Source: a virus
Taxonomy: Duplodnaviria > Caudoviricetes
Virus record (IMG/VR): IMGVR_UViG_3300035072_000033
Location: 1-55,837 of that record
Length of the DNA: 55,837 nt
Strand: one strand, 5' to 3'
Each line of letters starts with the position of its first letter. Position 1 is the stretch's first letter. Below, one piece after another: positions 1-55,837 of the stretch. A program made the position numbers and the translations under genes. The notes beneath the pieces are model-generated. The model ran no database searches. It was not told the origin of the DNA and worked only from the letters and a program-made list of their open reading frames with translations.

Positions 1-37
1 CGCGAATGGCGAAGGTGATATATCGCATGATCGCCAT

Positions 38-127
38 GGAAGGGTGGCCGAGTGGTTTAAGGCAGCGGTCTTGAAAACCGCCGTGGGGGAAACTCCACCG
101 TGGGTTCGAATCCCACCCCTTCCGCCA
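38..127 (+). tRNA. tRNA-Ser(TGA), prophage integration target
   Basis: GGAAGGG/CCCTTCC acceptor stem, anticodon arm GCGGT-CTTGAAA-ACCGC (TGA at 72-74), long variable arm, GGTTCGAATCC T-loop, encoded CCA. Confidence 0.97.
65..127 (+). repeat. att core (left), 63 bp
   Basis: Identical to 55711-55773; flanking bases differ on both sides. Confidence 0.97.
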
Positions 128-196
128 TTTCAGAGGGTTATCGCTATTTTTGGCCCGCGCATTGGGCGCATTGGACGTGAACGGACGCGGTTCGTC

Positions 197-505
197 TTGG
201 CACGGGAGTCGGCACATTTCGTCGCCGTTGTGTTCCTGATTCTCGCCGGCGTCCTGGCGCTCGCTCCGCCGGTGGCCGCGAAGGCGCATCGGTCCGGGTG
301 GGCGCGGATGGCGTTTCGGGAGGGGCATCCTTGCCCGTCGACCGGCGCGACGCGCGGGAGTTGCCCCGGCTGGATCGTCGACCATATCGAGCCGATTTGC
401 TTTGGCGGGGCCGATGCGCCGTTCAACATGCAATGGGAGCCGCTACCCGAGTCTCTCGACAAGGACCAGCTGGAGCGCGCGGTTTGCCACGCGATGAGGA
501 GGTAA
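197..505 (+). CDS. HNH endonuclease-like protein with hydrophobic N-terminus (start uncertain: TTG 197 or GTG 230)
   Basis: CPSTG...CPGWIVDHIEPICFGGADAPFNMQW HNH signature; the listed ORF start at 44 runs through the tRNA and is spurious. Confidence 0.7.
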   Translation: MARESAHFVAVVFLILAGVLALAPPVAAKAHRSGWARMAFREGHPCPSTGATRGSCPGWIVDHIEPICFGGADAPFNMQWEPLPESLDKDQLERAVCHAMRR

Positions 506-508
506 GCC

Positions 509-733
509 TTGGCTCAGGTCATGATCGATTTGACCGACGGGATTGCCGATTATCGGGGCGACGATCTTCCAGATGGCACATTCTGGATTGATGACGGAAA
601 TATTTGCCTTCAGCTCGGCGACCTCCAAATCACAATGTCCTATGGGCAGGCGGAGCGACTTTTCGGCGCGTATCGTCAATGGCTCGACAGCGTTCCACCC
701 GAGCCTAACTTTGATTGTTCGACGTTCCCATAA
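509..733 (+). CDS. Small acidic hypothetical protein
   Basis: GAGGAGG upstream of the TTG start; follows the HNH gene directly. Confidence 0.55.
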   Translation: MAQVMIDLTDGIADYRGDDLPDGTFWIDDGNICLQLGDLQITMSYGQAERLFGAYRQWLDSVPPEPNFDCSTFP

Positions 734-764
734 AACGCAAAACCCCAGCCGCGATGAGGAGGTG

Positions 765-1049
765 ATGGCGATGACGAGACCGGCGTCGAAGATTGATCCA
801 CAAAAGCGCGATGAGATGATGGCGAGATATTTGGCGGGTGAAACCAGCAAATCCCTCGGCGCCGAATATGGCGTGAGCGCTTCTTATGCGCGCTCTTTCG
901 CGTCGGCGAGCGGAAAGACGAGGAATGGGAAGTGGCGCGGCGAAACCCAGAGGCGCGAGATTGCCGCCGCTCTCCACTCGCTCGCGGGCAGGCTTGGTGT
1001 CTCGCCGAACTACCTTTTCCTTTGCGCTAATGAGTTCCCGCCCGGTTGA
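765..1049 (+). CDS. Helix-turn-helix DNA-binding protein
   Basis: RYLAGETSKSLGAEYGVSASYAR HTH pattern; GAGGAGG RBS before ATG 765/771. Confidence 0.65.
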   Translation: MAMTRPASKIDPQKRDEMMARYLAGETSKSLGAEYGVSASYARSFASASGKTRNGKWRGETQRREIAAALHSLAGRLGVSPNYLFLCANEFPPG

Positions 1050-1060
1050 ACCTAAAACGC

Positions 1061-1095
1061 AAAAAGCCCCGCCGACCTCTCGATCGACGGGGCTT
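1061..1095 (-). terminator. Intrinsic terminator ending the leftward late operon (possibly bidirectional)
   Basis: Minus strand AAGCCCCGTCG...CGGCGGGGCTTTTT between convergent genes. Confidence 0.75.
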
Positions 1096-1130
1096 AATTG
1101 CCGGAAAATCCCGTAATTAACGCAACACGC

Positions 1131-1487
1131 TCACCCGATGTTGAGCGCCTTCTTCAAAGCCGGCCAACCGACGTTCGTCACGATCCACATCGCCACGCCG
1201 CCAACGCCAGCGGCGATGAAGCCGGCGACGCCGATGGCGATGTTGCGCTGGGTCTTGGTGATGATGTCGGCCCGCTCGAGCGCGGTGACGCGAACTTCCT
1301 TGTTCTCGCAGAGCCGCTCGATCCGCTCGGCCGTCGCGGCCAGGGAGTCAAGACGCTCGGGCAGCGGCCTTAGTTCGTTGATCGCCGCCCATAGGTCGCG
1401 GCGGTCCTTCTCGCAAAGCTCATTGTCCTTTTCGAGCGACGCTACGCGCTCGTTGATCGCTCTTTCCTGGACCGCTCTTTCCTGCAT
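1131..1487 (-). CDS. Coiled-coil protein with C-terminal TM helix (lysis accessory or holin-like)
   Basis: Heptad-rich N-terminus, hydrophobic IAIGVAGFIAAGVGGVAMWIV, end of late operon. Confidence 0.6.
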   Translation of the reverse strand: MQERAVQERAINERVASLEKDNELCEKDRRDLWAAINELRPLPERLDSLAATAERIERLCENKEVRVTALERADIITKTQRNIAIGVAGFIAAGVGGVAMWIVTNVGWPALKKALNIG

Positions 1488-1511
1488 CTTCGCGCGCCGC
1501 TCCGTGTTCGA

Positions 1512-1748
1512 TCAAGCCTTGGGCGGAACGAGCGGCCCAGCCTTATCCGACGACAGCGCGCTGATCAGCGGCGCGACCGCCAGCACGAACACGCCGACGA
1601 TGAAGGCGTCGGTCTGCTGGATCGCGTGCGTCGCGGCCGCCGGGATGTAATCCGGCAGCGCCAGCGTGCCCTTGGCGATCGCGTCGAGCACGGCGACCGC
1701 GCCGGCGACGACGAGGCCGGTCCTGGGATCGATGGTCGGAAACTTCAT
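1512..1748 (-). CDS. Small 2-TM membrane protein, holin candidate
   Basis: Two hydrophobic segments, 78 aa, ATGA-coupled to the upstream gene. Confidence 0.6.
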   Translation of the reverse strand: MKFPTIDPRTGLVVAGAVAVLDAIAKGTLALPDYIPAAATHAIQQTDAFIVGVFVLAVAPLISALSSDKAGPLVPPKA

Positions 1749-1972
1749 GGGGTCCCTCGCTTATAGAGATTGCAGGCCGTCACCAGATCGGCCCATTCGG
1801 CGTCGGAGAGGCGCATCTCGGCCAGCGGCCCGGGGAGGTCGTAGCCGCGCGCGTCGTCGCGGACCCTTTTGCCGCGGATCGTCACGACGATGGCGTTGCC
1901 CACGTCGTCGACCGAAATGAACGGCGGATAGCTCGATTCGGCCGGGGTATGTGAGGCGATGGTTTTTCGCAT
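1745..1972 (-). CDS. Hypothetical protein
   Basis: GGAG RBS; stop overlaps the next start. Confidence 0.6.
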   Translation of the reverse strand: MRKTIASHTPAESSYPPFISVDDVGNAIVVTIRGKRVRDDARGYDLPGPLAEMRLSDAEWADLVTACNLYKRGTP

Positions 1973-1990
1973 TTTTGGCGCTCCAGTGGG

Positions 1991-2812
1991 TCAGGCCGCG
2001 ATCTTGCCGCCGAGCGCATCGAAGTCGGCGACGAGCCCGGTCCAATCGAGCCCGGCCGGCGTCTTGGCGGTCGCGCGGGCCAGCGCGTCTTGCGAGATCA
2101 CCGTCCACAGCTCGCCGCCATAGCTGTTGGCGACGTATTTCTCGACCGCCGCCCAGGTCTGTATTCCGATCATGCCCCATGTATCGATCGTGACGCCGGC
2201 GAGGCCATAGCCGACGCCCACGAAGCAATGGCCGTTGTTCGGGTCGGACGCGCCGGCGACGTCCCAGGCGAAGCCGGAGCCGGACGGCATCGGGTCCACG
2301 TAGGCGCTCGGCAGCTCCTCGCCGAAATAGAGATTCTCGAACAGCCACAAGGCCGTCTTGATCTCGGTGAGATTGGCGGCGTCGACCGAAAGATAGCCGG
2401 CGATCTTGTGCGTCCCGTCGGCCAGCAGCCCGTGGTCGCGCCAGTAGCCGAGCACGGTCTCCTCGTCGCCGCCATTGTCGGTCGCGGGATCGCCAATCAC
2501 ATAGCCGGTCGAGCGGGCGTAGAACGCCTCCACCTGTTCGTCGCTCCAGGTGACCGGCGCGCCCGCTACGCCGAGCATCACGCCGTCGATATGGAACGCG
2601 CCGCTGGCGGTGCAGCAGCCGAGCCGGTCGTTGCACAGCACCTGCGCCAGCACGGCCGGGGCCTCGCTGGAATAATAGACAGCCGCGGGCGGCGGCGGCA
2701 GCGGCGGCGCCAGATAATCGCGCAGGAACAGCCGCGGACGGCGGATGGCCGGGCGCTTGCGGCCGAGCTTGTAGCTCTTGCCGGTCAACGGATGGATCAG
2801 CGTCTTGACCAT
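1991..2812 (-). CDS. Papain-like cysteine peptidase
   Basis: NDRLGCCT (Cys), GHCF (His), DTWG motif order typical of the papain fold. Confidence 0.65.
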   Translation of the reverse strand: MVKTLIHPLTGKSYKLGRKRPAIRRPRLFLRDYLAPPLPPPPAAVYYSSEAPAVLAQVLCNDRLGCCTASGAFHIDGVMLGVAGAPVTWSDEQVEAFYARSTGYVIGDPATDNGGDEETVLGYWRDHGLLADGTHKIAGYLSVDAANLTEIKTALWLFENLYFGEELPSAYVDPMPSGSGFAWDVAGASDPNNGHCFVGVGYGLAGVTIDTWGMIGIQTWAAVEKYVANSYGGELWTVISQDALARATAKTPAGLDWTGLVADFDALGGKIAA

Positions 2813-2839
2813 GATTTTATCCTTGAGGGGGAAGAGGGG

Positions 2840-3784
2840 TTAAAGCGCGTTCACGTCCTCGTTGCGCGAACGCAGATAGCGGTCGAACGCGCGCTCCAGA
2901 TCGGGCTTGGCGCCGGAGAATTCGAGCACGCCAAAAGTGTTGCGCTTCAAGTCCTCGATCGGGTCGAAGTCGTGCTGGACGAACGTCTCCCAGCGGCCGA
3001 CATAGGCGCGGTCCTGCTTGCGGCCGTGGAACAGATGCTCGATGCCGCCCGGCACGTAGCCGAGCTTGCCGTTGACATGCGCCTGTGCGCGGGCCTGCCA
3101 GCGCATCACCGCCGCGCGATAGGCACCGTTGACGTTGGCGGGAAGCGAGCGCTCCGCTTGGCCGGCGAGCGCCAGCGCCATGTGATGATCGCCCGAGCCC
3201 ATGCCGCCCTGCTCGAACAGGCCGCCGATGCGGTCGAGCGTCTCGCGCGTCCAGGCCCAGGCATAGCCGGAATGCGGATAGCAATAGGGGCCGCCGTCCG
3301 ACTGCCAGAAGGCCGCGCCCTTGCTCGTGACCGGGCCGCCCTCGTGGAACACCCGGCAGAAGCTGCGATGCGTCTGGATATGTTCGTCGTTGGGGCCGAG
3401 GTCATAGGCGGTCGACCACGGCTGCACGACCGGATAGAGCTGCAGCGCGTGCAGCGTCTCGGTGGCCCAGCCGGGCTTGCGAAAGGTGATGTCGGCGTCG
3501 AGCGTCGCGACATGGGCGGCGCCATCGGGGAGCCGCGCGATGCCGAGATTGAGCAGGCATTCCTTGTTCCACACCAGCGTGCGGGCGCGGACGGGAACAT
3601 GCGTGACGCGCGGGCCGGCGAGACCCGCCAGCTCGTGCGGCCGCGCGCCATAGGCGCATTCGACCAGCGTGACGTGAACATTGGGCTCGTCGAGCCAGGA
3701 CTCGATCGCCAGGCGCGCCAGATGAATGCGGCTCTCCCAGCGAATCGGATTGGCGATCGCCGCGACGATGTGAAGCAAATCCAT
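2840..3784 (-). CDS. GT-A-fold glycosyltransferase-like protein
   Basis: WNKECLLNLG, hydrophobic strand + DAD motif (VATLDADI), GGMGSGD, HLFHG. Confidence 0.6.
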   Translation of the reverse strand: MDLLHIVAAIANPIRWESRIHLARLAIESWLDEPNVHVTLVECAYGARPHELAGLAGPRVTHVPVRARTLVWNKECLLNLGIARLPDGAAHVATLDADITFRKPGWATETLHALQLYPVVQPWSTAYDLGPNDEHIQTHRSFCRVFHEGGPVTSKGAAFWQSDGGPYCYPHSGYAWAWTRETLDRIGGLFEQGGMGSGDHHMALALAGQAERSLPANVNGAYRAAVMRWQARAQAHVNGKLGYVPGGIEHLFHGRKQDRAYVGRWETFVQHDFDPIEDLKRNTFGVLEFSGAKPDLERAFDRYLRSRNEDVNAL

Positions 3785-3804
3785 TTAAGCCTCGCTCCGA
3801 ACGA

Positions 3805-3838
3805 GAAAAAAGCGCGCGGGACCATTCGCCCCGCGCGA
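3805..3838 (-). terminator. Intrinsic terminator
   Basis: CGCGCGGG/CCCGCGCG stem followed by a T-run on the minus strand. Confidence 0.55.
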
Positions 3839-3850
3839 ATCTGCGATCAA

Positions 3851-4129
3851 TTATTTTTCGAAGTTCCAAAGCGGTTCGATTTCCAGTTTCAAGCCGTTGA
3901 CCATTGGACTGTCCGCCTTATTCCAATCGAGCTTACCCTGTGAGCCGGAAGCGCTCACTTTGACCGCGAACTCAGGCGGATAAGTTTCCAGCGCCGCCGC
4001 GACGATCGCTGCCGCGCCATTTTTCAGCGACTGCTCCGGCTCATGCAGTCCGTGAATCCCATCAAAGTCTTTCGCTATTTTCTCCGCCACGGCGGAGGAA
4101 AAGCCCATACGGCTGACTGACCAACTCAT
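3851..4129 (-). CDS. Small hypothetical protein (MSWSVS...)
   Basis: GGGAGAAG RBS before ATG 4129. Confidence 0.7.
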   Translation of the reverse strand: MSWSVSRMGFSSAVAEKIAKDFDGIHGLHEPEQSLKNGAAAIVAAALETYPPEFAVKVSASGSQGKLDWNKADSPMVNGLKLEIEPLWNFEK

Positions 4130-4198
4130 CGTCTTCTCCCGTTTATGAAGGTCGAGCGCGCGGGGCCCACTCGCCCCGCGCGCGGAAAACAATCGGGC

Positions 4199-5224
4199 TT
4201 AGAGCCCCGCCTTGGCGACCGCCGAGGACAGGGCGCCGGCCGGCAGCGCGTTCGAGATCGCGCCGTTGATGCCGGCGGCCCCGCTCGTCAGATTGCCGTT
4301 GAACGTCGCGATGTCGTTGGCGATGTTGCCGGTCGGCACGAAGAACAGCCCGTTATTGCCGCCAAGGAAATTGGTGTGATAGGTCAGGCCGATTCGCACG
4401 CTCTCCTCGGTGAAGCGCTTGGTTCCGAGGAATTGCGACTGCTGCGCCGCGAACAACGCCGGCGTCGCGCCATAGAGCAGCCCGGCGCCCGCGACGGTGT
4501 GCGAGCCCCAGTCGGCGTGATCATATTCGAGCTTCACGCTCCAGCCGGGCATCGCCATCCATTCGACGCCGCCCTTGGCGTGCCAGCCCATGAAGGTCGG
4601 CCCCTGCGTCCCGAAGCCGCTGGCGACGTTATAGGGGCTGCCGGCGTAGACGCTCGAATTGGTCTTCAACATCGACGGACCACCGCCGGCGTAGGCCTGC
4701 AACGTCGGCGTCACGAGCCAGCCGACCTTGCCGGTTCCGTCGAGCCGGAAGGACCAGCCGGAGCCGATCTGCGCGACGGCGGGATAGCCGGCGAGCAGCG
4801 CCGGCGTCGCGAAGGTCACGGACTTTTCGTCGCCGCCCACCGGCAGGTCGGCGGAAGCCTCGAGCCCCAGCACCCAGTTACCCGCCTGATAATTGGCGCC
4901 GAGATTCGGGCTGAAGAAAAAGGCGCGGTTGTTGAGAACGGCGGTCGCGCCGCTGGCGTAGGCGTAGGGCTGAAACCCGGTCCCGACGCCGCTGTTATAG
5001 GCTTCCAGATTCATCGTCGGCGCGGAGTCGAAGGCGTAGCCGCCGGAGACGCCGAAATAGAGCCCGGTCCAGGAGACCACCGGCGCCTGGATCGGAACGG
5101 GCGCGGGAGCGGCCTTTCTGTTGGGAAGGTCGGCGGCGAAGGCGGGACCGGGAACGATCACAGGCCCGAACAGCAGCGCCAACGCGAGGGCGAGCCCCGC
5201 GAGGAGGTGATAAAACTTGGTCAT
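4199..5224 (-). CDS. Outer-membrane beta-barrel protein (Omp25/RopB-like) with C-terminal extension
   Basis: Signal peptide, ADLPNRKAAP-PAP..SWTGLYFGVSGGY, GWHAKGGVEW...WSVKLEY motifs. Confidence 0.85.
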   Translation of the reverse strand: MTKFYHLLAGLALALALLFGPVIVPGPAFAADLPNRKAAPAPVPIQAPVVSWTGLYFGVSGGYAFDSAPTMNLEAYNSGVGTGFQPYAYASGATAVLNNRAFFFSPNLGANYQAGNWVLGLEASADLPVGGDEKSVTFATPALLAGYPAVAQIGSGWSFRLDGTGKVGWLVTPTLQAYAGGGPSMLKTNSSVYAGSPYNVASGFGTQGPTFMGWHAKGGVEWMAMPGWSVKLEYDHADWGSHTVAGAGLLYGATPALFAAQQSQFLGTKRFTEESVRIGLTYHTNFLGGNNGLFFVPTGNIANDIATFNGNLTSGAAGINGAISNALPAGALSSAVAKAGL

Positions 5225-5296
5225 AAGGAATCCTCGATTGACCGGGGAACCGCCCGGCGCGGACGCGTCGTCTTCGGCCGAAAACGACGAATTTCG

Positions 5297-5770
5297 TTAG
5301 CGCCCCTCGCGCCAAGCCTCGAATGTCTTTTCGCGGATTTGCGGCTCAAGCGTTTCGAGGTAGGCGTCGCGCGTCGCAGCATCCACGCGCTCGCACCAAA
5401 AGCGCGACGAATTATCCGTGTAGTCTTGCACGGTCCCCTCGCACACATCCTTGAGCATCAGCACGTGGATGTCGCAGTTCTTAGTCCAAGTGGAATCGCA
5501 AAAGGCATAGAGGTCGCCGTAGCTCCGCTCAGATGCATGCACGTTGTCGATCTTGAACATCACGACTTCGAGAACGATCAGCGCCGCGAGCGCCAGGCGC
5601 GATAGGATTCTGAAATCACCGCTCCACGCCAGCACCAGCAAGACGCCGACGAAAATATGAGCCAGCGTCTCATAGAGACCTGGCCATCCAGCGAGGCCAT
5701 GGCCGGGTATCGTGAAACGCCCAAGCCCGCACAATGCCGAAGCCACGATAATTAGTATTGTCTTGTGCAT
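5297..5770 (-). CDS. Membrane protein (3 TM + Cys-containing domain)
   Basis: Hydrophobic N-terminal half; directly downstream of the endolysin. Confidence 0.65.
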   Translation of the reverse strand: MHKTILIIVASALCGLGRFTIPGHGLAGWPGLYETLAHIFVGVLLVLAWSGDFRILSRLALAALIVLEVVMFKIDNVHASERSYGDLYAFCDSTWTKNCDIHVLMLKDVCEGTVQDYTDNSSRFWCERVDAATRDAYLETLEPQIREKTFEAWREGR

Positions 5771-5771
5771 G

Positions 5772-6302
5772 TCAGGCTCCCTTGATCGCCTGCTTGGCGC
5801 GGCGCAGATAGACCGCGCGATCGGCGAAGCCGTTGAGGCCGCCGTTGATGCGCAGGGTTATGGTCTTGATGTCGTCGCGATCGGCGAAGACGTTCAGTGA
5901 ATGCTCCTTCCAGAACACGCCGGCGACATTGGCTGCGTGCGGGAACGACGCGACGATCTCCGGCCGCGACAGGAAATCGACCGCGAGGGCCTTCGACAGC
6001 CGCGCGTAATTGGCGCGGCCGGTCAGCATGCACAGACCGCGCCCCTTGAAGCGCTCGCCGTCGCCGGCCTGCGTGTTGCCGAGGTCGCGGCGTCCTTCAT
6101 AGGCGCGCCCGCTCGCTTCCTCGGTCAGATGCGTGTAGCCGTCCGTCTCCTGCGCCCATTGCGCGAGGAAATGCGCTTGGCGCAGCGGCGTCGAAAGCTC
6201 GAACCGCGCGCATAGCGCCGGGAAGAGGTCGGCGAGCCCGTGCGCGATATCGAGATGCGCCTGCGGCGCGATGCGCTTGACGACGAAGAACCAATCGGTC
6301 AT
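5772..6302 (-). CDS. Endolysin, glycoside hydrolase family 19
   Basis: AHFLAQWAQET, YEGRRDLGN, FKGRGLCMLTGRANY, TLRINGGLNG motifs. Confidence 0.92.
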   Translation of the reverse strand: MTDWFFVVKRIAPQAHLDIAHGLADLFPALCARFELSTPLRQAHFLAQWAQETDGYTHLTEEASGRAYEGRRDLGNTQAGDGERFKGRGLCMLTGRANYARLSKALAVDFLSRPEIVASFPHAANVAGVFWKEHSLNVFADRDDIKTITLRINGGLNGFADRAVYLRRAKQAIKGA

Positions 6303-6351
6303 CGCGGCCGTTCCTTGTTTGGCGGGGAAAGTTGGGGGCTCGGAGCCGGCG

Positions 6352-6432
6352 CTAGCGAAACAGCGGCGCGGCGAGCGAGGCCGCGAAGGCGCACAGCCAC
6401 GCGATGACGACGAGCCAGAGAAAGCCGCGCAT
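6352..6432 (-). CDS. 26-aa hydrophobic peptide
   Basis: MRGFLWLVVIAWLCAFAASLAAPLFR; start overlaps the upstream stop (TGATG). Confidence 0.45.
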   Translation of the reverse strand: MRGFLWLVVIAWLCAFAASLAAPLFR

Positions 6433-6662
6433 CAAAACGCCTCGGCGAAGTGAAGCGCGGCGACGACCGCCGCGAGCGTGAAGGCGAGATAGAAGCATTG
6501 GATCGCGGCGCGCTCGATCAACGCGCGGCGCGGACGCCGCCAGGTCGCGCGGTCGGAGAGGACGACGGGGCGCGGCTTCGCGGAATCGCGCCGCGCCCAA
6601 TCGAACACCAGCGCGCCGACGATCACCGCGGCGGCGAGGAAACAAAAGCCGGCGAGCGTCAT
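6432..6662 (-). CDS. Small 2-TM membrane protein
   Basis: MTLAGFCFLAAAVIVGALVF...; ATGA overlap with the upstream ORF. Confidence 0.6.
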   Translation of the reverse strand: MTLAGFCFLAAAVIVGALVFDWARRDSAKPRPVVLSDRATWRRPRRALIERAAIQCFYLAFTLAAVVAALHFAEAF

Positions 6663-6790
6663 CGCGCCTTCCTCTTGTTCGAACGCCCGCACGCGGCGCG
6701 CAGGATGATCGCCGCCGCGGCGAGCGGCAGGCCGATCAACGTCGGCGCGGCGAGGAGGGTCTCGACGAAATCCGCGCCGCGTCGACGCAT
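6659..6790 (-). CDS. 43-aa single-TM peptide (not in ORF track)
   Basis: MRRRGADFVETLLAAPTLIGLPLAAAAIILRAACGRSNKRKAR; stop overlaps the next start. Confidence 0.45.
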   Translation of the reverse strand: MRRRGADFVETLLAAPTLIGLPLAAAAIILRAACGRSNKRKAR

Positions 6791-6823
6791 GGCTGCTTCC
6801 CGATGATCGGCGGCGGCGTGCTT

Positions 6824-8428
6824 TTAAGCCACGTTCTGCAACAGCAGCTTGTTGACTGGCACCGCAATCGTCGGCGCGAGATAATCGTAACCCAGCCCGC
6901 TCGAGTGCAGGCCGTCGGGATAAAGCGCGCTGTTCCCGATAGCCGCGTATGGCCCCATCGTCGGGTCCGAGCCTACGTCAGCCAGCGCATCCGCCACGCT
7001 CGCCCACCCGGCAGTTACCAGCGGATTGAATACCTGCCTATATGTATCTCCGCCGCCTATGTCGCGCGGTAGCATCGTGACCAGCACGATTTTGTAACCG
7101 GCGGCGCGAACAATGCCGCAAAGGGTTTGCAAATCCGCCCACACCTGCGCCTCTTGAGTTGGCGTGGCGGCGAGGGAGTTCGTGCCGAGCCAGACAACCG
7201 CGATGTTGGTCGCGCCCGCTCGATAGCTCTGGGCAAGCCACGCGGCGGTGTATGCCTGCGCGGAAACGCATGTCGCGCCAGGGACGCCCTGATTAATGAT
7301 GCGCATGGGGCGGGCGAGCAGCGGGGCCAGCTTTTGCGGCAAATTGTCGATCTGCGCCTTTTGGCCATACAAGATGCTGTCGCCTACGAGAACAAGATTC
7401 TCCCGGATTTGCGGCTTGATGTCGAAAGCACAGAACGTCGCGAGTTGAAGCGTGGTCAGTTGCGCCGTGGTCAGCGCGGAATTCCAGACGATGAAGCCCT
7501 GCCAAAGCGCCGCAGCCTGAAAAACCCCAATGCCGCCAAGATTGCTCTCGCCGATCAATCCGCCGGCGGATACGGCTGTCGTGGAGAACGCGGCCCCGGT
7601 TACTTGATCCGTATTCGTGAACGAAGTGTAGCCGGACGCGCCGCTAATCAATCCGGCGAGGCAAGTCCTGCCGCTGTATTGTGCTTGAGCGTTATAGACC
7701 GTGCCATCGGATTTCACGAAGGTGTAAGAGGGGATGGTCGGGACGCCAACGAATCTGATAGAGGTCAGCGTTCCATTGGACGAAAGGTCCCATTCCAATT
7801 GCCCGTCGCCACCTGGCATTCCGATACAGGCGACCGAGAAGTTTTCCCGTGTTACCGCGACCCCCGATGGCAGAACGAAGTATTGAACGGTGCCCGACGT
7901 TTGGTCCATGCTGATCGCGGGGCGACCGTCAAGGAAGTGCTTGCCGATGGTAGGCCGGTTCGCCGCCGTGGGCTGCGTGGCGTGGTTCGCAGTGCTGTAG
8001 TGGTCATACCAAGTCGCGGATACCAAAGACGTATTCGCCATGAACGCGGACGCGCTATCCCAGTCTATCCAACCGCTCGAAAGAAACCCCACGTCAAGGT
8101 TAGCGCCGTCCGAAGCGCGCACGATATTAACGCAAGGTCCGCTGTAAGAATTAACAAGCTTCTTTATGCCGTATGCGCAAAGAACGGCCACACCAACGGC
8201 GTCGACGACCGGAGCGGAATTATTATAGAGCGTTTGCCACGCGGCGGCGCCCGCCGTATTACGGACGCATTTCCAGACATTCCCGCCGAACTGCCAATAA
8301 TCGTTTACGAGATACCCGGCGTTCACGTCGTCGTTATTATCCGGGGCGCGTTGATCGACTGTCTTTTGAGCAAGACGCAGGGCGGCCGCTTGGCCAAGGC
8401 TAAATGGAGGAGCTATCGGGCTAAGCAT
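6824..8428 (-). CDS. SGNH/GDSL esterase with N-terminal lectin/arabinofuranosidase-B-like domain (probable tail-associated)
   Basis: GDS, NQGVPG, GTN, DGLH blocks; AYGIKKL..YSGP..VRASD..WYD N-terminal domain. Confidence 0.8.
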   Translation of the reverse strand: MLSPIAPPFSLGQAAALRLAQKTVDQRAPDNNDDVNAGYLVNDYWQFGGNVWKCVRNTAGAAAWQTLYNNSAPVVDAVGVAVLCAYGIKKLVNSYSGPCVNIVRASDGANLDVGFLSSGWIDWDSASAFMANTSLVSATWYDHYSTANHATQPTAANRPTIGKHFLDGRPAISMDQTSGTVQYFVLPSGVAVTRENFSVACIGMPGGDGQLEWDLSSNGTLTSIRFVGVPTIPSYTFVKSDGTVYNAQAQYSGRTCLAGLISGASGYTSFTNTDQVTGAAFSTTAVSAGGLIGESNLGGIGVFQAAALWQGFIVWNSALTTAQLTTLQLATFCAFDIKPQIRENLVLVGDSILYGQKAQIDNLPQKLAPLLARPMRIINQGVPGATCVSAQAYTAAWLAQSYRAGATNIAVVWLGTNSLAATPTQEAQVWADLQTLCGIVRAAGYKIVLVTMLPRDIGGGDTYRQVFNPLVTAGWASVADALADVGSDPTMGPYAAIGNSALYPDGLHSSGLGYDYLAPTIAVPVNKLLLQNVA

Positions 8429-8438
8429 CGGCGCATCC

Positions 8439-9092
8439 TCACTTGTAAAACGCGAGATTGACGGTCGCGGCGGCGCCGGACTGCGACACGAGCTGAATTG
8501 CGGAAAGCGAGCCGACGTAAGGCCACGCGACGCCGGCGGAAATCCTCACGCCCACGCTATTGGTCGGGGCCGTGCCGTCGTCGCGATAGCGAATGTCGGC
8601 GCCCCCGATTTCAGGCTCGATGTAAACCAAGGTCGCGCCGGCCGGGATTGAGGCCCCAATCGCCGTCGCCAAGGTTTCCGCCGTCGTCACGCTGACCTGG
8701 TAAACCCCAAGGGGCGTGCGGACGCCATCGACCGTTGACAGCGGAGTAGCGGCCGAACCCGCGAGGCCGTTGGTCACCTGCAGGGTCGCCCCGGCGGATT
8801 GGATCGCCCGCGCCCATACCTGCGAGGTCGTGTTGAATACCCGCGGCTGCGTCGCCGGTTGCGACAGATCGAGCGGCTCGCCGAGCGCGCTGGCCGACGG
8901 CTGCGCGTCGGCGACGATCAGATAGACGCCGGCGACGCTGTTCAGGCTGACCTGCAACGGCCCCGAGCCCAACGAGATATAGGCGCCGTTGGTCGGCGAA
9001 TATTGCGTGGTGTAGGTCGTCGCCAGCGCCGGGCCGATCGCCGCGAGGGCGAGCGCCAGCGCCGCGACGGCGAGCCGCGTCAAGAAGTTCAT
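8439..9092 (-). CDS. Hypothetical beta-rich protein with signal peptide
   Basis: MNFLTRLAVAALALALAAIGPALA leader; tail-gene context. Confidence 0.75.
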   Translation of the reverse strand: MNFLTRLAVAALALALAAIGPALATTYTTQYSPTNGAYISLGSGPLQVSLNSVAGVYLIVADAQPSASALGEPLDLSQPATQPRVFNTTSQVWARAIQSAGATLQVTNGLAGSAATPLSTVDGVRTPLGVYQVSVTTAETLATAIGASIPAGATLVYIEPEIGGADIRYRDDGTAPTNSVGVRISAGVAWPYVGSLSAIQLVSQSGAAATVNLAFYK

Positions 9093-9108
9093 ATCGGGTC
9101 CCCGAGGT

Positions 9109-9531
9109 TTAAGGAATGGTCACCGGCTGCGCCGGCCAGCTGGTCGAGCCGGTCTGCTCGTCGACGACGACGGCGGAGGCGAATTTGCCGATCGCTTCGG
9201 CGAAGCTCTGGAACTGGGCGACGGTGAAGGTGTGGAACGCGCCGGATGCGTCGGGCCACGCCAGCGAGGCCGTTCCGTTGAGGAACTCGCCGGTCGCCAG
9301 GATGGAGGCGACCTCCGATGTCAGGTCGTCCTGAACGGGCGGCGTGATCGAATATGTCCCATTCAGCGCCGGCGCGCCGGTCGAGACGATTTGCAGCGTC
9401 GTCGGGGGCCGCGCGGCGGCCAGCGCCGCTTGCCAGGCGGCGACTTGCCCCGATGTGGCGGCGCTGTCGCCAACGCGCATGTCGCCCGCGTAGATCGAAC
9501 CGTCGACGGCGCTGATCCAATAGCTCGCCAT
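9109..9531 (-). CDS. Tail fibre-associated or assembly protein
   Basis: Start overlaps the fibre gene stop; WPDASG motif; position after the fibre gene. Confidence 0.6.
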   Translation of the reverse strand: MASYWISAVDGSIYAGDMRVGDSAATSGQVAAWQAALAAARPPTTLQIVSTGAPALNGTYSITPPVQDDLTSEVASILATGEFLNGTASLAWPDASGAFHTFTVAQFQSFAEAIGKFASAVVVDEQTGSTSWPAQPVTIP

Positions 9532-11051
9532 CACCAGCCCCGCGCCGCCTTGAGACGATAGGCCCATTGCGACGTGGTGAGCGCTATGGTGCTGGCGCCG
9601 TATTTGTCTAGCATCGAATAGTTTTGCCCGGTCGTCGTCGCCCAATTGGCGCTGTTGCGATCGACGGCGACAATTGCCTGCGGATAACTGATTGTATTTC
9701 CCCGCAACGGCATGACGTCGCCTACGGAATAGCCATTATTCGCCGTCAGGCATTGGATGTAGATTTCGGCCTCGTCAGGGACGAGGCCCAGATTATGATT
9801 GAAATTCGTCGGGGTTCCCGATGGCGTCGGCAGCGTCGCGTTCCACGGCCCCTCGTAAATTCCATTGTATGCATAGGCCTTGGCGCTGGTCACCGTCGAC
9901 GGGCCGGTGACGCATTCGCCGACGAACACCAGCGGCGTGGCCGGCGCGATCGAGCCATTGCCCATGTAGCCGGTCATCTGGGAAATATTGAAGGTGAATT
10001 GCCCGTTCGTCGTGCTCGGCGTCCCGCCCCATTGATAGATCGGCTGGTGCGAGGTGAAGCCCTTCGCACCGGTGCTGGCGTTGACATAGAAATAGAGCGT
10101 CGAATTGGCGGTGAGGCTCGACCAGGAAAGATTCGACGTCGAGCCGAAGCCGTAATCCGTTGGCCCTTGCGACGTGAAGCCTTGCGCCGCCGTGGCGACG
10201 AACGGGGCCGAGGACGAGACGTTCTGCGTCGTCAGCGCGAGCGAGCCGAATGTCGCCGGGAACAGCGTCGGCAGGCCGTTGGCGTCGACCGGGCCGGCGG
10301 CAACGGTCTGGCGCACCACGAATTGCGGAGGCACCGTCACCGGCGCCGGCGTGCCGGACAGGTCGCCATAGGCTCCCGACGCCGCGACCATCGCGAGCCC
10401 CAAGGCCGCGCGCTGCGCCGCCGCGCTTGCCCCGATGAGCAATGCGCGGCCAAAAGCAGTGGCGTCGGCGATGTCGCTCGAATTTACGGTCTTGCCGCGC
10501 AGCTTGTTCCAGACGCCATTATAGAAATAGGCGAAGTCGCCGACGTTCCAGCTTGTTATGCCGTCGAGCGCGGTCGTTCCGGCCGTCGACACCACGTAGA
10601 GATAACCGGCCGTTCCCGTTCCGGAGGCCAGCGCCGGGGAATTGGTGTTGGCGTTCCATGTCCCGAGCGGCAGCATCGCGCCGACGGCGGCCAGCGCCAG
10701 CGCCGTCCATTTGGTCGGGTCGAACGAGCCGCCGCTGGTGTGGGACGTCGTGCAGACATAGGTCGTGCCGCTATAGATCACCAGCGACGCGGGCGCGGTG
10801 GCGCTATAGGCCGTCGACGCCGCCCAAGCCAAGACTCCGGCCCACGGCGACGCCAGCAGTTGCGCCCAGTCGGGTCCGACGCCCGGCGTCGCCGAGGTCT
10901 GCGTGGTCGCGAACCACAGCGCGCCGCCATAGCTCGCGACCGAACCCTTGGCGTAATCGCCGGCGGTCCATGCGCCGCCCGAGACCGGATGCAACCCCCA
11001 GGCGTCGAGATTGGCCGAGTCGGTGATGTCGACGACGATTTGCGTGGGCAT
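9531..11051 (-). CDS. Tail fibre / receptor-binding protein with CBM5/12-like repeats
   Basis: W..DY..G..ASY.G..W and WAASTAY...VIYSG.TY.C..SHTS...W chitin-binding-type repeats; GTWNA.TN.P motif. Confidence 0.75.
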   Translation of the reverse strand: MPTQIVVDITDSANLDAWGLHPVSGGAWTAGDYAKGSVASYGGALWFATTQTSATPGVGPDWAQLLASPWAGVLAWAASTAYSATAPASLVIYSGTTYVCTTSHTSGGSFDPTKWTALALAAVGAMLPLGTWNANTNSPALASGTGTAGYLYVVSTAGTTALDGITSWNVGDFAYFYNGVWNKLRGKTVNSSDIADATAFGRALLIGASAAAQRAALGLAMVAASGAYGDLSGTPAPVTVPPQFVVRQTVAAGPVDANGLPTLFPATFGSLALTTQNVSSSAPFVATAAQGFTSQGPTDYGFGSTSNLSWSSLTANSTLYFYVNASTGAKGFTSHQPIYQWGGTPSTTNGQFTFNISQMTGYMGNGSIAPATPLVFVGECVTGPSTVTSAKAYAYNGIYEGPWNATLPTPSGTPTNFNHNLGLVPDEAEIYIQCLTANNGYSVGDVMPLRGNTISYPQAIVAVDRNSANWATTTGQNYSMLDKYGASTIALTTSQWAYRLKAARGW

Positions 11052-11065
11052 TCAGCCGCCTCGGT

Positions 11066-11995
11066 TCAGGAAATTCTGGTTAAGAAAATCTGCAAGCAAG
11101 TCCAGTTCGGGCGATTGACAAACCAACCGGAGATTTTCCAGTCTCCGGTCAATGACCCGAACCATGATTGATATGACGTGGCCTCGCCGTAATTATTGCC
11201 GCCGAGGTCGTAGCCGGATTCGTTTTGCATGTATTGCGTGCTGTCGCCCGAAAACGGCACGGTTCCACTCATGATTTGGGCGGCGGTGACGACCTGACCT
11301 ATCGTCAGGCCGACCGGATTGCTCAGATGATAAGCTGTGCTCCCGGTCAAGCCGACCATTATGCAAATCCATTGGCCGACGTCGGTGCCGGGCCCTCCCT
11401 GGCCAATCGCCGCCAATGGCGCGCCAGGCGACCCGTCGCCGGAGATCGTCACGCCGTCGGAGACGACGCGCGTGGTCGGCAACGCCAGACGAAACGCGGT
11501 TCCGTCGAAAACGGCGGCGTTGAGCTTGCCGGCCGCCGCGTCACCATTCTGAAGCGGCGTGCCGTCCGGCCGCGTGAGGTTCTTGGTGACATTGCCGCTC
11601 GGCGTCAGATTGATGGTCAGCGACGAGGGGCCGGTGACCGGATTCAATGGGAGGAAAAAGATCGTGAAGCCGACGCCGACGCCGGCGCAGGTTGGCGAAG
11701 GCGTCAGAATATAGGCGTTGGCGAGGCCGGAATCGACGCCGTAATGCACCAGCGAGGCGTCGGACGGCGCGCCGCTCGGCGTCGGGATCAGCGTGAGAAT
11801 CGCCTGATAAAGCTGATTGAGTTGCGCCCCGTCGGGCGTGAGCCCCGCGCCGGTGATGACCGCGAGGAGTTCCGCCTGCACGTTATTGAAAAACGCCGCC
11901 GGCGGCACCGAGCCGTCGACGCCGGCGGCGGCGTTCATGTCGACAAAGGGCGCGGCCGGATTCGAGGGCTGATCGAATGGTTGAAGATATTTCAC
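11066..11995 (-). CDS. Tail fibre protein
   Basis: GSVPPAAFFNNVQAEL..VI..AGLTPD...NQLYQAI Mu-type fibre N-terminus; GTG start with GGAG RBS. Confidence 0.85.
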   Translation of the reverse strand: MKYLQPFDQPSNPAAPFVDMNAAAGVDGSVPPAAFFNNVQAELLAVITGAGLTPDGAQLNQLYQAILTLIPTPSGAPSDASLVHYGVDSGLANAYILTPSPTCAGVGVGFTIFFLPLNPVTGPSSLTINLTPSGNVTKNLTRPDGTPLQNGDAAAGKLNAAVFDGTAFRLALPTTRVVSDGVTISGDGSPGAPLAAIGQGGPGTDVGQWICIMVGLTGSTAYHLSNPVGLTIGQVVTAAQIMSGTVPFSGDSTQYMQNESGYDLGGNNYGEATSYQSWFGSLTGDWKISGWFVNRPNWTCLQIFLTRIS

Positions 11996-12018
11996 GGGGC
12001 GGCTCCAGGATCGTCGGA

Positions 12019-12381
12019 TCAGGTGTAGGAAATCGCCAGCGTCTGGCCGGAGCCGGGGACCAGCACGATCCCGACCGCGTGCGGCCAGTCGAAGCTGTAA
12101 ACGCCGACGGTGTTGGGGATCACGCCGACCTGGTTCGCCGTCGCCGCCGCGCCCGTCGTCGCGCAATCGTTGAGCGTGCCCACCGCCGAACCGGCGACGA
12201 TCACCGAGACCTTGTAGGCGCGGCCTGGCGCGGCCTTGACCAGCGTCGCGGCGGTGATGTCGAGATGCGAATATTGGCCCGCTTCGCTCTGCACCCGGCT
12301 CATGTTGACGCCGCTCGGGTCGAGGAAGGTGGCGAGCGATTGAAGCAGGCCCGCCGCGTCGAGGATCTGAAGAGCCGCCAT
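12019..12381 (-). CDS. Hypothetical structural protein
   Basis: Beta-rich, in baseplate operon. Confidence 0.7.
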   Translation of the reverse strand: MAALQILDAAGLLQSLATFLDPSGVNMSRVQSEAGQYSHLDITAATLVKAAPGRAYKVSVIVAGSAVGTLNDCATTGAAATANQVGVIPNTVGVYSFDWPHAVGIVLVPGSGQTLAISYT

Positions 12382-12384
12382 GGA

Positions 12385-13158
12385 TCACCCGAGCGAGAGA
12401 GGGACAATGTTGCCGGAATAGGCCGACCGCGAGAAATTCGCGCCGCCGGTGTAGCGATAACGGAAGACGATCTGCGTGTGCGCCGGCTTCCATTTGTCGA
12501 GCATGCATTCAAGGTCGAGATGGCGGCCGAAGGCGCCGAGCGGCGTCAGGCCGCATCGCCCCTGGCCGCAGCGAAAATAGCTGACGGTCGGCGTCGTGAT
12601 ATTGACGCGCCAGAAAACCTCGTTGATCGCCAGCCCGATCCCGTCCTTGCCGCAGCGCCCGACGCCGCAGCGAAACGGGATATATTCGTCGACGGTGATC
12701 GAATAGCCGAGCGACGCCGCGAGGCAGGTGAAATAGGCGATCGACTGGCCGCCCTGGTCCATGATCTTGGAGCGCAGAATGATCTTGCGCTGGGCGACCG
12801 GGAAGGTCTCGAAGGCGGTGCAGGGATCCGGCAGGCCCCATTCGGCCTCCCAATCCTCCAGCGCGTCATTGTCGGGGTCTTCCGGCCCCGACAGCGTGCA
12901 AGCGGTCGAGGCCAGCGCCAGCTTCCACAGCTTGCCATAGAGCCACGCCACCGGCGTCGCGACGGCCGTCCAGAAGCGATGCTGGAAGCTGTTGTCGTCG
13001 GCGTCCTGCGTTTCGTCGGTGCGCCAGGCCGGTCCGCGCGGCGTCTGGGCGATGATCGACGGCAGCAGCTGCCCAGCGGTCGGCGCGGTCAGCGCGTCGG
13101 CGAACGGCCGCGGCGGCGCCGGCGGCGGCGCGCAAACGATGGGCGCGGGAAAGGTCAT
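12385..13158 (-). CDS. Baseplate wedge protein, Mu gp48/YmfQ (DUF2313) family
   Basis: PRGPAW, LEDWE.EWGLPDPC, GGQSIAYF, KPAHT. Confidence 0.9.
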   Translation of the reverse strand: MTFPAPIVCAPPPAPPRPFADALTAPTAGQLLPSIIAQTPRGPAWRTDETQDADDNSFQHRFWTAVATPVAWLYGKLWKLALASTACTLSGPEDPDNDALEDWEAEWGLPDPCTAFETFPVAQRKIILRSKIMDQGGQSIAYFTCLAASLGYSITVDEYIPFRCGVGRCGKDGIGLAINEVFWRVNITTPTVSYFRCGQGRCGLTPLGAFGRHLDLECMLDKWKPAHTQIVFRYRYTGGANFSRSAYSGNIVPLSLG

Positions 13159-14264
13159 GAGCCGAAGTCGATATTGCCGAGGATCGGCAGTTGACCCGGC
13201 GTGAAGGCGACTTCAGTTCCCTGCGGCTGCACCAGGTCGGAGCGCACATAGCCCGTGCTGCGCGCGATGGCCTCACCAATCCATTGAGTGGGCAGCGTGA
13301 AGGCGTTCGACGCGGTGACGACGGGGCAGCGCTCGAATATCATCGCCGTGAGATTCTTGGTGATCGAGGCGCGCAGCGTCGGCGAATCGTTTTGCAGATT
13401 GGAGATCTGGACGTTGACCGGCGTCGGCCGCGCGGCGGCGAGATAGACGCGCGAGGTCACCGGCCGCAACGGATCGATATATTGCGCGACGGCGAGCAGA
13501 TCGAACGCCGTCGGCACGCCATTGACGCGGGTGTCGTCGAACAGCGGATAAATGGTCAGCGGGACCGCCGCCTGCGTCGGCTCGGTGACCAGAAACGGCG
13601 AGACGAAGCAACGGGTGACGCCGGGGACTTCCAGCGCCCACTGTTCATAATCCGAGGCCGAGCCGCCATGCGGCGGAGCCTGCTTGCGCAGTAGCACGCG
13701 GGCGCGCAGCTCGTCGTCGGTCTCGACATCGGCGCCGCCGCCCATTCCCTGCGGCCCGACCGTCCCCGCGCCCGGCATCGACGGGTAAAGCGAATTGGCC
13801 GCGAACACGACCGGCGTGTTCGGCAGCTGATTGGTGATCGCGCCATTGGTCGTCGCCTGCGCTTGCACCGTGCAATTGCCATTGCCGTCGGGAACGGCCG
13901 TCGCGAGGAAGGCGTAGATGACGCCGTTCGGCGCGGTGAAATTGTAACCGGCCGGGATGGTGGCGAAAGGCGCGGTTTGCTGGAACGAAACATAGCCGAT
14001 CGCCGGCGCCGACGGCTTGCGCGCCAGGCCGAGTTCGAACGCATGGCGATATTCGAGATGATAGCCGTCGGCGCTTGATGCGAACAGCTGGCGGTAGAGG
14101 TAATTGACCCGCTCGTAGACCGATTCGATGATCAGCGAGAAGGCGCGGCCGACCACCGAAAGATTGTTCGGCTCTATCCAGGCGTCGGTGCCCGGCAAAT
14201 AGGCGCGCATCGCGTTGCGGGTGCGCGTCCAGATGTCGAGCAGGCTCGGCGTTGTGAATGCCAT
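13155..14264 (-). CDS. Baseplate J / Mu gp47 family
   Basis: GGADVETDDELRAR...PPHGGSASDY..WALEVPGV. Confidence 0.93.
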   Translation of the reverse strand: MAFTTPSLLDIWTRTRNAMRAYLPGTDAWIEPNNLSVVGRAFSLIIESVYERVNYLYRQLFASSADGYHLEYRHAFELGLARKPSAPAIGYVSFQQTAPFATIPAGYNFTAPNGVIYAFLATAVPDGNGNCTVQAQATTNGAITNQLPNTPVVFAANSLYPSMPGAGTVGPQGMGGGADVETDDELRARVLLRKQAPPHGGSASDYEQWALEVPGVTRCFVSPFLVTEPTQAAVPLTIYPLFDDTRVNGVPTAFDLLAVAQYIDPLRPVTSRVYLAAARPTPVNVQISNLQNDSPTLRASITKNLTAMIFERCPVVTASNAFTLPTQWIGEAIARSTGYVRSDLVQPQGTEVAFTPGQLPILGNIDFGS

Positions 14265-14328
14265 TTATGTCGGGCTCCGCCGTCGCCGATGCGAGATTCT
14301 GTGCTTATCCGGTTTAGACGCACAGCCG

Positions 14329-14766
14329 CTATTCCTTGCCCTCGACATGATCGGCAATTCGGTCACGCGCCTTGGAGAGCAAAGTAACGGCATCGGTCAA
14401 CGCAGGACTGGCACCTGCCTTTTCGACGGCATACATCGCTTCACGGGTTGCTAATTCGGCTGCCGTCAACCAATTCGTGTCGATGCGCGTTGGGATGCCG
14501 TCAAGGCGTTTGGCTGGGCGCACACCACCGTCTTTCTTCCAAGCATCAAGCGCGACGTAGTTGGGATCAGCCGCGCTATCGGCGGCCAGTTTTTCCTTTT
14601 TCCAATCTCGGAACGGACAATATTTGTGCGTGCAAAAGTGCGCGAGCATCATTTCCGATGCTCCTTCCTCGCCCAAGCCGCACTTCGGGCATTTCGTGAG
14701 TTTGCCTACATCCACGGTCTTGCAAAAATCACGAACCCGATCATCGTCTTGTTCAGTCCAAGCCAT
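14329..14766 (-). CDS. Hypothetical protein inserted in the baseplate operon (possible Zn-binding N-domain)
   Basis: AGAGG RBS before ATG 14766; CPKC...CTHKYC; less GC-rich than neighbours. Confidence 0.7.
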   Translation of the reverse strand: MAWTEQDDDRVRDFCKTVDVGKLTKCPKCGLGEEGASEMMLAHFCTHKYCPFRDWKKEKLAADSAADPNYVALDAWKKDGGVRPAKRLDGIPTRIDTNWLTAAELATREAMYAVEKAGASPALTDAVTLLSKARDRIADHVEGKE

Positions 14767-14786
14767 GTCTAGCCTCTTTGTAAGGG

Positions 14787-15455
14787 TCAAGGCGCGAGCG
14801 GAAACAGCACGCCGTTCGACGCCTGCCACATCAGCGAGAAATTCAGCGAGGCGACGAGCGTCCCGTCCTGCTCGTAGGCCTTGACGCGCAATCGCAACTG
14901 GCCCTCGGCCAGCGCCGCCGTCGCCGATATATCGAACGCCGCCACGGCGCCCTGGTCGATCAGCGTCTGCAGCGCCTCTTGCGCGTAAATCTCGGCGAGC
15001 TGCTCGACTTCGGGGGTCAGGATGCTGCGGCGCAGCAGCCACAGCCGCGAGCCGAGCGGCGCGATCGTCGGGTCGATGCCATCGCCGGCCCAGCCGCGCG
15101 GATCGCCGGAGCCATCGGGGATAAAGTCGTTGGCTTCGGCGCGCCGGTCCGACATCAGGCACAGCAGGATCGCCGTCTGCAGCGGCGCGCGCGCGCGAAA
15201 GCCGCCCGACAGCATCGAGCCGTTGATGACTTGCGTCGGGGTTGGCTCGGTCTCGGCCGCCCATTGCGCCGCCCAAGGCGCGTTCCACGCCTGGAACGGC
15301 GGCGCGGCCCAGGCGTTGCCGAAGGGCGGCTCGCCAACATAGGCGCCCGGCGTCAGATCCGGGGCCCAGTCGCCGACGAAGCCGTCCCAGGTCGTGTCCC
15401 ACAAGAGGTTTGGGGCGTTGACCGTCTGCGACAGGACCTCGAGGACCGTGCTCAT
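14787..15455 (-). CDS. Baseplate protein, Mu gp46 family, with Trp-rich insertion
   Basis: LQTAILLCLMSDRRA, RGWAGD, GSRLWLL.R. Confidence 0.9.
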   Translation of the reverse strand: MSTVLEVLSQTVNAPNLLWDTTWDGFVGDWAPDLTPGAYVGEPPFGNAWAAPPFQAWNAPWAAQWAAETEPTPTQVINGSMLSGGFRARAPLQTAILLCLMSDRRAEANDFIPDGSGDPRGWAGDGIDPTIAPLGSRLWLLRRSILTPEVEQLAEIYAQEALQTLIDQGAVAAFDISATAALAEGQLRLRVKAYEQDGTLVASLNFSLMWQASNGVLFPLAP

Positions 15456-15952
15456 AGCGCCGCGAACACCTTGCTCGAGGGACCATTGACGGTCGACACC
15501 GCATAGGTGTTTTTGCCGTCCTTGCTGGCGAGATAGACGTTGCCCTTGACCGAATGCACATAGGCGTGGCCGTTGGCGTCGATCAGCACGGTGCCGTTGG
15601 GCGTCGACACGGTGGTGTCGCCCTTGTTCGTCGTGATTTGGACGCCGTTCTTGCCGGCGAAATAGATGATGTTGCCGGCGGAATCGTAGAGCTTGGCGTC
15701 GCCGGGATTGAGGCCGGTCGGACGGCCCGACTCGCCGCCGAGAAACACCGCGCGCGAGCGCTCGCCGCCGAGCGAGACGACGAGTCCGGTCGAGCCCTTG
15801 GGCGGCGAGGAGGAAAAGCCGAACGGCTGCGGTCGATAGACACCGCTGTGCTGCTCGCCTTGCAGCCCGTGATAGGAGACGGCCTGCTGCGCCTGGCTAT
15901 CGTCGACGTCGATCAATTCGGCAAGCGCGGCGAGGGGATGATAGCCGCGCAT
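15452..15952 (-). CDS. Baseplate spike, Mu gp45 family
   Basis: QPFGFSSSPP.G..G.V..LGG.RS, L.PGD..LYD. Confidence 0.9.
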   Translation of the reverse strand: MRGYHPLAALAELIDVDDSQAQQAVSYHGLQGEQHSGVYRPQPFGFSSSPPKGSTGLVVSLGGERSRAVFLGGESGRPTGLNPGDAKLYDSAGNIIYFAGKNGVQITTNKGDTTVSTPNGTVLIDANGHAYVHSVKGNVYLASKDGKNTYAVSTVNGPSSKVFAAL

Positions 15953-17002
15953 TTAGCCCGTCTCCCAAGCCGAATTGGAATCGCCGCCGGCGCTCTTGCC
16001 GCCGAGCGCCTTGGGATCGACCATCGACAATTCGGCGATCGTGCCGTCGCCGCTGTTCTGCCGAAAATGCACGTGTTGCAGCGCCATCATCTGCGCGATC
16101 TTCAGCTTTTGGCTTTCGACGTAATAGAGCTTTTCCGGATCCCACAGATTGCCGTCGCCGTCGCGCCAGCCCATCACGGTGATTTCCGCCGTGGTGCACC
16201 AGCCGGCGTCGCGCGCCACCTGCCATTGCGCCCGCTGCTGCACGCGCTGCTGGTCGGTGTCGCCCTCGACGATGACGATCTTCGGTCGATAGCGTTGCAC
16301 GGTCGAATCCGGCGCGATGAATTCGAGCCGCAGCGATTGCGACCCGGAGCCCTTGCTCTTCTGGCCGCGCGCGTGAACCTTGTCGTGCTTGTGCTTTTCC
16401 GACAGCTTGGCCGAGGCGTGCTTGATGTTGACGCCCTCCATCAGATAGCCGCCGCCCATCTGAAAATTATCGGCCTTGGTCAGCTTGATGTTGCCGTCGG
16501 CCGTGCCGATCAGCAGCGCGCCGGCCTGCCGCGCCAGCACTTCCAGCTCCTCGAACACGCTGGAGCCGGGCGCCAGTCGCCACACCGGGATCGGCTGCAA
16601 ATTGCTTAGGTCCGTGGTCAGCTGCAATCCAAACGGCTGCAACAGGTCCTTGGCGATGTCGGTGAATTTCTTGTTGAGCCATTCGCCGCTTTGATGCACG
16701 GCGGAAGAGTCGACGATGTCCTTGGCTTTCGAGCGCGCGTAGATCGCCGCTATGTGCGATTCCCCGTCGAACTCCGGGCAATAATCGTCGACGTAGCCGG
16801 TCAGCATGGCGTCGCCGCCGGCCCTCACGGTGATTTGCGCGCCGGGCTGGAACACCCAGGCGGCGGAAATCGCCTGATTGGGCTCGGCGGCGATGATCTC
16901 GCATCTGCGCACCGCCTTGGCCGCGCCGGCCTCGACCGACACGCTCTCCCAGGTCGAATAGCTCTGGCCGCCGACCTCGACGGTGATGTTTTCAAGCGCC
17001 AT
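15953..17002 (-). CDS. Baseplate hub, Mu gp44/gpP family
   Basis: MALENITVEVGG...WESVSV, TGYVD, KDIVDSS. Confidence 0.9.
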   Translation of the reverse strand: MALENITVEVGGQSYSTWESVSVEAGAAKAVRRCEIIAAEPNQAISAAWVFQPGAQITVRAGGDAMLTGYVDDYCPEFDGESHIAAIYARSKAKDIVDSSAVHQSGEWLNKKFTDIAKDLLQPFGLQLTTDLSNLQPIPVWRLAPGSSVFEELEVLARQAGALLIGTADGNIKLTKADNFQMGGGYLMEGVNIKHASAKLSEKHKHDKVHARGQKSKGSGSQSLRLEFIAPDSTVQRYRPKIVIVEGDTDQQRVQQRAQWQVARDAGWCTTAEITVMGWRDGDGNLWDPEKLYYVESQKLKIAQMMALQHVHFRQNSGDGTIAELSMVDPKALGGKSAGGDSNSAWETG

Positions 17003-18204
17003 CAGCTCGCCGCTGCCTCGAACACCGTCGGCATGAAGCAGGGCGTCTCGACCTGGTTGCGATCGACCAGCTCCTGCCCGCGCGTCGGATCGCCATAGAG
17101 CCGCCACGCCAACACGTTCGAGGGCAGCGAGGCGTTGAGGCTAAAGAGCAGGATCGGCGCGAGATTGGTGATCTTTTGCGAGACATATCGCGCGGCGGCG
17201 CCGAACATCGCTTCGAACGCCGCCGCCGCGTCGGCGCCGAGACTGGCATAATAGGGGCCGACCGTATCGGCCAGCGCGGCGATCCGCGCGCGCGCCGCGA
17301 TGGCGTCCTGGCGATTGGTGTAGGCGGCCGTCGCCAGCGCGCGCGTGGCCTGCGCGGTCAGCGCGGCGGCGCCGGCCAGCGGCGCGATGAAGATCAGCGG
17401 CGAAAGCCCCCAGGTCGTTCGCAGATCGCTCGCCGCCGTCAGCAGCGTCGCGGCGGCGTTGCTCAGCACATTGGCGACCTGGTTGGGCGTCGCGGCCCCG
17501 GCCTGCGCGGCGACCATCGCGTCGAGCTGATTGAACAGCCTCGCCGCAACGGCCCCCGGATCGACCGATGGACCGCCGTCGAGCGACAGCACGCTCGCGG
17601 CGATGGCCGTCCGCGCCGCGCTGGACACCGCGTCGGGCAGCACCAGCGACTGACGCGCGGTCTCGATCACCGCGCCGACATTGCCGACGGCGGTCGCCAT
17701 GTCCGCACGCGCGAAGCCGGATCGCGGCTGGCCGATCAGCGCGGTCGAGATCGCCGCGCCGAGCGTCGCGCCGAGGCCCGAACCCATCGCGGCGAGCGTC
17801 GCCGCGCCAAGCCCCAGCGGCGCCGGCGCGTTGGCCGGGTTCTCGCCGATGAACACCATCGAAAAGCCGACGTAATTCAGCTTTTCCTGACCCCAGGCCG
17901 GGTCCCAGCTTTTGACGCGCGCCTGAAACGCCCCGAACATCGGCAGGATCAGCAGGCCGGGGCCTTGTTGCGCCAGCCGCGCCCGCAACGCCGCCGAATC
18001 CGTGTCGGCGGTCTCGGACAGGAAATAGGCCGTCAGCTCGTAGCGGTCGGCGCAGCGGCCGAGGTCTTCATTATCCCAGCGCTCGGAGCCCGGATATTCG
18101 TGGGTGATGACGCGCCGCGCGCCGGGAATGCGCTGCGCGTCGACATAGAACACGATGCCGTCGAACGACGCCGGCGGCATCCGCCAATCGCGACCCTGGG
18201 CCAT
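17002..18204 (-). CDS. DNA circularisation protein, Mu gpN family
   Basis: ASFDGIVFYV...HEYP...EDLG; C-terminal LAWRLYGD.TR..ELV.RN. Confidence 0.92.
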   Translation of the reverse strand: MAQGRDWRMPPASFDGIVFYVDAQRIPGARRVITHEYPGSERWDNEDLGRCADRYELTAYFLSETADTDSAALRARLAQQGPGLLILPMFGAFQARVKSWDPAWGQEKLNYVGFSMVFIGENPANAPAPLGLGAATLAAMGSGLGATLGAAISTALIGQPRSGFARADMATAVGNVGAVIETARQSLVLPDAVSSAARTAIAASVLSLDGGPSVDPGAVAARLFNQLDAMVAAQAGAATPNQVANVLSNAAATLLTAASDLRTTWGLSPLIFIAPLAGAAALTAQATRALATAAYTNRQDAIAARARIAALADTVGPYYASLGADAAAAFEAMFGAAARYVSQKITNLAPILLFSLNASLPSNVLAWRLYGDPTRGQELVDRNQVETPCFMPTVFEAAAS

Positions 18205-18212
18205 GCGCGTTC

Positions 18213-19070
18213 CTATTTATCGGCTGGCGGCGCGGGGGAAGCCGCCGGCGCGGGTGACGGCATAGGCGCCGCCGTGGCGGGCGGGGCCGGATTGGCCAAA
18301 TGATTTCTGTAGGCTTCCTCGGCCAACCGCCGACGCTCGGCGTCGCTGTGAAGCGGGACCAGTGGGCGCTCGTAAAGCTTGTTTGCGATATGGGCCTTTT
18401 CGGAAACGGTCCGGGCCCGCTTCATCGCCGCGTAGGCGGCGGATTCGCGGCCGTGCATTTCGTTCCAGATATGATCGACCTGAGCCTGCATGCTTGGCGA
18501 GGCGAGCCCCGCCTTGCGCTTGCCTTCCCACTGCGCCGCGCCCCAGGCGGCGTCGCCGCTGTCGCCGCCGGTCCGCGGGTTCAGCACGATCGGATGCCCC
18601 GGCAACTGGTTGCCGCCGCTCTCGTGCATCAGATTGCCGGCGATCGCCGCGGCGTCTTCCGGCGAGAAGCCCTTGCGAACCAGCGCATGGACGAATTCCT
18701 GATGCGGCACGACGCCGCGCCGGTCCATATGCGGCGCCCAGTTCGCGCCGGCGTTTGGATCGACCGGGGCCTCCGCCCTGTGCCCGAGCCGCGCGCGGGG
18801 CCGCAGGTAATGCTCTTTCGGCGCGGGCTTCGGCTTGTCGCCTCTGTGGCCAAGGCGCGCATGCGGATTGTGAAACACCTGCCGCTCCTCGCCGCGATGG
18901 CCGAGCGCGACGCGGCCATGACCCGAATGCGGCGCCGAGGGCGAAAGGTTCATGCCATCGTCCAACGGCGAGATCGGCTGGTCGGGCGCTTCATAGGACG
19001 CTTGACGCGCGCCCCCGCCGGCTATCTCCGGCCCAAATACCAGCCGCGACGTCAGGGTGATCGACCTCAT
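18213..19070 (-). CDS. Tail-tip lysozyme (phage lysozyme 2-like) with low-complexity N-terminus
   Basis: AAAIAGNLMHESG, WGAAQW.G.R, YERP; ATGA-coupled to the tape measure gene. Confidence 0.8.
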   Translation of the reverse strand: MRSITLTSRLVFGPEIAGGGARQASYEAPDQPISPLDDGMNLSPSAPHSGHGRVALGHRGEERQVFHNPHARLGHRGDKPKPAPKEHYLRPRARLGHRAEAPVDPNAGANWAPHMDRRGVVPHQEFVHALVRKGFSPEDAAAIAGNLMHESGGNQLPGHPIVLNPRTGGDSGDAAWGAAQWEGKRKAGLASPSMQAQVDHIWNEMHGRESAAYAAMKRARTVSEKAHIANKLYERPLVPLHSDAERRRLAEEAYRNHLANPAPPATAAPMPSPAPAASPAPPADK

Positions 19071-21100
19071 TGCGTCGGGGCCATCGTCGTGCCGGTGTCG
19101 TCGCGCAGATTGCCGCTGGCGCGGATGAATTGCGCGACCTTCCTGACCACCGAGTCGCTGTCGGCGGAGACCTCGATCTTCAGGTCGATCCCGGCCGAGC
19201 CTTCGAGCTTGACCGGCGTCGGCGAGCCGCCGGGCCCGAAACCGAACGACGATAGCCCCGGCGAAACGCCGCCAATGCCGGCGCGTTTCAGCTGACTGCC
19301 CGGCGACCAGCGGCCCCAGCCGGCCCAGTGATCGAAATTATCGCCCATGCGCTCGGCCCAGTTGCTGGGCGGCGACTCGCCATCCATGGCGTTGTAATTC
19401 TTGTAGGCCTCGTAGCCGACATATCCGAGCCCGGCGAGGCCAAGTCCCTTGCCCAACAGCCCCATGCGGCCAAGCGCGCCGCCGCCGAGGCCGCTGATCG
19501 CCGCCGCCGAGGCGGGATTGCCGGCCATGGTCTGCACCATCGCGGCGGTCTTCAGCGCCGTTTCGAAGCCGACAACGGCGGTCGCCGCCGCGCCGAGGCC
19601 CGTCACGAAGCGCAGCGTCGAATCGCCGCCCTCGACCATCGCCTGAATGAGCTTGCCCTCCGCGTCGGTCAGCGGCGTCATCCAGCCTTCGTTGGCGCGG
19701 CCAAGCGCGGTGAGAAAATTCATCTTCGCGCCCGCGAGCCGCGATTCGGCGCCGGCGAAGCCGCCCATGCGCTCGGCGCCAATGCCACTGGCGAAGCCGG
19801 CCGGCGTATGCGCCAGCGTATCGCGGAAGCTCAGGAACTCCGCGAGGCCGCGCTGCGACATGGTTTGGAAACGGCCGCCCTGCTGCTTGGTGAAGATCGT
19901 ATTGGCCTGCGCCGCGGAAGGGTTGGCTGAGATGATGTCGCGCAGCAGCCTTTCTGTGTCGACGCTCTCTATCGACGCTTTCCAGAAATCGCCGACCACC
20001 TTGGCGATGGTGTGCGCGTCCTGCGCCTTCAACGCGCCCTTCTTGTTCTTGTCGAACGACTCGCCGATGATCGGCGTGATTTCGCGCGTGAAGTCGTCGC
20101 GATTGCCGGCGATATCGGGGTTCTCCAAAATCTCGGCGATGCGCGCCTTCTGCGAGTCGCTGAGCCCCTTGCCCATCTCTCTCTGCGTCGCGAGGCCGAG
20201 ATTATCGGCGCTCATGCCGCCGGGCATCGTCGTGTATTTGTTGAAATCGATGCCGAGCGCCGACAAGGCCATCAAAGCCTTCTTGGTCGGACTGACCAGC
20301 GAGCCCGAAATCGAGCGAATGGCCACGCCGGCCTCGTCGCCGGTGATGCCGCCGCGCGACATCATCGCCCCCATGGCGCCCATGGTCTCGATCGACAGGC
20401 CGGCGGCGTGCGCCGCCGCGCCGCCAAACTTGAACAGCATCTGAATGCCCTCGGCGGACAGACCGCCGATCTTCGCCGTCTTGACCATCAGGTCGGTGAC
20501 GCGCTGGCCGTTCTTCAAGGCGTCCGCCGCCGTCTCCATGTTCTGGCCGGTCGAAAACAGCGCGCTTTCGAGCACCTTGGCCGATGTCGGCAGATCAATG
20601 CCCATCGCCTGGCCGAAGTCGGCGGCGAATTTGGTGATCGGCTGGATGAGGTCGGTCTTGATGCCGCGTTGCGCCAGGCTCAATTGCGCGTCGAGCACCT
20701 GCAAATCGTTGAACTTGGTCGTCGCGCCCATATGGATCGCCTGGTCGATCAAGGGCTGCTGCGTCTTCTTGTCGATGCCGAGAATGGCGCGCTGATAGCG
20801 CACCAGGTCGTCGTATTCCTTGTAGGTTTCCGCCGTCCGCCGCGCCAGTTCGGAAACCTTGTCGATGCCTCGCTCCGCCGCGATGAGCGCCGCCGCGCCG
20901 ACCGCCGCGCCGGCCGCCGTCATCGCGCCCTGGCGCTGCATCGTGCCGTTGAGATTGGAATTGACGGCGTTGACCCGGCCATTGGCGCGCTGCGTAGCGC
21001 CCTCCATGGCCTTGAGCTTTTGCGCCACCTGGGCGAATGTCGCCCCGGTCTGGTCCTGGGCCGAAATGATCGCCTTGGTTTCGATCGTCTTGACGGCCAT
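19067..21100 (-). CDS. Tail tape measure protein
   Basis: ISAQDQT start, TP901-like core, Ala/Gly-rich, follows the chaperone gene. Confidence 0.9.
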   Translation of the reverse strand: MAVKTIETKAIISAQDQTGATFAQVAQKLKAMEGATQRANGRVNAVNSNLNGTMQRQGAMTAAGAAVGAAALIAAERGIDKVSELARRTAETYKEYDDLVRYQRAILGIDKKTQQPLIDQAIHMGATTKFNDLQVLDAQLSLAQRGIKTDLIQPITKFAADFGQAMGIDLPTSAKVLESALFSTGQNMETAADALKNGQRVTDLMVKTAKIGGLSAEGIQMLFKFGGAAAHAAGLSIETMGAMGAMMSRGGITGDEAGVAIRSISGSLVSPTKKALMALSALGIDFNKYTTMPGGMSADNLGLATQREMGKGLSDSQKARIAEILENPDIAGNRDDFTREITPIIGESFDKNKKGALKAQDAHTIAKVVGDFWKASIESVDTERLLRDIISANPSAAQANTIFTKQQGGRFQTMSQRGLAEFLSFRDTLAHTPAGFASGIGAERMGGFAGAESRLAGAKMNFLTALGRANEGWMTPLTDAEGKLIQAMVEGGDSTLRFVTGLGAAATAVVGFETALKTAAMVQTMAGNPASAAAISGLGGGALGRMGLLGKGLGLAGLGYVGYEAYKNYNAMDGESPPSNWAERMGDNFDHWAGWGRWSPGSQLKRAGIGGVSPGLSSFGFGPGGSPTPVKLEGSAGIDLKIEVSADSDSVVRKVAQFIRASGNLRDDTGTTMAPTQ

Positions 21101-21274
21101 TTACTTGTCTTCCCGATCCTTCTGAAACGCGAAAAATTGCTCCGCCCAGAAATTCAAACAACCAAACGTCATATCCTCGACGGTTCGAATGTCCTGTCCT
21201 CGCTCGAAGACGAGGTATCGGGCGAACCTGTGGAGCGCGTCGACGCCGATCTGGTTCGCGCCTCGATAAAAAAA
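21101..21274 (-). CDS. -1 frameshift extension of the tail assembly chaperone (G-T / E+E' type)
   Basis: T TTT TTT slippery site at 21268-21274; -1 frame open to a TAA abutting the tape measure ATG. Confidence 0.75.
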   Translation of the reverse strand, partial: FFYRGANQIGVDALHRFARYLVFERGQDIRTVEDMTFGCLNFWAEQFFAFQKDREDK

Positions 21275-21546
21275 TCATTCACGGTGTCCCGCAACGCGAT
21301 CGTGTCGGCGAGGCAAAGCCGCTCCATGAAGTTCGGATCGCAATCGGCCAGACGCTCGACCCAGACGCGTATCGCGCTCGGCGTCTCCTGCTGAAAGCCG
21401 CCGCCATTCTCCAGCCGCACGTAGATGACCGGGAGATCGAGCTCCATGTAGTCGCGATATTTTGGCTCGCGCAGCGTGATCGCGCTGATCTGCTTGCCGC
21501 CCGGTCCCTTGATCGGCTCGAGCAGCTCTATCGTTTTACTGGACAT
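21169..21546 (-). CDS. Tail assembly chaperone (Mu gp41-like)
   Basis: IELLEPI...ITLREP..RD; between tube and tape measure genes. Confidence 0.85.
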   Translation of the reverse strand: MSSKTIELLEPIKGPGGKQISAITLREPKYRDYMELDLPVIYVRLENGGGFQQETPSAIRVWVERLADCDPNFMERLCLADTIALRDTVNDFFIEARTRSASTRSTGSPDTSSSSEDRTFEPSRI

Positions 21547-21553
21547 TCAACCC

Positions 21554-21949
21554 TCACGTCGTCGATTGCACGTAGTTCGAATCGTCGGTCATGATCGACA
21601 GGCCGGAAACCTCGCCGGTCTCGGTGTCGATCTTCGGCTGGCCGACGATGGTCGCGTTGGAGAAGGTGTGCAGCACGCCGGTGTCGATCTCGGCGATCGT
21701 CACATTGACGAATTGCAGCATGAAGGCGGTGTTCCACTTCGGACGCGCGGTGTTGGCGCTGGCGTTGCCGCGATCGAAGGTCAGCTCGGCGCCGACCGGC
21801 TTGGCGTTGGTGGTGCGGACCACCGTGCCGTCGTGATTGGCGACGGCGCTGTTGGCGACGCCGGAACTGTCGATCACCGCCTTGCCGCGCGGGCTGTAGC
21901 GCGCGCCGCCGAGGGTGATGGTGATTCTACCGCCCGCTTGATAGGCCAT
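21554..21949 (-). CDS. Tail tube protein
   Basis: Directly after sheath; GGRITI...TGEVSGL. Confidence 0.85.
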   Translation of the reverse strand: MAYQAGGRITITLGGARYSPRGKAVIDSSGVANSAVANHDGTVVRTTNAKPVGAELTFDRGNASANTARPKWNTAFMLQFVNVTIAEIDTGVLHTFSNATIVGQPKIDTETGEVSGLSIMTDDSNYVQSTT

Positions 21950-21986
21950 GGCTTAGATCCTGTGCGCGAGGTTGAGCAAGCCGGGA

Positions 21987-23501
21987 TTAAAGGCCTTGCG
22001 GGTTGAGGAAGGTCGTGGCGTTGACCGCCATGACGCGCAGCTGATTGACCGGCTGGAACGGCAGATAGGCGTCGAGCCGGTTGGGATCGGCGTCCCAGTT
22101 GACGATGATGGCGCCGGCGAACTGCGTCGGGTTCTGCATGACGCCGGCCTGGCACAGCGACGTATACCAATGGATGAAGGACGCCTTGACGTCGGTCGGC
22201 GTCGCGACGCCCTGGTTGGCGGCGGGATTGTCGGCGGCCAGCGCGCTGCGCGGATAGGTCGCGGTGAATTGCTGCTTGATGTAGCGCAGCGCGTAGGCGA
22301 CCTGGTAGCGGGTGTCGATGTCGAGCCAGGTGGTGTCCGGGCTACCCCAGGCGTTGAGCTGATAGGTGGTGATCAGCCGGTCGATCGCGACGCCGCCGCC
22401 GGGCGCGACGGTGAAGGCCGATATGCCGTCGTAATAGAGCGTCTGCCGCTCCTGATCGGTCCAGTAATTGGCCTTCGACGCCGGCGGCAGCACGCCGAGC
22501 AGCTGCAAGGTCTGCATCGGGCGGGAGATTTCGACCGCGTTGGTCAGCGTCGCGCCGAGGTTCTTGTGCAGCTGCGCCTGCGCGCCGATCGCGCTGGCCC
22601 AGACCCAGGGCGGCGTCGGCGACGACAGCACGCCCATGATCGAGACATTATCGTCGTTGCGGGCGGTTCCGAGCGTGGTCAGCGCCGACTGAGTGCCGAA
22701 TTGCACGCAAAAGGCCGTGCCGTAAATATCGAACATCGGGTCCCAGCGACCGCCGGAATCGGCGAGGAAGGACTGCAAGGCGTTCAGCGTCGTCGTGTCG
22801 GCCCAGGGGCAGGCGATCATGTCGAACGGCGCCGCGCCGAGCGCCGCGAGACCGGAGGTCAGCGTGGGGATTCCCGTGCCGCTGGTCATCGGAGTGATCG
22901 CGATATTGGCCGCGTTTGGCCCCTCGTTGCCGATCAGGTTGTTGTCGAGCTCGATGTTGTTGCCGAGCACGCCGACGTGATTGGCGGTGATCGTAACGAC
23001 GCCGAGCGAGGAGGTCGCGACGACCGGGAATTTGAGCGAGGCGCCCTGCAGATTGACATAGCCGGCGTTGATCGCCGCCGCCAGCGCCGTGGCGATCGTC
23101 GTCGGCGTGTCGGTCGAGCCGACCGACACGGCGATCTGGATGCCGCAAATATAGACGATCGCCACGCCGGGCGTCAGCGTGCCGGAGACGGTGATCGCGC
23201 CGGCCGCCTTGGAGCCGGACGGATCGGCCAGCGGCAGCGCCCAGAATTCGCCCAGCGGATTGTTGAGCGCGGCGTTGAGGATCATGTCGACCAACATCGA
23301 GCCGGCGCCGAACAGCGTGGCGATGTTGTTCAGCTGGATCTGCGTCGGCACGTTGGCCGTCGCCGTGCCGCTGGAGAGCATTTGCCCGAGCAGCAGCAGC
23401 TTGCTGTTGCCGGCGAAATAGGAGACGCCGCTGTTGACCTCGGCGCGAAAGCCGGGGACGCGCAGATTGGTCGGCATGCGGTTGAAGCCAACGGAGGCCA
23501 T
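21987..23501 (-). CDS. Tail sheath protein (Mu gpL family)
   Basis: LRVPG, LLLGQ, FGAGSML, ITTYQ.N, DPNRLD. Confidence 0.95.
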   Translation of the reverse strand: MASVGFNRMPTNLRVPGFRAEVNSGVSYFAGNSKLLLLGQMLSSGTATANVPTQIQLNNIATLFGAGSMLVDMILNAALNNPLGEFWALPLADPSGSKAAGAITVSGTLTPGVAIVYICGIQIAVSVGSTDTPTTIATALAAAINAGYVNLQGASLKFPVVATSSLGVVTITANHVGVLGNNIELDNNLIGNEGPNAANIAITPMTSGTGIPTLTSGLAALGAAPFDMIACPWADTTTLNALQSFLADSGGRWDPMFDIYGTAFCVQFGTQSALTTLGTARNDDNVSIMGVLSSPTPPWVWASAIGAQAQLHKNLGATLTNAVEISRPMQTLQLLGVLPPASKANYWTDQERQTLYYDGISAFTVAPGGGVAIDRLITTYQLNAWGSPDTTWLDIDTRYQVAYALRYIKQQFTATYPRSALAADNPAANQGVATPTDVKASFIHWYTSLCQAGVMQNPTQFAGAIIVNWDADPNRLDAYLPFQPVNQLRVMAVNATTFLNPQGL

Positions 23502-23540
23502 GGGCGAAAATCCTTAAAGCGAGGGCGCGAGAGAGGGCGA

Positions 23541-23735
23541 TCAGGCGGCCGCTGGGGCCTCGGGTGCCGGCTCGGGCGGCGTGGCCTCGATCACGTCGCC
23601 GTGCAGAATGCGGCGCCGCCAATACATGTTGTCGGGCACAAAATCGCCACCCTGCGGCAGCGGCGTGAATTCGCGATGCGGGCGGCGCACGAGAGCGCCG
23701 TCGACGGCGGGCTTGACGAAGATTTGGCCGGTCAT
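23541..23735 (-). CDS. DUF2635 / Mu gp38-like protein
   Basis: FVKPA..G..VR.P...LP..G..V....YW.RR...GDV. Confidence 0.85.
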   Translation of the reverse strand: MTGQIFVKPAVDGALVRRPHREFTPLPQGGDFVPDNMYWRRRILHGDVIEATPPEPAPEAPAAA

Positions 23736-24841
23736 GATTGCGGTGACTCCCAGTCGTCGACGCGCGGGGCGTTGGCAGGCGTTCCGGGCGCGGAGCTGTT
23801 GGCGGGGGCGGGCAGGGTGACGTTCACGTCCTTGAACGGCGGCGGCGAGGTTCCGGCGAGGGCGGCGGCCATGGCGGTCGCCTTTTCCTTTTCGGGGCCG
23901 GGCGGCCATGCGGCGGCGATGGCGGCGAACGGTTGCGGCAAACGATTGAGCCCCGTCAGGCCGGAGGTCGTGATCGGGATTTCGTTGTCGTCGATCTCGA
24001 TCTTGTAGATCACGTAGCGCGTCGCCAGCTTGTCGCCGCCCTTGGGATCGGTGAAGCGGATCGACTGCTTGTGGCGCGAGAATTTCGCCGCCTTGCGGAA
24101 CAGCGCCGAATTTGGCGCGTTGGAGCGAAACAGCGCCAGCTCGGCCTGCGTCTCGATCAGATCGAGCGAGGCCTCGAGCTCGTCGTCGGTCTCCGGCGTG
24201 AACAGCTGAAACGAGCCGTTGCTCTGCACCGGGCCGATCACCTGCATCGAGATTTCGAGCACCAGCTCGACCTCGGCGACGAACGGCGGCCCGTCCATCT
24301 TGTCGAGCGCCTCGCCGGAATCCTGCTCGGTGTAGACGGCGATCGCGCCGGCGATATTGGGCTCGACGGTGATCGCGAAATTATCGCCGCCGATGAAAGC
24401 CGCGTCGCCGGCGGCGACGGTGAAGGAAATCTGCGTCACGAACGCCTCGCCGACCACGCCGGAACCGACCAGCGCGTTGTGTGGATCGGTGACGTTGAAT
24501 TGCGTCGGCGACGTGAAGGTGACGAGATAGCCGCCAAGCTGCGCGCCGGCCAGCATCGGCGCCGTGGGGTCCAGGATCAGCGAACCGTTGCCGATATTGG
24601 CCACCGCCGCCGCCGCCCAAAGGGCGACCCATGACGCGTTCCACGCCGAAAAACTCGGCGCCGCCCATGCGTCGCTAATCCGCCCCGCCGCCGCGACAAC
24701 CTGACCCGGACCAAGCGGCGAATTGGCCGCGAAATTCACCGCGTCGATGCGGCTGTCGAACACGTTCTGCCCGGCGATCGTCGTGCCGCGCAGCGCGGCG
24801 ACGGCGGAAAGGCGCAGACAGGCGCGCGAAAGGGCGCTCAT
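23732..24841 (-). CDS. Tail completion/terminator-like protein with internal inserted domain
   Basis: LR..AV.AL...T.AG..VFDSR..., AVYTE.D, ELEASLDL.E; just upstream of gp38 and sheath. Confidence 0.7.
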   Translation of the reverse strand: MSALSRACLRLSAVAALRGTTIAGQNVFDSRIDAVNFAANSPLGPGQVVAAAGRISDAWAAPSFSAWNASWVALWAAAAVANIGNGSLILDPTAPMLAGAQLGGYLVTFTSPTQFNVTDPHNALVGSGVVGEAFVTQISFTVAAGDAAFIGGDNFAITVEPNIAGAIAVYTEQDSGEALDKMDGPPFVAEVELVLEISMQVIGPVQSNGSFQLFTPETDDELEASLDLIETQAELALFRSNAPNSALFRKAAKFSRHKQSIRFTDPKGGDKLATRYVIYKIEIDDNEIPITTSGLTGLNRLPQPFAAIAAAWPPGPEKEKATAMAAALAGTSPPPFKDVNVTLPAPANSSAPGTPANAPRVDDWESPQS

Positions 24842-25248
24842 GTGGAGACGCCGAGCCGCACGACGCGAAAGGTCACATGATCGAACTCCGTCGCTTCAAC
24901 GGCGGAGATTTCGAAGATGACGCCATCGGCCACGCGCATCATGCGGTCCTTGTTACGCAGGGCGTAGGGCGTCGCGGCCTTGGCGATTTCGATGAGCGAG
25001 GCGGTCGTCGCATGTTCGGCGACCATATTCGTCACATTGGAGCCGCCGCGCCGCCCGCGGGGCTCATCAAGCGCGACATTTTGGGTCAGGATCGCCGTCA
25101 CGCCGAGAACCGCGGAACGCGATGAATCTGCGATCCATTTTCCGCCGATAAGCGCCATCGGCTGGACGTTGAAGCCGACGATGTCGCCGAACACGGCGTC
25201 GAGCGTCGTGGCCGCCACAGCGGCGTAATTGTAGAAATTCGTCGTCAT
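24838..25248 (-). CDS. Head-tail joining / head closure protein (gpFII-like)
   Basis: Position and size; beta-rich C-terminus. Confidence 0.6.
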   Translation of the reverse strand: MTTNFYNYAAVAATTLDAVFGDIVGFNVQPMALIGGKWIADSSRSAVLGVTAILTQNVALDEPRGRRGGSNVTNMVAEHATTASLIEIAKAATPYALRNKDRMMRVADGVIFEISAVEATEFDHVTFRVVRLGVST

Positions 25249-25574
25249 CTGATCAGCACACGAAAGCAGCGGGTGAGATTGGTCCCGTCGGCCAGCGCGA
25301 CCGTGGCGTAGACGGTCGAATAGCAATCCTGATTGCCGCCGGACAGCTGGATCGTCTGGACGAGCCCCGTCGCCCCCTTATCCGCCGCCGACACGCCGCC
25401 CAGGCTGAGCGGGATGTCGTCGCCGTAAAAGTAATCGGCGAGATTTTCGGTGTCGACGGCGACCGAATGCGCCGCTAAAGCGGTCGCGCCGCTCGGCAGC
25501 AGCGTCGTCCAGTCGATCGAGACGTTTTTGACGTCCGACGGGGCCTTCTGGACCGGCGGCCAAGCCTCGATCAC
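25245..25574 (-). CDS. Hypothetical virion protein
   Basis: K.P.D....SIDW...LSGG motif; coupled to neighbours. Confidence 0.65.
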   Translation of the reverse strand: MIEAWPPVQKAPSDVKNVSIDWTTLLPSGATALAAHSVAVDTENLADYFYGDDIPLSLGGVSAADKGATGLVQTIQLSGGNQDCYSTVYATVALADGTNLTRCFRVLIR

Positions 25575-25792
25575 GCGCTGGCGCCCGCGCCCTTGCCGGG
25601 TTCGCGCGCCGGCTTGGCGTAGCCAAACTCAAGCGGCTCCGGGATGCGCTCGCCGACGTTCTTGGGCTGTCCGCTCCCGTGCAACTTGACGAAGCCCTTG
25701 CCGATCAGTTTGTCCGCGATGTGGTCCTTGAATCCCGCGACGTCGCCCTGGCAATAAGGCAGGTCGTTCTTGATGAATTCCACGATTTTCAT
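25571..25792 (-). CDS. Small bL9-N-like protein, paralog of 26905-27135
   Basis: GAGGAG RBS; MKIVEFIKNDLPYCQGDVAGFKDHIADKLIGKG. Confidence 0.75.
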   Translation of the reverse strand: MKIVEFIKNDLPYCQGDVAGFKDHIADKLIGKGFVKLHGSGQPKNVGERIPEPLEFGYAKPAREPGKGAGASA

Positions 25793-26904
25793 GAGACATT
25801 CTCCTCGTTGGCGAGATTGTGGCGAGCGACGGGCTGAGCCCCTACGGTCTTGCCGTCCTCAATGAGTGCTGGCGGCCTCGCGAGCCGGACCAGATCGCCC
25901 TGGGTATTCGGAATGGGAGCGCCTAGCGCCTCTTTGGTGGTCGTCGCCAATGGACGCTAGGCATACCGGCGTCGTTTCCGGCTTTCCGGCCTTCGTTGTC
26001 ACTGGATTAACGCGCCGGCCCGGCGCATCGTCTGGTGAATAAACCCACGGCTGCATTTTCGGCTGCCCGCGACTGGACCCGTGACCACTGAGAATGCGTC
26101 GTCACCGACCATTGCTTCCGAGCGGGCCGGGCGCTAACCGGCTTTCCGCAATTCCCGGTGCTAGGCCTACGCACCGCAGCGCCTGGCGCGCTCCGGATTT
26201 TGCACAGCCGTTGATTTCAGCCGTTGAAGATACGGGGACCATGGCCGCGTGTCTGCTTTCCACGCCGCCGCTCGAAACTTCACTGCTCATCGAGCGAATT
26301 GTCGCGCTTTCGGCCTTCTGTTGAAGCGCCATGCGCGCCGGATTTCGCCTTTCGCCTCCCCCTCCCAAATCCGGGAAATCAAGGGGTGCTATCGCCGGTC
26401 ATTGCTCCCGGCATTTCCATTGCCCATTCGGGCGAATAAGTTGCCGTCTCTCCGGCTGTCACCGCGCTGCCGGGCCTGCAAGGCCTTGCGGTTCACCCAT
26501 CTACGACCCCCGGCTGGAGGAGACCCATAATTTCTCTAGTGGTCTCATTGTCGCTTTACCGCCGCCGATTTCCGCGAGAGCGGTCATCATTGAGCGTAGG
26601 GAGACAAAAGCTCTGTCGAAACTTCGCTCGCGGCCCATTCGCCGCGAGCAGGCGCCATTCCGCGTAGCGCGCGCCTACTCCGAACCCTTTCCGGCAGTCC
26701 CCTCGTGGTCGGGCCGGATTTGCCCCCGGTTCGTTTCGCCCTGGGATTCACAAAAAAGCGCCGGCTTGTCCGATTGCTTCCCTGTCGAAGGCGACCCGAA
26801 AGCGCCCGCTCCTCGTATCGATCGGACCGTGTTTGCGCTGCTGGCCGGCCAGATCAGCGGGAGGCCGAGGGGCTGGGAAAGCTGGGAATCCGTCGATGAG
26901 CGGT
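25793..26904 (-). ncRNA. Candidate large structured non-coding RNA or cluster of structured RNAs
   Basis: ~1.1 kb gap in a tightly packed operon, many hairpins, tRNA-shaped element at 26119-26274. Confidence 0.55.
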
Positions 26905-27135
26905 CTACGGCTGAATCGACGGCCATTGCAGTGAAGGCGGACGCGCCTTTTTCGGCGCGGCCTCCAAAGCCTTTGTGTCTTCGTCCGCCGGGTCGGGCTC
27001 CGCCGCGAGGCTTGGCTCCGCCAGCGGCGCGGCGAGGCCGGCGGCGATCATCCTGGCCGCATGGGCGTCGGAAAATCCGGCGACCTCGTTGATGGCGTAA
27101 GGCGGGTGATGCCTTACGAATTTAACCAGCATCAT
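26905..27135 (-). CDS. Small bL9-N-like protein, paralog of 25571-25792
   Basis: MMLVKFVRHHPPYAINEVAGFSDAHAARMIAAG; follows head genes. Confidence 0.75.
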   Translation of the reverse strand: MMLVKFVRHHPPYAINEVAGFSDAHAARMIAAGLAAPLAEPSLAAEPDPADEDTKALEAAPKKARPPSLQWPSIQP

Positions 27136-27161
27136 CGCCGCCCCTTCCACGCGCCAGCAGA

Positions 27162-27584
27162 TTAGATCGCCGGATGTTCGGTGGCTCCGCCGAGCACGAT
27201 CGTCGCGGTGAGCGGAATCGCCGGGCCGCTGCCGCCGACAAATGTCGGAGTGACCTGCGCGCGGATATAGCCGCGCGTTCCGCGAAGGTTGAACTTCACG
27301 CTGGCCTGTCCATTGTTCGCGGTGATCGGGGTGATCGACGTGCCGGAAACGGGAGCCCAGGAGGTCGTGCCGTCGGGACTGTCCTCGATGTCGGCGGCCA
27401 CCGAAAAGCTCGTCGGCGTGCCGGTCGCGGCGCCGACGCCAACGACGAGAACGCCGCTCTGGTAGTCATAGCCGGGGCCGACCAGCTGAATGGCGGCCCC
27501 GTCGACTTCGACCGCCGCGGCGGCGGCGAGGACATTCACCAGCGCTTTGATATAGCCGCCGATGTCGGTGATGGAGGGAAGCAT
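27162..27584 (-). CDS. Putative capsid decoration/cement protein
   Basis: Follows MCP; IEDSPDG..W..V...RGYIRA beta-sandwich pattern. Confidence 0.65.
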   Translation of the reverse strand: MLPSITDIGGYIKALVNVLAAAAAVEVDGAAIQLVGPGYDYQSGVLVVGVGAATGTPTSFSVAADIEDSPDGTTSWAPVSGTSITPITANNGQASVKFNLRGTRGYIRAQVTPTFVGGSGPAIPLTATIVLGGATEHPAI

Positions 27585-27644
27585 GGCAGGAGCTTTCGAA
27601 GGAGGAAGAATAACGCGCCGCGCGGCGCGTTGGCGGCTTGCCGA

Positions 27645-29123
27645 TTACTGCCAGACGACGCCGGTGAGCACGCCGATCGCCGAGGTGTGCTTGACGTTGC
27701 AGTCATGCTCGGCGATCACCCGGATCACCGTCTCGTCCTGGTCGAAGGCGCTGTGCAGATTGGTTCCGTCCGAATAGGTCGCCTCCTGCGAGGCGTCGAT
27801 CATCAGGCCGGGCACGTCGGCGATGATGAATTCGTCCATGTCGACGAGATAGACCTCCGACGCATTGGCGCCGCCGCCGAGATTTTGCGGGATGCTCTGC
27901 GTCCACGAATAGGGGATGCCGCGGAAGAAGCCGCGATCCATCTCCGCCCGGAACAGGAAGCCGCCGACGGCGTCGCGCGCGTCGTAAAAGAAGTTCTTGG
28001 TGCGCTGCGAGAAGAACCAATGCGGCGCGGTCATCGGCACGGCGGCCGATTCCAGCGCGTTGATCAGCGACGTCATGTCGGCGATCGCCGTGGCGACGTT
28101 GAAGGCCTGATTGGAGCCGATGATATTGGCCGCCGCCGCGAGATAGCGCATCCCCTTCGGCGTCCACACCGTGCCGGCGCCGCGCAGGAAAGACGCGTCC
28201 TCGAGCACCGCCAGCTGGCGAATGAGATCGTCGCGGACCATCGCGTCGGCCGAGCCTTGCGCGAAGCGGATCAGGTCGTTGGAGACCGGCACGATCGCCT
28301 TGGCCTTGCGCGCGGTGAAGTTGATGTCGCCGATCACTTCCTGCGTATAGGCCGACGACTGGCCCTCGCCGACGTAGCCGATCGTCGCGCCGGCGTTGAT
28401 GCGGCCCATCGTCAGATTGCCGCGCGGGATCGAAATCTGCCGCGAATTCGGGGTCGCCTTGCGCACCACGGTGCGCGGGCGCAGCAGGTCGATCAGCTCG
28501 GCGGAAAGCTCGATCGGAATCATGTAGCCGCCGGCGCTGCCAATGCTGGCCTGCAGCGCGCGCACGACGATGTCGCCCATGCTATGACGGGTGGCTGCCT
28601 CGATTGGCGACACGCCGAATTTCTTGCCGACCGCGACGGCGGCGATCATCCGCATCGCCAGTTCGCCCTGTTCAGGCTCCTTGCGCTTTAGGCCGGGGAG
28701 GTAGGTCGGGTTGTTGAGCCCGCGGTTGACGCCGTCGGTCGGGGCTGAACGGTCGATCTTGGCGGCCTCCTCGATCGCCGCGACGCGGAAGGCGTCGAGC
28801 GTCGTGTTGGCGCGAATATGCTGCGTCGCGAACTCCGCCGGCAGGCCGAGTTTGGCGGACGTGTCGGCTATGGCGTCGCGGCGCCCCTGCTCAGCGGCAA
28901 GCGACTGCGCAACGCGGCCTTCGATATCGACCCGCTCGGCCTCCTCGAGCGCGGAGCGAGCCTCGGCAATGTCGGCGACTAGCTCGTTATGCGCCCTTTC
29001 GATTCCACGAACATCGGCGTCCGACAAGCCGTCCTTCAGCTCAAGGAGCTTTGCAGCCGACCGCCCTTCCAATTCGGCGATGATGCTACGCAGCTCCGCC
29101 GCTTTCTTTCCCTTGAACTTCAT
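27645..29123 (-). CDS. Major capsid protein (HK97 fold) with N-terminal scaffold region
   Basis: AGGYMIP.E....LIDLLR, YVGEG, D..FL.G.G...P.G, AF.QD..IR...EHD; GGAG RBS before ATG 29123. Confidence 0.93.
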   Translation of the reverse strand: MKFKGKKAAELRSIIAELEGRSAAKLLELKDGLSDADVRGIERAHNELVADIAEARSALEEAERVDIEGRVAQSLAAEQGRRDAIADTSAKLGLPAEFATQHIRANTTLDAFRVAAIEEAAKIDRSAPTDGVNRGLNNPTYLPGLKRKEPEQGELAMRMIAAVAVGKKFGVSPIEAATRHSMGDIVVRALQASIGSAGGYMIPIELSAELIDLLRPRTVVRKATPNSRQISIPRGNLTMGRINAGATIGYVGEGQSSAYTQEVIGDINFTARKAKAIVPVSNDLIRFAQGSADAMVRDDLIRQLAVLEDASFLRGAGTVWTPKGMRYLAAAANIIGSNQAFNVATAIADMTSLINALESAAVPMTAPHWFFSQRTKNFFYDARDAVGGFLFRAEMDRGFFRGIPYSWTQSIPQNLGGGANASEVYLVDMDEFIIADVPGLMIDASQEATYSDGTNLHSAFDQDETVIRVIAEHDCNVKHTSAIGVLTGVVWQ

Positions 29124-29208
29124 AATGTGCTCCAAAGTGCCGGACAAGAATTTTCGCTTATCTGCGGCCGGCGACGCAGCGGCGGGGCATTTGGGTTGGC
29201 TTTACTCG

Positions 29209-30195
29209 TTACCCAGCGGCGCTACGACGCATCATGCGCATGCGCGTGCGGGCGACATCGACCTTCGAGGCGGTAGAGTTTTCGGACGGAGCGCCGGACA
29301 TGGCGCGGGCCGGCCGCAGGGCGCGGAAGCCGGCGCGCGGATCGGCTGGGATGGCGACGGCGCTAACTTCATGCGGCTCCCAGTCGGTCGCATTGCGCGT
29401 GGGCGGCGAGGTCGTGTCGTCGACCTCGAATTTGTGGGTCAAATAGCCGACGGAAACGTGCCGCAACACGCCGTCCTTCATGTCCTGGAAAGCGCGTTCG
29501 CCTTCGTCGGAGCGCGAGAATTTGATGCGCGCGCGCAACTCGCCCTTTTCGACCCGCGCCGAACCGGGAACCACAGCGCCAAGCATGGCGCCGGTGCCCC
29601 CCCAATAATTATGCGAGTCGATAAACGCCGCACCGCGATTGAGCCGCTCCAGCCGGATCGCCTTGGGGTCCATCGACAGTTTTTCGATATAGTCGCCGTC
29701 GCGCCAGTCGCTGCGCTTGACCGGCGCGCCGGTGGAGATTGCCGCGTCGACCGTGCGCTCATCTTCATCGACCGTGCTGGGCACCATGTCGGTAGCGCGC
29801 GTCAGAATGCCGATGTTTGACGCGCCGCGCCCCTCGTCTTCCTCTTCCCCGTCGCCGGCCTTTTTATTCAGCGCGTCGATCAGCTTGCCGGCGGCTTTGA
29901 AGATCGCGTCAGATCCCTGCTGGCTGGCGCGCGAGCGGCTGGCGCGCAAGGCGGAGGCATAAACCTTGCCGTCCTTGATGAGCGGATATTTCCAGCGCGC
30001 CTTGGTGGCCTCGTCGGCCTCGTCGTCCTCGCCGAGATGGACGGCGGCATAAGCCTTCCAATCGTCGCCGTTTTCTCCGAGCAGCGCGTCGCCGTCCTCG
30101 GCCGAGAATGACCAGGCGGCGTCCTTATCGTATTTTCCGGCGGCGATCAGCGCGGCGGCGTGACGCTCGCCCGCTTTGTTGAGCTTGACTGTCAT
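29209..30195 (-). CDS. Prohead maturation protease with extra N-terminal domain
   Basis: DSH, VSVGY, WEP.EVS.V.IPAD motifs of HK97-type protease. Confidence 0.88.
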   Translation of the reverse strand: MTVKLNKAGERHAAALIAAGKYDKDAAWSFSAEDGDALLGENGDDWKAYAAVHLGEDDEADEATKARWKYPLIKDGKVYASALRASRSRASQQGSDAIFKAAGKLIDALNKKAGDGEEEDEGRGASNIGILTRATDMVPSTVDEDERTVDAAISTGAPVKRSDWRDGDYIEKLSMDPKAIRLERLNRGAAFIDSHNYWGGTGAMLGAVVPGSARVEKGELRARIKFSRSDEGERAFQDMKDGVLRHVSVGYLTHKFEVDDTTSPPTRNATDWEPHEVSAVAIPADPRAGFRALRPARAMSGAPSENSTASKVDVARTRMRMMRRSAAG

Positions 30196-30213
30196 GCGGT
30201 GAGCATCCCTTGG

Positions 30214-31722
30214 CTATTGATCGGCGGTGGTTCCCGGCGGCGGCGCGACATTGGCCGTCCCGGTCTTGCCGGTCTGCGCCGGATTGGCGTCGGAGACGAC
30301 GCCCTGCGCGGCAAGCCGCCTGTTCCATTCGGCTGTTTCAGCCAGCACGGATTCCGGGTCGTAGCCGCGCCGGCGAATAGCCTCTTGCGGCGCCATCAGC
30401 ACCGAACGCACCGCGGCAACGTCGCCGTCGACTTCCTTCAGCGGATCGACGGCCTCGAACTTCGGCGTCGTCCATTCGACGTCGTAAGGCGTTTCCGCCG
30501 GCAGTCGGCCGGCCGCTATATTGTGGTCGATAAAGGCGCGCCACAGCGGCGACAGCATCATCGGGGCCACCGTGGAAAATTGCAGCACCTCGATCGAGCG
30601 GCGGAATTCGTTGATGCCGGCCTTGATCGACGAAAAATTGACGCGGCTGAGATCGCCGGTCAGCAGCTCGTAGGTCATGTCCCAGGCGGCGGCCAGCGAC
30701 TGCAATTGCGTGCGCTTGTATTCGGCGTAGGAGCCCGTCGGCGCCGGCGAGGTGAATTTGATGTCCTTGGCGCCGCGCGCGATGGCGATGAGGCCGGGTT
30801 CGAACTGCTCGACCTTTTCGCCGTTGGCGTCGACGACCTTGGGCGCGATGCCTTCCTGCGTCTCGTCCTCGGCGCCCATGACGATCGCCGCGACGCAGGA
30901 CTCGATACGCTTGCGGACGAGCTCGGCTTCCTCATAGGTGTCGAGTTCGCGCGCCTTGAGCAGGCCCGGCGCGAACCACGGGACGCCGCGGATTTGGCCG
31001 ATGCGCTGAATCTCGTAGAGATGCAGCACGTTCTTGGCGTCGACGAAATCCGAGACGAAGGATTCGGGGATCACATAAGGAAATTCGCCGGGATGGTTGC
31101 GGAACAGCCAATAGCCGAGCCGTTTGCCTTCATTGTCGAAGGATATTCCCTGATGCACGAAGCCGCCGTTGGTCACCTCGTTCTTGCGGTGATCGATGTA
31201 GTCGCCCTCGAGCAACTGGATCTCGAACGGCATGTTTTTTCCGGCGCGCCGGCGGATGCGAATGACGGTCTCGCCGCCCTCCAGCATCGAGCGGACGGCG
31301 AGGCGCTGCAGGCCGTAGAAATCGAGCTGGCCGGCGAAGTCGCAGCCCTCGATGAACTCTTTCCACAGCGCGTCGATTTTCTTGTTCAGCTTTTTGTTCG
31401 GCGTGCGCGCGACGCCGCTGATCCCCGTGCCGATCGCGTTATTGACCAGAACCCGCAGCGCCTTCGACACATGCGGATTGTTGCGCACCAGATCGCGCGT
31501 GCGGTTGCGCAGCGTGATCAGCGCGTAATAGACCTCGGCGTTGGCCGAGGTGCTGGGGCTCAGCCATCCCCAGGTCGCCCGCGTCACCCTGCCGGCGTCA
31601 TAACCGCGCTTGACGAGCTCCTTGGTGACCTCGCGCGTCACCGCGCTTTGCAGCCGCGACATGTCGCGCCGCGCCGCCGCTCGCGCGGAGAACAGCGCCG
31701 CGACATTATCGAACAGCCCCAT
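30214..31722 (-). CDS. Portal protein, lambda family
   Basis: LRNR.RDLVRNNP, GQ.RGVPW, TGDLS.VNFSS, DPLKE. Confidence 0.95.
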   Translation of the reverse strand: MGLFDNVAALFSARAAARRDMSRLQSAVTREVTKELVKRGYDAGRVTRATWGWLSPSTSANAEVYYALITLRNRTRDLVRNNPHVSKALRVLVNNAIGTGISGVARTPNKKLNKKIDALWKEFIEGCDFAGQLDFYGLQRLAVRSMLEGGETVIRIRRRAGKNMPFEIQLLEGDYIDHRKNEVTNGGFVHQGISFDNEGKRLGYWLFRNHPGEFPYVIPESFVSDFVDAKNVLHLYEIQRIGQIRGVPWFAPGLLKARELDTYEEAELVRKRIESCVAAIVMGAEDETQEGIAPKVVDANGEKVEQFEPGLIAIARGAKDIKFTSPAPTGSYAEYKRTQLQSLAAAWDMTYELLTGDLSRVNFSSIKAGINEFRRSIEVLQFSTVAPMMLSPLWRAFIDHNIAAGRLPAETPYDVEWTTPKFEAVDPLKEVDGDVAAVRSVLMAPQEAIRRRGYDPESVLAETAEWNRRLAAQGVVSDANPAQTGKTGTANVAPPPGTTADQ

Positions 31723-31730
31723 CGGCCCGC

Positions 31731-31943
31731 CTATTGCTTGAAATAAACGCTGCGGTTGGCCAACGGGCGCTGAACGGCGTCGCTCTGATTTTGAATGTCG
31801 TTCATCATGCGGTCGCGCAGCGCCAGCATGTCCTTGAGCGAGGCGTATTTGACCTTGCGGCCGCCGGGATATTCGACCTCGACGACGCCCAGCGCGATGG
31901 CGGCGGTGAGCGCGTCGACCTGAGCCTGGGTGAAACCCGACAT
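31731..31943 (-). CDS. Head-tail joining protein (gpW-like)
   Basis: FTQAQVDAL..AIA.G...V.Y..R.V.Y.SL. Confidence 0.85.
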   Translation of the reverse strand: MSGFTQAQVDALTAAIALGVVEVEYPGGRKVKYASLKDMLALRDRMMNDIQNQSDAVQRPLANRSVYFKQ

Positions 31944-31946
31944 CGT

Positions 31947-32675
31947 TTAGCCCTGATACGCGACGGAATAGATCGTGCCCGTGCCCGCGCCCGCCGAGGT
32001 CGTCACCAGCATCACCAATTCCAGCGCCACGTGCTGCCCCGGCGTCAAATTCGTGCCGGTGATCGTGAACACCAGATTTCCCGCCGTCGCTGGAATCTGC
32101 TGCGCCGCCGAAACGGTGAGCGCGGCTTCGGCGCCGTTGGTCTCGGTGTAGGCCGCGACGGTCAGCGTCGTGCTGGCGGCGGTGATCGTGCCGCCAGTCG
32201 CCGCGCAATTGACCGTGACGGAGATATTGGCCCCGGCCACGTAGGTGTCCGGCAGATTGAATTCAAACAGAGCCTTGTCGGTCTTGGCGCTCGACGACGT
32301 CGCCTCGCCGACCAGCGCCATGCTGGTTCCCGCGGTGCGCGAAACGCCGACGGTTCCCGACGGCGTGCCGGCGGCGGCGGTCATGGGAACGCCGAGATCG
32401 GACTTGGCGTCAGTCAATTTGAGATAGCGCGCCAGGCCGCCGGAGCCGACCGGCACGAAGGACTGCGCGAGCCCCACAGGATCGCCGGACCCGGCCTTCT
32501 TGAGCGCGGAGACATAGAGCGTGCCGCCGCTGACGGCATAGCTCTGCATCAATAGTTCGGTGTTTCCGGTCGTGAAGGGAGGATTGGGCTGGTCGAAAAC
32601 CGCCGATTGCGCGAACGCCACGGCCGGCAAGAGCAGCACGGCCATCGCGACAAAAAATCTCTTCATCATCACCAT
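31947..32675 (-). CDS. Hypothetical protein with signal peptide, between terL and gpW
   Basis: MKRFFVAMAVLLLPAVAFAQ leader; Thr/Ala-rich beta-type body. Confidence 0.75.
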   Translation of the reverse strand: MVMMKRFFVAMAVLLLPAVAFAQSAVFDQPNPPFTTGNTELLMQSYAVSGGTLYVSALKKAGSGDPVGLAQSFVPVGSGGLARYLKLTDAKSDLGVPMTAAAGTPSGTVGVSRTAGTSMALVGEATSSSAKTDKALFEFNLPDTYVAGANISVTVNCAATGGTITAASTTLTVAAYTETNGAEAALTVSAAQQIPATAGNLVFTITGTNLTPGQHVALELVMLVTTSAGAGTGTIYSVAYQG

Positions 32676-32698
32676 TTCTCCCTCATAAGCCGGCGCTG

Positions 32699-34687
32699 TC
32701 AAAGCCATCCCTTGCGACGGCCGCCGAGAAATCCACCCTTGGAATCCGGCGCGGGCGCTGGGGCCGGCGCCGCCGGAAAGCGCTCCGCCGTGACGGGAAG
32801 CTCCGGAGCGAAAAGATCGGGCGCCGCGTTGGCGCCGTGGCGATCGCTAAGGATCTGCGACCATTTGTTGCGCTCGATGCGGTCGACCCCCATCCCGTTG
32901 GGATAGGGCCCAAAGGCCAGCGCGCGCGCGTAAACCGCGAGATCGAGCGCCTCGTTGCGGGCGCGGATTTTCTTCCATTCCTGAACGACCCGGCCGTCGC
33001 GGCGCTCGCGCCCGACCAGCACCTCGGCGGTCATCTGCTCGAGATAGGCGATGTCGGCGATCTGATCGGTCAGATGCAGGCGTCCGGGGATCGCCTTATC
33101 CTGCTCGATCGCGCCGAGCGCATGCGACAGCCAGAGCTTCAGTTCATGGCCGCCGACGAAATACAGCGGCACGCGAAACAGCTTGTAGTCGCACCTGTCC
33201 TTGACGGTGATCCATTTCGGCGAGGACAGGATCACCGAGTCGCGCTGGCTGGAGCCCTTCAGCGCCCGCCATTTCTTCTTGCGCCAGACGAAGCGATAAA
33301 CCGCCTGGGTGTGATGGCCGCCGGTGTCGATGCCATAGGCGTCGGCCGGGAAGGCCATGCCGCCCTGATGCGGCCACTGGCGCGCGGCGAGCGCGTCGAG
33401 CTCGTCCCACGGCGCCTGCGTCGTCAGATCGCCCTCGATGATCCCGGCCGCGAGCAGCCATTGCTCCGGCGCGGAGGAGGTCGGCGGCGGCCCGAAGCCG
33501 TAGAGCGCCCATTCCAACCGGTCGTCCTGCGTATCGACCACCAGCGCGGTGCGCCCGACATTGGCGGGCACCTCGTTGCGCGGATAGGATTCTAGCTTGA
33601 CCGCGATCTTGCCGGGATCGATCTCGGAGCCGGTTTCCTCGTAGCTTTCGCCGAGCCAGAGGTTGACGAAGGCCTTTTCGGCGAGCGGGTCGCCCTCGGC
33701 CTTTAGCCATTCCGACCAGATTTTGTCCCAGCTGGTGATCAGCGAGGCCGCCGACCAGATCGAGAAACTGGGCTGGCGGCCAAAGCCCGGGCGCGTGGCG
33801 CGCCAGCGATAGGCCTGGACCATGGCGCGCTGTTGCCAGGAGTCGATCTGCGCGCCGCAGCATTGCGCCATGTAATGGGCGTTGTGGGGCGCGACCCGTT
33901 CGCCGCGCATTTGCTCGAAGCGAAAGTCGATGTAGTCGCCGCAATGCGGGCAGGGGAACTCCAGCACGCGCTGGTCGCCGGCCTCGTAGCCGCGATCGAT
34001 GCGCGAGCTGCCCTTGATCGTCGGCGTCGATATGACGAGCTTCTTTTGGCCGCCGGAGCGCGAGAAACTGATCTGGCGCGCGTCGAGCAGCGCCATCGGG
34101 TCGCCTTGGCCGTCGATGTCCTGCGGCCAGCGGTCCACCTCGTCGCAAAGCGCGTAGCGGACGGTCTTGCTGGACAGGTCGGCGGCGGAATTGGCGCCTG
34201 TGAGGATCAATCGGCCGCCGGCGAATCGCTTCGACAGCGTGGTCGAGCCCTCGGCCGACCGGGAATGTTGCGGGCGCACGCGGCGGCGCAGCGGCGCCGT
34301 GGATTTTATGACCGGATCGAGCTTGCCCTGGTTGAACTCGCGCGCCGCCATTATGGTCGGCTGCACGATCATCATGTCATCGGGCGCGGTGTCGATCAAG
34401 CAGCCGAGCCAGACGAGGCCCAGCGTCGACAGGCCGGTTTGCGCCGATTTCTTGACCGTGACCTCGGTCCAGGGCGAATCGGGACGCAGCGCGTCGAGAA
34501 TTTCGACGACATAGGGCGTCAGCGACAGGTCGAGCTTCTGGCCTTTTTGCGGGCCGTCCGGCACGACGAAATGGTCTCGCCCCCAATCGGCCGGGGAAAC
34601 CACCGGACGCGGACGCACGCCCCTGGCGAAGGCGGCGAGGAGGCCGGATACCTCCTCACGATGCTGGGCCGTCGCTGTCGCCGTCAC
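32699..34687 (-). CDS. terL: Terminase large subunit (lambda GpA family)
   Basis: KSAQTG.S Walker A, DEVDR Walker B, STPT, VDTQDDRLE, IDTGG, RNEALD. Confidence 0.96.
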   Translation of the reverse strand: MTATATAQHREEVSGLLAAFARGVRPRPVVSPADWGRDHFVVPDGPQKGQKLDLSLTPYVVEILDALRPDSPWTEVTVKKSAQTGLSTLGLVWLGCLIDTAPDDMMIVQPTIMAAREFNQGKLDPVIKSTAPLRRRVRPQHSRSAEGSTTLSKRFAGGRLILTGANSAADLSSKTVRYALCDEVDRWPQDIDGQGDPMALLDARQISFSRSGGQKKLVISTPTIKGSSRIDRGYEAGDQRVLEFPCPHCGDYIDFRFEQMRGERVAPHNAHYMAQCCGAQIDSWQQRAMVQAYRWRATRPGFGRQPSFSIWSAASLITSWDKIWSEWLKAEGDPLAEKAFVNLWLGESYEETGSEIDPGKIAVKLESYPRNEVPANVGRTALVVDTQDDRLEWALYGFGPPPTSSAPEQWLLAAGIIEGDLTTQAPWDELDALAARQWPHQGGMAFPADAYGIDTGGHHTQAVYRFVWRKKKWRALKGSSQRDSVILSSPKWITVKDRCDYKLFRVPLYFVGGHELKLWLSHALGAIEQDKAIPGRLHLTDQIADIAYLEQMTAEVLVGRERRDGRVVQEWKKIRARNEALDLAVYARALAFGPYPNGMGVDRIERNKWSQILSDRHGANAAPDLFAPELPVTAERFPAAPAPAPAPDSKGGFLGGRRKGWL

Positions 34688-35294
34688 TGGCCTCGTCGTC
34701 CATCGGGGCCGACATCAGATCGGCGATGTTCTCGCACAGGGCGTTGGCCTTGGCGCGCAGCCAGGCGGTGAGCGCGGGCAGGCCGCCGGACTGGAACACG
34801 CCAGCGCATTCCTCCGACCAGGTGGGCAGCGACTGGATCGCCCGGGCGATCTTGCCGCCGGCGGTCTCGAAGGCTTCCATTTGCGCGGCTCGCGACACCA
34901 GCTCGCCGCGTTCCCGCGAAAGGCGCAGGCGCAGGATTTCGGATTGCAGCCCCTCCTTGGCGGTCTTGACCGTGAGAAGGGTCTCGGCGTCGTCCTTCGA
35001 GGCGGGGGCCGGGGCTTTCGGGACGGCGGCGGCGATCTCCGGGTCGAGTTCGGCGCCGAGCGAGCGGGCCATGTCGGCCAGCGCGGAATCGTCGATGCGG
35101 GCGCGCGAGAAGCGGAAGGCCTCGCTGCCCTCGTCGAGCTTGATGAACTTGCGGCCCTTGTAGCCCGGCTCCACGCGCAGGCCGGTCTCGTCATAGACGG
35201 GAACGCGGCCGACCTTGATCGCCTTGGAGACCGCCTGCGGCGTGACATCGACCGCCGCCGCGAAATCCTTCTGGGAGACCATCCCCGCAACCAT
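34656..35294 (-). CDS. terS: Terminase small subunit
   Basis: N-terminal HTH (SQKDFA...VTPQAVSKAIK.GR), GELV coiled coil, upstream of terL. Confidence 0.8.
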   Translation of the reverse strand: MVAGMVSQKDFAAAVDVTPQAVSKAIKVGRVPVYDETGLRVEPGYKGRKFIKLDEGSEAFRFSRARIDDSALADMARSLGAELDPEIAAAVPKAPAPASKDDAETLLTVKTAKEGLQSEILRLRLSRERGELVSRAAQMEAFETAGGKIARAIQSLPTWSEECAGVFQSGGLPALTAWLRAKANALCENIADLMSAPMDDEASDGDSDGPAS

Positions 35295-35347
35295 CGCTCA
35301 ACCGTCCGTCAACCAAATCAACCGCATCAACCCTATTTCATTCAACC
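35288..35347 (-). repeat. Six (T)CAACC repeats between cos-like site and terS
   Basis: CAACC at 35288; TCAACC at 35298, 35309, 35318, 35327, 35342. Confidence 0.65.
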
Positions 35348-35351
35348 CCAA

Positions 35352-35408
35352 CTAGCGAAAAACCGGGCGGCTGCGCGCCGCGTGGGGTGGTTTTGCTGGG
35401 AAGGACCC
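35352..35408 (-). other. Lambda-like cos site (cosQ + cosN region)
   Basis: Minus strand GGGTCCT, 23 nt, GC-rich 12-mer, then TTTTCGCTA; same layout as lambda cosQ-cosN. Confidence 0.7.
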
Positions 35409-35448
35409 ATTGATTTACATCAATGGTTGGAGCGATGGCCCTCCGGCG

Positions 35449-35976
35449 CTAGCCCAACTGCCGCAGTAGCCATTTCTCGACGGCTGGGCCGAGCAGTTCG
35501 CCCGAGACGCGGTAGAAGGTGCGCTCGGCTTCGTCCTTGACCATCTCTTTGGGGATCGCCGGTCCGAACAGCTTGTGAATGGGCAGCCTCGACTTGCCCT
35601 TGCGGGCGAATATGTGACCGCCAGGCCCGATGAAGGTGTGCGGGAAGACCCGGCGCTTGCCCCAAGGCGCGGCGGACACCCCCTTCGCGGTCTGGCGCGG
35701 CGCGAATTCCTTGAGCGATAACGTCGCGCCGCGAGCGATGATCTCGTATTGGCCTGAGCCAGCGCCCATCGCCTGGCGCGACGAGACGACGCCCTTGACC
35801 GCACCATATTTGACGCCAGCCTGCGCCGCCACCGCGCGCATTGTCTGGGTCTTGGTCTTGTTGCCGACCTCATCGAGCGCCTTGCCCATCGCGTAGACAG
35901 ACCCGAGGCCCGCGCGCTCGTATAAAGCGCCGATATCCTTGTCGAACTTGACGTTTACCGCGACCGCATCGGCCAT
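35449..35976 (-). CDS. Lambda gpZ-like minor tail / neck protein
   Basis: ALDEVG.K.KT, GHIFAR.GKSRLPI.KLFGPAIP.EM. Confidence 0.75.
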   Translation of the reverse strand: MADAVAVNVKFDKDIGALYERAGLGSVYAMGKALDEVGNKTKTQTMRAVAAQAGVKYGAVKGVVSSRQAMGAGSGQYEIIARGATLSLKEFAPRQTAKGVSAAPWGKRRVFPHTFIGPGGHIFARKGKSRLPIHKLFGPAIPKEMVKDEAERTFYRVSGELLGPAVEKWLLRQLG

Positions 35977-36195
35977 GACGCTCGCACTTTCCGCAGTTTT
36001 CGCGCGAAATCTCGCGCGCCGGAGGCGACGGTGAAGCCGAGCGCCGGACCAAGGGCCCCGGCGTCGCCTTGCGCCAAGGCGCGGAACGCCGCGCCGAGCG
36101 CCTTCCGGCGTTGCGCGCATTGGCACATTCGAGGTCTCGATTGAAGGTCGAAAGCCGCCATTGCGGCTGCACTGGACCGGGATTTTCCCCGTCCT

Positions 36196-36777
36196 TCAGG
36201 CCGACATCGCCAACTTCGGGGGCCGCTGGCCCATCACCCGTTCGGCTATGTGGCCCACCTCGAAAGGAATGGAGGTGAGCCGACCCATGAAGTTCATTTC
36301 TAGGCGCACGATTCCGAACTTGTCAAGGTCACGCACATCCGACACCGCGCCAAAATGCCCCGCGAAGGTCCCTTCGGTCACGTCGAACACCTGACCAATC
36401 CTGATCTTCGGCATATTTTTCGGCCGCGTCGGCTTATGCTCGCGCCAGAAGCAAATTTGCGCGTCCGGCACCACCGAAGGCGACGAATCACGCGTCGGAC
36501 GCAAAAAGCCGCGCACGTCGTCGAGTTGCTCGACCGCGTTGACCACCGCGTCGCTCAATTCGCAATGCAAAAACAGATATCGACCGAACCGCGGGATTTT
36601 CCGCTCCAGCCGGATCGAGTTCGAGGCCAATGCCCCGCGCCGGTCCCAGGAGCGCACCCGGTCGACCGGCCGCCAAACATCGAACCGCGCCCGCGCCAGC
36701 CTCAGACATGCGTCGAAATCCCGCCCCTGCACCGCCTCGACCACAAACCAGCGCAAACCGTCCATTACTGTCTCCAT
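36196..36777 (-). CDS. NusG-family antiterminator (late gene regulator)
   Basis: WFVV, F.RYLF NGN domain; KOW (VTEGTFAGHFG.V...MGR). Confidence 0.85.
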   Translation of the reverse strand: METVMDGLRWFVVEAVQGRDFDACLRLARARFDVWRPVDRVRSWDRRGALASNSIRLERKIPRFGRYLFLHCELSDAVVNAVEQLDDVRGFLRPTRDSSPSVVPDAQICFWREHKPTRPKNMPKIRIGQVFDVTEGTFAGHFGAVSDVRDLDKFGIVRLEMNFMGRLTSIPFEVGHIAERVMGQRPPKLAMSA

Positions 36778-36805
36778 TCGCTAAATCGTTGAAAAGATGG
36801 AAGGT

Positions 36806-37086
36806 GACATACCTTGACATACCTTTTATTAATGAGATTAGAAGGTATGTCAGTCGTAACTCGCTGTTCTCGCTGGCATTTACAGACCTTGCCATACCTT
36901 GCCATACCTTTTTAGCCCCAGCCGAGAACGATCACCCGCTGTCATCATTCGCCGTCGCAAACCCTCGCGCGCGCGAGGGAAAAGGTATGGCAAGGTATGG
37001 CAAGGTCTGTAACCGCCTGTCATTTCAAGGGGTTATATGTGACAGACCTTTGATTTTGCTAAGAAAAAGGTATGTCGAGGTCTGTC
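36806..37086. repeat. Iteron array, putative replication origin
   Basis: Twelve ~10-bp GMCAKACCTT-like units in both orientations, including a perfect 33-bp inverted repeat at 36880-36912 / 36980-37012. Confidence 0.75.
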
Positions 37087-37502
37087 ACTGATTTGACCTT
37101 TGTCATGCCTCCGCCGTTCGGCGCGACAATGCCGCGGCGGCCAATCTCTGCCTCGAAGCTGGCGCGGCATTCCTCCAGCGAGGGGAAGCGCCAGCAGTTC
37201 ACCCGCTTCATGATCATCGCGATGCGCCCATCGGAGCTCCGCGCATCGATCCAGTGAATGGATTTCCTGATCGTTATTCCCGGGCACAAGCGCCACATTC
37301 GCATCCCGAACGACGTTTCGAGCGCGCGCCGTAGCGAGAACTGGCCCCAAAAGCTGGCCTGGAATTCATCGACCAATTTGCAAATCGGCACTTCCGTCGC
37401 CCACTCCCCGCTGATTGACAGCTGCGAGCCCGCGTCGAGCCGCGTGGACCACCAGTCGTCGACCGGATCGGCCGGGATATATTCGCGATTAGACGCCCTC
37501 AT
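37059..37502 (-). CDS. Stand-alone paralog of the helicase C-terminal domain
   Basis: DP...WW..RL..GSQ, ET.FGMRM, KRVNCW.FPSLEE shared with the 37489-39126 C-terminus. Confidence 0.75.
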   Translation of the reverse strand: MRASNREYIPADPVDDWWSTRLDAGSQLSISGEWATEVPICKLVDEFQASFWGQFSLRRALETSFGMRMWRLCPGITIRKSIHWIDARSSDGRIAMIMKRVNCWRFPSLEECRASFEAEIGRRGIVAPNGGGMTKVKSVTDLDIPFS

Positions 37503-39126
37503 GCTCGCCTCCCTGGTCCCCACCCTCGTTCCATTCGATCGCCTGTCCCAGCGCACGCTGGAATTCGTCGCGCGCCTCCTCCAGCGAGGGGAAGACCCAG
37601 CAATTGACGCGCTTGAACACCGTCGTCGGCCGCCCATCGTCGCCGGTCTCCTCGACATCCTCGGTCGCCCGCACCACGCGCAGCGCCGGCATCAGCCGCC
37701 GCATCCGCATGCCAAATTCCGTCTCGCCGGAGCGCCGTCGCACGCCTTGCTCCTCGGTCGTGTGCTGATAATCGCGATAGAGCGTGCGAATCGGGATTTT
37801 CGGCCGCCACGCCGCCGCGCGATGGGTCTGCGAGCCGTCCATCAGCCGCCCCAGCCACCAGGCCGCCAACGGATCGAGCGAACGCACTTTTTGCTCCAGC
37901 AACGCGCCGGTCTTCGGGATATTGCGCAGGTTGGGCGCGTCGGCCGCGTCGAGATCGACCTCGAGCAAATCGGCCAGCAGCGCCTCGCGCCCGCCCGAAT
38001 TCATCTCGGCGTCCATCGCGCGGAAAAACCCGTGATCTTCCTTATTGCCCTCGCCGACGTCGAGCACGCAAAAACGCCGCTCGTCCATGCCGGCCGGGAT
38101 CACCCAGTCCTCGTTCGAGGAAATCAGCAGCCGGATGTAATTGGCCAGCTTGATCGGATCGACGCCCTTGGCCTCGATCATCTGTTCCGACGAGGTGATC
38201 AGCCCCTTGAGCCGCCCCTCGGCCTGCTTGTCGCCGGCCCAAAAACCCTCGTCCACCAGCATCAAGGTGCACCAGGCCATGTGCGCGTTGAACTGGCCGG
38301 TGACGAGATGCGGGCTGTCGATCGAGATGTAATGCGACGAGAACAGCGAGCCGATGATCTCGCCGACCTTGCTCTTGCCGGTGCCCATGCGCCCGCGCAT
38401 CACCAGCGCGGTGCCGATCCGCTCGCGCGGCCGCTGGATGAGATGCGCGAACCAATGCCACACCCATTTGAAAATAGCGTCGTCGCCGGCGCAGATGTTG
38501 GCGTAGAGATGATCGCGGAACTTGAAATATTTCTCGCTGCGGTCGCCCGCGCCGCGCTGGCGTGGGGTCGGCGGATTTGGGTCGGGGATAATCGAATAGC
38601 CGCGCCACAGATTGAAATAGCCAGGCGTCCCCGGCGCGTTGTCGCGATCGGGGAAGAATTCCACGCCGTCATATTGCCGGCGCCGCGGCGAATTCAGCCA
38701 AAAAGGCGCGTGCTTGCGCGTCTTCCAGACTTCTTCCCACTCGCCGCTGGCGGGGTTTCTTTGCCGCGAGAGGAAGCGCTCCGAGCGATTTTGCAAATAG
38801 GCCGCGAAAGCCGTGCGGGTCAGCATGCGAATGCGGTCGCGCTCCGGCGCGTCCGGCTGCTCGCGCATCACCACGGCGTCGCGGCCCATCAGCAAAAACG
38901 CCCATTCGCGGTTCATCAAATCGATCAAATCGCCGGAGCCGCCATCGTCTGGACCGCCATGCGCGTCATCGGGCGGCGGCGGATCGTCCGGCGGCGGCGG
39001 CTTGCCCCCGCCTTTCCCGCGAGAGGGAGACTTCCGCTTTTTTTCGGCGTCCTTCTCCAGCTCCGCGCGCGTCGAAAAGACGATAACCTTCGCGTCCTCG
39101 ACCGCCTTGACGATATCGTCGGTCAT
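37489..39126 (-). CDS. SF3 (D5/DUF5906-type) replicative helicase
   Basis: Walker A GRMGTGKS, Walker B LVDE, ISSN, ERRF. Confidence 0.9.
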   Translation of the reverse strand: MTDDIVKAVEDAKVIVFSTRAELEKDAEKKRKSPSRGKGGGKPPPPDDPPPPDDAHGGPDDGGSGDLIDLMNREWAFLLMGRDAVVMREQPDAPERDRIRMLTRTAFAAYLQNRSERFLSRQRNPASGEWEEVWKTRKHAPFWLNSPRRRQYDGVEFFPDRDNAPGTPGYFNLWRGYSIIPDPNPPTPRQRGAGDRSEKYFKFRDHLYANICAGDDAIFKWVWHWFAHLIQRPRERIGTALVMRGRMGTGKSKVGEIIGSLFSSHYISIDSPHLVTGQFNAHMAWCTLMLVDEGFWAGDKQAEGRLKGLITSSEQMIEAKGVDPIKLANYIRLLISSNEDWVIPAGMDERRFCVLDVGEGNKEDHGFFRAMDAEMNSGGREALLADLLEVDLDAADAPNLRNIPKTGALLEQKVRSLDPLAAWWLGRLMDGSQTHRAAAWRPKIPIRTLYRDYQHTTEEQGVRRRSGETEFGMRMRRLMPALRVVRATEDVEETGDDGRPTTVFKRVNCWVFPSLEEARDEFQRALGQAIEWNEGGDQGGEHEGV

Positions 39127-39785
39127 TTTTCGCGCGCCTTCGCGCCATCGATATTGGCGCGAATCACGCGAAACGAGATCGCGGTGACCCACGGGTTAAG
39201 CGACCATGACTCGGCGCCGTTGATCGATTCCCAAAGACCGCGGAAGGCGTTCGCGCCGATCTCTTGTCGGCCTTTGGCGTCAGCTCCAAAGAGCCACATT
39301 TGCCGCACCTCGCATCCCTCGGCGCGGACGTCCTGAAGGCTGATGTCATGCAGCCGTTCGACCTTCACGCCTTTGACGATAAGCGTCAGTCGCGAGGCCC
39401 AGCGAGGGAGAAACATGCCGGGGCGGTTCCGCCCAGTGACAACCCTTTCCGGATCGGCGGAATATTCTATAGCGTCGCCGACTGGGATATCCCGCGGCGG
39501 AAGATCATCATGCGCGGACGACGCGCGCCATGCCTCTCGCACCCAAAGCCGATCGCCAACGGAAATGGGAAGCAGCTCAAACAGCCGCGCGTCGCGAATA
39601 TCGTTCCACCGCGCGTGGGAGTCCCGAAAATGCCATTGATAACCATCGGTCGTTGACGGGCCAAATTCAGCGATCGCGCCTTTCCCGTTGAGGCGCGACA
39701 ACACCCGCCGCGTCATGGTCTTTCGCCCTTCGAGCAGCGCTCGAACCATCGGCGCGGAGAAGATGATCGGACGATCCTTGCTCAT
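39123..39785 (-). CDS. ASCH-like phage protein
   Basis: PIIFSAPMVRALLEGRKTMTRR, GDRLWVRE, NPWV. Confidence 0.8.
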   Translation of the reverse strand: MSKDRPIIFSAPMVRALLEGRKTMTRRVLSRLNGKGAIAEFGPSTTDGYQWHFRDSHARWNDIRDARLFELLPISVGDRLWVREAWRASSAHDDLPPRDIPVGDAIEYSADPERVVTGRNRPGMFLPRWASRLTLIVKGVKVERLHDISLQDVRAEGCEVRQMWLFGADAKGRQEIGANAFRGLWESINGAESWSLNPWVTAISFRVIRANIDGAKAREK

Positions 39786-40222
39786 CCGCGCGCCTCCTCT
39801 GACGCGATCAGCGCGCGCAAAATCGCGAGGCACAGCACGCGCGCGGGAACGTCGCCCTCTGCCACGCCCAGCTCTCGCGAGGGCGTCAAATCCGCGTAAA
39901 CGACTGCGCCGAACATGGGCTCGTCGGGCCGAATCTGCCCTCTCCCTTCGAGGCAGCTACATTCGGGTAAGACCCGCTCAAACAGCGCGTGCGCGGCGTC
40001 CCGCGAGGAGGTGAAGGACTTGGCCCAGGCGGCGAGATAATGCGCGCGCGTGAGATCGGTCCGGCCGTTCTCGTGACACCAACCGCGGCAATGATCTTCG
40101 TGCGTGAAGCCGAAGAAATCATGCAGCGCGCCATTGAGCGGACGATCGATCGCCCGCGACGCCTCCAATCGCGCGGACAGTTCGCGCAATTTTTCGAGAT
40201 CGTATCGCTTGGGCTCACCCAT
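39782..40222 (-). CDS. Hypothetical phage protein
   Basis: FTSS.DAA..L..RVLP motif; coupled to neighbours. Confidence 0.65.
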   Translation of the reverse strand: MGEPKRYDLEKLRELSARLEASRAIDRPLNGALHDFFGFTHEDHCRGWCHENGRTDLTRAHYLAAWAKSFTSSRDAAHALFERVLPECSCLEGRGQIRPDEPMFGAVVYADLTPSRELGVAEGDVPARVLCLAILRALIASEEARG

Positions 40223-40704
40223 CACACATCCTCCGCCATGAACGGCCGCCTTGCGCGCTGGCTCGGCTTTCTCACCCTGATGTCGAACGCCAGTCCGTGG
40301 TGCGCGCGGCAATAGGGCGTCTCGCCGAACTTGGACGCGCCGCAAAAGCGAAAGCTCTCCAGATCGCGCGGGTCGCCAAGCGGCCAACGGCAATGATTTT
40401 CGCGCGCGGCGAACAGCGTCACGCCGTCGATCGGCGCGGGCGCTTCCTCGATGATGACGACCGCGCGCGCCTCTTCCGGCGAGCGCGAAACTTCCGCGAT
40501 TTTTGGCGGCGCCGGGGCCTTGGCGACGCGCGCGGCTCGCGGCTTTCGCGCGCAAGATCCGTCGTTGAGCCCCATCCGCTCGATCTTGCCGATCACCGCG
40601 TTGCGCGTCGCGCCCCCGCCGAGCTCGGCGGCGATTTCCGCGCAGGAAAGCCCGTCGCCATACAACTCCCGCAACCGCGCGACGCGCTCATCGGTCCAGC
40701 TCAT
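40222..40704 (-). CDS. gcrA: GcrA-family cell cycle regulator
   Basis: MSWTDERV..L..L...GLS...IA..LGG.TRNAVIGK; CRWPLGDP...FCG...PYC..H. Confidence 0.92.
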   Translation of the reverse strand: MSWTDERVARLRELYGDGLSCAEIAAELGGGATRNAVIGKIERMGLNDGSCARKPRAARVAKAPAPPKIAEVSRSPEEARAVVIIEEAPAPIDGVTLFAARENHCRWPLGDPRDLESFRFCGASKFGETPYCRAHHGLAFDIRVRKPSQRARRPFMAEDV

Positions 40705-41567
40705 GCGGCCCTCGCCTTGTCGACGAACGTCCGCAGCCGCGCCTTCGAGCCGGCGTCGAGCCGATAGCCCTCGCCAAACAGCGTCTCGATCGCGATCCCC
40801 AGCGGCGAAAGCTTGGCGCGCAGTTTGCACACCCATACATCGACGCTTTTGGCGTCGCGATCATCGTCGTCGGCGCCTGGATCCAACGTCGCGGCGAGCA
40901 GGCCCTCCTTGGAGACGCGCTCGCGCTTCAGCAGAACGTCGAGAATATCCCGCTCGCTCGGCGTGATCTTCACTCCGCCGATCTCGCACGGAAACGCGCG
41001 GGCCTTCGTCTCCATCGCGTCGACAAGTTCGTCGCGCGAAACCCGCCTCTCAAGGCCCCGCGCCGCTGTCGTGATCGGGAACGGTTGTGGCGTCGCGGGC
41101 CTCGGCGCGGGTTTCTGGACCGGCGCTTCCTCCCGCGCCTTCGGCGCGTCGCCCTGTCCCGGCAGCGCGAAATCGTCCGGCAGGGTCAGCACCAGGCCGC
41201 CCGGCGTCTCGACCCATTTCGCCTCGACATCGGCGCGGATTTCGTTCGGCCATAGGTTGACCAGCCCGATCCCGAGCCGCTTGACGCCCTTGAACCCCGC
41301 CGCCTCGAACGGCCCATTGGCCTGCCGGACGATGCGCAGCAGATTGCAGCCCTTGCCGCCGACCTGCGTCTTGAAGCGCGGCCCATGCGCCTCGATCCAT
41401 TCCGCCGCCGCGCGCCGCAGCCAAACGACCGCTCTCACCCGCGGCGCGACCTTCGGATTATGGCGCCCAGGCGCGGGCTTAAGCGAAATCGTGACATCTG
41501 GCTTTTGAACGGACGATGCCGAAACCTTTTCGAGATCGACCCAATCCTCGTCGTCGAAATCGCTCAT
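40701..41567 (-). CDS. Protein with C-terminal OmpR/CtrA-type winged-helix domain
   Basis: TPSE..IL..L...VSKE...KSVDVWVCKLR.KL...IET.FGEGY. Confidence 0.8.
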   Translation of the reverse strand: MSDFDDEDWVDLEKVSASSVQKPDVTISLKPAPGRHNPKVAPRVRAVVWLRRAAAEWIEAHGPRFKTQVGGKGCNLLRIVRQANGPFEAAGFKGVKRLGIGLVNLWPNEIRADVEAKWVETPGGLVLTLPDDFALPGQGDAPKAREEAPVQKPAPRPATPQPFPITTAARGLERRVSRDELVDAMETKARAFPCEIGGVKITPSERDILDVLLKRERVSKEGLLAATLDPGADDDDRDAKSVDVWVCKLRAKLSPLGIAIETLFGEGYRLDAGSKARLRTFVDKARAA

Positions 41568-42787
41568 TCCGCCGCGCTCCGATGTTCGCTGGCCAGCAGC
41601 ATGTCGTTGAAATCCATTCCCGGCGCGGCCATCGCGATCCGAACGCTCAAGAAGGGATAGGCGCGCGAAAACCTTTTGGCGGCGCGCCGCAGCGCCATGC
41701 CGGTGGTGAAGGGATCGCTGTCGCCGTCGCCGAGCAGATAGAGTTCGCGCACGGTCGAGGGGACCGGGATCACCGGCCACGGCTCGGCGTCGGGTATCTC
41801 GTCGCACGGCACGCGCACCGTATATTCGCGCCCGGCCTTGTTGATCGCCTTGAGCGTCGGATGCGCGACCGAGCCCGCCGCCTTGCCGGCGATGTTGCCG
41901 AGATTGACCGAGGACCGAAATTCCGCGCCGTCGAGCAGCGGCGAACCGGCGCGCCGCAGCGCCTCGCGCATCGACAACACCGTCTCGATTCCCTCGCCGA
42001 TAAACAGCCGCGTCGGCTCCCTTTCGGCGCGCGCCAGCATGATCGACGCGCCCTTCCACGAGCCGCGCGTCTTCTTGGCGTCGGCGACCTCGCCGGTGTC
42101 GGGGTCGACGATCTCGGCCTTGCCCTTCGGCCGCGCCAGATCGAGATAGGTCAGATGCGCGCCGGCGAATTTGCCGTCCGGCCCGGCCATGGCGGCAATC
42201 ATCGTCGGACCCCTGTGGATCACCTTGCCGTTCGGCCAGGACGCGTTCCACAAGGCCGCGCGCGGCATGAATTTCAGCCGCGCGCCGTCCGGCAATGTCA
42301 GTCCGCGAAGGCTAAGATATTGCTCGACCGGCGCGCCGCGCGCCGCGCGGGCGCTGGTCCAAAGATCATGCGCGCGCCGGCGTTCCGCCTCGCGATATTT
42401 GTTAAACGCCGCGGCGGCCTGTTCCTGCTCCGCGTGGGCCGCCTCGACCCGCCGCGCGAAAGCCTGTTCGCGCGCCCGGCGCTCTTCGTCGGATTCGCGC
42501 CGCTCGCGCTCCGGGGCGGGACGCCCCAGCACCTCCTCGCAGGCGCCGAGAAAATCGAGCCCCTTGACGTGCTGGGCCAGCGCGATCGCGTCGCCGCCGG
42601 CGCCCGAGGCGCGGCACAGCCAAAGGTTCTTGCGCCCATTGACCGCGAAGCGATCGGTGCCGCCGCAGCACGGGCAAGGTCCGCCCTGTTCGTCGCGCAA
42701 AGCCTTGACCCCGAGCCGCCACGCGTAATCGACGACGGGCGCCGCCCGCGCCTCGGCCAGGAAATCGTCATGCGCGCGCGAGCTCAT
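41564..42787 (-). CDS. DNA primase (Zn-binding + Toprim, P4 alpha-like)
   Basis: GPCPCCGGTDRF...WLCR, YL..RG, IGEGIET, LGDGD, DFND. Confidence 0.88.
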   Translation of the reverse strand: MSSRAHDDFLAEARAAPVVDYAWRLGVKALRDEQGGPCPCCGGTDRFAVNGRKNLWLCRASGAGGDAIALAQHVKGLDFLGACEEVLGRPAPERERRESDEERRAREQAFARRVEAAHAEQEQAAAAFNKYREAERRRAHDLWTSARAARGAPVEQYLSLRGLTLPDGARLKFMPRAALWNASWPNGKVIHRGPTMIAAMAGPDGKFAGAHLTYLDLARPKGKAEIVDPDTGEVADAKKTRGSWKGASIMLARAEREPTRLFIGEGIETVLSMREALRRAGSPLLDGAEFRSSVNLGNIAGKAAGSVAHPTLKAINKAGREYTVRVPCDEIPDAEPWPVIPVPSTVRELYLLGDGDSDPFTTGMALRRAAKRFSRAYPFLSVRIAMAAPGMDFNDMLLASEHRSAAE

Positions 42788-43104
42788 GGCGTCGCCCCTT
42801 CGCGCTTCATCGCGCGCACCTTGGCGGCGGCGTAAAACTCGTCCCTTTCGCGCGCCCATTCGACGAACGCCGCGTGCAAATCCTTCGGCACCCAGCCGGG
42901 AACGGCGATTTTCCGCGCGCGCTTCTTGCGCAGATTCCTTTTCTCCGCCGCCGCCTTCACGCCCGCCGAGATCGCCGCTATGCGACGCGCGCGGAGCTCC
43001 GGGTCCTCCCATGCACGCGCGCTGCCGGCACGTAGCCGCGCGAGCCGCTCGGGATCGGCCAGCAATCTCTTGGCGTGCGCCGACCGCCTTGGATTGACGC
43101 TCAT
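42784..43104 (-). CDS. Hypothetical basic protein
   Basis: ATGA overlap downstream and start overlapping the upstream stop. Confidence 0.6.
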   Translation of the reverse strand: MSVNPRRSAHAKRLLADPERLARLRAGSARAWEDPELRARRIAAISAGVKAAAEKRNLRKKRARKIAVPGWVPKDLHAAFVEWARERDEFYAAAKVRAMKREGATP

Positions 43105-43613
43105 AGCAGCAATCCCTTCTTGCGCAGGCGGCATTTGATGTTTCCGGCGTCCTTGGTGGAAATGCCCAATTGCGCCGCGACCGACGCGTTGGAATGCGAG
43201 GCGAGAAACATCGGCAGCCCCTCCGCCTCGAGGCCGAGAAGCTTGACGTCCGACGGCTCCGAATCCGGCGCGTCATGTTGCGGATCGTCGTCGTCCCCGC
43301 TCTCGATATAGGCGCGATGTTCGTCCGGCCAGAGCAGCGCGATCTGCGTGACGATGGCCTCGATCATCTCGACATAATCGCCATACGACCGCAGCGTCGC
43401 GGCTTCGAGCTCGATGGATTTCTCCGACGTGTCGACGACGATTCTCATGCCGCCGCTTCCGCCTTCCGGGAACACCGGCGCTGTGTCGAACGGCCATTCG
43501 CCGAGCACGGAATAGAGACCATGCGGCCCGCGAAGACTGGAGCAGATCCAGCCCAGCGCCTTGAACGCCGCGCGGCGCGAATGCGGAATGTAGACGAATG
43601 TGCGGATGTTCAT
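43101..43613 (-). CDS. Hypothetical protein with C-terminal HTH (possible fusion of two small genes)
   Basis: SNASVAAQLGIS..D..N...RL HTH; internal Met at 43448. Confidence 0.6.
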   Translation of the reverse strand: MNIRTFVYIPHSRRAAFKALGWICSSLRGPHGLYSVLGEWPFDTAPVFPEGGSGGMRIVVDTSEKSIELEAATLRSYGDYVEMIEAIVTQIALLWPDEHRAYIESGDDDDPQHDAPDSEPSDVKLLGLEAEGLPMFLASHSNASVAAQLGISTKDAGNIKCRLRKKGLLL

Positions 43614-44623
43614 GACGACGCCTCAAATCCCTCGGCTTCCAGTCCCCACGCGTCCCAGCCCTCGCGCGCGGGGCCGCGCCGATTGAGCTCGATCTTGGGA
43701 AGGTTGGGGAAATAGCTTTCGATCAGTTCGAGAAAGACTTCCGGCTTGGCGGAATGCTCAGCAAGCGGCGCGTCGATCACCGAATCCCATTGCGTTCCCG
43801 CCGCCGGCGCGGCGATCGCCCCCCGGACGCCGATGAGCAATAGCTCGTGCTTGTTGCGGTTCCAGTAGCCCATGCCGATGCGGTTCTTGTTCCAGACGAA
43901 CTGCGATTTATAGGCGAACCCCCAGGCGCGCAGGACGCGCAGCGCATCTTCGATCATCGGCGCCGTCGCCCACAGGAACAGCGCGCAATCGTCGGCGGCG
44001 ATGGACGCCACGTCGCGCTCGGCGATGCCGGTTGTTTCCGTCGTCGGATAATGGTTCTCCGGCGCGCGATCCATGCCGGAGACGCGCGAATAAGGTTCGA
44101 ACCGCCATTCGGGATCGGCGAGAATCACGCCATAGCGCTTGTCCGGCAGCGCGCGTTGACGAACCGCCAATTCGCGCTCGCGCGCCTCGCGCGATTCCTG
44201 CTTTTCGCGCAGACGTTCGCCGGCCGGCCGCTCGATCGACGCGACCGCCTCCCGCTTGGCGCTTTCCGCGCGGCGTTCGAACTCTTCCTCGCCGAGAAGG
44301 GCGAGCTGTTGCCAGCGCGATGATTGCGACTTGCTGACGCCGAGATCGATCAGCTTCGGAGTCGCGCTTTGCGACCCCGATTTACGGTCGCCGCATCCCC
44401 GATCGCGCTCACCCTTTTCCGCCATGTCGCGCAAGATCTCGCCGGCGCGGCGTTCGGCGCGCATCCGAATGTCGGTCGCATAGCCGATTAATTCGCCGTC
44501 CTTCGCTTGCAACGCATAAGCGCGACAGGCGACGGCCTTGTCGCGAATCGCCTTCACCTCGTCGAAGCGAAACGCTTCGGCCAACGCCGCCCGCGCCATG
44601 TCATAGCGAGCGAGCCCGTTCAT
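43610..44623 (-). CDS. MT-A70 family adenine methyltransferase
   Basis: YGVILADPEW (DPPW variant), HYPT, LFLWAT, WGF.YK, HS.KP. Confidence 0.9.
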   Translation of the reverse strand: MNGLARYDMARAALAEAFRFDEVKAIRDKAVACRAYALQAKDGELIGYATDIRMRAERRAGEILRDMAEKGERDRGCGDRKSGSQSATPKLIDLGVSKSQSSRWQQLALLGEEEFERRAESAKREAVASIERPAGERLREKQESREARERELAVRQRALPDKRYGVILADPEWRFEPYSRVSGMDRAPENHYPTTETTGIAERDVASIAADDCALFLWATAPMIEDALRVLRAWGFAYKSQFVWNKNRIGMGYWNRNKHELLLIGVRGAIAAPAAGTQWDSVIDAPLAEHSAKPEVFLELIESYFPNLPKIELNRRGPAREGWDAWGLEAEGFEASS

Positions 44624-44898
44624 CGCCGCCCCGCGAGTCTTCGAATAATCTCCAGCCCGCGCAGCATCGCCTCGACATGATCTGGAAACCGCCAGTCGCC
44701 GCACAAAAACCACGCCAGCGCGACGCAAATCTCGTCGATCGCCTCGCGCGCCTGCGCCGGCATCACCGCCCAGTTGCGCGAGCGCCGAACGATGCCCTTA
44801 AGGATCTGCGCGACGCGCGCCGATTCGTCGAACTCGCCATGCGTCGCGTCGCGCTCCGCGCTTCGTTCCACGGGTGCGCGCCTGGTCTTCTTCCTCAC
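44620..44898 (-). CDS. DUF6378-like hypothetical protein
   Basis: ER..THG.F...A...Q...REA...I.....GD....DH pattern. Confidence 0.55.
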   Translation of the reverse strand: MRKKTRRAPVERSAERDATHGEFDESARVAQILKGIVRRSRNWAVMPAQAREAIDEICVALAWFLCGDWRFPDHVEAMLRGLEIIRRLAGRR

Positions 44899-45104
44899 CG
44901 GCGGACCCCTTCATGCGCCTTGCAATGAAACACGAACGCCCCCGGCGAGACGCAAAACGCCAACCCGGTGAAAACGCCGCACACCCAGCACTTGTGCGCG
45001 TCGGGCGATTTCAGATCGCGAATGATCTTGGCCGCGCGCGCCGGCGCCTTTTCGCGCGATGTTCGGGGCGGCGGAGGGGCGAGCGAGGCGAGCAGATCGC
45101 TCAT
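44895..45104 (-). CDS. Small Zn-finger-like protein
   Basis: HKCWVCG...C..H. Confidence 0.55.
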   Translation of the reverse strand: MSDLLASLAPPPPRTSREKAPARAAKIIRDLKSPDAHKCWVCGVFTGLAFCVSPGAFVFHCKAHEGVRR

Positions 45105-45379
45105 GCGTCGACCGGCTTTTCAGCGCGCAGCAGCGCGTCGAGGCCGCCGAGTTGGAGAAGGCGGAAGCGCGATGGACAGAACACCCAGCCCGAATAAGGC
45201 GCGGGCAATCCAGCCAAGCGCACGAGACGAGCGCCGTCGATCAGCTCCCATGCCGCGAGCATGCATAAGTCGCCCTCGGCGAACGGCGGCGGCGGAATGT
45301 CAGCGAATGTCGGGCGCAATCCCCACGCGTCGATGCACACAATCTCGGCTCCCACCGGCGTATCGAGCGGCAATCCCAT
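45101..45379 (-). CDS. Hypothetical protein
   Basis: GAGG RBS; VGAEIVCID...RFR motif. Confidence 0.55.
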   Translation of the reverse strand: MGLPLDTPVGAEIVCIDAWGLRPTFADIPPPPFAEGDLCMLAAWELIDGARLVRLAGLPAPYSGWVFCPSRFRLLQLGGLDALLRAEKPVDA

Positions 45380-45381
45380 CC

Positions 45382-45756
45382 TCACCTCCCCAAAAGCGCG
45401 CGAACCGCGGCCAGATGCGTCTCGATCTCGATCAACCTCTCGCCGCCAAACCCTTCCCCACATTGCCGCGCCAGTTGCGCGCGGTGGGTCAGCTCGGCGA
45501 TCTCCTTCTCGACCTCGTGGGCGAACAGCGCGGCGATCCGCGCATAATCGACCACCCTCACGCCCTTGACGCGCCCGGCATGGAACCGCTCGACCCGCCC
45601 CGGCGCGACGCCGAGATCGCGGGCCAATCCACGCCGCGCGTTGACCGCCGAACCCGAGCGCCGCGCATAGCGGCGCTGCAGGTGACGCACGCAGTCGCGG
45701 GCCAAACCGTCGCGCGCCGAGGCGGCGACCATTTCGTCACGAACCACTGACAACAT
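45382..45756 (-). CDS. Putative regulator downstream of cro (CII position)
   Basis: LARDLGVAPG.VERF..GR HTH-like; position. Confidence 0.55.
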   Translation of the reverse strand: MLSVVRDEMVAASARDGLARDCVRHLQRRYARRSGSAVNARRGLARDLGVAPGRVERFHAGRVKGVRVVDYARIAALFAHEVEKEIAELTHRAQLARQCGEGFGGERLIEIETHLAAVRALLGR

Positions 45757-46000
45757 TTACGGGGACTCCCGTGCTGTCCTGCTCAAGACAGGAGGACGCA
45801 CGTCACGCTTCGAAATGACCCGTGGGACGGGCCCGAACCAACCGACGCGGCGAACGGGGGGCGATCGCCGCGCCGGCCAACCGACGCATCAAGCAACGCT
45901 ACGAAAACACGCCGGGCTTTTATCCACGCGATGCCCGGCCCCGCGCTTGCGGTCGACGCGAAGAACAACCCCCGCGCGCCGACGGAACTCTCACCCTCCC

Positions 46001-46065
46001 AAAAGCCCCGCGCGACGGGCGCCGCGCGGGGAAGTCAAGGGAGGAAACGCCCAAGGAGGGCTACG
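46001..46065 (-). ncRNA. MmgR/suhB (alpha-r8)-like small RNA
   Basis: GCCCTCCTTGGGCG-TTTCCTCCCT-TGACTT followed by a terminator hairpin + TTTT; 5' end uncertain. Confidence 0.7.
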
Positions 46066-46165
46066 AAGCATCGGACACCCGAGGCTGCGAACCTCGCGCG
46101 GCCATCGAGCCCGCGCGAAGAGGGGAAGCGCCGGAGAGCCGGCGCGAAAGGGGAGGGGGCGGCGC

Positions 46166-46420
46166 TCATTCGGCGGCCTGGTGGTTGGAGGGCGATTCGG
46201 GACGCGCGACGCCCTCGGGCCAGGGCGCGTTTTCGGGCCAGCATTCCGCCAGCTTTTCGAGAGCCTTGCGCACGGTGCGCGACCCCATGTCGCCGCCGCT
46301 CCGTAGCTCGCGAATCCGCGTCCCGCGCCCGAATATCCGCGTGGAGATGGTTGTCTCCGCGAGGCCCGTATGAGCCGCGAAGGAGTCGAGAACGCAAATG
46401 AGCTGGGCGATGTCATCCAT
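46166..46420 (-). CDS. cro: Cro-like protein
   Basis: Divergent from the repressor; LAETTISTRIF..G, WPE.A.WP..V.RP. Confidence 0.8.
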   Translation of the reverse strand: MDDIAQLICVLDSFAAHTGLAETTISTRIFGRGTRIRELRSGGDMGSRTVRKALEKLAECWPENAPWPEGVARPESPSNHQAAE

Positions 46421-46426
46421 GCCGAG

Positions 46427-46498
46427 AGCATAGCGTATCTTAATACGCCGTCAACGTATTTTAATGCGCTCGTATCAAGTATCTAAATACGCGAGAAT
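46427..46498. promoter_or_regulatory. Right operator/promoter region with three 16-bp operators
   Basis: GCGTATCTTAATACGC (46433), ACGTATTTTAATGCGC (46454), AAGTATCTAAATACGC (46477); minus-strand TTGACG-16-TATGCT. Confidence 0.8.
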
Positions 46499-46503
46499 AA
46501 GCC

Positions 46504-47187
46504 ATGGAAAAGACTATAAATTCCGTCGTCGCGGCGATCGAACGCGAGGCCCGCGCCCAAGGCTTTACACTTACCTCGCTGGCGAAAAAAGCCGGCCTCG
46601 CCGACACGACCCTGACAAAAAAGAAATTCGATCGAGGCAACCCGAGCATGACGACACTGGCTAAGGTGGCGGCCGTGCTCGGATGCAAGCCAACCGATTT
46701 CATGGTCGATGACGAGCCGCCCGCGCAAAAACTCCTGGGCGAAGTCCGCGCCGCGCGCGTCAGCCGCCGCGCGCCGCCATCCCGCAAAAACCTCCCCGTG
46801 CGCGGCACGGCGTCCGGCGCTCTGGCCAACGGCTTCGAAATCTCGCCGCATATCATCGAATATGTGGATCGGCCGCCGGGGCTGGAAGGCGTCGACGACG
46901 CCTACGCGATCTACGTGGTCGGCGAATCGATGTGCCCAGAGCATAAGCCGGGGGAACTCCGCTTCGTGCATCCACACCGAAGGTATAGAGCTGACGACAC
47001 GATCATCCTGCAAACACGGGCATATCCAACCGCCGGCATCGAGGCGTATATTAAAAACTTCGTCCGCGAGACGCCGGACGAAGTGACGGTCAGGCAACTA
47101 AACCCGGCCGCGGTGATAAAATACAAGAAAAGCACGATTTTTGCCATACATAGAGTATTGACGGTAAACGAGCTTTTCGGTGTCTAA
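46504..47187 (+). CDS. cI: CI-like repressor (XRE HTH + S24 peptidase)
   Basis: TLTSLAKKAGL...NPSMTTL HTH; VVGESM.P Ser and AYIK Lys; A-G site in ASG. Confidence 0.92.
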   Translation: MEKTINSVVAAIEREARAQGFTLTSLAKKAGLADTTLTKKKFDRGNPSMTTLAKVAAVLGCKPTDFMVDDEPPAQKLLGEVRAARVSRRAPPSRKNLPVRGTASGALANGFEISPHIIEYVDRPPGLEGVDDAYAIYVVGESMCPEHKPGELRFVHPHRRYRADDTIILQTRAYPTAGIEAYIKNFVRETPDEVTVRQLNPAAVIKYKKSTIFAIHRVLTVNELFGV

Positions 47188-47213
47188 TAGCGCCGGGGCT
47201 TCAGCTGAAAACC

Positions 47214-47909
47214 CTATTTTGGCGGCTGAAGGACGCCAATGCCATCTTCCGCGCTTATCGTTGTTTGGTGGCCCAAGAGGCCACCGACTTCCATTTGCGA
47301 ATAACCCTCATAAGTGAAACGAATTAAAAACCTGCAGCGCCTCGACAAAGAGCCTTGCAGCGTATCGCAATTTTTTTCGACATAATCGCGCGCGGGCTGC
47401 GGGCCGACGAAACTGAAATCAATTCGTGAACCAGATGCTGGGATACAGCGATATTCGCGCGCGTCGGCATAAAAGCAGTTTGCGGTCGTTTGGATGATTT
47501 TACCATCCCATTTATGGGTCTGCACCGCTAGGTCGACCGGCTCGAGAACCTTAACCCGATCAAGCGTCGCCTTTTTGATTTTCGCCACGATCTCGCCAAG
47601 TGCAACATCGCTTTTTTCTTTTCCTTCCGCGACGCCTGCATCGCCAGCCATGGCGCATATTATGACCGTCGCGCGTAAGTTCATGGCCTGCCTCTCCTTG
47701 GGAGCCGCCGCCACGTCGAGACATCCTGAAAGGAACTCTGCCGTGAGTTTCGGGTGATTCGGACGGAGCGTATCCGCCATATCGAATGCAAATTTTGATC
47801 TGACGGCGGGAGGGCTCGCCGCATATTCCGCGAGCGTCTCCTTGTCCGCGTCGAGAGCGCTGGCGCGGGCCGAGGCGCACATAAGAATCATAATTAAAAT
47901 TCGCCTCAT
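47214..47909 (-). CDS. Exported Cys-containing hypothetical protein (immunity-region moron)
   Basis: MRRILIMILMCASARASA signal peptide; AT-richer; GAGG RBS. Confidence 0.75.
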   Translation of the reverse strand: MRRILIMILMCASARASALDADKETLAEYAASPPAVRSKFAFDMADTLRPNHPKLTAEFLSGCLDVAAAPKERQAMNLRATVIICAMAGDAGVAEGKEKSDVALGEIVAKIKKATLDRVKVLEPVDLAVQTHKWDGKIIQTTANCFYADAREYRCIPASGSRIDFSFVGPQPARDYVEKNCDTLQGSLSRRCRFLIRFTYEGYSQMEVGGLLGHQTTISAEDGIGVLQPPK

Positions 47910-47986
47910 GCTCGCCTCTTGCTTGATACGCGAAAGCGCCTTCCCTCACGTCGAATAGTCTAGCTCCGCCGCGCCGAACCCGCAAA

Positions 47987-48037
47987 ACGGCTTAAAATAC
48001 GCTTTCCGATTGACAGCGTATTTTTATACGCTATTCT
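47987..48037 (+). promoter_or_regulatory. Left early promoter with operator
   Basis: TTGACA(48010)-GCGTATTTTTATACGC-TATTCT; half site AAAATACGC ending 48002. Confidence 0.8.
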
Positions 48038-48067
48038 CGCCTCGTCACCCACCCGGCGAGGCCCGCG

Positions 48068-48286
48068 ATGCAAAAAATCTACCCCACCGAGGCGCTGCTG
48101 ATTTCCGGCATGGCGCGGCTGCTCGAGCCGTTCGACTGCTGCGACCTTCCCTGTTTCGCGCGCGGCGTGCTGCGGCGCGCTGGCCTCGCCGCCGCCGATA
48201 TTGACAGTTTCCTGCCGACGGCGATGTCCTGGGCCCGCCAGGCGCGCGACGCCCGCGCCAAGCGCGGAGCGCCAGCTCGTGGCTGA
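48068..48286 (+). CDS. Hypothetical early protein
   Basis: First ORF after the promoter; GAGG RBS. Confidence 0.6.
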   Translation: MQKIYPTEALLISGMARLLEPFDCCDLPCFARGVLRRAGLAAADIDSFLPTAMSWARQARDARAKRGAPARG

Positions 48287-48548
48287 GCCGCTCGCCGAAC
48301 TGACGGTCAAGGCGCTGCACAACGCCAAGGGGCTGCTGTTCGAATCCTCGGGCAGCCTGACCTTCGAGCTGCTGGTCGGCCTGCAGCTTTATCTCGCCCG
48401 CTTTGCCGAAACCAGTTGCGATGGCCGCGTGCCGCCGGAGATCGCGGCCGAGCAGAAAGAGATCGCCACTCGCGTCGCCGCCCTCGCGCGCCGCATCGGC
48501 GCGGAAGAGCCGCGCGACATCCCCGCGCTCGGCGCGCGCCAACACTGA
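48279..48548 (+). CDS. Hypothetical early protein
   Basis: GTG start overlapping the previous gene end. Confidence 0.55.
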   Translation: MAEPLAELTVKALHNAKGLLFESSGSLTFELLVGLQLYLARFAETSCDGRVPPEIAAEQKEIATRVAALARRIGAEEPRDIPALGARQH

Positions 48549-48558
48549 CGGAGACCAG

Positions 48559-48864
48559 ATGATCCCGCCCAAACCCGTCCTACGCCGCCTCGCCGCCATC
48601 GCGCTGCTGATGCTGTCCATGCTCGCCGCCATCGGCGCCGCCGATTGGACGTGGCTCGAGAGCGGCTTTTCCATCGTCGCCCTTTGGCTCGGCGCGGTCG
48701 CGCTGTTCGGCGGGGCCGCCGCTTTCATGGTTCTGCGGGCGCATCGCCGCCGCGTCGACCTCGACGACGAACTTTGGTCGCTTCGCCGGCTGGAGCAAGG
48801 CGAAGAGGCGGCGCGACGGCTGGCGCGCGCCGATCGGGCTCGCCGCGACCGGGGGGAGCCATGA
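48559..48864 (+). CDS. Small 2-TM membrane protein
   Basis: GGAG RBS; two hydrophobic helices. Confidence 0.6.
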   Translation: MIPPKPVLRRLAAIALLMLSMLAAIGAADWTWLESGFSIVALWLGAVALFGGAAAFMVLRAHRRRVDLDDELWSLRRLEQGEEAARRLARADRARRDRGEP

Positions 48865-49202
48865 CCGCCGACAACATCATTCCCATGCGGCCCGCGGCCG
48901 CCCCCGTCATCCCGCTGCGGCCACCGCCGCCGGTAGGCCAATCGGCGAGTCAGCTCGAACTCGCCCGGGCCTGCGCGCGCGACATGTTCGACCGGCGCGA
49001 GCGCGCGATCCTTGAGGCGATGGAGCAGGGCGATCTGCGCCGCGCGATCGTTCATTTCGCCGGCCTGGTCGCCCCCGATCTCGGCCCGCTGGGCGCCAAT
49101 CTCAGCCAGGAGCGCGAGGCCCGCGCGGCCGTGCTGCTCGACCACATCGAACAGGCGGCGCGCTGCCATTTTCGCGACGCCGCCGACAAGGACGCCCCAT
49201 GA
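48861..49202 (+). CDS. Hypothetical protein
   Basis: GGGGGAG RBS; ATGA overlaps at both ends. Confidence 0.6.
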   Translation: MTADNIIPMRPAAAPVIPLRPPPPVGQSASQLELARACARDMFDRRERAILEAMEQGDLRRAIVHFAGLVAPDLGPLGANLSQEREARAAVLLDHIEQAARCHFRDAADKDAP

Positions 49203-51580
49203 CGATCACCGAAATAGACATTCCGCTCGCCAGCATCGCCGGCCGCTCGCGCCTCAACCCGCGCCAGGCCTCCGCGCCGCCCGAAAAGATCGAGGAGATC
49301 GCGGCGACGATCGTCGAATGCGGGCTGATCGAGCCGCCGCTAGCGATCGCCGAGGACGGCGCCTATGCGATGCTGAATGGCGGCAACCGGATCGACGCGC
49401 TGCGGCTGCTGCAGGCCAGGACGCCGGACAGCCCGATCGTCGTGCGCGCGCGGCTGTTCGAGGGCTCGGAGATCGAGGCGCGCGAGGCGGCGGCGGCGGT
49501 GTCGCTGACCCAGACCGCGCTGCATCCGGTCGACAAGATCGAGGCCTTCTCCGCGATGGCGAAATCCGGCCGCGCGGTCGAGGACATCGCCCGCATCTTC
49601 CACGAGGCCAGGCGCGACGTGGAGCGCCACATCAGGCTGGCGGCGCTGTCGCCGGTGGTGCTGGGCCTGTGGCGGCGCGGCGAGATCACAAGAGATGTCG
49701 CCATCGCCTTCACCCACGGCACGATCGAGGCGCAGGAGGCGCTCATCGAGACGCGGGCGACGCGGCTCGACGACGCCTTCGCGATCGCGCGAAAACTGCG
49801 CGCCGACGCGCTGGACCCGGATTGCGCCGAGGCGCGGTTTCTGGCGGCCGATCCGGCGCGGGCGGATCGCTATGTCGATAATGGCGGGCGCATCGATGAG
49901 GACCTGTTCAGCGAGGCGCCGATCTTTCTCGACGCGGCGATCGCCGCAAAGACCGTCAAGGCGCTGCTGACGGAGAAGGCCGAGAAGATCGCCGAGGCCG
50001 AGGACTGGGGCTTCTTCCTCGTTGACGAGGACCACGACGCCGAGCCGCTGGATATCTTTCTCGATCTACGTCCCGAGGAAACCGAGCGGCTGGCCGCGAT
50101 CGACGTCTTGATGAGCGGCGAGGAGGACGATGCCGCCCGCATAAGGCTGCTGGACGAAGTCGAGGCAATCGAGGCGCGCGGGCTGCTGCGTGTCGTGCGA
50201 CAAGCCGACCGCATCAAGCTGGGCGTGCGCGTCGAGTTGAACATCTTGGGCCGCGCCGTCACGACCCGCGCGATTCCCTTGGCCCCGCCGCGACAAGAAC
50301 CCACGTCGCAAGACCGCGAGCCGCCCGCGCCCAAGGGCAAGACAGCCGCCCCGCCGCCACTCCCGCCAACCGAGAAAATCGGCAACGCGGAAAAGACCAT
50401 CCGCGTCGAGGCGATCAACGCCGCGCTGCGCGTGGCTTGCGCCGAGGACGCCACGCTCGCGGCGGTGTTTCTCGTCGCGGCGCTCGGCTGCCAATGGGGC
50501 CGCGAGGGGATAGCCGTCGCCAGCGAGGGCGTCGTGTTCGGCCAGCCCAAGAGTGAGCTGCTGCGCAAGATCAGCGGTGAGAAATTTGCGAGCGCGCTGC
50601 TCAGTTGCGCGCAGGCGGCGGCGGGGCGCTTGCAGGCGCCGATCACCAACGCCTTCGCGGAACTGATCGGCCGCCATATCGAGGTCGAGGACGCCAACCC
50701 CGAGATCGCCAATCTGCTTCTCGCCGTCGCCTCGCGCTTCGACGACATCTACGCGCGCATGGCCGATGCGTTCGACTATCCCGAATATTTCCGCGCGGTT
50801 GGCAAGACCGGCGCGGTGGATGCGATCCGCGATCTCAACGGCGAGGCGGCGGCCACGGCCGCCGAGAAATCGAAGGTCAAGCCGCTCCTTGTCGCCGCGG
50901 CGAAGCTGGCCAAGGACAAGGAATGGCTGCCGCGCGACCTCGCGACCGCCTGCGGCGCCAAGCCGGAGCACGCGGCGCCCCAAAGCACGGCGCAAGCGAT
51001 GGCGGCCGCGATCGACGCCGACGAGGCTTCTTTGCAAAAAGCGCGAACAACCACGGACGAACCTGGGCCCGTCGACAACGCCGCCCGCGTGCGCCTGTTC
51101 ATCGAGAAGGCCTGCGTCGTCGATTGGCAGGCGCAGTGTTTCGTCAATGTGATCGTCGAGCGCTTCGGCCTGTTTGGCGCCGCGCGAGGATGGCCCTCGT
51201 TGGAGAACCGGAAATTTTTCGCCGCGATGAAGAAAGAGGGCTTCGGAAAGAACGGCCGCAGCTTCACCGGGCTCGCGCTGAAGACCGCGCCCGTCGCTTC
51301 GGGCGAAGAAGCCAGCGACGAAGACGCCGAACCCCTCGACGACGCCGCCCGCGTGCGCCTGTTCATCGAGGAGGCCTGCGAGCGGGTCAAGGACGCCAGC
51401 GTCAAGGCCGTTGACCTCGCCGCCCGCTACGACCCGTTCGGCGCGTTGCGCGGCTTCCCGTCGCTGGGTCAAGACGCGTTCTTCGCGGCGATGGCGGCGA
51501 ACGGCTTCCCCAAGAAATATTCATCCATCAAGGGACTGGGGTTGAAAGACCCCGCGCCAGCGAAAGGCAAGAGACGATGA
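49199..51580 (+). CDS. ParB/Srx N-domain protein with two C-terminal winged-helix-like repeats
   Basis: NPR, GLIEP, GGNR..AL, LHPVD..EAF; duplicated AARVRLFIE.AC domain. Confidence 0.8.
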   Translation: MTITEIDIPLASIAGRSRLNPRQASAPPEKIEEIAATIVECGLIEPPLAIAEDGAYAMLNGGNRIDALRLLQARTPDSPIVVRARLFEGSEIEAREAAAAVSLTQTALHPVDKIEAFSAMAKSGRAVEDIARIFHEARRDVERHIRLAALSPVVLGLWRRGEITRDVAIAFTHGTIEAQEALIETRATRLDDAFAIARKLRADALDPDCAEARFLAADPARADRYVDNGGRIDEDLFSEAPIFLDAAIAAKTVKALLTEKAEKIAEAEDWGFFLVDEDHDAEPLDIFLDLRPEETERLAAIDVLMSGEEDDAARIRLLDEVEAIEARGLLRVVRQADRIKLGVRVELNILGRAVTTRAIPLAPPRQEPTSQDREPPAPKGKTAAPPPLPPTEKIGNAEKTIRVEAINAALRVACAEDATLAAVFLVAALGCQWGREGIAVASEGVVFGQPKSELLRKISGEKFASALLSCAQAAAGRLQAPITNAFAELIGRHIEVEDANPEIANLLLAVASRFDDIYARMADAFDYPEYFRAVGKTGAVDAIRDLNGEAAATAAEKSKVKPLLVAAAKLAKDKEWLPRDLATACGAKPEHAAPQSTAQAMAAAIDADEASLQKARTTTDEPGPVDNAARVRLFIEKACVVDWQAQCFVNVIVERFGLFGAARGWPSLENRKFFAAMKKEGFGKNGRSFTGLALKTAPVASGEEASDEDAEPLDDAARVRLFIEEACERVKDASVKAVDLAARYDPFGALRGFPSLGQDAFFAAMAANGFPKKYSSIKGLGLKDPAPAKGKRR
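51072..51380 (+). repeat. Intragenic direct repeat (45 bp, 2 mismatches; 264-bp period)
   Basis: 51072-51116 vs 51336-51380. Confidence 0.85.
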
Positions 51581-52044
51581 CCCTCAACCGCGCCGAGCTG
51601 ATCGGCAATCTCGGCCGCGATCCGGAAAGCCGAACGACATCGACCGGCGGCAAGGTCGTGACCTTCTCGATCGCGACCAGCGACAGCTGGAACGACAAGA
51701 CGACTGGCGAGCGTAAGGAGCGTGTTCAATGGCACAACATCGTGATCTTCAACGAGAACATCGGCGCGGTCGCCGTCAAATACGTCAAGAAAGGCGATCA
51801 GCTTTTCGTCTCGGGCCAGATCGAAACGCGCGAATATACCGACAAGGATGGCGCCACGCGCCGCGTAACCGAAATCGTGTTGCGCCCCTTTAGCGGCGAA
51901 TTGAAGCTGCTCCGCAACGAGCGCCGCGCCGCCCCCGGCCCCGACGACTACGGCGAAACCCGCACCCGCGACCAGCCGATCAAGGATCACGCGGGCGGCG
52001 GCTCGCGTCTCGCGGATCAGCTTAACGACGATATTCCGTTTTAA
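51577..52044 (+). CDS. ssb: Single-stranded DNA-binding protein
   Basis: LIGNLGRDPE, WH.IV, C-terminal DDIPF. Confidence 0.97.
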   Translation: MTLNRAELIGNLGRDPESRTTSTGGKVVTFSIATSDSWNDKTTGERKERVQWHNIVIFNENIGAVAVKYVKKGDQLFVSGQIETREYTDKDGATRRVTEIVLRPFSGELKLLRNERRAAPGPDDYGETRTRDQPIKDHAGGGSRLADQLNDDIPF

Positions 52045-52067
52045 CCCGCCAAGACGAAAGGTCTGAA

Positions 52068-52547
52068 ATGCCTAGAATTTATGTCGCGTCGTCATGGCGC
52101 AATCCTTATCAGCCGAACGTCGTCGATCGCCTCCGCATGGCCGGGCATGAAGTCTATGACTTCCGCAATCCGCCGAACGGGGTGAAGGGATTCGCATGGT
52201 CGGAAATCGATCCGAACTGGCAAGCGTGGTCGGCCGACGACTATCGAAGCATCCTGACGACGAGTCCAATCGCCGCGCGCGGCTATGTGACCGATCTTCG
52301 CGGCATGGAATGGGCCGACACATGCGTGCTTGTGCTGCCGTGCGGGCGTTCCGCGCATCTTGAAGGCGGCTGGTTCGCGGGCCGTGGCAAACGGCTGATC
52401 ATTCTCACACAGGACGGCGAGGAACCTGAGCTGATGGCGCTCATGGCGAACGAAATCTGTGTCTCGATCGAGGAAGTCATCAAGCGCCTGTCGGAATCGC
52501 GGCCTTGCATAACGCGAGCGTTCACGGCGGCAGGGGTCGCGCGATGA
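52068..52547 (+). CDS. Nucleoside 2-deoxyribosyltransferase-like protein
   Basis: IYVASSWRN, D...M..AD..VLV.P.G.S.H.E.G. Confidence 0.7.
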   Translation: MPRIYVASSWRNPYQPNVVDRLRMAGHEVYDFRNPPNGVKGFAWSEIDPNWQAWSADDYRSILTTSPIAARGYVTDLRGMEWADTCVLVLPCGRSAHLEGGWFAGRGKRLIILTQDGEEPELMALMANEICVSIEEVIKRLSESRPCITRAFTAAGVAR

Positions 52548-53395
52548 CCGGCAAGTGCAAAATCCAATTTACCGACGCTACCTGGAACCCGCTCGCCGGC
52601 TGTTCCATCGTCTCGCCGGGCTGCACGAATTGCTATGCGATGCGCCAGGCCGCGCGGATCGAGCGCATGGGCGGCGCGGATCATTATGTTGGCCTCACCG
52701 AAATGGTCAACGGCAAGCCCGTCTGGACCGGCAAGGTCGCGCTGGCGAGCGAAAGGACCCTGCTCGCGCCGCTGCGCTGGAAGAAGCCGCGCAAAATCTT
52801 CGTCAACAGCATGAGCGACCTCTTCCACGAGAGCGTGCCCGACGAATGGATCGACAGGATTTTCGCGGTGATGGCGCTGTGTCCGCAGCACACGTTTCAA
52901 GTGCTGACGAAACGGTCGAAGCGGATGAGGGAGTATCTCTTGACCCCATGGACTCGCGTCAATATCGGAGATCGCGTCGGGAATATAAGTGCCGACGGCG
53001 ATAATGATCATGACGCTTTCATAGACGGGCCATGGCCGCTCCCCAACGTCTGGCTCTGTGTCACCGCCGAGGACCAAACCCGCGCCGACGAGCGCATCCC
53101 CGATCTCAAGGATAAGCGCTCCACCGCGCAGGCGATGGCCGAGGCGATCGACGACGACGACGCCGGCAAGCAGGCCGTCGCCCGCTTCGTCGAGACCCGC
53201 GACTTCCCGCCCGAGGGGATCAAGGCGAGCCTGCTCTACGGAGATTTCGTCACCTGGGCCGAGCGCGAAAACGTCGCCCCGATGAGCGTCATCGCTTTTT
53301 CAAAGGCGCTCGAAGCCAATGGCATCGAGAAAAAGCGCACCAAAGCCGGCATCCATTATCTCGGCTTGAAAAGCCAGGCGGAGGCCGCGCAATGA
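52544..53395 (+). CDS. Truncated DUF5131 (gp37/gp68) protein fused to a wHTH-like domain
   Basis: TWNP..GC...SPGC.NCYA, FVNSMSDLFH, LTKR; normal C-terminal half replaced after RIPDL. Confidence 0.8.
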   Translation: MTGKCKIQFTDATWNPLAGCSIVSPGCTNCYAMRQAARIERMGGADHYVGLTEMVNGKPVWTGKVALASERTLLAPLRWKKPRKIFVNSMSDLFHESVPDEWIDRIFAVMALCPQHTFQVLTKRSKRMREYLLTPWTRVNIGDRVGNISADGDNDHDAFIDGPWPLPNVWLCVTAEDQTRADERIPDLKDKRSTAQAMAEAIDDDDAGKQAVARFVETRDFPPEGIKASLLYGDFVTWAERENVAPMSVIAFSKALEANGIEKKRTKAGIHYLGLKSQAEAAQ

Positions 53396-54075
53396 AGCCA
53401 CGCAACGCAACCATTCACCCCGCATTTTTGGAGCAAGCGCTTGATGCCGAGGCCGAACTTTGGGCGAAGCGAACCGACCTCGCGGAATTCATCGAGCAAA
53501 TATCCCCGGCGGATCAGAAAAACCGCGACGGGCTAGCCCGCTTTGCCAAGAACTGTTTTCGGGAAGGGCTGTTCGATGGCGTGTGCGTGGCCGTCGATGG
53601 AAAGGCGCTCAAGACGAGCATTCTCCAAGCTCGCGCCATCAGCGAAGTCGACCAATCGGCGAAGGCCGCCACGACGACAGGCTGGGCTTGGTATTATACC
53701 CAAGACAAGGAGCGCTGGAACCTCTCCGGCCCCACGCGCGACGACGCGATCCGCGACGGACTCACGGAATATTCCGGCGAGGGCTTTTCGATCTGCGAGG
53801 CGCGCAAGGAGCCGATTTCGCTGCGCTTCGATGGCGATTGCATCTTGGAGCGCCTCGCGGATCAAAACGAGGAGCTGCTCGATCCGGATGGCGACGGCCA
53901 TGTCTTCGATAAGCGGCCAACATATGACCAGGAGCGCGACCTAGCGGACGCTGTCGAGACCTGCATCCGCGAATGGGCGAAGCGCCACGATCTCGACACG
54001 CAATCATGGGTCTTCGCGGAAACCCGCTCCGAAGAGACAATCCCGTCGCGTATCGGAAACGAGCCCGAGCGATGA
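53392..54075 (+). CDS. Hypothetical protein
   Basis: GGAGG RBS; ATGA coupling at both ends. Confidence 0.7.
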   Translation: MKPRNATIHPAFLEQALDAEAELWAKRTDLAEFIEQISPADQKNRDGLARFAKNCFREGLFDGVCVAVDGKALKTSILQARAISEVDQSAKAATTTGWAWYYTQDKERWNLSGPTRDDAIRDGLTEYSGEGFSICEARKEPISLRFDGDCILERLADQNEELLDPDGDGHVFDKRPTYDQERDLADAVETCIREWAKRHDLDTQSWVFAETRSEETIPSRIGNEPER

Positions 54076-54416
54076 GCCGCCCCAAAATCGGCGACACGCT
54101 TCGCGAGCTGTCGCGCCGCTTCCCCCAGGCCTTCGCGATGGAGGCCAAGGACAAGCGCCCGCTCAAGCGCGAGATATTCCAGGACCTTTGGGCGGCGGCG
54201 CCGGACATCGGCTACGACACGCTGCGCCAGGCGCTCGGACAATATGTCGGCGGCGTCACCTACCTCGAGCTGCTCCGCGAGGGCGCGCAACGCTTCGGCC
54301 TCTACGGCGAGCCGGCCGGCGACGTGACGGCCCGCGACGAGGAACAAGCGCGCGAAAAACTCGCGCGCATTTACGACCGGCGCGGGACGCCGAAATCGCG
54401 CGAGGCGGCGGAATGA
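54072..54416 (+). CDS. ProQ/FinO-domain RNA-binding protein
   Basis: FP..F...PLK..IFQDL...LR.AL..Y.....YL.....GA.R..L.G.P.G.V. Confidence 0.85.
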   Translation: MSRPKIGDTLRELSRRFPQAFAMEAKDKRPLKREIFQDLWAAAPDIGYDTLRQALGQYVGGVTYLELLREGAQRFGLYGEPAGDVTARDEEQAREKLARIYDRRGTPKSREAAE

Positions 54417-54787
54417 CCCGCCGCGCCGCCCCACGCATCCGCGCCCCCGAGGCCGCCGCCATGCTTGGCGTCACGCTGCGCGGGCTGCAGGCGCTGGCGG
54501 CGCGCGGCGCCTTGCCAGGGGCGGCGAAAATCGGCACGCTATGGACCTTCGACCCCGAAAAACTCCGCCGCTTCATCGCGGCCAGGGAGGCGGAATGCGC
54601 GAGCCGAATCTCTATCAACGCGCCGGCGTCTGGTGGCTGCGCGCCACGATCCGTGGCGTCGAACACCGAGAAAGCCTACGAACGCGCGATGTCAAGACTG
54701 CTCGGCGGCTCCGCGACGCGCGGATCGAGGAAATCTCGGCCGCGCGCTGGCGCGGCGAGCGCGCGCGATCATGGCGCGACGCGGTGA
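54413..54787 (+). CDS. xis: Excisionase-like HTH protein
   Basis: EAAAMLGV..R.L...A.RG.LPG..KIG..W.F; directly before the integrase. Confidence 0.75.
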   Translation: MTRRAAPRIRAPEAAAMLGVTLRGLQALAARGALPGAAKIGTLWTFDPEKLRRFIAAREAECASRISINAPASGGCAPRSVASNTEKAYERAMSRLLGGSATRGSRKSRPRAGAASARDHGATR

Positions 54788-55656
54788 CGGCGTGGGCCGA
54801 GCACGCCGCCGACCAGCTCGCCCCCTCCACCGGACGTCGCTACGCGGTCTCCCTCGGCATGATCGAACAGCATCTCGCGCCGTTCGACATCGACAGGATC
54901 GACGGGGCGTCAATCGCCACGCTGATCGCCGCCCGCCGGCGCGAAGGCGCGAGCCCGGCGACGGTGCGCCGCGACCTCACGGCCATCTCGCAGGTGCTTG
55001 ACCACGCCGAGGCGATGGGCTGGCGCGAGGGCAACCCGACCCTCTCCAAGCGCCGCATGCTCAAGGAGCGCCGCGACCCGATCGCGTTGCCCGACCCGGC
55101 CGACATCGAGGCGACGATCGCCGCCGCGAGCCCGCGCTTCGGCGCTCTGATCCGCGCGGCTTGGCTGACCGGCTGCCGCCAGGACGAACTGGTCACCGCG
55201 AGCTGGCGCCGCTTCGACGCCCGTGCCGGAACGCTCGAAATCATTGGCAAGGGCAACAAGCGCCGCACCCTCGCGCTGTCGCGCCAGGCGACGGCACATA
55301 TCTCGGCACAGCCGGCGACGCTTGGAAGCAACCTGATTTTTTGCCGCGAGGGCGGGCTGGCGTTCAAGGAGGCGGCCTCGGACTTCGGCCACTTGCGCCG
55401 CAAGGTCGAGACCGACGCCAAACGCGAAAAGCGCGAATTCCGCCGCTTCCGCTTCCACGACTTGCGTCACCTGTTCGCGGTCGAGTGGCTGAGGGGCGGC
55501 GGCAATATTTACGACCTATCGAAGCACCTTGGCCATACGAGCGTGAAGACGACCGAGATTTATCTCGATTTCCTCACGCCGGACGAAGCGAGCCGCGCCA
55601 AATCAGGGTCGACACATAACCCGGCACACGACCGGCGGTCTCGCGACGCCGGATAA
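54595..55656 (+). CDS. int: Tyrosine integrase
   Basis: TGCR, GKGNK, HDLRH, LGH, TTEIY catalytic residues; GGAGG RBS; next to att. Confidence 0.96.
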   Translation: MREPNLYQRAGVWWLRATIRGVEHRESLRTRDVKTARRLRDARIEEISAARWRGERARSWRDAVTAWAEHAADQLAPSTGRRYAVSLGMIEQHLAPFDIDRIDGASIATLIAARRREGASPATVRRDLTAISQVLDHAEAMGWREGNPTLSKRRMLKERRDPIALPDPADIEATIAAASPRFGALIRAAWLTGCRQDELVTASWRRFDARAGTLEIIGKGNKRRTLALSRQATAHISAQPATLGSNLIFCREGGLAFKEAASDFGHLRRKVETDAKREKREFRRFRFHDLRHLFAVEWLRGGGNIYDLSKHLGHTSVKTTEIYLDFLTPDEASRAKSGSTHNPAHDRRSRDAG

Positions 55657-55710
55657 GCTGAAACGGATGTTAATACAATGATATACGTGACAAGGCAAAA
55701 AACAGCGCGC

Positions 55711-55773
55711 GCGGTCTTGAAAACCGCCGTGGGGGAAACTCCACCGTGGGTTCGAATCCCACCCCTTCCGCCA
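55711..55773 (+). repeat. att core (right), duplicated 3' part of tRNA-Ser
   Basis: Identical to 65-127. Confidence 0.97.
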
Positions 55774-55837
55774 ATGAAAGCAGTTGGAATCGTTCTCTCC
55801 TCTTAAGCTATCGGCTGAATTTGAGGCGTGGTCAAAA

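What the first reader, a model, noticed from the sequence alone, without database searches (positions are those of the whole stretch)
25793..26904. 1.1-kb structured non-coding island inside the capsid operon: candidate new phage RNA system
Seen: elsewhere the late genes abut or overlap, but here ~1.1 kb lacks a credible ORF and is packed with helices (25921-25962; 26338-26345/26367-26374; 26520-26525/26541-26546; 26768-26774/26821-26827). It also has two mutually overlapping hairpins (26626-26649 vs 26646-26680) that could switch. Several mismatches resolve as G-U on the minus (late) strand. Inference: one large ncRNA or a processed array of RNAs made abundantly late, just downstream of MCP; the phage also encodes a ProQ/FinO protein.
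Basis: partly seen in the sequence, partly recalled or inferred. Interest (0 to 1): 0.85.

Follow-up and report, generated by a model that had tools for sequence, protein, structure and literature searches.

The report
Portable folded-RNA cassette in phage late operon
The 1.1-kb gap between two small head genes of this soil phage is a real non-coding cassette of folded RNA domains that turns up in unrelated phage head operons, and two of its domains belong to widespread phage RNA families that no catalogue I could search holds.

Summary

Single-sequence folding energy is no better than that of the coding flanks, so "packed with helices" alone proves nothing. The comparative evidence decides it.

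- **Discrete unit.** The unit is 25819-26881, read on the minus (late) strand.
- **Other phages.** It recurs in two other viral contigs with unrelated head modules, at other intergenic sites. It lies between terL and a gpW-like adaptor at 87% identity, and as a shorter form between protease and MCP. It always points the same way as the late genes.
- **Another soil run.** This run holds only the island, with unlike flanks.

It splits into five modules. Two are members of large RNA families with strong covariation and no Rfam 15 match:
- **M5 (25822-25909).** A four-hairpin junction, typically between the major head gene and the head-tail adaptor gene.
- **M3b (26119-26274).** A tRNA-shaped RNA whose 20-nt core occurs in at least 120 IMG/VR contigs, sometimes abutting tRNA genes.

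My reading is a late-transcribed, processed array of RNAs, not one obligate giant RNA. Function is unknown. A first-reader note on other DNA (e1-6332231) had already flagged the 87% copy.

The parts
25819..26881 (-). The whole cassette (1063 nt), the unit shared with other phages. It starts 24 nt after the p81 stop and ends 27 nt before the p73 start.
   Evidence: BLASTN to L025:3854-4898 gives 87.5% over 1068 columns with unrelated flanks. L028:3972-4652 matches in three pieces. Contigs of run X3 match only 25819-25904, 25875-26280 and 26469-26881 and then run on unlike.
26618..26881 (-). M1, the 5' domain. It holds the hairpin CGCUG-AU-CUGG[CCGG]CCAG-CAGCG, the helix GUCCGAU/AUCGGAC (26821-27/26768-74), and two 3' hairpins (26646-26680, 26626-26649).
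   Evidence: Present in all 3 copies: 91% identity window-L025, 82% window-L028. It contains a 36-nt block that is invariant in all three. Its 22-nt core occurs in IMG/VR only in the two known contigs. Covariation is inconclusive: alifold z is -0.4 forward and -1.9 reverse.
26437..26617 (-). M2, an optional domain. It is absent from L028 and from a variant in run X4.
   Evidence: The L028 deletion spans 26437-26616. The X4 joint 26271->26616 lies at the direct repeat TCGAAACTTC. Identity window-L025 is 89.7%. Only two sequences are available, so structure is untestable.
26275..26436 (-). M3a, a variable hairpin region.
   Evidence: Identity window-L025 is only 62%, yet the helices are kept with different sequences. 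It belongs to module M3, which has 15 compensatory pairs of 84 and column-shuffle z of -6.4 forward against -4.2 reverse.
26119..26274 (-). M3b, a tRNA-shaped RNA of 156 nt. It has a 7-bp closing stem CGAGCGG/CCGCUCG, a CG linker, the hairpin GCGUG[GAAAGCAGA]CACGC, a variable core, and the hairpin GCCGG[UUAGCGC]CCGGC abutting the closing stem.
   Evidence: 110 of 126 instances have the second hairpin plus a closing stem of at least 5 bp. The closing stem is 97.5% paired in 93 distinct instances, against 54% with permuted partners. There is no Rfam or ARAGORN hit.
25922..26118 (-). M4, an optional domain absent from L028. It includes the long hairpin 25921-25962 region.
   Evidence: The L028 deletion spans 25922-26118. 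Identity window-L025 is 95.1%, the highest of all modules. Only two sequences are available, so structure is untestable.
25822..25909 (-). M5, the 3' junction motif. It has a conserved AAUACCC leader and a 7-bp closing stem enclosing four hairpins, one capped by a GCRA tetraloop.
   Evidence: Model R1 scores 102.8 bits here. Over 58 matches (52 distinct), 98.4% of cells are paired, 19 of 26 pairs have changes on both sides, and 164 cells are double-changed against 35.7 in shuffles and 8-20 when slid.
26905..27150 (-). p81, the small gene upstream of the cassette and a paralogue of p73 in its first ~35 residues.
   Evidence: BLASTP p73 against p81 gives 13/35 identical, E 8e-9. It hits PHROG 38773 and 2616. 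The 5.8-billion-protein search found only itself.
25571..25792 (-). p73, the small gene downstream of the cassette. It is the orthologue of the single small gene that relatives have at this place.
   Evidence: tblastn gives 55% identity to L002:7864-8049, which lies directly between the p140 and p109 homologues.

Best explanation
Window 25819-26881 (minus strand) is a portable, non-coding RNA cassette that rides inside the late head-gene operon and is read together with it.

It is an array of separately folding domains (M1 to M5), not one indivisible RNA.

I propose that host RNases such as RNase P, Z or E cut the late transcript and release stable small RNAs:
- At least the tRNA-shaped M3b is released and acts in trans, as a tRNA look-alike that engages some tRNA-binding host or phage factor.
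- The 3' domain M5 acts in cis at the gene junction. It is a specifically recognised fold that marks or protects an mRNA end, and so separates the fate of the abundant head-gene message from that of the connector genes behind it.

The cassette spreads among phages by recombination as a gene-like module, as 'moron' genes do, and gains or loses domains at short repeats.

Shown here: non-coding status, discreteness, portability, strand, and conserved structure of M3 and M5.

Inferred: co-transcription, processing and every functional role.
For: 1. Non-coding status.

2. Same unit, same boundaries, three different sites in three unrelated head modules, always co-oriented with the late genes:
- the window, between p81 and p73;
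- L025, between terL and a gpW-like adaptor;
- L028, between the prohead protease and MCP.
- A fourth context appears in run X3, with the same ends at 25819 and 26881.

3. The closest relatives by MCP (72% identity, L002/L010) have p140 and the p73 orthologue adjacent, with no island. None of the 22 related loci holds it.

4. Modules behave independently:
- L028 lacks M2 and M4.
- X4 skips 26272-26615, and X3 skips 26281-26446.
- M3b and M5 each close on their own terminal helix and occur alone elsewhere.

5. M5 structure and context:
- Covariation is strong.
- It is found in 7 of 151 sampled genomes of one alphaproteobacterial-type order and in 47 IMG/VR contigs by a strict pattern.
- Of 43 instances, the upstream gene is on the same strand in 35 of 41 and the downstream gene in 28 of 34. 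Median gaps are about 100 nt.
- Upstream genes include the major head protein (6 of 35), small post-MCP proteins, terL (2) and sheath (1). Downstream genes include the head-tail adaptor phrog_195 (8 of 28).

6. M3b structure and context:
- Closing-stem covariation is strong, and the second hairpin also covaries: GCCGG/CCGGC 68, GCAGG/CCUGC 10, and others.
- 9 of 105 instances lie within 500 nt of a tRNA gene, all 9 on the same strand, and 4 abut it by 2-9 nt.

7. Strand: G-U pairs, a better forward than reverse alifold z for M3 (-6.4 against -4.2) and M5 (-2.0 against +0.2), and a G-rich RNA strand.

8. No sigma-70-like promoter and no terminator lie inside the island. This fits read-through from the late operon.
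Against: - No expression data exist. No RNA run holds the stretch, so transcription, processing and abundance are unshown.
- M1, M2 and M4 occur only in this trio and always together with M3 and M5. M2 and M4 are 90-95% conserved. That would also fit one larger co-folding RNA.
- Single-sequence folding energies are unremarkable.
- M3b has no encoded CCA (7 of 104 have NCCA), no tRNA-type T-loop, and no consistent neighbouring gene. Its orientation relative to neighbours is mixed. 'tRNA mimic' therefore rests on shape and on a minority of tRNA-array cases.
- The M5 pattern search fixed helices 2 and 3, so their invariance is ascertainment. The A11 alignment was fitted to the model.
- My ORF calls for context use a crude GC3 filter.
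Confidence: 0.45

Rival explanations
1. One large ornate RNA. The whole ~1.06 kb folds as a single GOLLD/ROOL-like molecule, perhaps multimeric. M3b- and M5-like folds are reused as building blocks, and the RNA has a role of its own late in infection.
For: - Size of about 1 kb, several multi-stem junctions, and GNRA-type loops.
- Phage context and tRNA-like parts. GOLLD and ROOL are described as often near tRNAs and in prophages (PMC5737381, passages read).
- M1, M2 and M4 are never seen apart from the rest.
- M2 and M4 are the best-conserved modules between the window and L025.
- M1-like fragments lie just after M5 in L028 and L227. This hints at contacts or a permuted order.
Against: - L028 works with 680 nt, lacking M2 and M4. 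X3 and X4 variants lack other blocks.
- M3b and M5 are complete, self-closing units elsewhere.
- No long-range covarying helix joining the modules was found. M1 gives z of -0.4.
- No match to GOLLD, ROOL or any other Rfam model.
Confidence: 0.2
2. Purely cis-acting mRNA architecture. The island is a long structured spacer that serves only the operon. It would supply processing sites, 3'-end protection for upstream head mRNAs, insulation against Rho, or a standby site for translation of the next gene. No trans-acting product is made.
For: - M5 is an intra-operon element about 100 nt from both neighbours, mostly co-oriented with them.
- It is enriched at the major-head to adaptor junction.
- The island RNA is G-rich and C-poor. 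That disfavours Rho loading on 1 kb of untranslated RNA; this last step is my inference from general knowledge of rut sites.
Against: - M3b elsewhere behaves as a free-standing gene. It sits in intergenic regions of median ~580 nt with mixed orientation, next to integrase, lysis, replication and tRNA genes.
- The closest relatives do without any spacer at this junction.
- One kilobase is far more than a processing site needs.
Confidence: 0.2
3. Selfish or decaying DNA. The island would be a non-autonomous mobile element, an ORF-less intron remnant, or the decayed remains of genes brought in with p81 by recombination, with no function for the phage.
For: - The same unit lies at three unrelated intergenic sites with higher identity than the flanks.
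- A duplicated small gene (p81/p73) brackets it.
- The slot between p140 and p73 is variable in relatives. L003 holds extra small ORFs there.
Against: - Strong compensatory change in M3 and M5 shows selection on RNA structure.
- There are no terminal inverted repeats and no target duplication at the ends, and only one copy in the record.
- It interrupts no gene, so it is not an intron in place.
- Intron models score far below threshold: 13.8 bits against a cut-off of 49, and 15.2 against 65.5.
- There is no residual protein similarity. tblastx yields only compositional noise, and mismatches show no 3-periodicity.
Confidence: 0.07

Closest known systems
GOLLD and ROOL RNAs (large ornate bacterial and phage RNAs; Weinberg et al. 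2017, PMC5737381, passages read; cryo-EM preprint 10.1101/2024.12.08.627333, abstract seen in a search listing)
   Same: A large (0.6-1 kb), multi-junction, non-coding RNA carried by phages or prophages, associated with tRNA or tRNA-like genes, and of unknown function.
   Different: - There is no sequence or structure match.
- This unit is modular with optional domains, and two of its domains live alone elsewhere.
- It sits inside the head-gene operon of high-G+C soil phages.
Mu-gpT-DE motif
   Same: M5 is likewise a conserved structured element placed just after major-head-region genes in a late operon.
   Different: No Rfam family matches M5, in the window or in four bacterial prophage copies, at E up to 5-10. 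M5 also follows terL and sheath genes.
Non-decoding tRNA-shaped phage RNAs: T4 stable RNAs C and D in the tRNA cluster, and YrlA-type Y RNAs
   Same: M3b has a terminal helix with a hairpin stacked on it and a second hairpin after a 2-nt linker, which is a tRNA-like outline. 4 of 105 copies abut tRNA genes on the same strand.
   Different: - It has no T-loop or D-loop consensus, no anticodon arm, and no encoded CCA.
- There is no Rfam or ARAGORN hit.
- I did not search for a Ro60 gene.
Proteo-phage-1 RNA (Rfam RF03044)
   Same: A small phage-associated RNA of unknown function. It lies about 220 nt upstream of an M3b copy in two loci (L042, L080), so such RNAs can form small arrays.
   Different: It is a different fold and sequence, and it is not present in the window.
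Phage 'morons' and tRNA gene arrays (general concept, recalled)
   Same: A self-contained insert between two late genes, absent from close relatives and shared with unrelated phages.
   Different: It encodes no protein and no decoding tRNA.

Membership tests
Any Rfam 15 family (including GOLLD, ROOL, Mu-gpT-DE, group I/II introns, ribozymes, YrlA; names recalled, the scan covers all 4227 models) | Covariance-model score at or above the family's gathering score | tested here: not met
   - At gathering threshold the window gives only a tRNA (38-124) and suhB/mmgR (45993-46068).
- At E up to 10 over 25500-27300 there are five matches, all far below cut-off. The best is skipping-rope, 18.5 bits against 36.7.
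- M3b loci give no match. M5 loci give no match.
tRNA | Cloverleaf with anticodon arm and D/T-loop consensus, detected by ARAGORN or Rfam RF00005 | tested here: not met
   ARAGORN finds only tRNA-Ser at 38-127 in the window, and nothing at M3b in L025, L028, L039 or L042.
tRNA-shaped non-decoding RNA (shape only) | Terminal helix with a 5-bp hairpin stacked directly on its 3' strand, and a second hairpin after a 2-nt linker | tested here: met
   110 of 126 instances, including the window's, meet this. The terminal helix is 97.5% paired, against 54% with permuted partners.
Group I / group II intron | Interrupts a gene or has the intron catalytic core; splices | tested here: not met
   - The flanking genes are whole and the unit is intergenic in all 3 phages.
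- The core models score 13.8 bits against a cut-off of 49, and 15.2 against 65.5.
- Splicing itself is not testable here.
Protein-coding gene or recent pseudogene | Codon-position G+C periodicity, an open frame, and substitutions concentrated at third positions | tested here: not met
   See (mismatches 42/38/41 by phase; 1-nt indels). tblastx gives only noise.
Transposable element (IS or MITE) | Terminal inverted repeats, target-site duplication, several copies per genome | tested here: not met
   No terminal inverted repeat pairs the ends. The best candidate, I1, is 80% over 20 nt and lies partly inside p81. There is one copy in the record. The junction sequences differ.
Large ornate phage-associated RNA (GOLLD/ROOL kind, not family) | More than 500 nt, several multi-stem junctions supported by covariation along the whole length | tested here: inconclusive
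   M3 and M5 (about 410 nt) are supported. M1, M2 and M4 (about 640 nt) cannot be tested with 2-3 sequences.

The most novel reading that the evidence does not exclude
The cassette is the first example of a new class of composite phage RNA. It would be a ~1-kb late transcript that carries, on one scaffold, a tRNA mimic (M3b) and a junction fold (M5), both of which phages across many hosts also use singly.

Its domains would work together as one particle. It could be an RNA decoy or sponge that disarms tRNA-directed or RNA-sensing host defences at the moment of head assembly, or an RNA that takes part in capsid morphogenesis.

M3b and M5 would then be two new, widespread functional RNA classes of phages.
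Probability: 0.2. Interest if true: 0.9.

Novelty: new variant of a known kind. Interest (0 to 1): 0.74.

Why it matters
- **Size and setting.** Phage genomes are tightly packed, so a conserved kilobase of non-coding RNA inside the head operon is unusual.
- **Two new families.** The work exposes two RNA families with strong covariation that Rfam 15 does not hold. One has its core in at least 120 viral contigs spanning 35-66% G+C, and also occurs in cultured Pseudomonas and Ochrobactrum phages. The other is a recurrent mark of the junction between the major-head and adaptor genes.
- **What it makes testable.** How phages set the very different doses of head and connector proteins from one transcript, and what non-decoding tRNA-shaped RNAs do for phages.
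- **Caveat.** A 2023 catalogue of 10,006 candidate viral RNAs built from IMG/VR (PMC10690425) may already list one or both motifs.

Tried and rejected
**Folding energy.** Sliding 150-nt windows with 40 dinucleotide shuffles each, on both strands, show the island no better than the flanks. I rejected this as evidence either way.

**Sequence similarity of the island**
- blastn found nothing in GenBank phages or PLSDB plasmids.
- Homologues of p81 in IMG/VR: none. In the 5.8-billion-protein set: only itself.
- MCP-based searches of IMG/VR, GTDB genomes and JGI metagenomes gave 22 related loci in all, none with the island.

**Repeats and signals.** Repeat, tandem-repeat and promoter/terminator scans showed nothing that defines the unit.

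**Stop-codon recoding.** No frame opens.

**ProQ link.** ProQ is present in the window but in 0 of the 2 other carriers.

**M5 in GenBank phages.** A 93-nt query gave no match at E 0.01.

**M3b in GenBank phages**
- A 241-nt query gave no match.
- A 33-nt query at E up to 10 gave 12 records, of which about 9 are exact or near-exact core matches.

**M3b neighbours.** No consistent family.

**Encoded CCA after M3b.** Not conserved.

**Pseudoknot in M3a.** Two stems can be drawn in all three sequences, but an automatic helix search found competing helices. I do not claim it.

**RNA runs.** No RNA holder is listed. Only contigs were laid, so nothing can be said on expression.

**Literature**
- The core sequence strings occur in no held paper except an unrelated potato primer.
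- Word searches gave no paper describing these motifs.
- PMC10690425 and PMC5737381 were read only as passages; their supplements were closed.

**Weak Rfam hits.** Skipping-rope (26386-26462, E 0.45) and the intron models were rejected as chance.

**False positive.** The G222 BLAST hit lies inside an ORF and has no R1 match, so I dropped it as an M5 copy.
Full report
**Setting**

The window is an IMG/VR virus record of 55.8 kb, estimated 81% complete. Its late genes lie on the minus strand:

| Gene | Coordinates |
|---|---|
| Prohead protease | 29209-30195 |
| Major capsid protein (MCP) | 27645-29147 |
| p140 (phrog_5707) | 27162-27584 |
| p81 | 26905-27150 |
| The island | 25793-26904 |
| p73 | 25571-25792 |
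| Gp77-like adaptor p109 | 25245-25574 |
| p162 | 24838-25326 |
| p369 | 23732-24841 |
| Tail sheath | 21987-23501 |

A terminator-like hairpin follows MCP at 27631-27612.

**The observation**

The island is non-coding by four tests:
- Codon-position G+C periodicity vanishes between about 25790 and 26910 and returns in the flanking genes.
- Every frame has 4-12 stops, of mixed kinds.
- The one long ORF (plus strand, 253 aa) looks like out-of-frame high-G+C sequence and has no family hit.
- Against the 87% homologue, the 121 mismatches fall 42/38/41 on the three phases, and six of the seven indels are 1 nt.

Stability alone does not mark the island. Its mean z-scores against dinucleotide shuffles are -0.87 and -0.47 on the two strands. 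The coding flanks give -0.66 and -0.76.

**The island is a discrete, portable unit**

- **Close relatives lack it.** L002/L010 (MCP 72% identical) have the p140 homologue followed 15 nt later by the p73 orthologue. None of the 22 related loci holds the island. p73 is the conserved gene. p81 is a divergent paralogue of its first ~35 residues with no relative in 5.8 billion proteins. Another relative, L003, carries a tandem two-domain version plus a 68-aa ORF in the same slot.
- **Soil metagenome runs.** Two runs that may be the source hold the whole stretch unchanged in a 15.5-kb contig. A third run from another study (X3) holds contigs matching only 25819-25904, 25875-26280 and 26469-26881, at about 92-95% identity, which then continue into unlike sequence. 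A fourth run (X4) joins 26271 to 26616 at a 10-nt direct repeat.
- **Copy L025.** An exact 30-mer from the island found IMG/VR contig L025. The island aligns there at 87.5% over its whole length, with the same two ends. It lies between a large terminase gene and a gpW-like head-tail adaptor gene. That phage shares the window's early region at 83-87% identity but has a different head module.
- **Copy L028.** Translating two stop-free frames of the island as a search device found a second contig, L028. A 680-nt version lies there between the prohead protease and the MCP.
- **Orientation.** In all three phages the unit points the same way as the late genes.
A first-reader note of this scan on other DNA (e1-6332231) describes the L025 copy.

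**Modules**

The three-way alignment splits the unit into five modules:

| Module | Window coordinates | Note |
|---|---|---|
| M1 | 26881-26618 | 5' domain |
| M2 | 26617-26437 | absent from L028 |
| M3 | 26436-26119 | M3a + M3b |
| M4 | 26118-25922 | absent from L028 |
| M5 | 25909-25822 | 3' junction motif |

The variants in X3 and X4 lack other blocks.

RNAalifold with column-shuffled controls gives:

| Module | z forward | z reverse | Compensatory pairs |
|---|---|---|---|
| M3 | -6.4 | -4.2 | 15 of 84 |
| M5 | -2.0 | +0.2 | not noted here |
| M1 | -0.4 | -1.9 | inconclusive |

M2 and M4 have only two near-identical sequences, so they are untestable. M3a is only 62% identical between the window and L025, yet it keeps its hairpins with different sequences.

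**M5**

- **Bacterial copies.** A BLAST of the unit against 401 genomes of the order of a related MAG gave 13 genomes with some match. Seven of these matched the last ~85 nt. Six were confirmed with a covariance model and one was dropped as lying in an ORF. They lie in prophage late operons: after a tail sheath gene, after MCP plus one small gene (once directly behind a phage tRNA-Met), and after terL.
- **Relative L003.** It has a weaker copy right after its MCP.
- **Frequency.** The model found M5 in 7 of 151 genomes. A strict IUPAC pattern found 47 IMG/VR contigs.
- **Covariation.** Over 58 matches (52 distinct), 98.4% of cells pair and 19 of 26 pairs have changes on both sides. Double-changed cells number 164, against 35.7 in shuffles (0 of 500 reach it) and 8-20 when partners are slid.
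- **Caveats.** The alignment is fitted to the model, and my pattern fixed helices 2 and 3.
- **Fold.** A 7-bp closing stem encloses four hairpins, one capped by a GCRA loop, and follows a conserved AAUACCC leader.
- **Context.** Of 43 instances, the upstream gene is co-oriented in 35 of 41 and the downstream gene in 28 of 34, with gaps of about 100 nt. Upstream genes include major head proteins (6 of 35), small post-MCP proteins, terL and sheath. Downstream genes include the phrog_195 head-tail adaptor (8 of 28).
- **Rfam.** No family matches M5.

**M3b**

- **Discovery.** Two bacterial BLAST hits of 25-29 nt led to a tRNA-shaped unit, which a first-reader note (e1-6349767) had outlined.
- **Fold.** Of 126 instances, 110 have a second hairpin with loop NNUAGCGN followed at once by a closing stem of at least 5 bp. 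Length runs 99-333 nt with a median of 154.
- **Covariation.** Over 93 distinct instances the 7 closing pairs are 97.5% paired, against 54% with partners permuted (maximum 59% in 500 permutations). All four Watson-Crick types occur at six positions. The second hairpin covaries too.
- **tRNA neighbours.** 9 of 105 copies lie within 500 nt of a tRNA gene, all co-oriented, and 4 abut it by 2-9 nt.
- **Other neighbours.** These are diverse: integrase, HNH, endolysin, helicase, and RtcB twice. Orientation is mixed.
- **Cultured phages.** In Pseudomonas phage Persinger it follows the integrase gene. In Ochrobactrum phage POI1126 it lies in a 590-nt gap near the MCP gene. It is unannotated in both.
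- **Negative features.** No encoded CCA, and no Rfam or ARAGORN match.
- **Arrays.** In two loci a Proteo-phage-1 RNA lies about 220 nt upstream.

**What the rest is**

M1's invariant core occurs only in the two known contigs. An nhmmer profile of the whole unit against 1.66 Mb of fetched phage and prophage DNA found only M3b-like matches (52) and M5-like matches (29). There was also one M1-like stretch immediately after M5 in L227. L028 has a similar weak repeat after its M5.

**Interpretation**

*Shown:*
- The island is a non-coding unit with fixed ends.
- It moves among unrelated head operons.
- It is read on the late strand.
- At least about 410 of its 1063 nt hold structures under selection.
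- Two of those structures are independent, widespread phage RNA families.

*Inferred:*
- It is co-transcribed with the late genes. No promoter or terminator lies inside it, and its RNA strand is G-rich.
- It is processed into stable pieces.
- M3b acts in trans as a tRNA look-alike.
- M5 acts in cis at the gene junction.

*Odds:*

| Reading | Odds |
|---|---|
| Processed RNA array (my reading) | 0.45 |
| One co-folding giant RNA | 0.20 |
| Purely cis-acting spacer | 0.20 |
| Selfish or decaying DNA | 0.07 |

**Novelty and limits**

Nothing in Rfam 15 matches. The core sequence is in no held paper, and word searches found no description. A 2023 catalogue of 10,006 candidate viral RNAs built from IMG/VR (PMC10690425, passages only) could contain M3b or M5, but its supplements were closed.

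Noticed in passing
window 25571-25792 and 26905-27150; L003:3179-3483: A ~35-residue N-terminal domain (consensus V.F......Y...E.AGF....A..LI..G.A) is shared by p73 and p81. In relative L003 it occurs twice in tandem within one small protein. Its copy number at this slot varies among related phages.
   Followed up: partly
window 27612-27631 (minus): An 8-bp G+C-rich hairpin followed by a T-rich tail lies directly after the major capsid gene. It is the only terminator-like site in 25000-27700.
   Followed up: no
window 45993-46068 (minus): An Rfam suhB/mmgR (RF00519) match at 44.4 bits, above the gathering score of 41, inside the phage record. It points to an alphaproteobacterial host.
   Followed up: no
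window 54093-54386 (plus): A ProQ/FinO domain (PF04352, 78.8 bits) is encoded by the phage. It is absent from the two other phages that carry the cassette.
   Followed up: yes
L013:1023-1739: The p140 (phrog_5707) homologue of this relative is 238 aa. It has an in-frame insertion of roughly 100 residues in the middle.
   Followed up: no
L028:4666-4763 and L227:6101-6190: Weak M1-like stretches (nhmmer E 1e-4 and 6e-4) lie immediately downstream of M5 in two other phages. M1 and M5 may be functionally linked, or the module order may be permuted.
   Followed up: partly
L042:1202-1280 and L080:7056-7136: A Proteo-phage-1 RNA (RF03044, 61-72 bits) sits about 220 nt upstream of an M3b copy, forming a small two-RNA array.
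   Followed up: no
L211:2700-2790 and 3093-3184; L101:2828-2847 and 6570-6589: One viral contig carries two M5 copies about 390 nt apart. Another carries two M3b copies 3.7 kb apart.
   Followed up: no
L048:6088-6162 (G023): A prophage tRNA-Met (CAU) sits in the late operon right after the post-MCP gene and directly upstream of M5.
   Followed up: partly
L002:5245-7350: In this relative the prohead protease and MCP regions lie in one 701-aa open frame. In the window they are two ORFs separated by about 60 nt.
   Followed up: no
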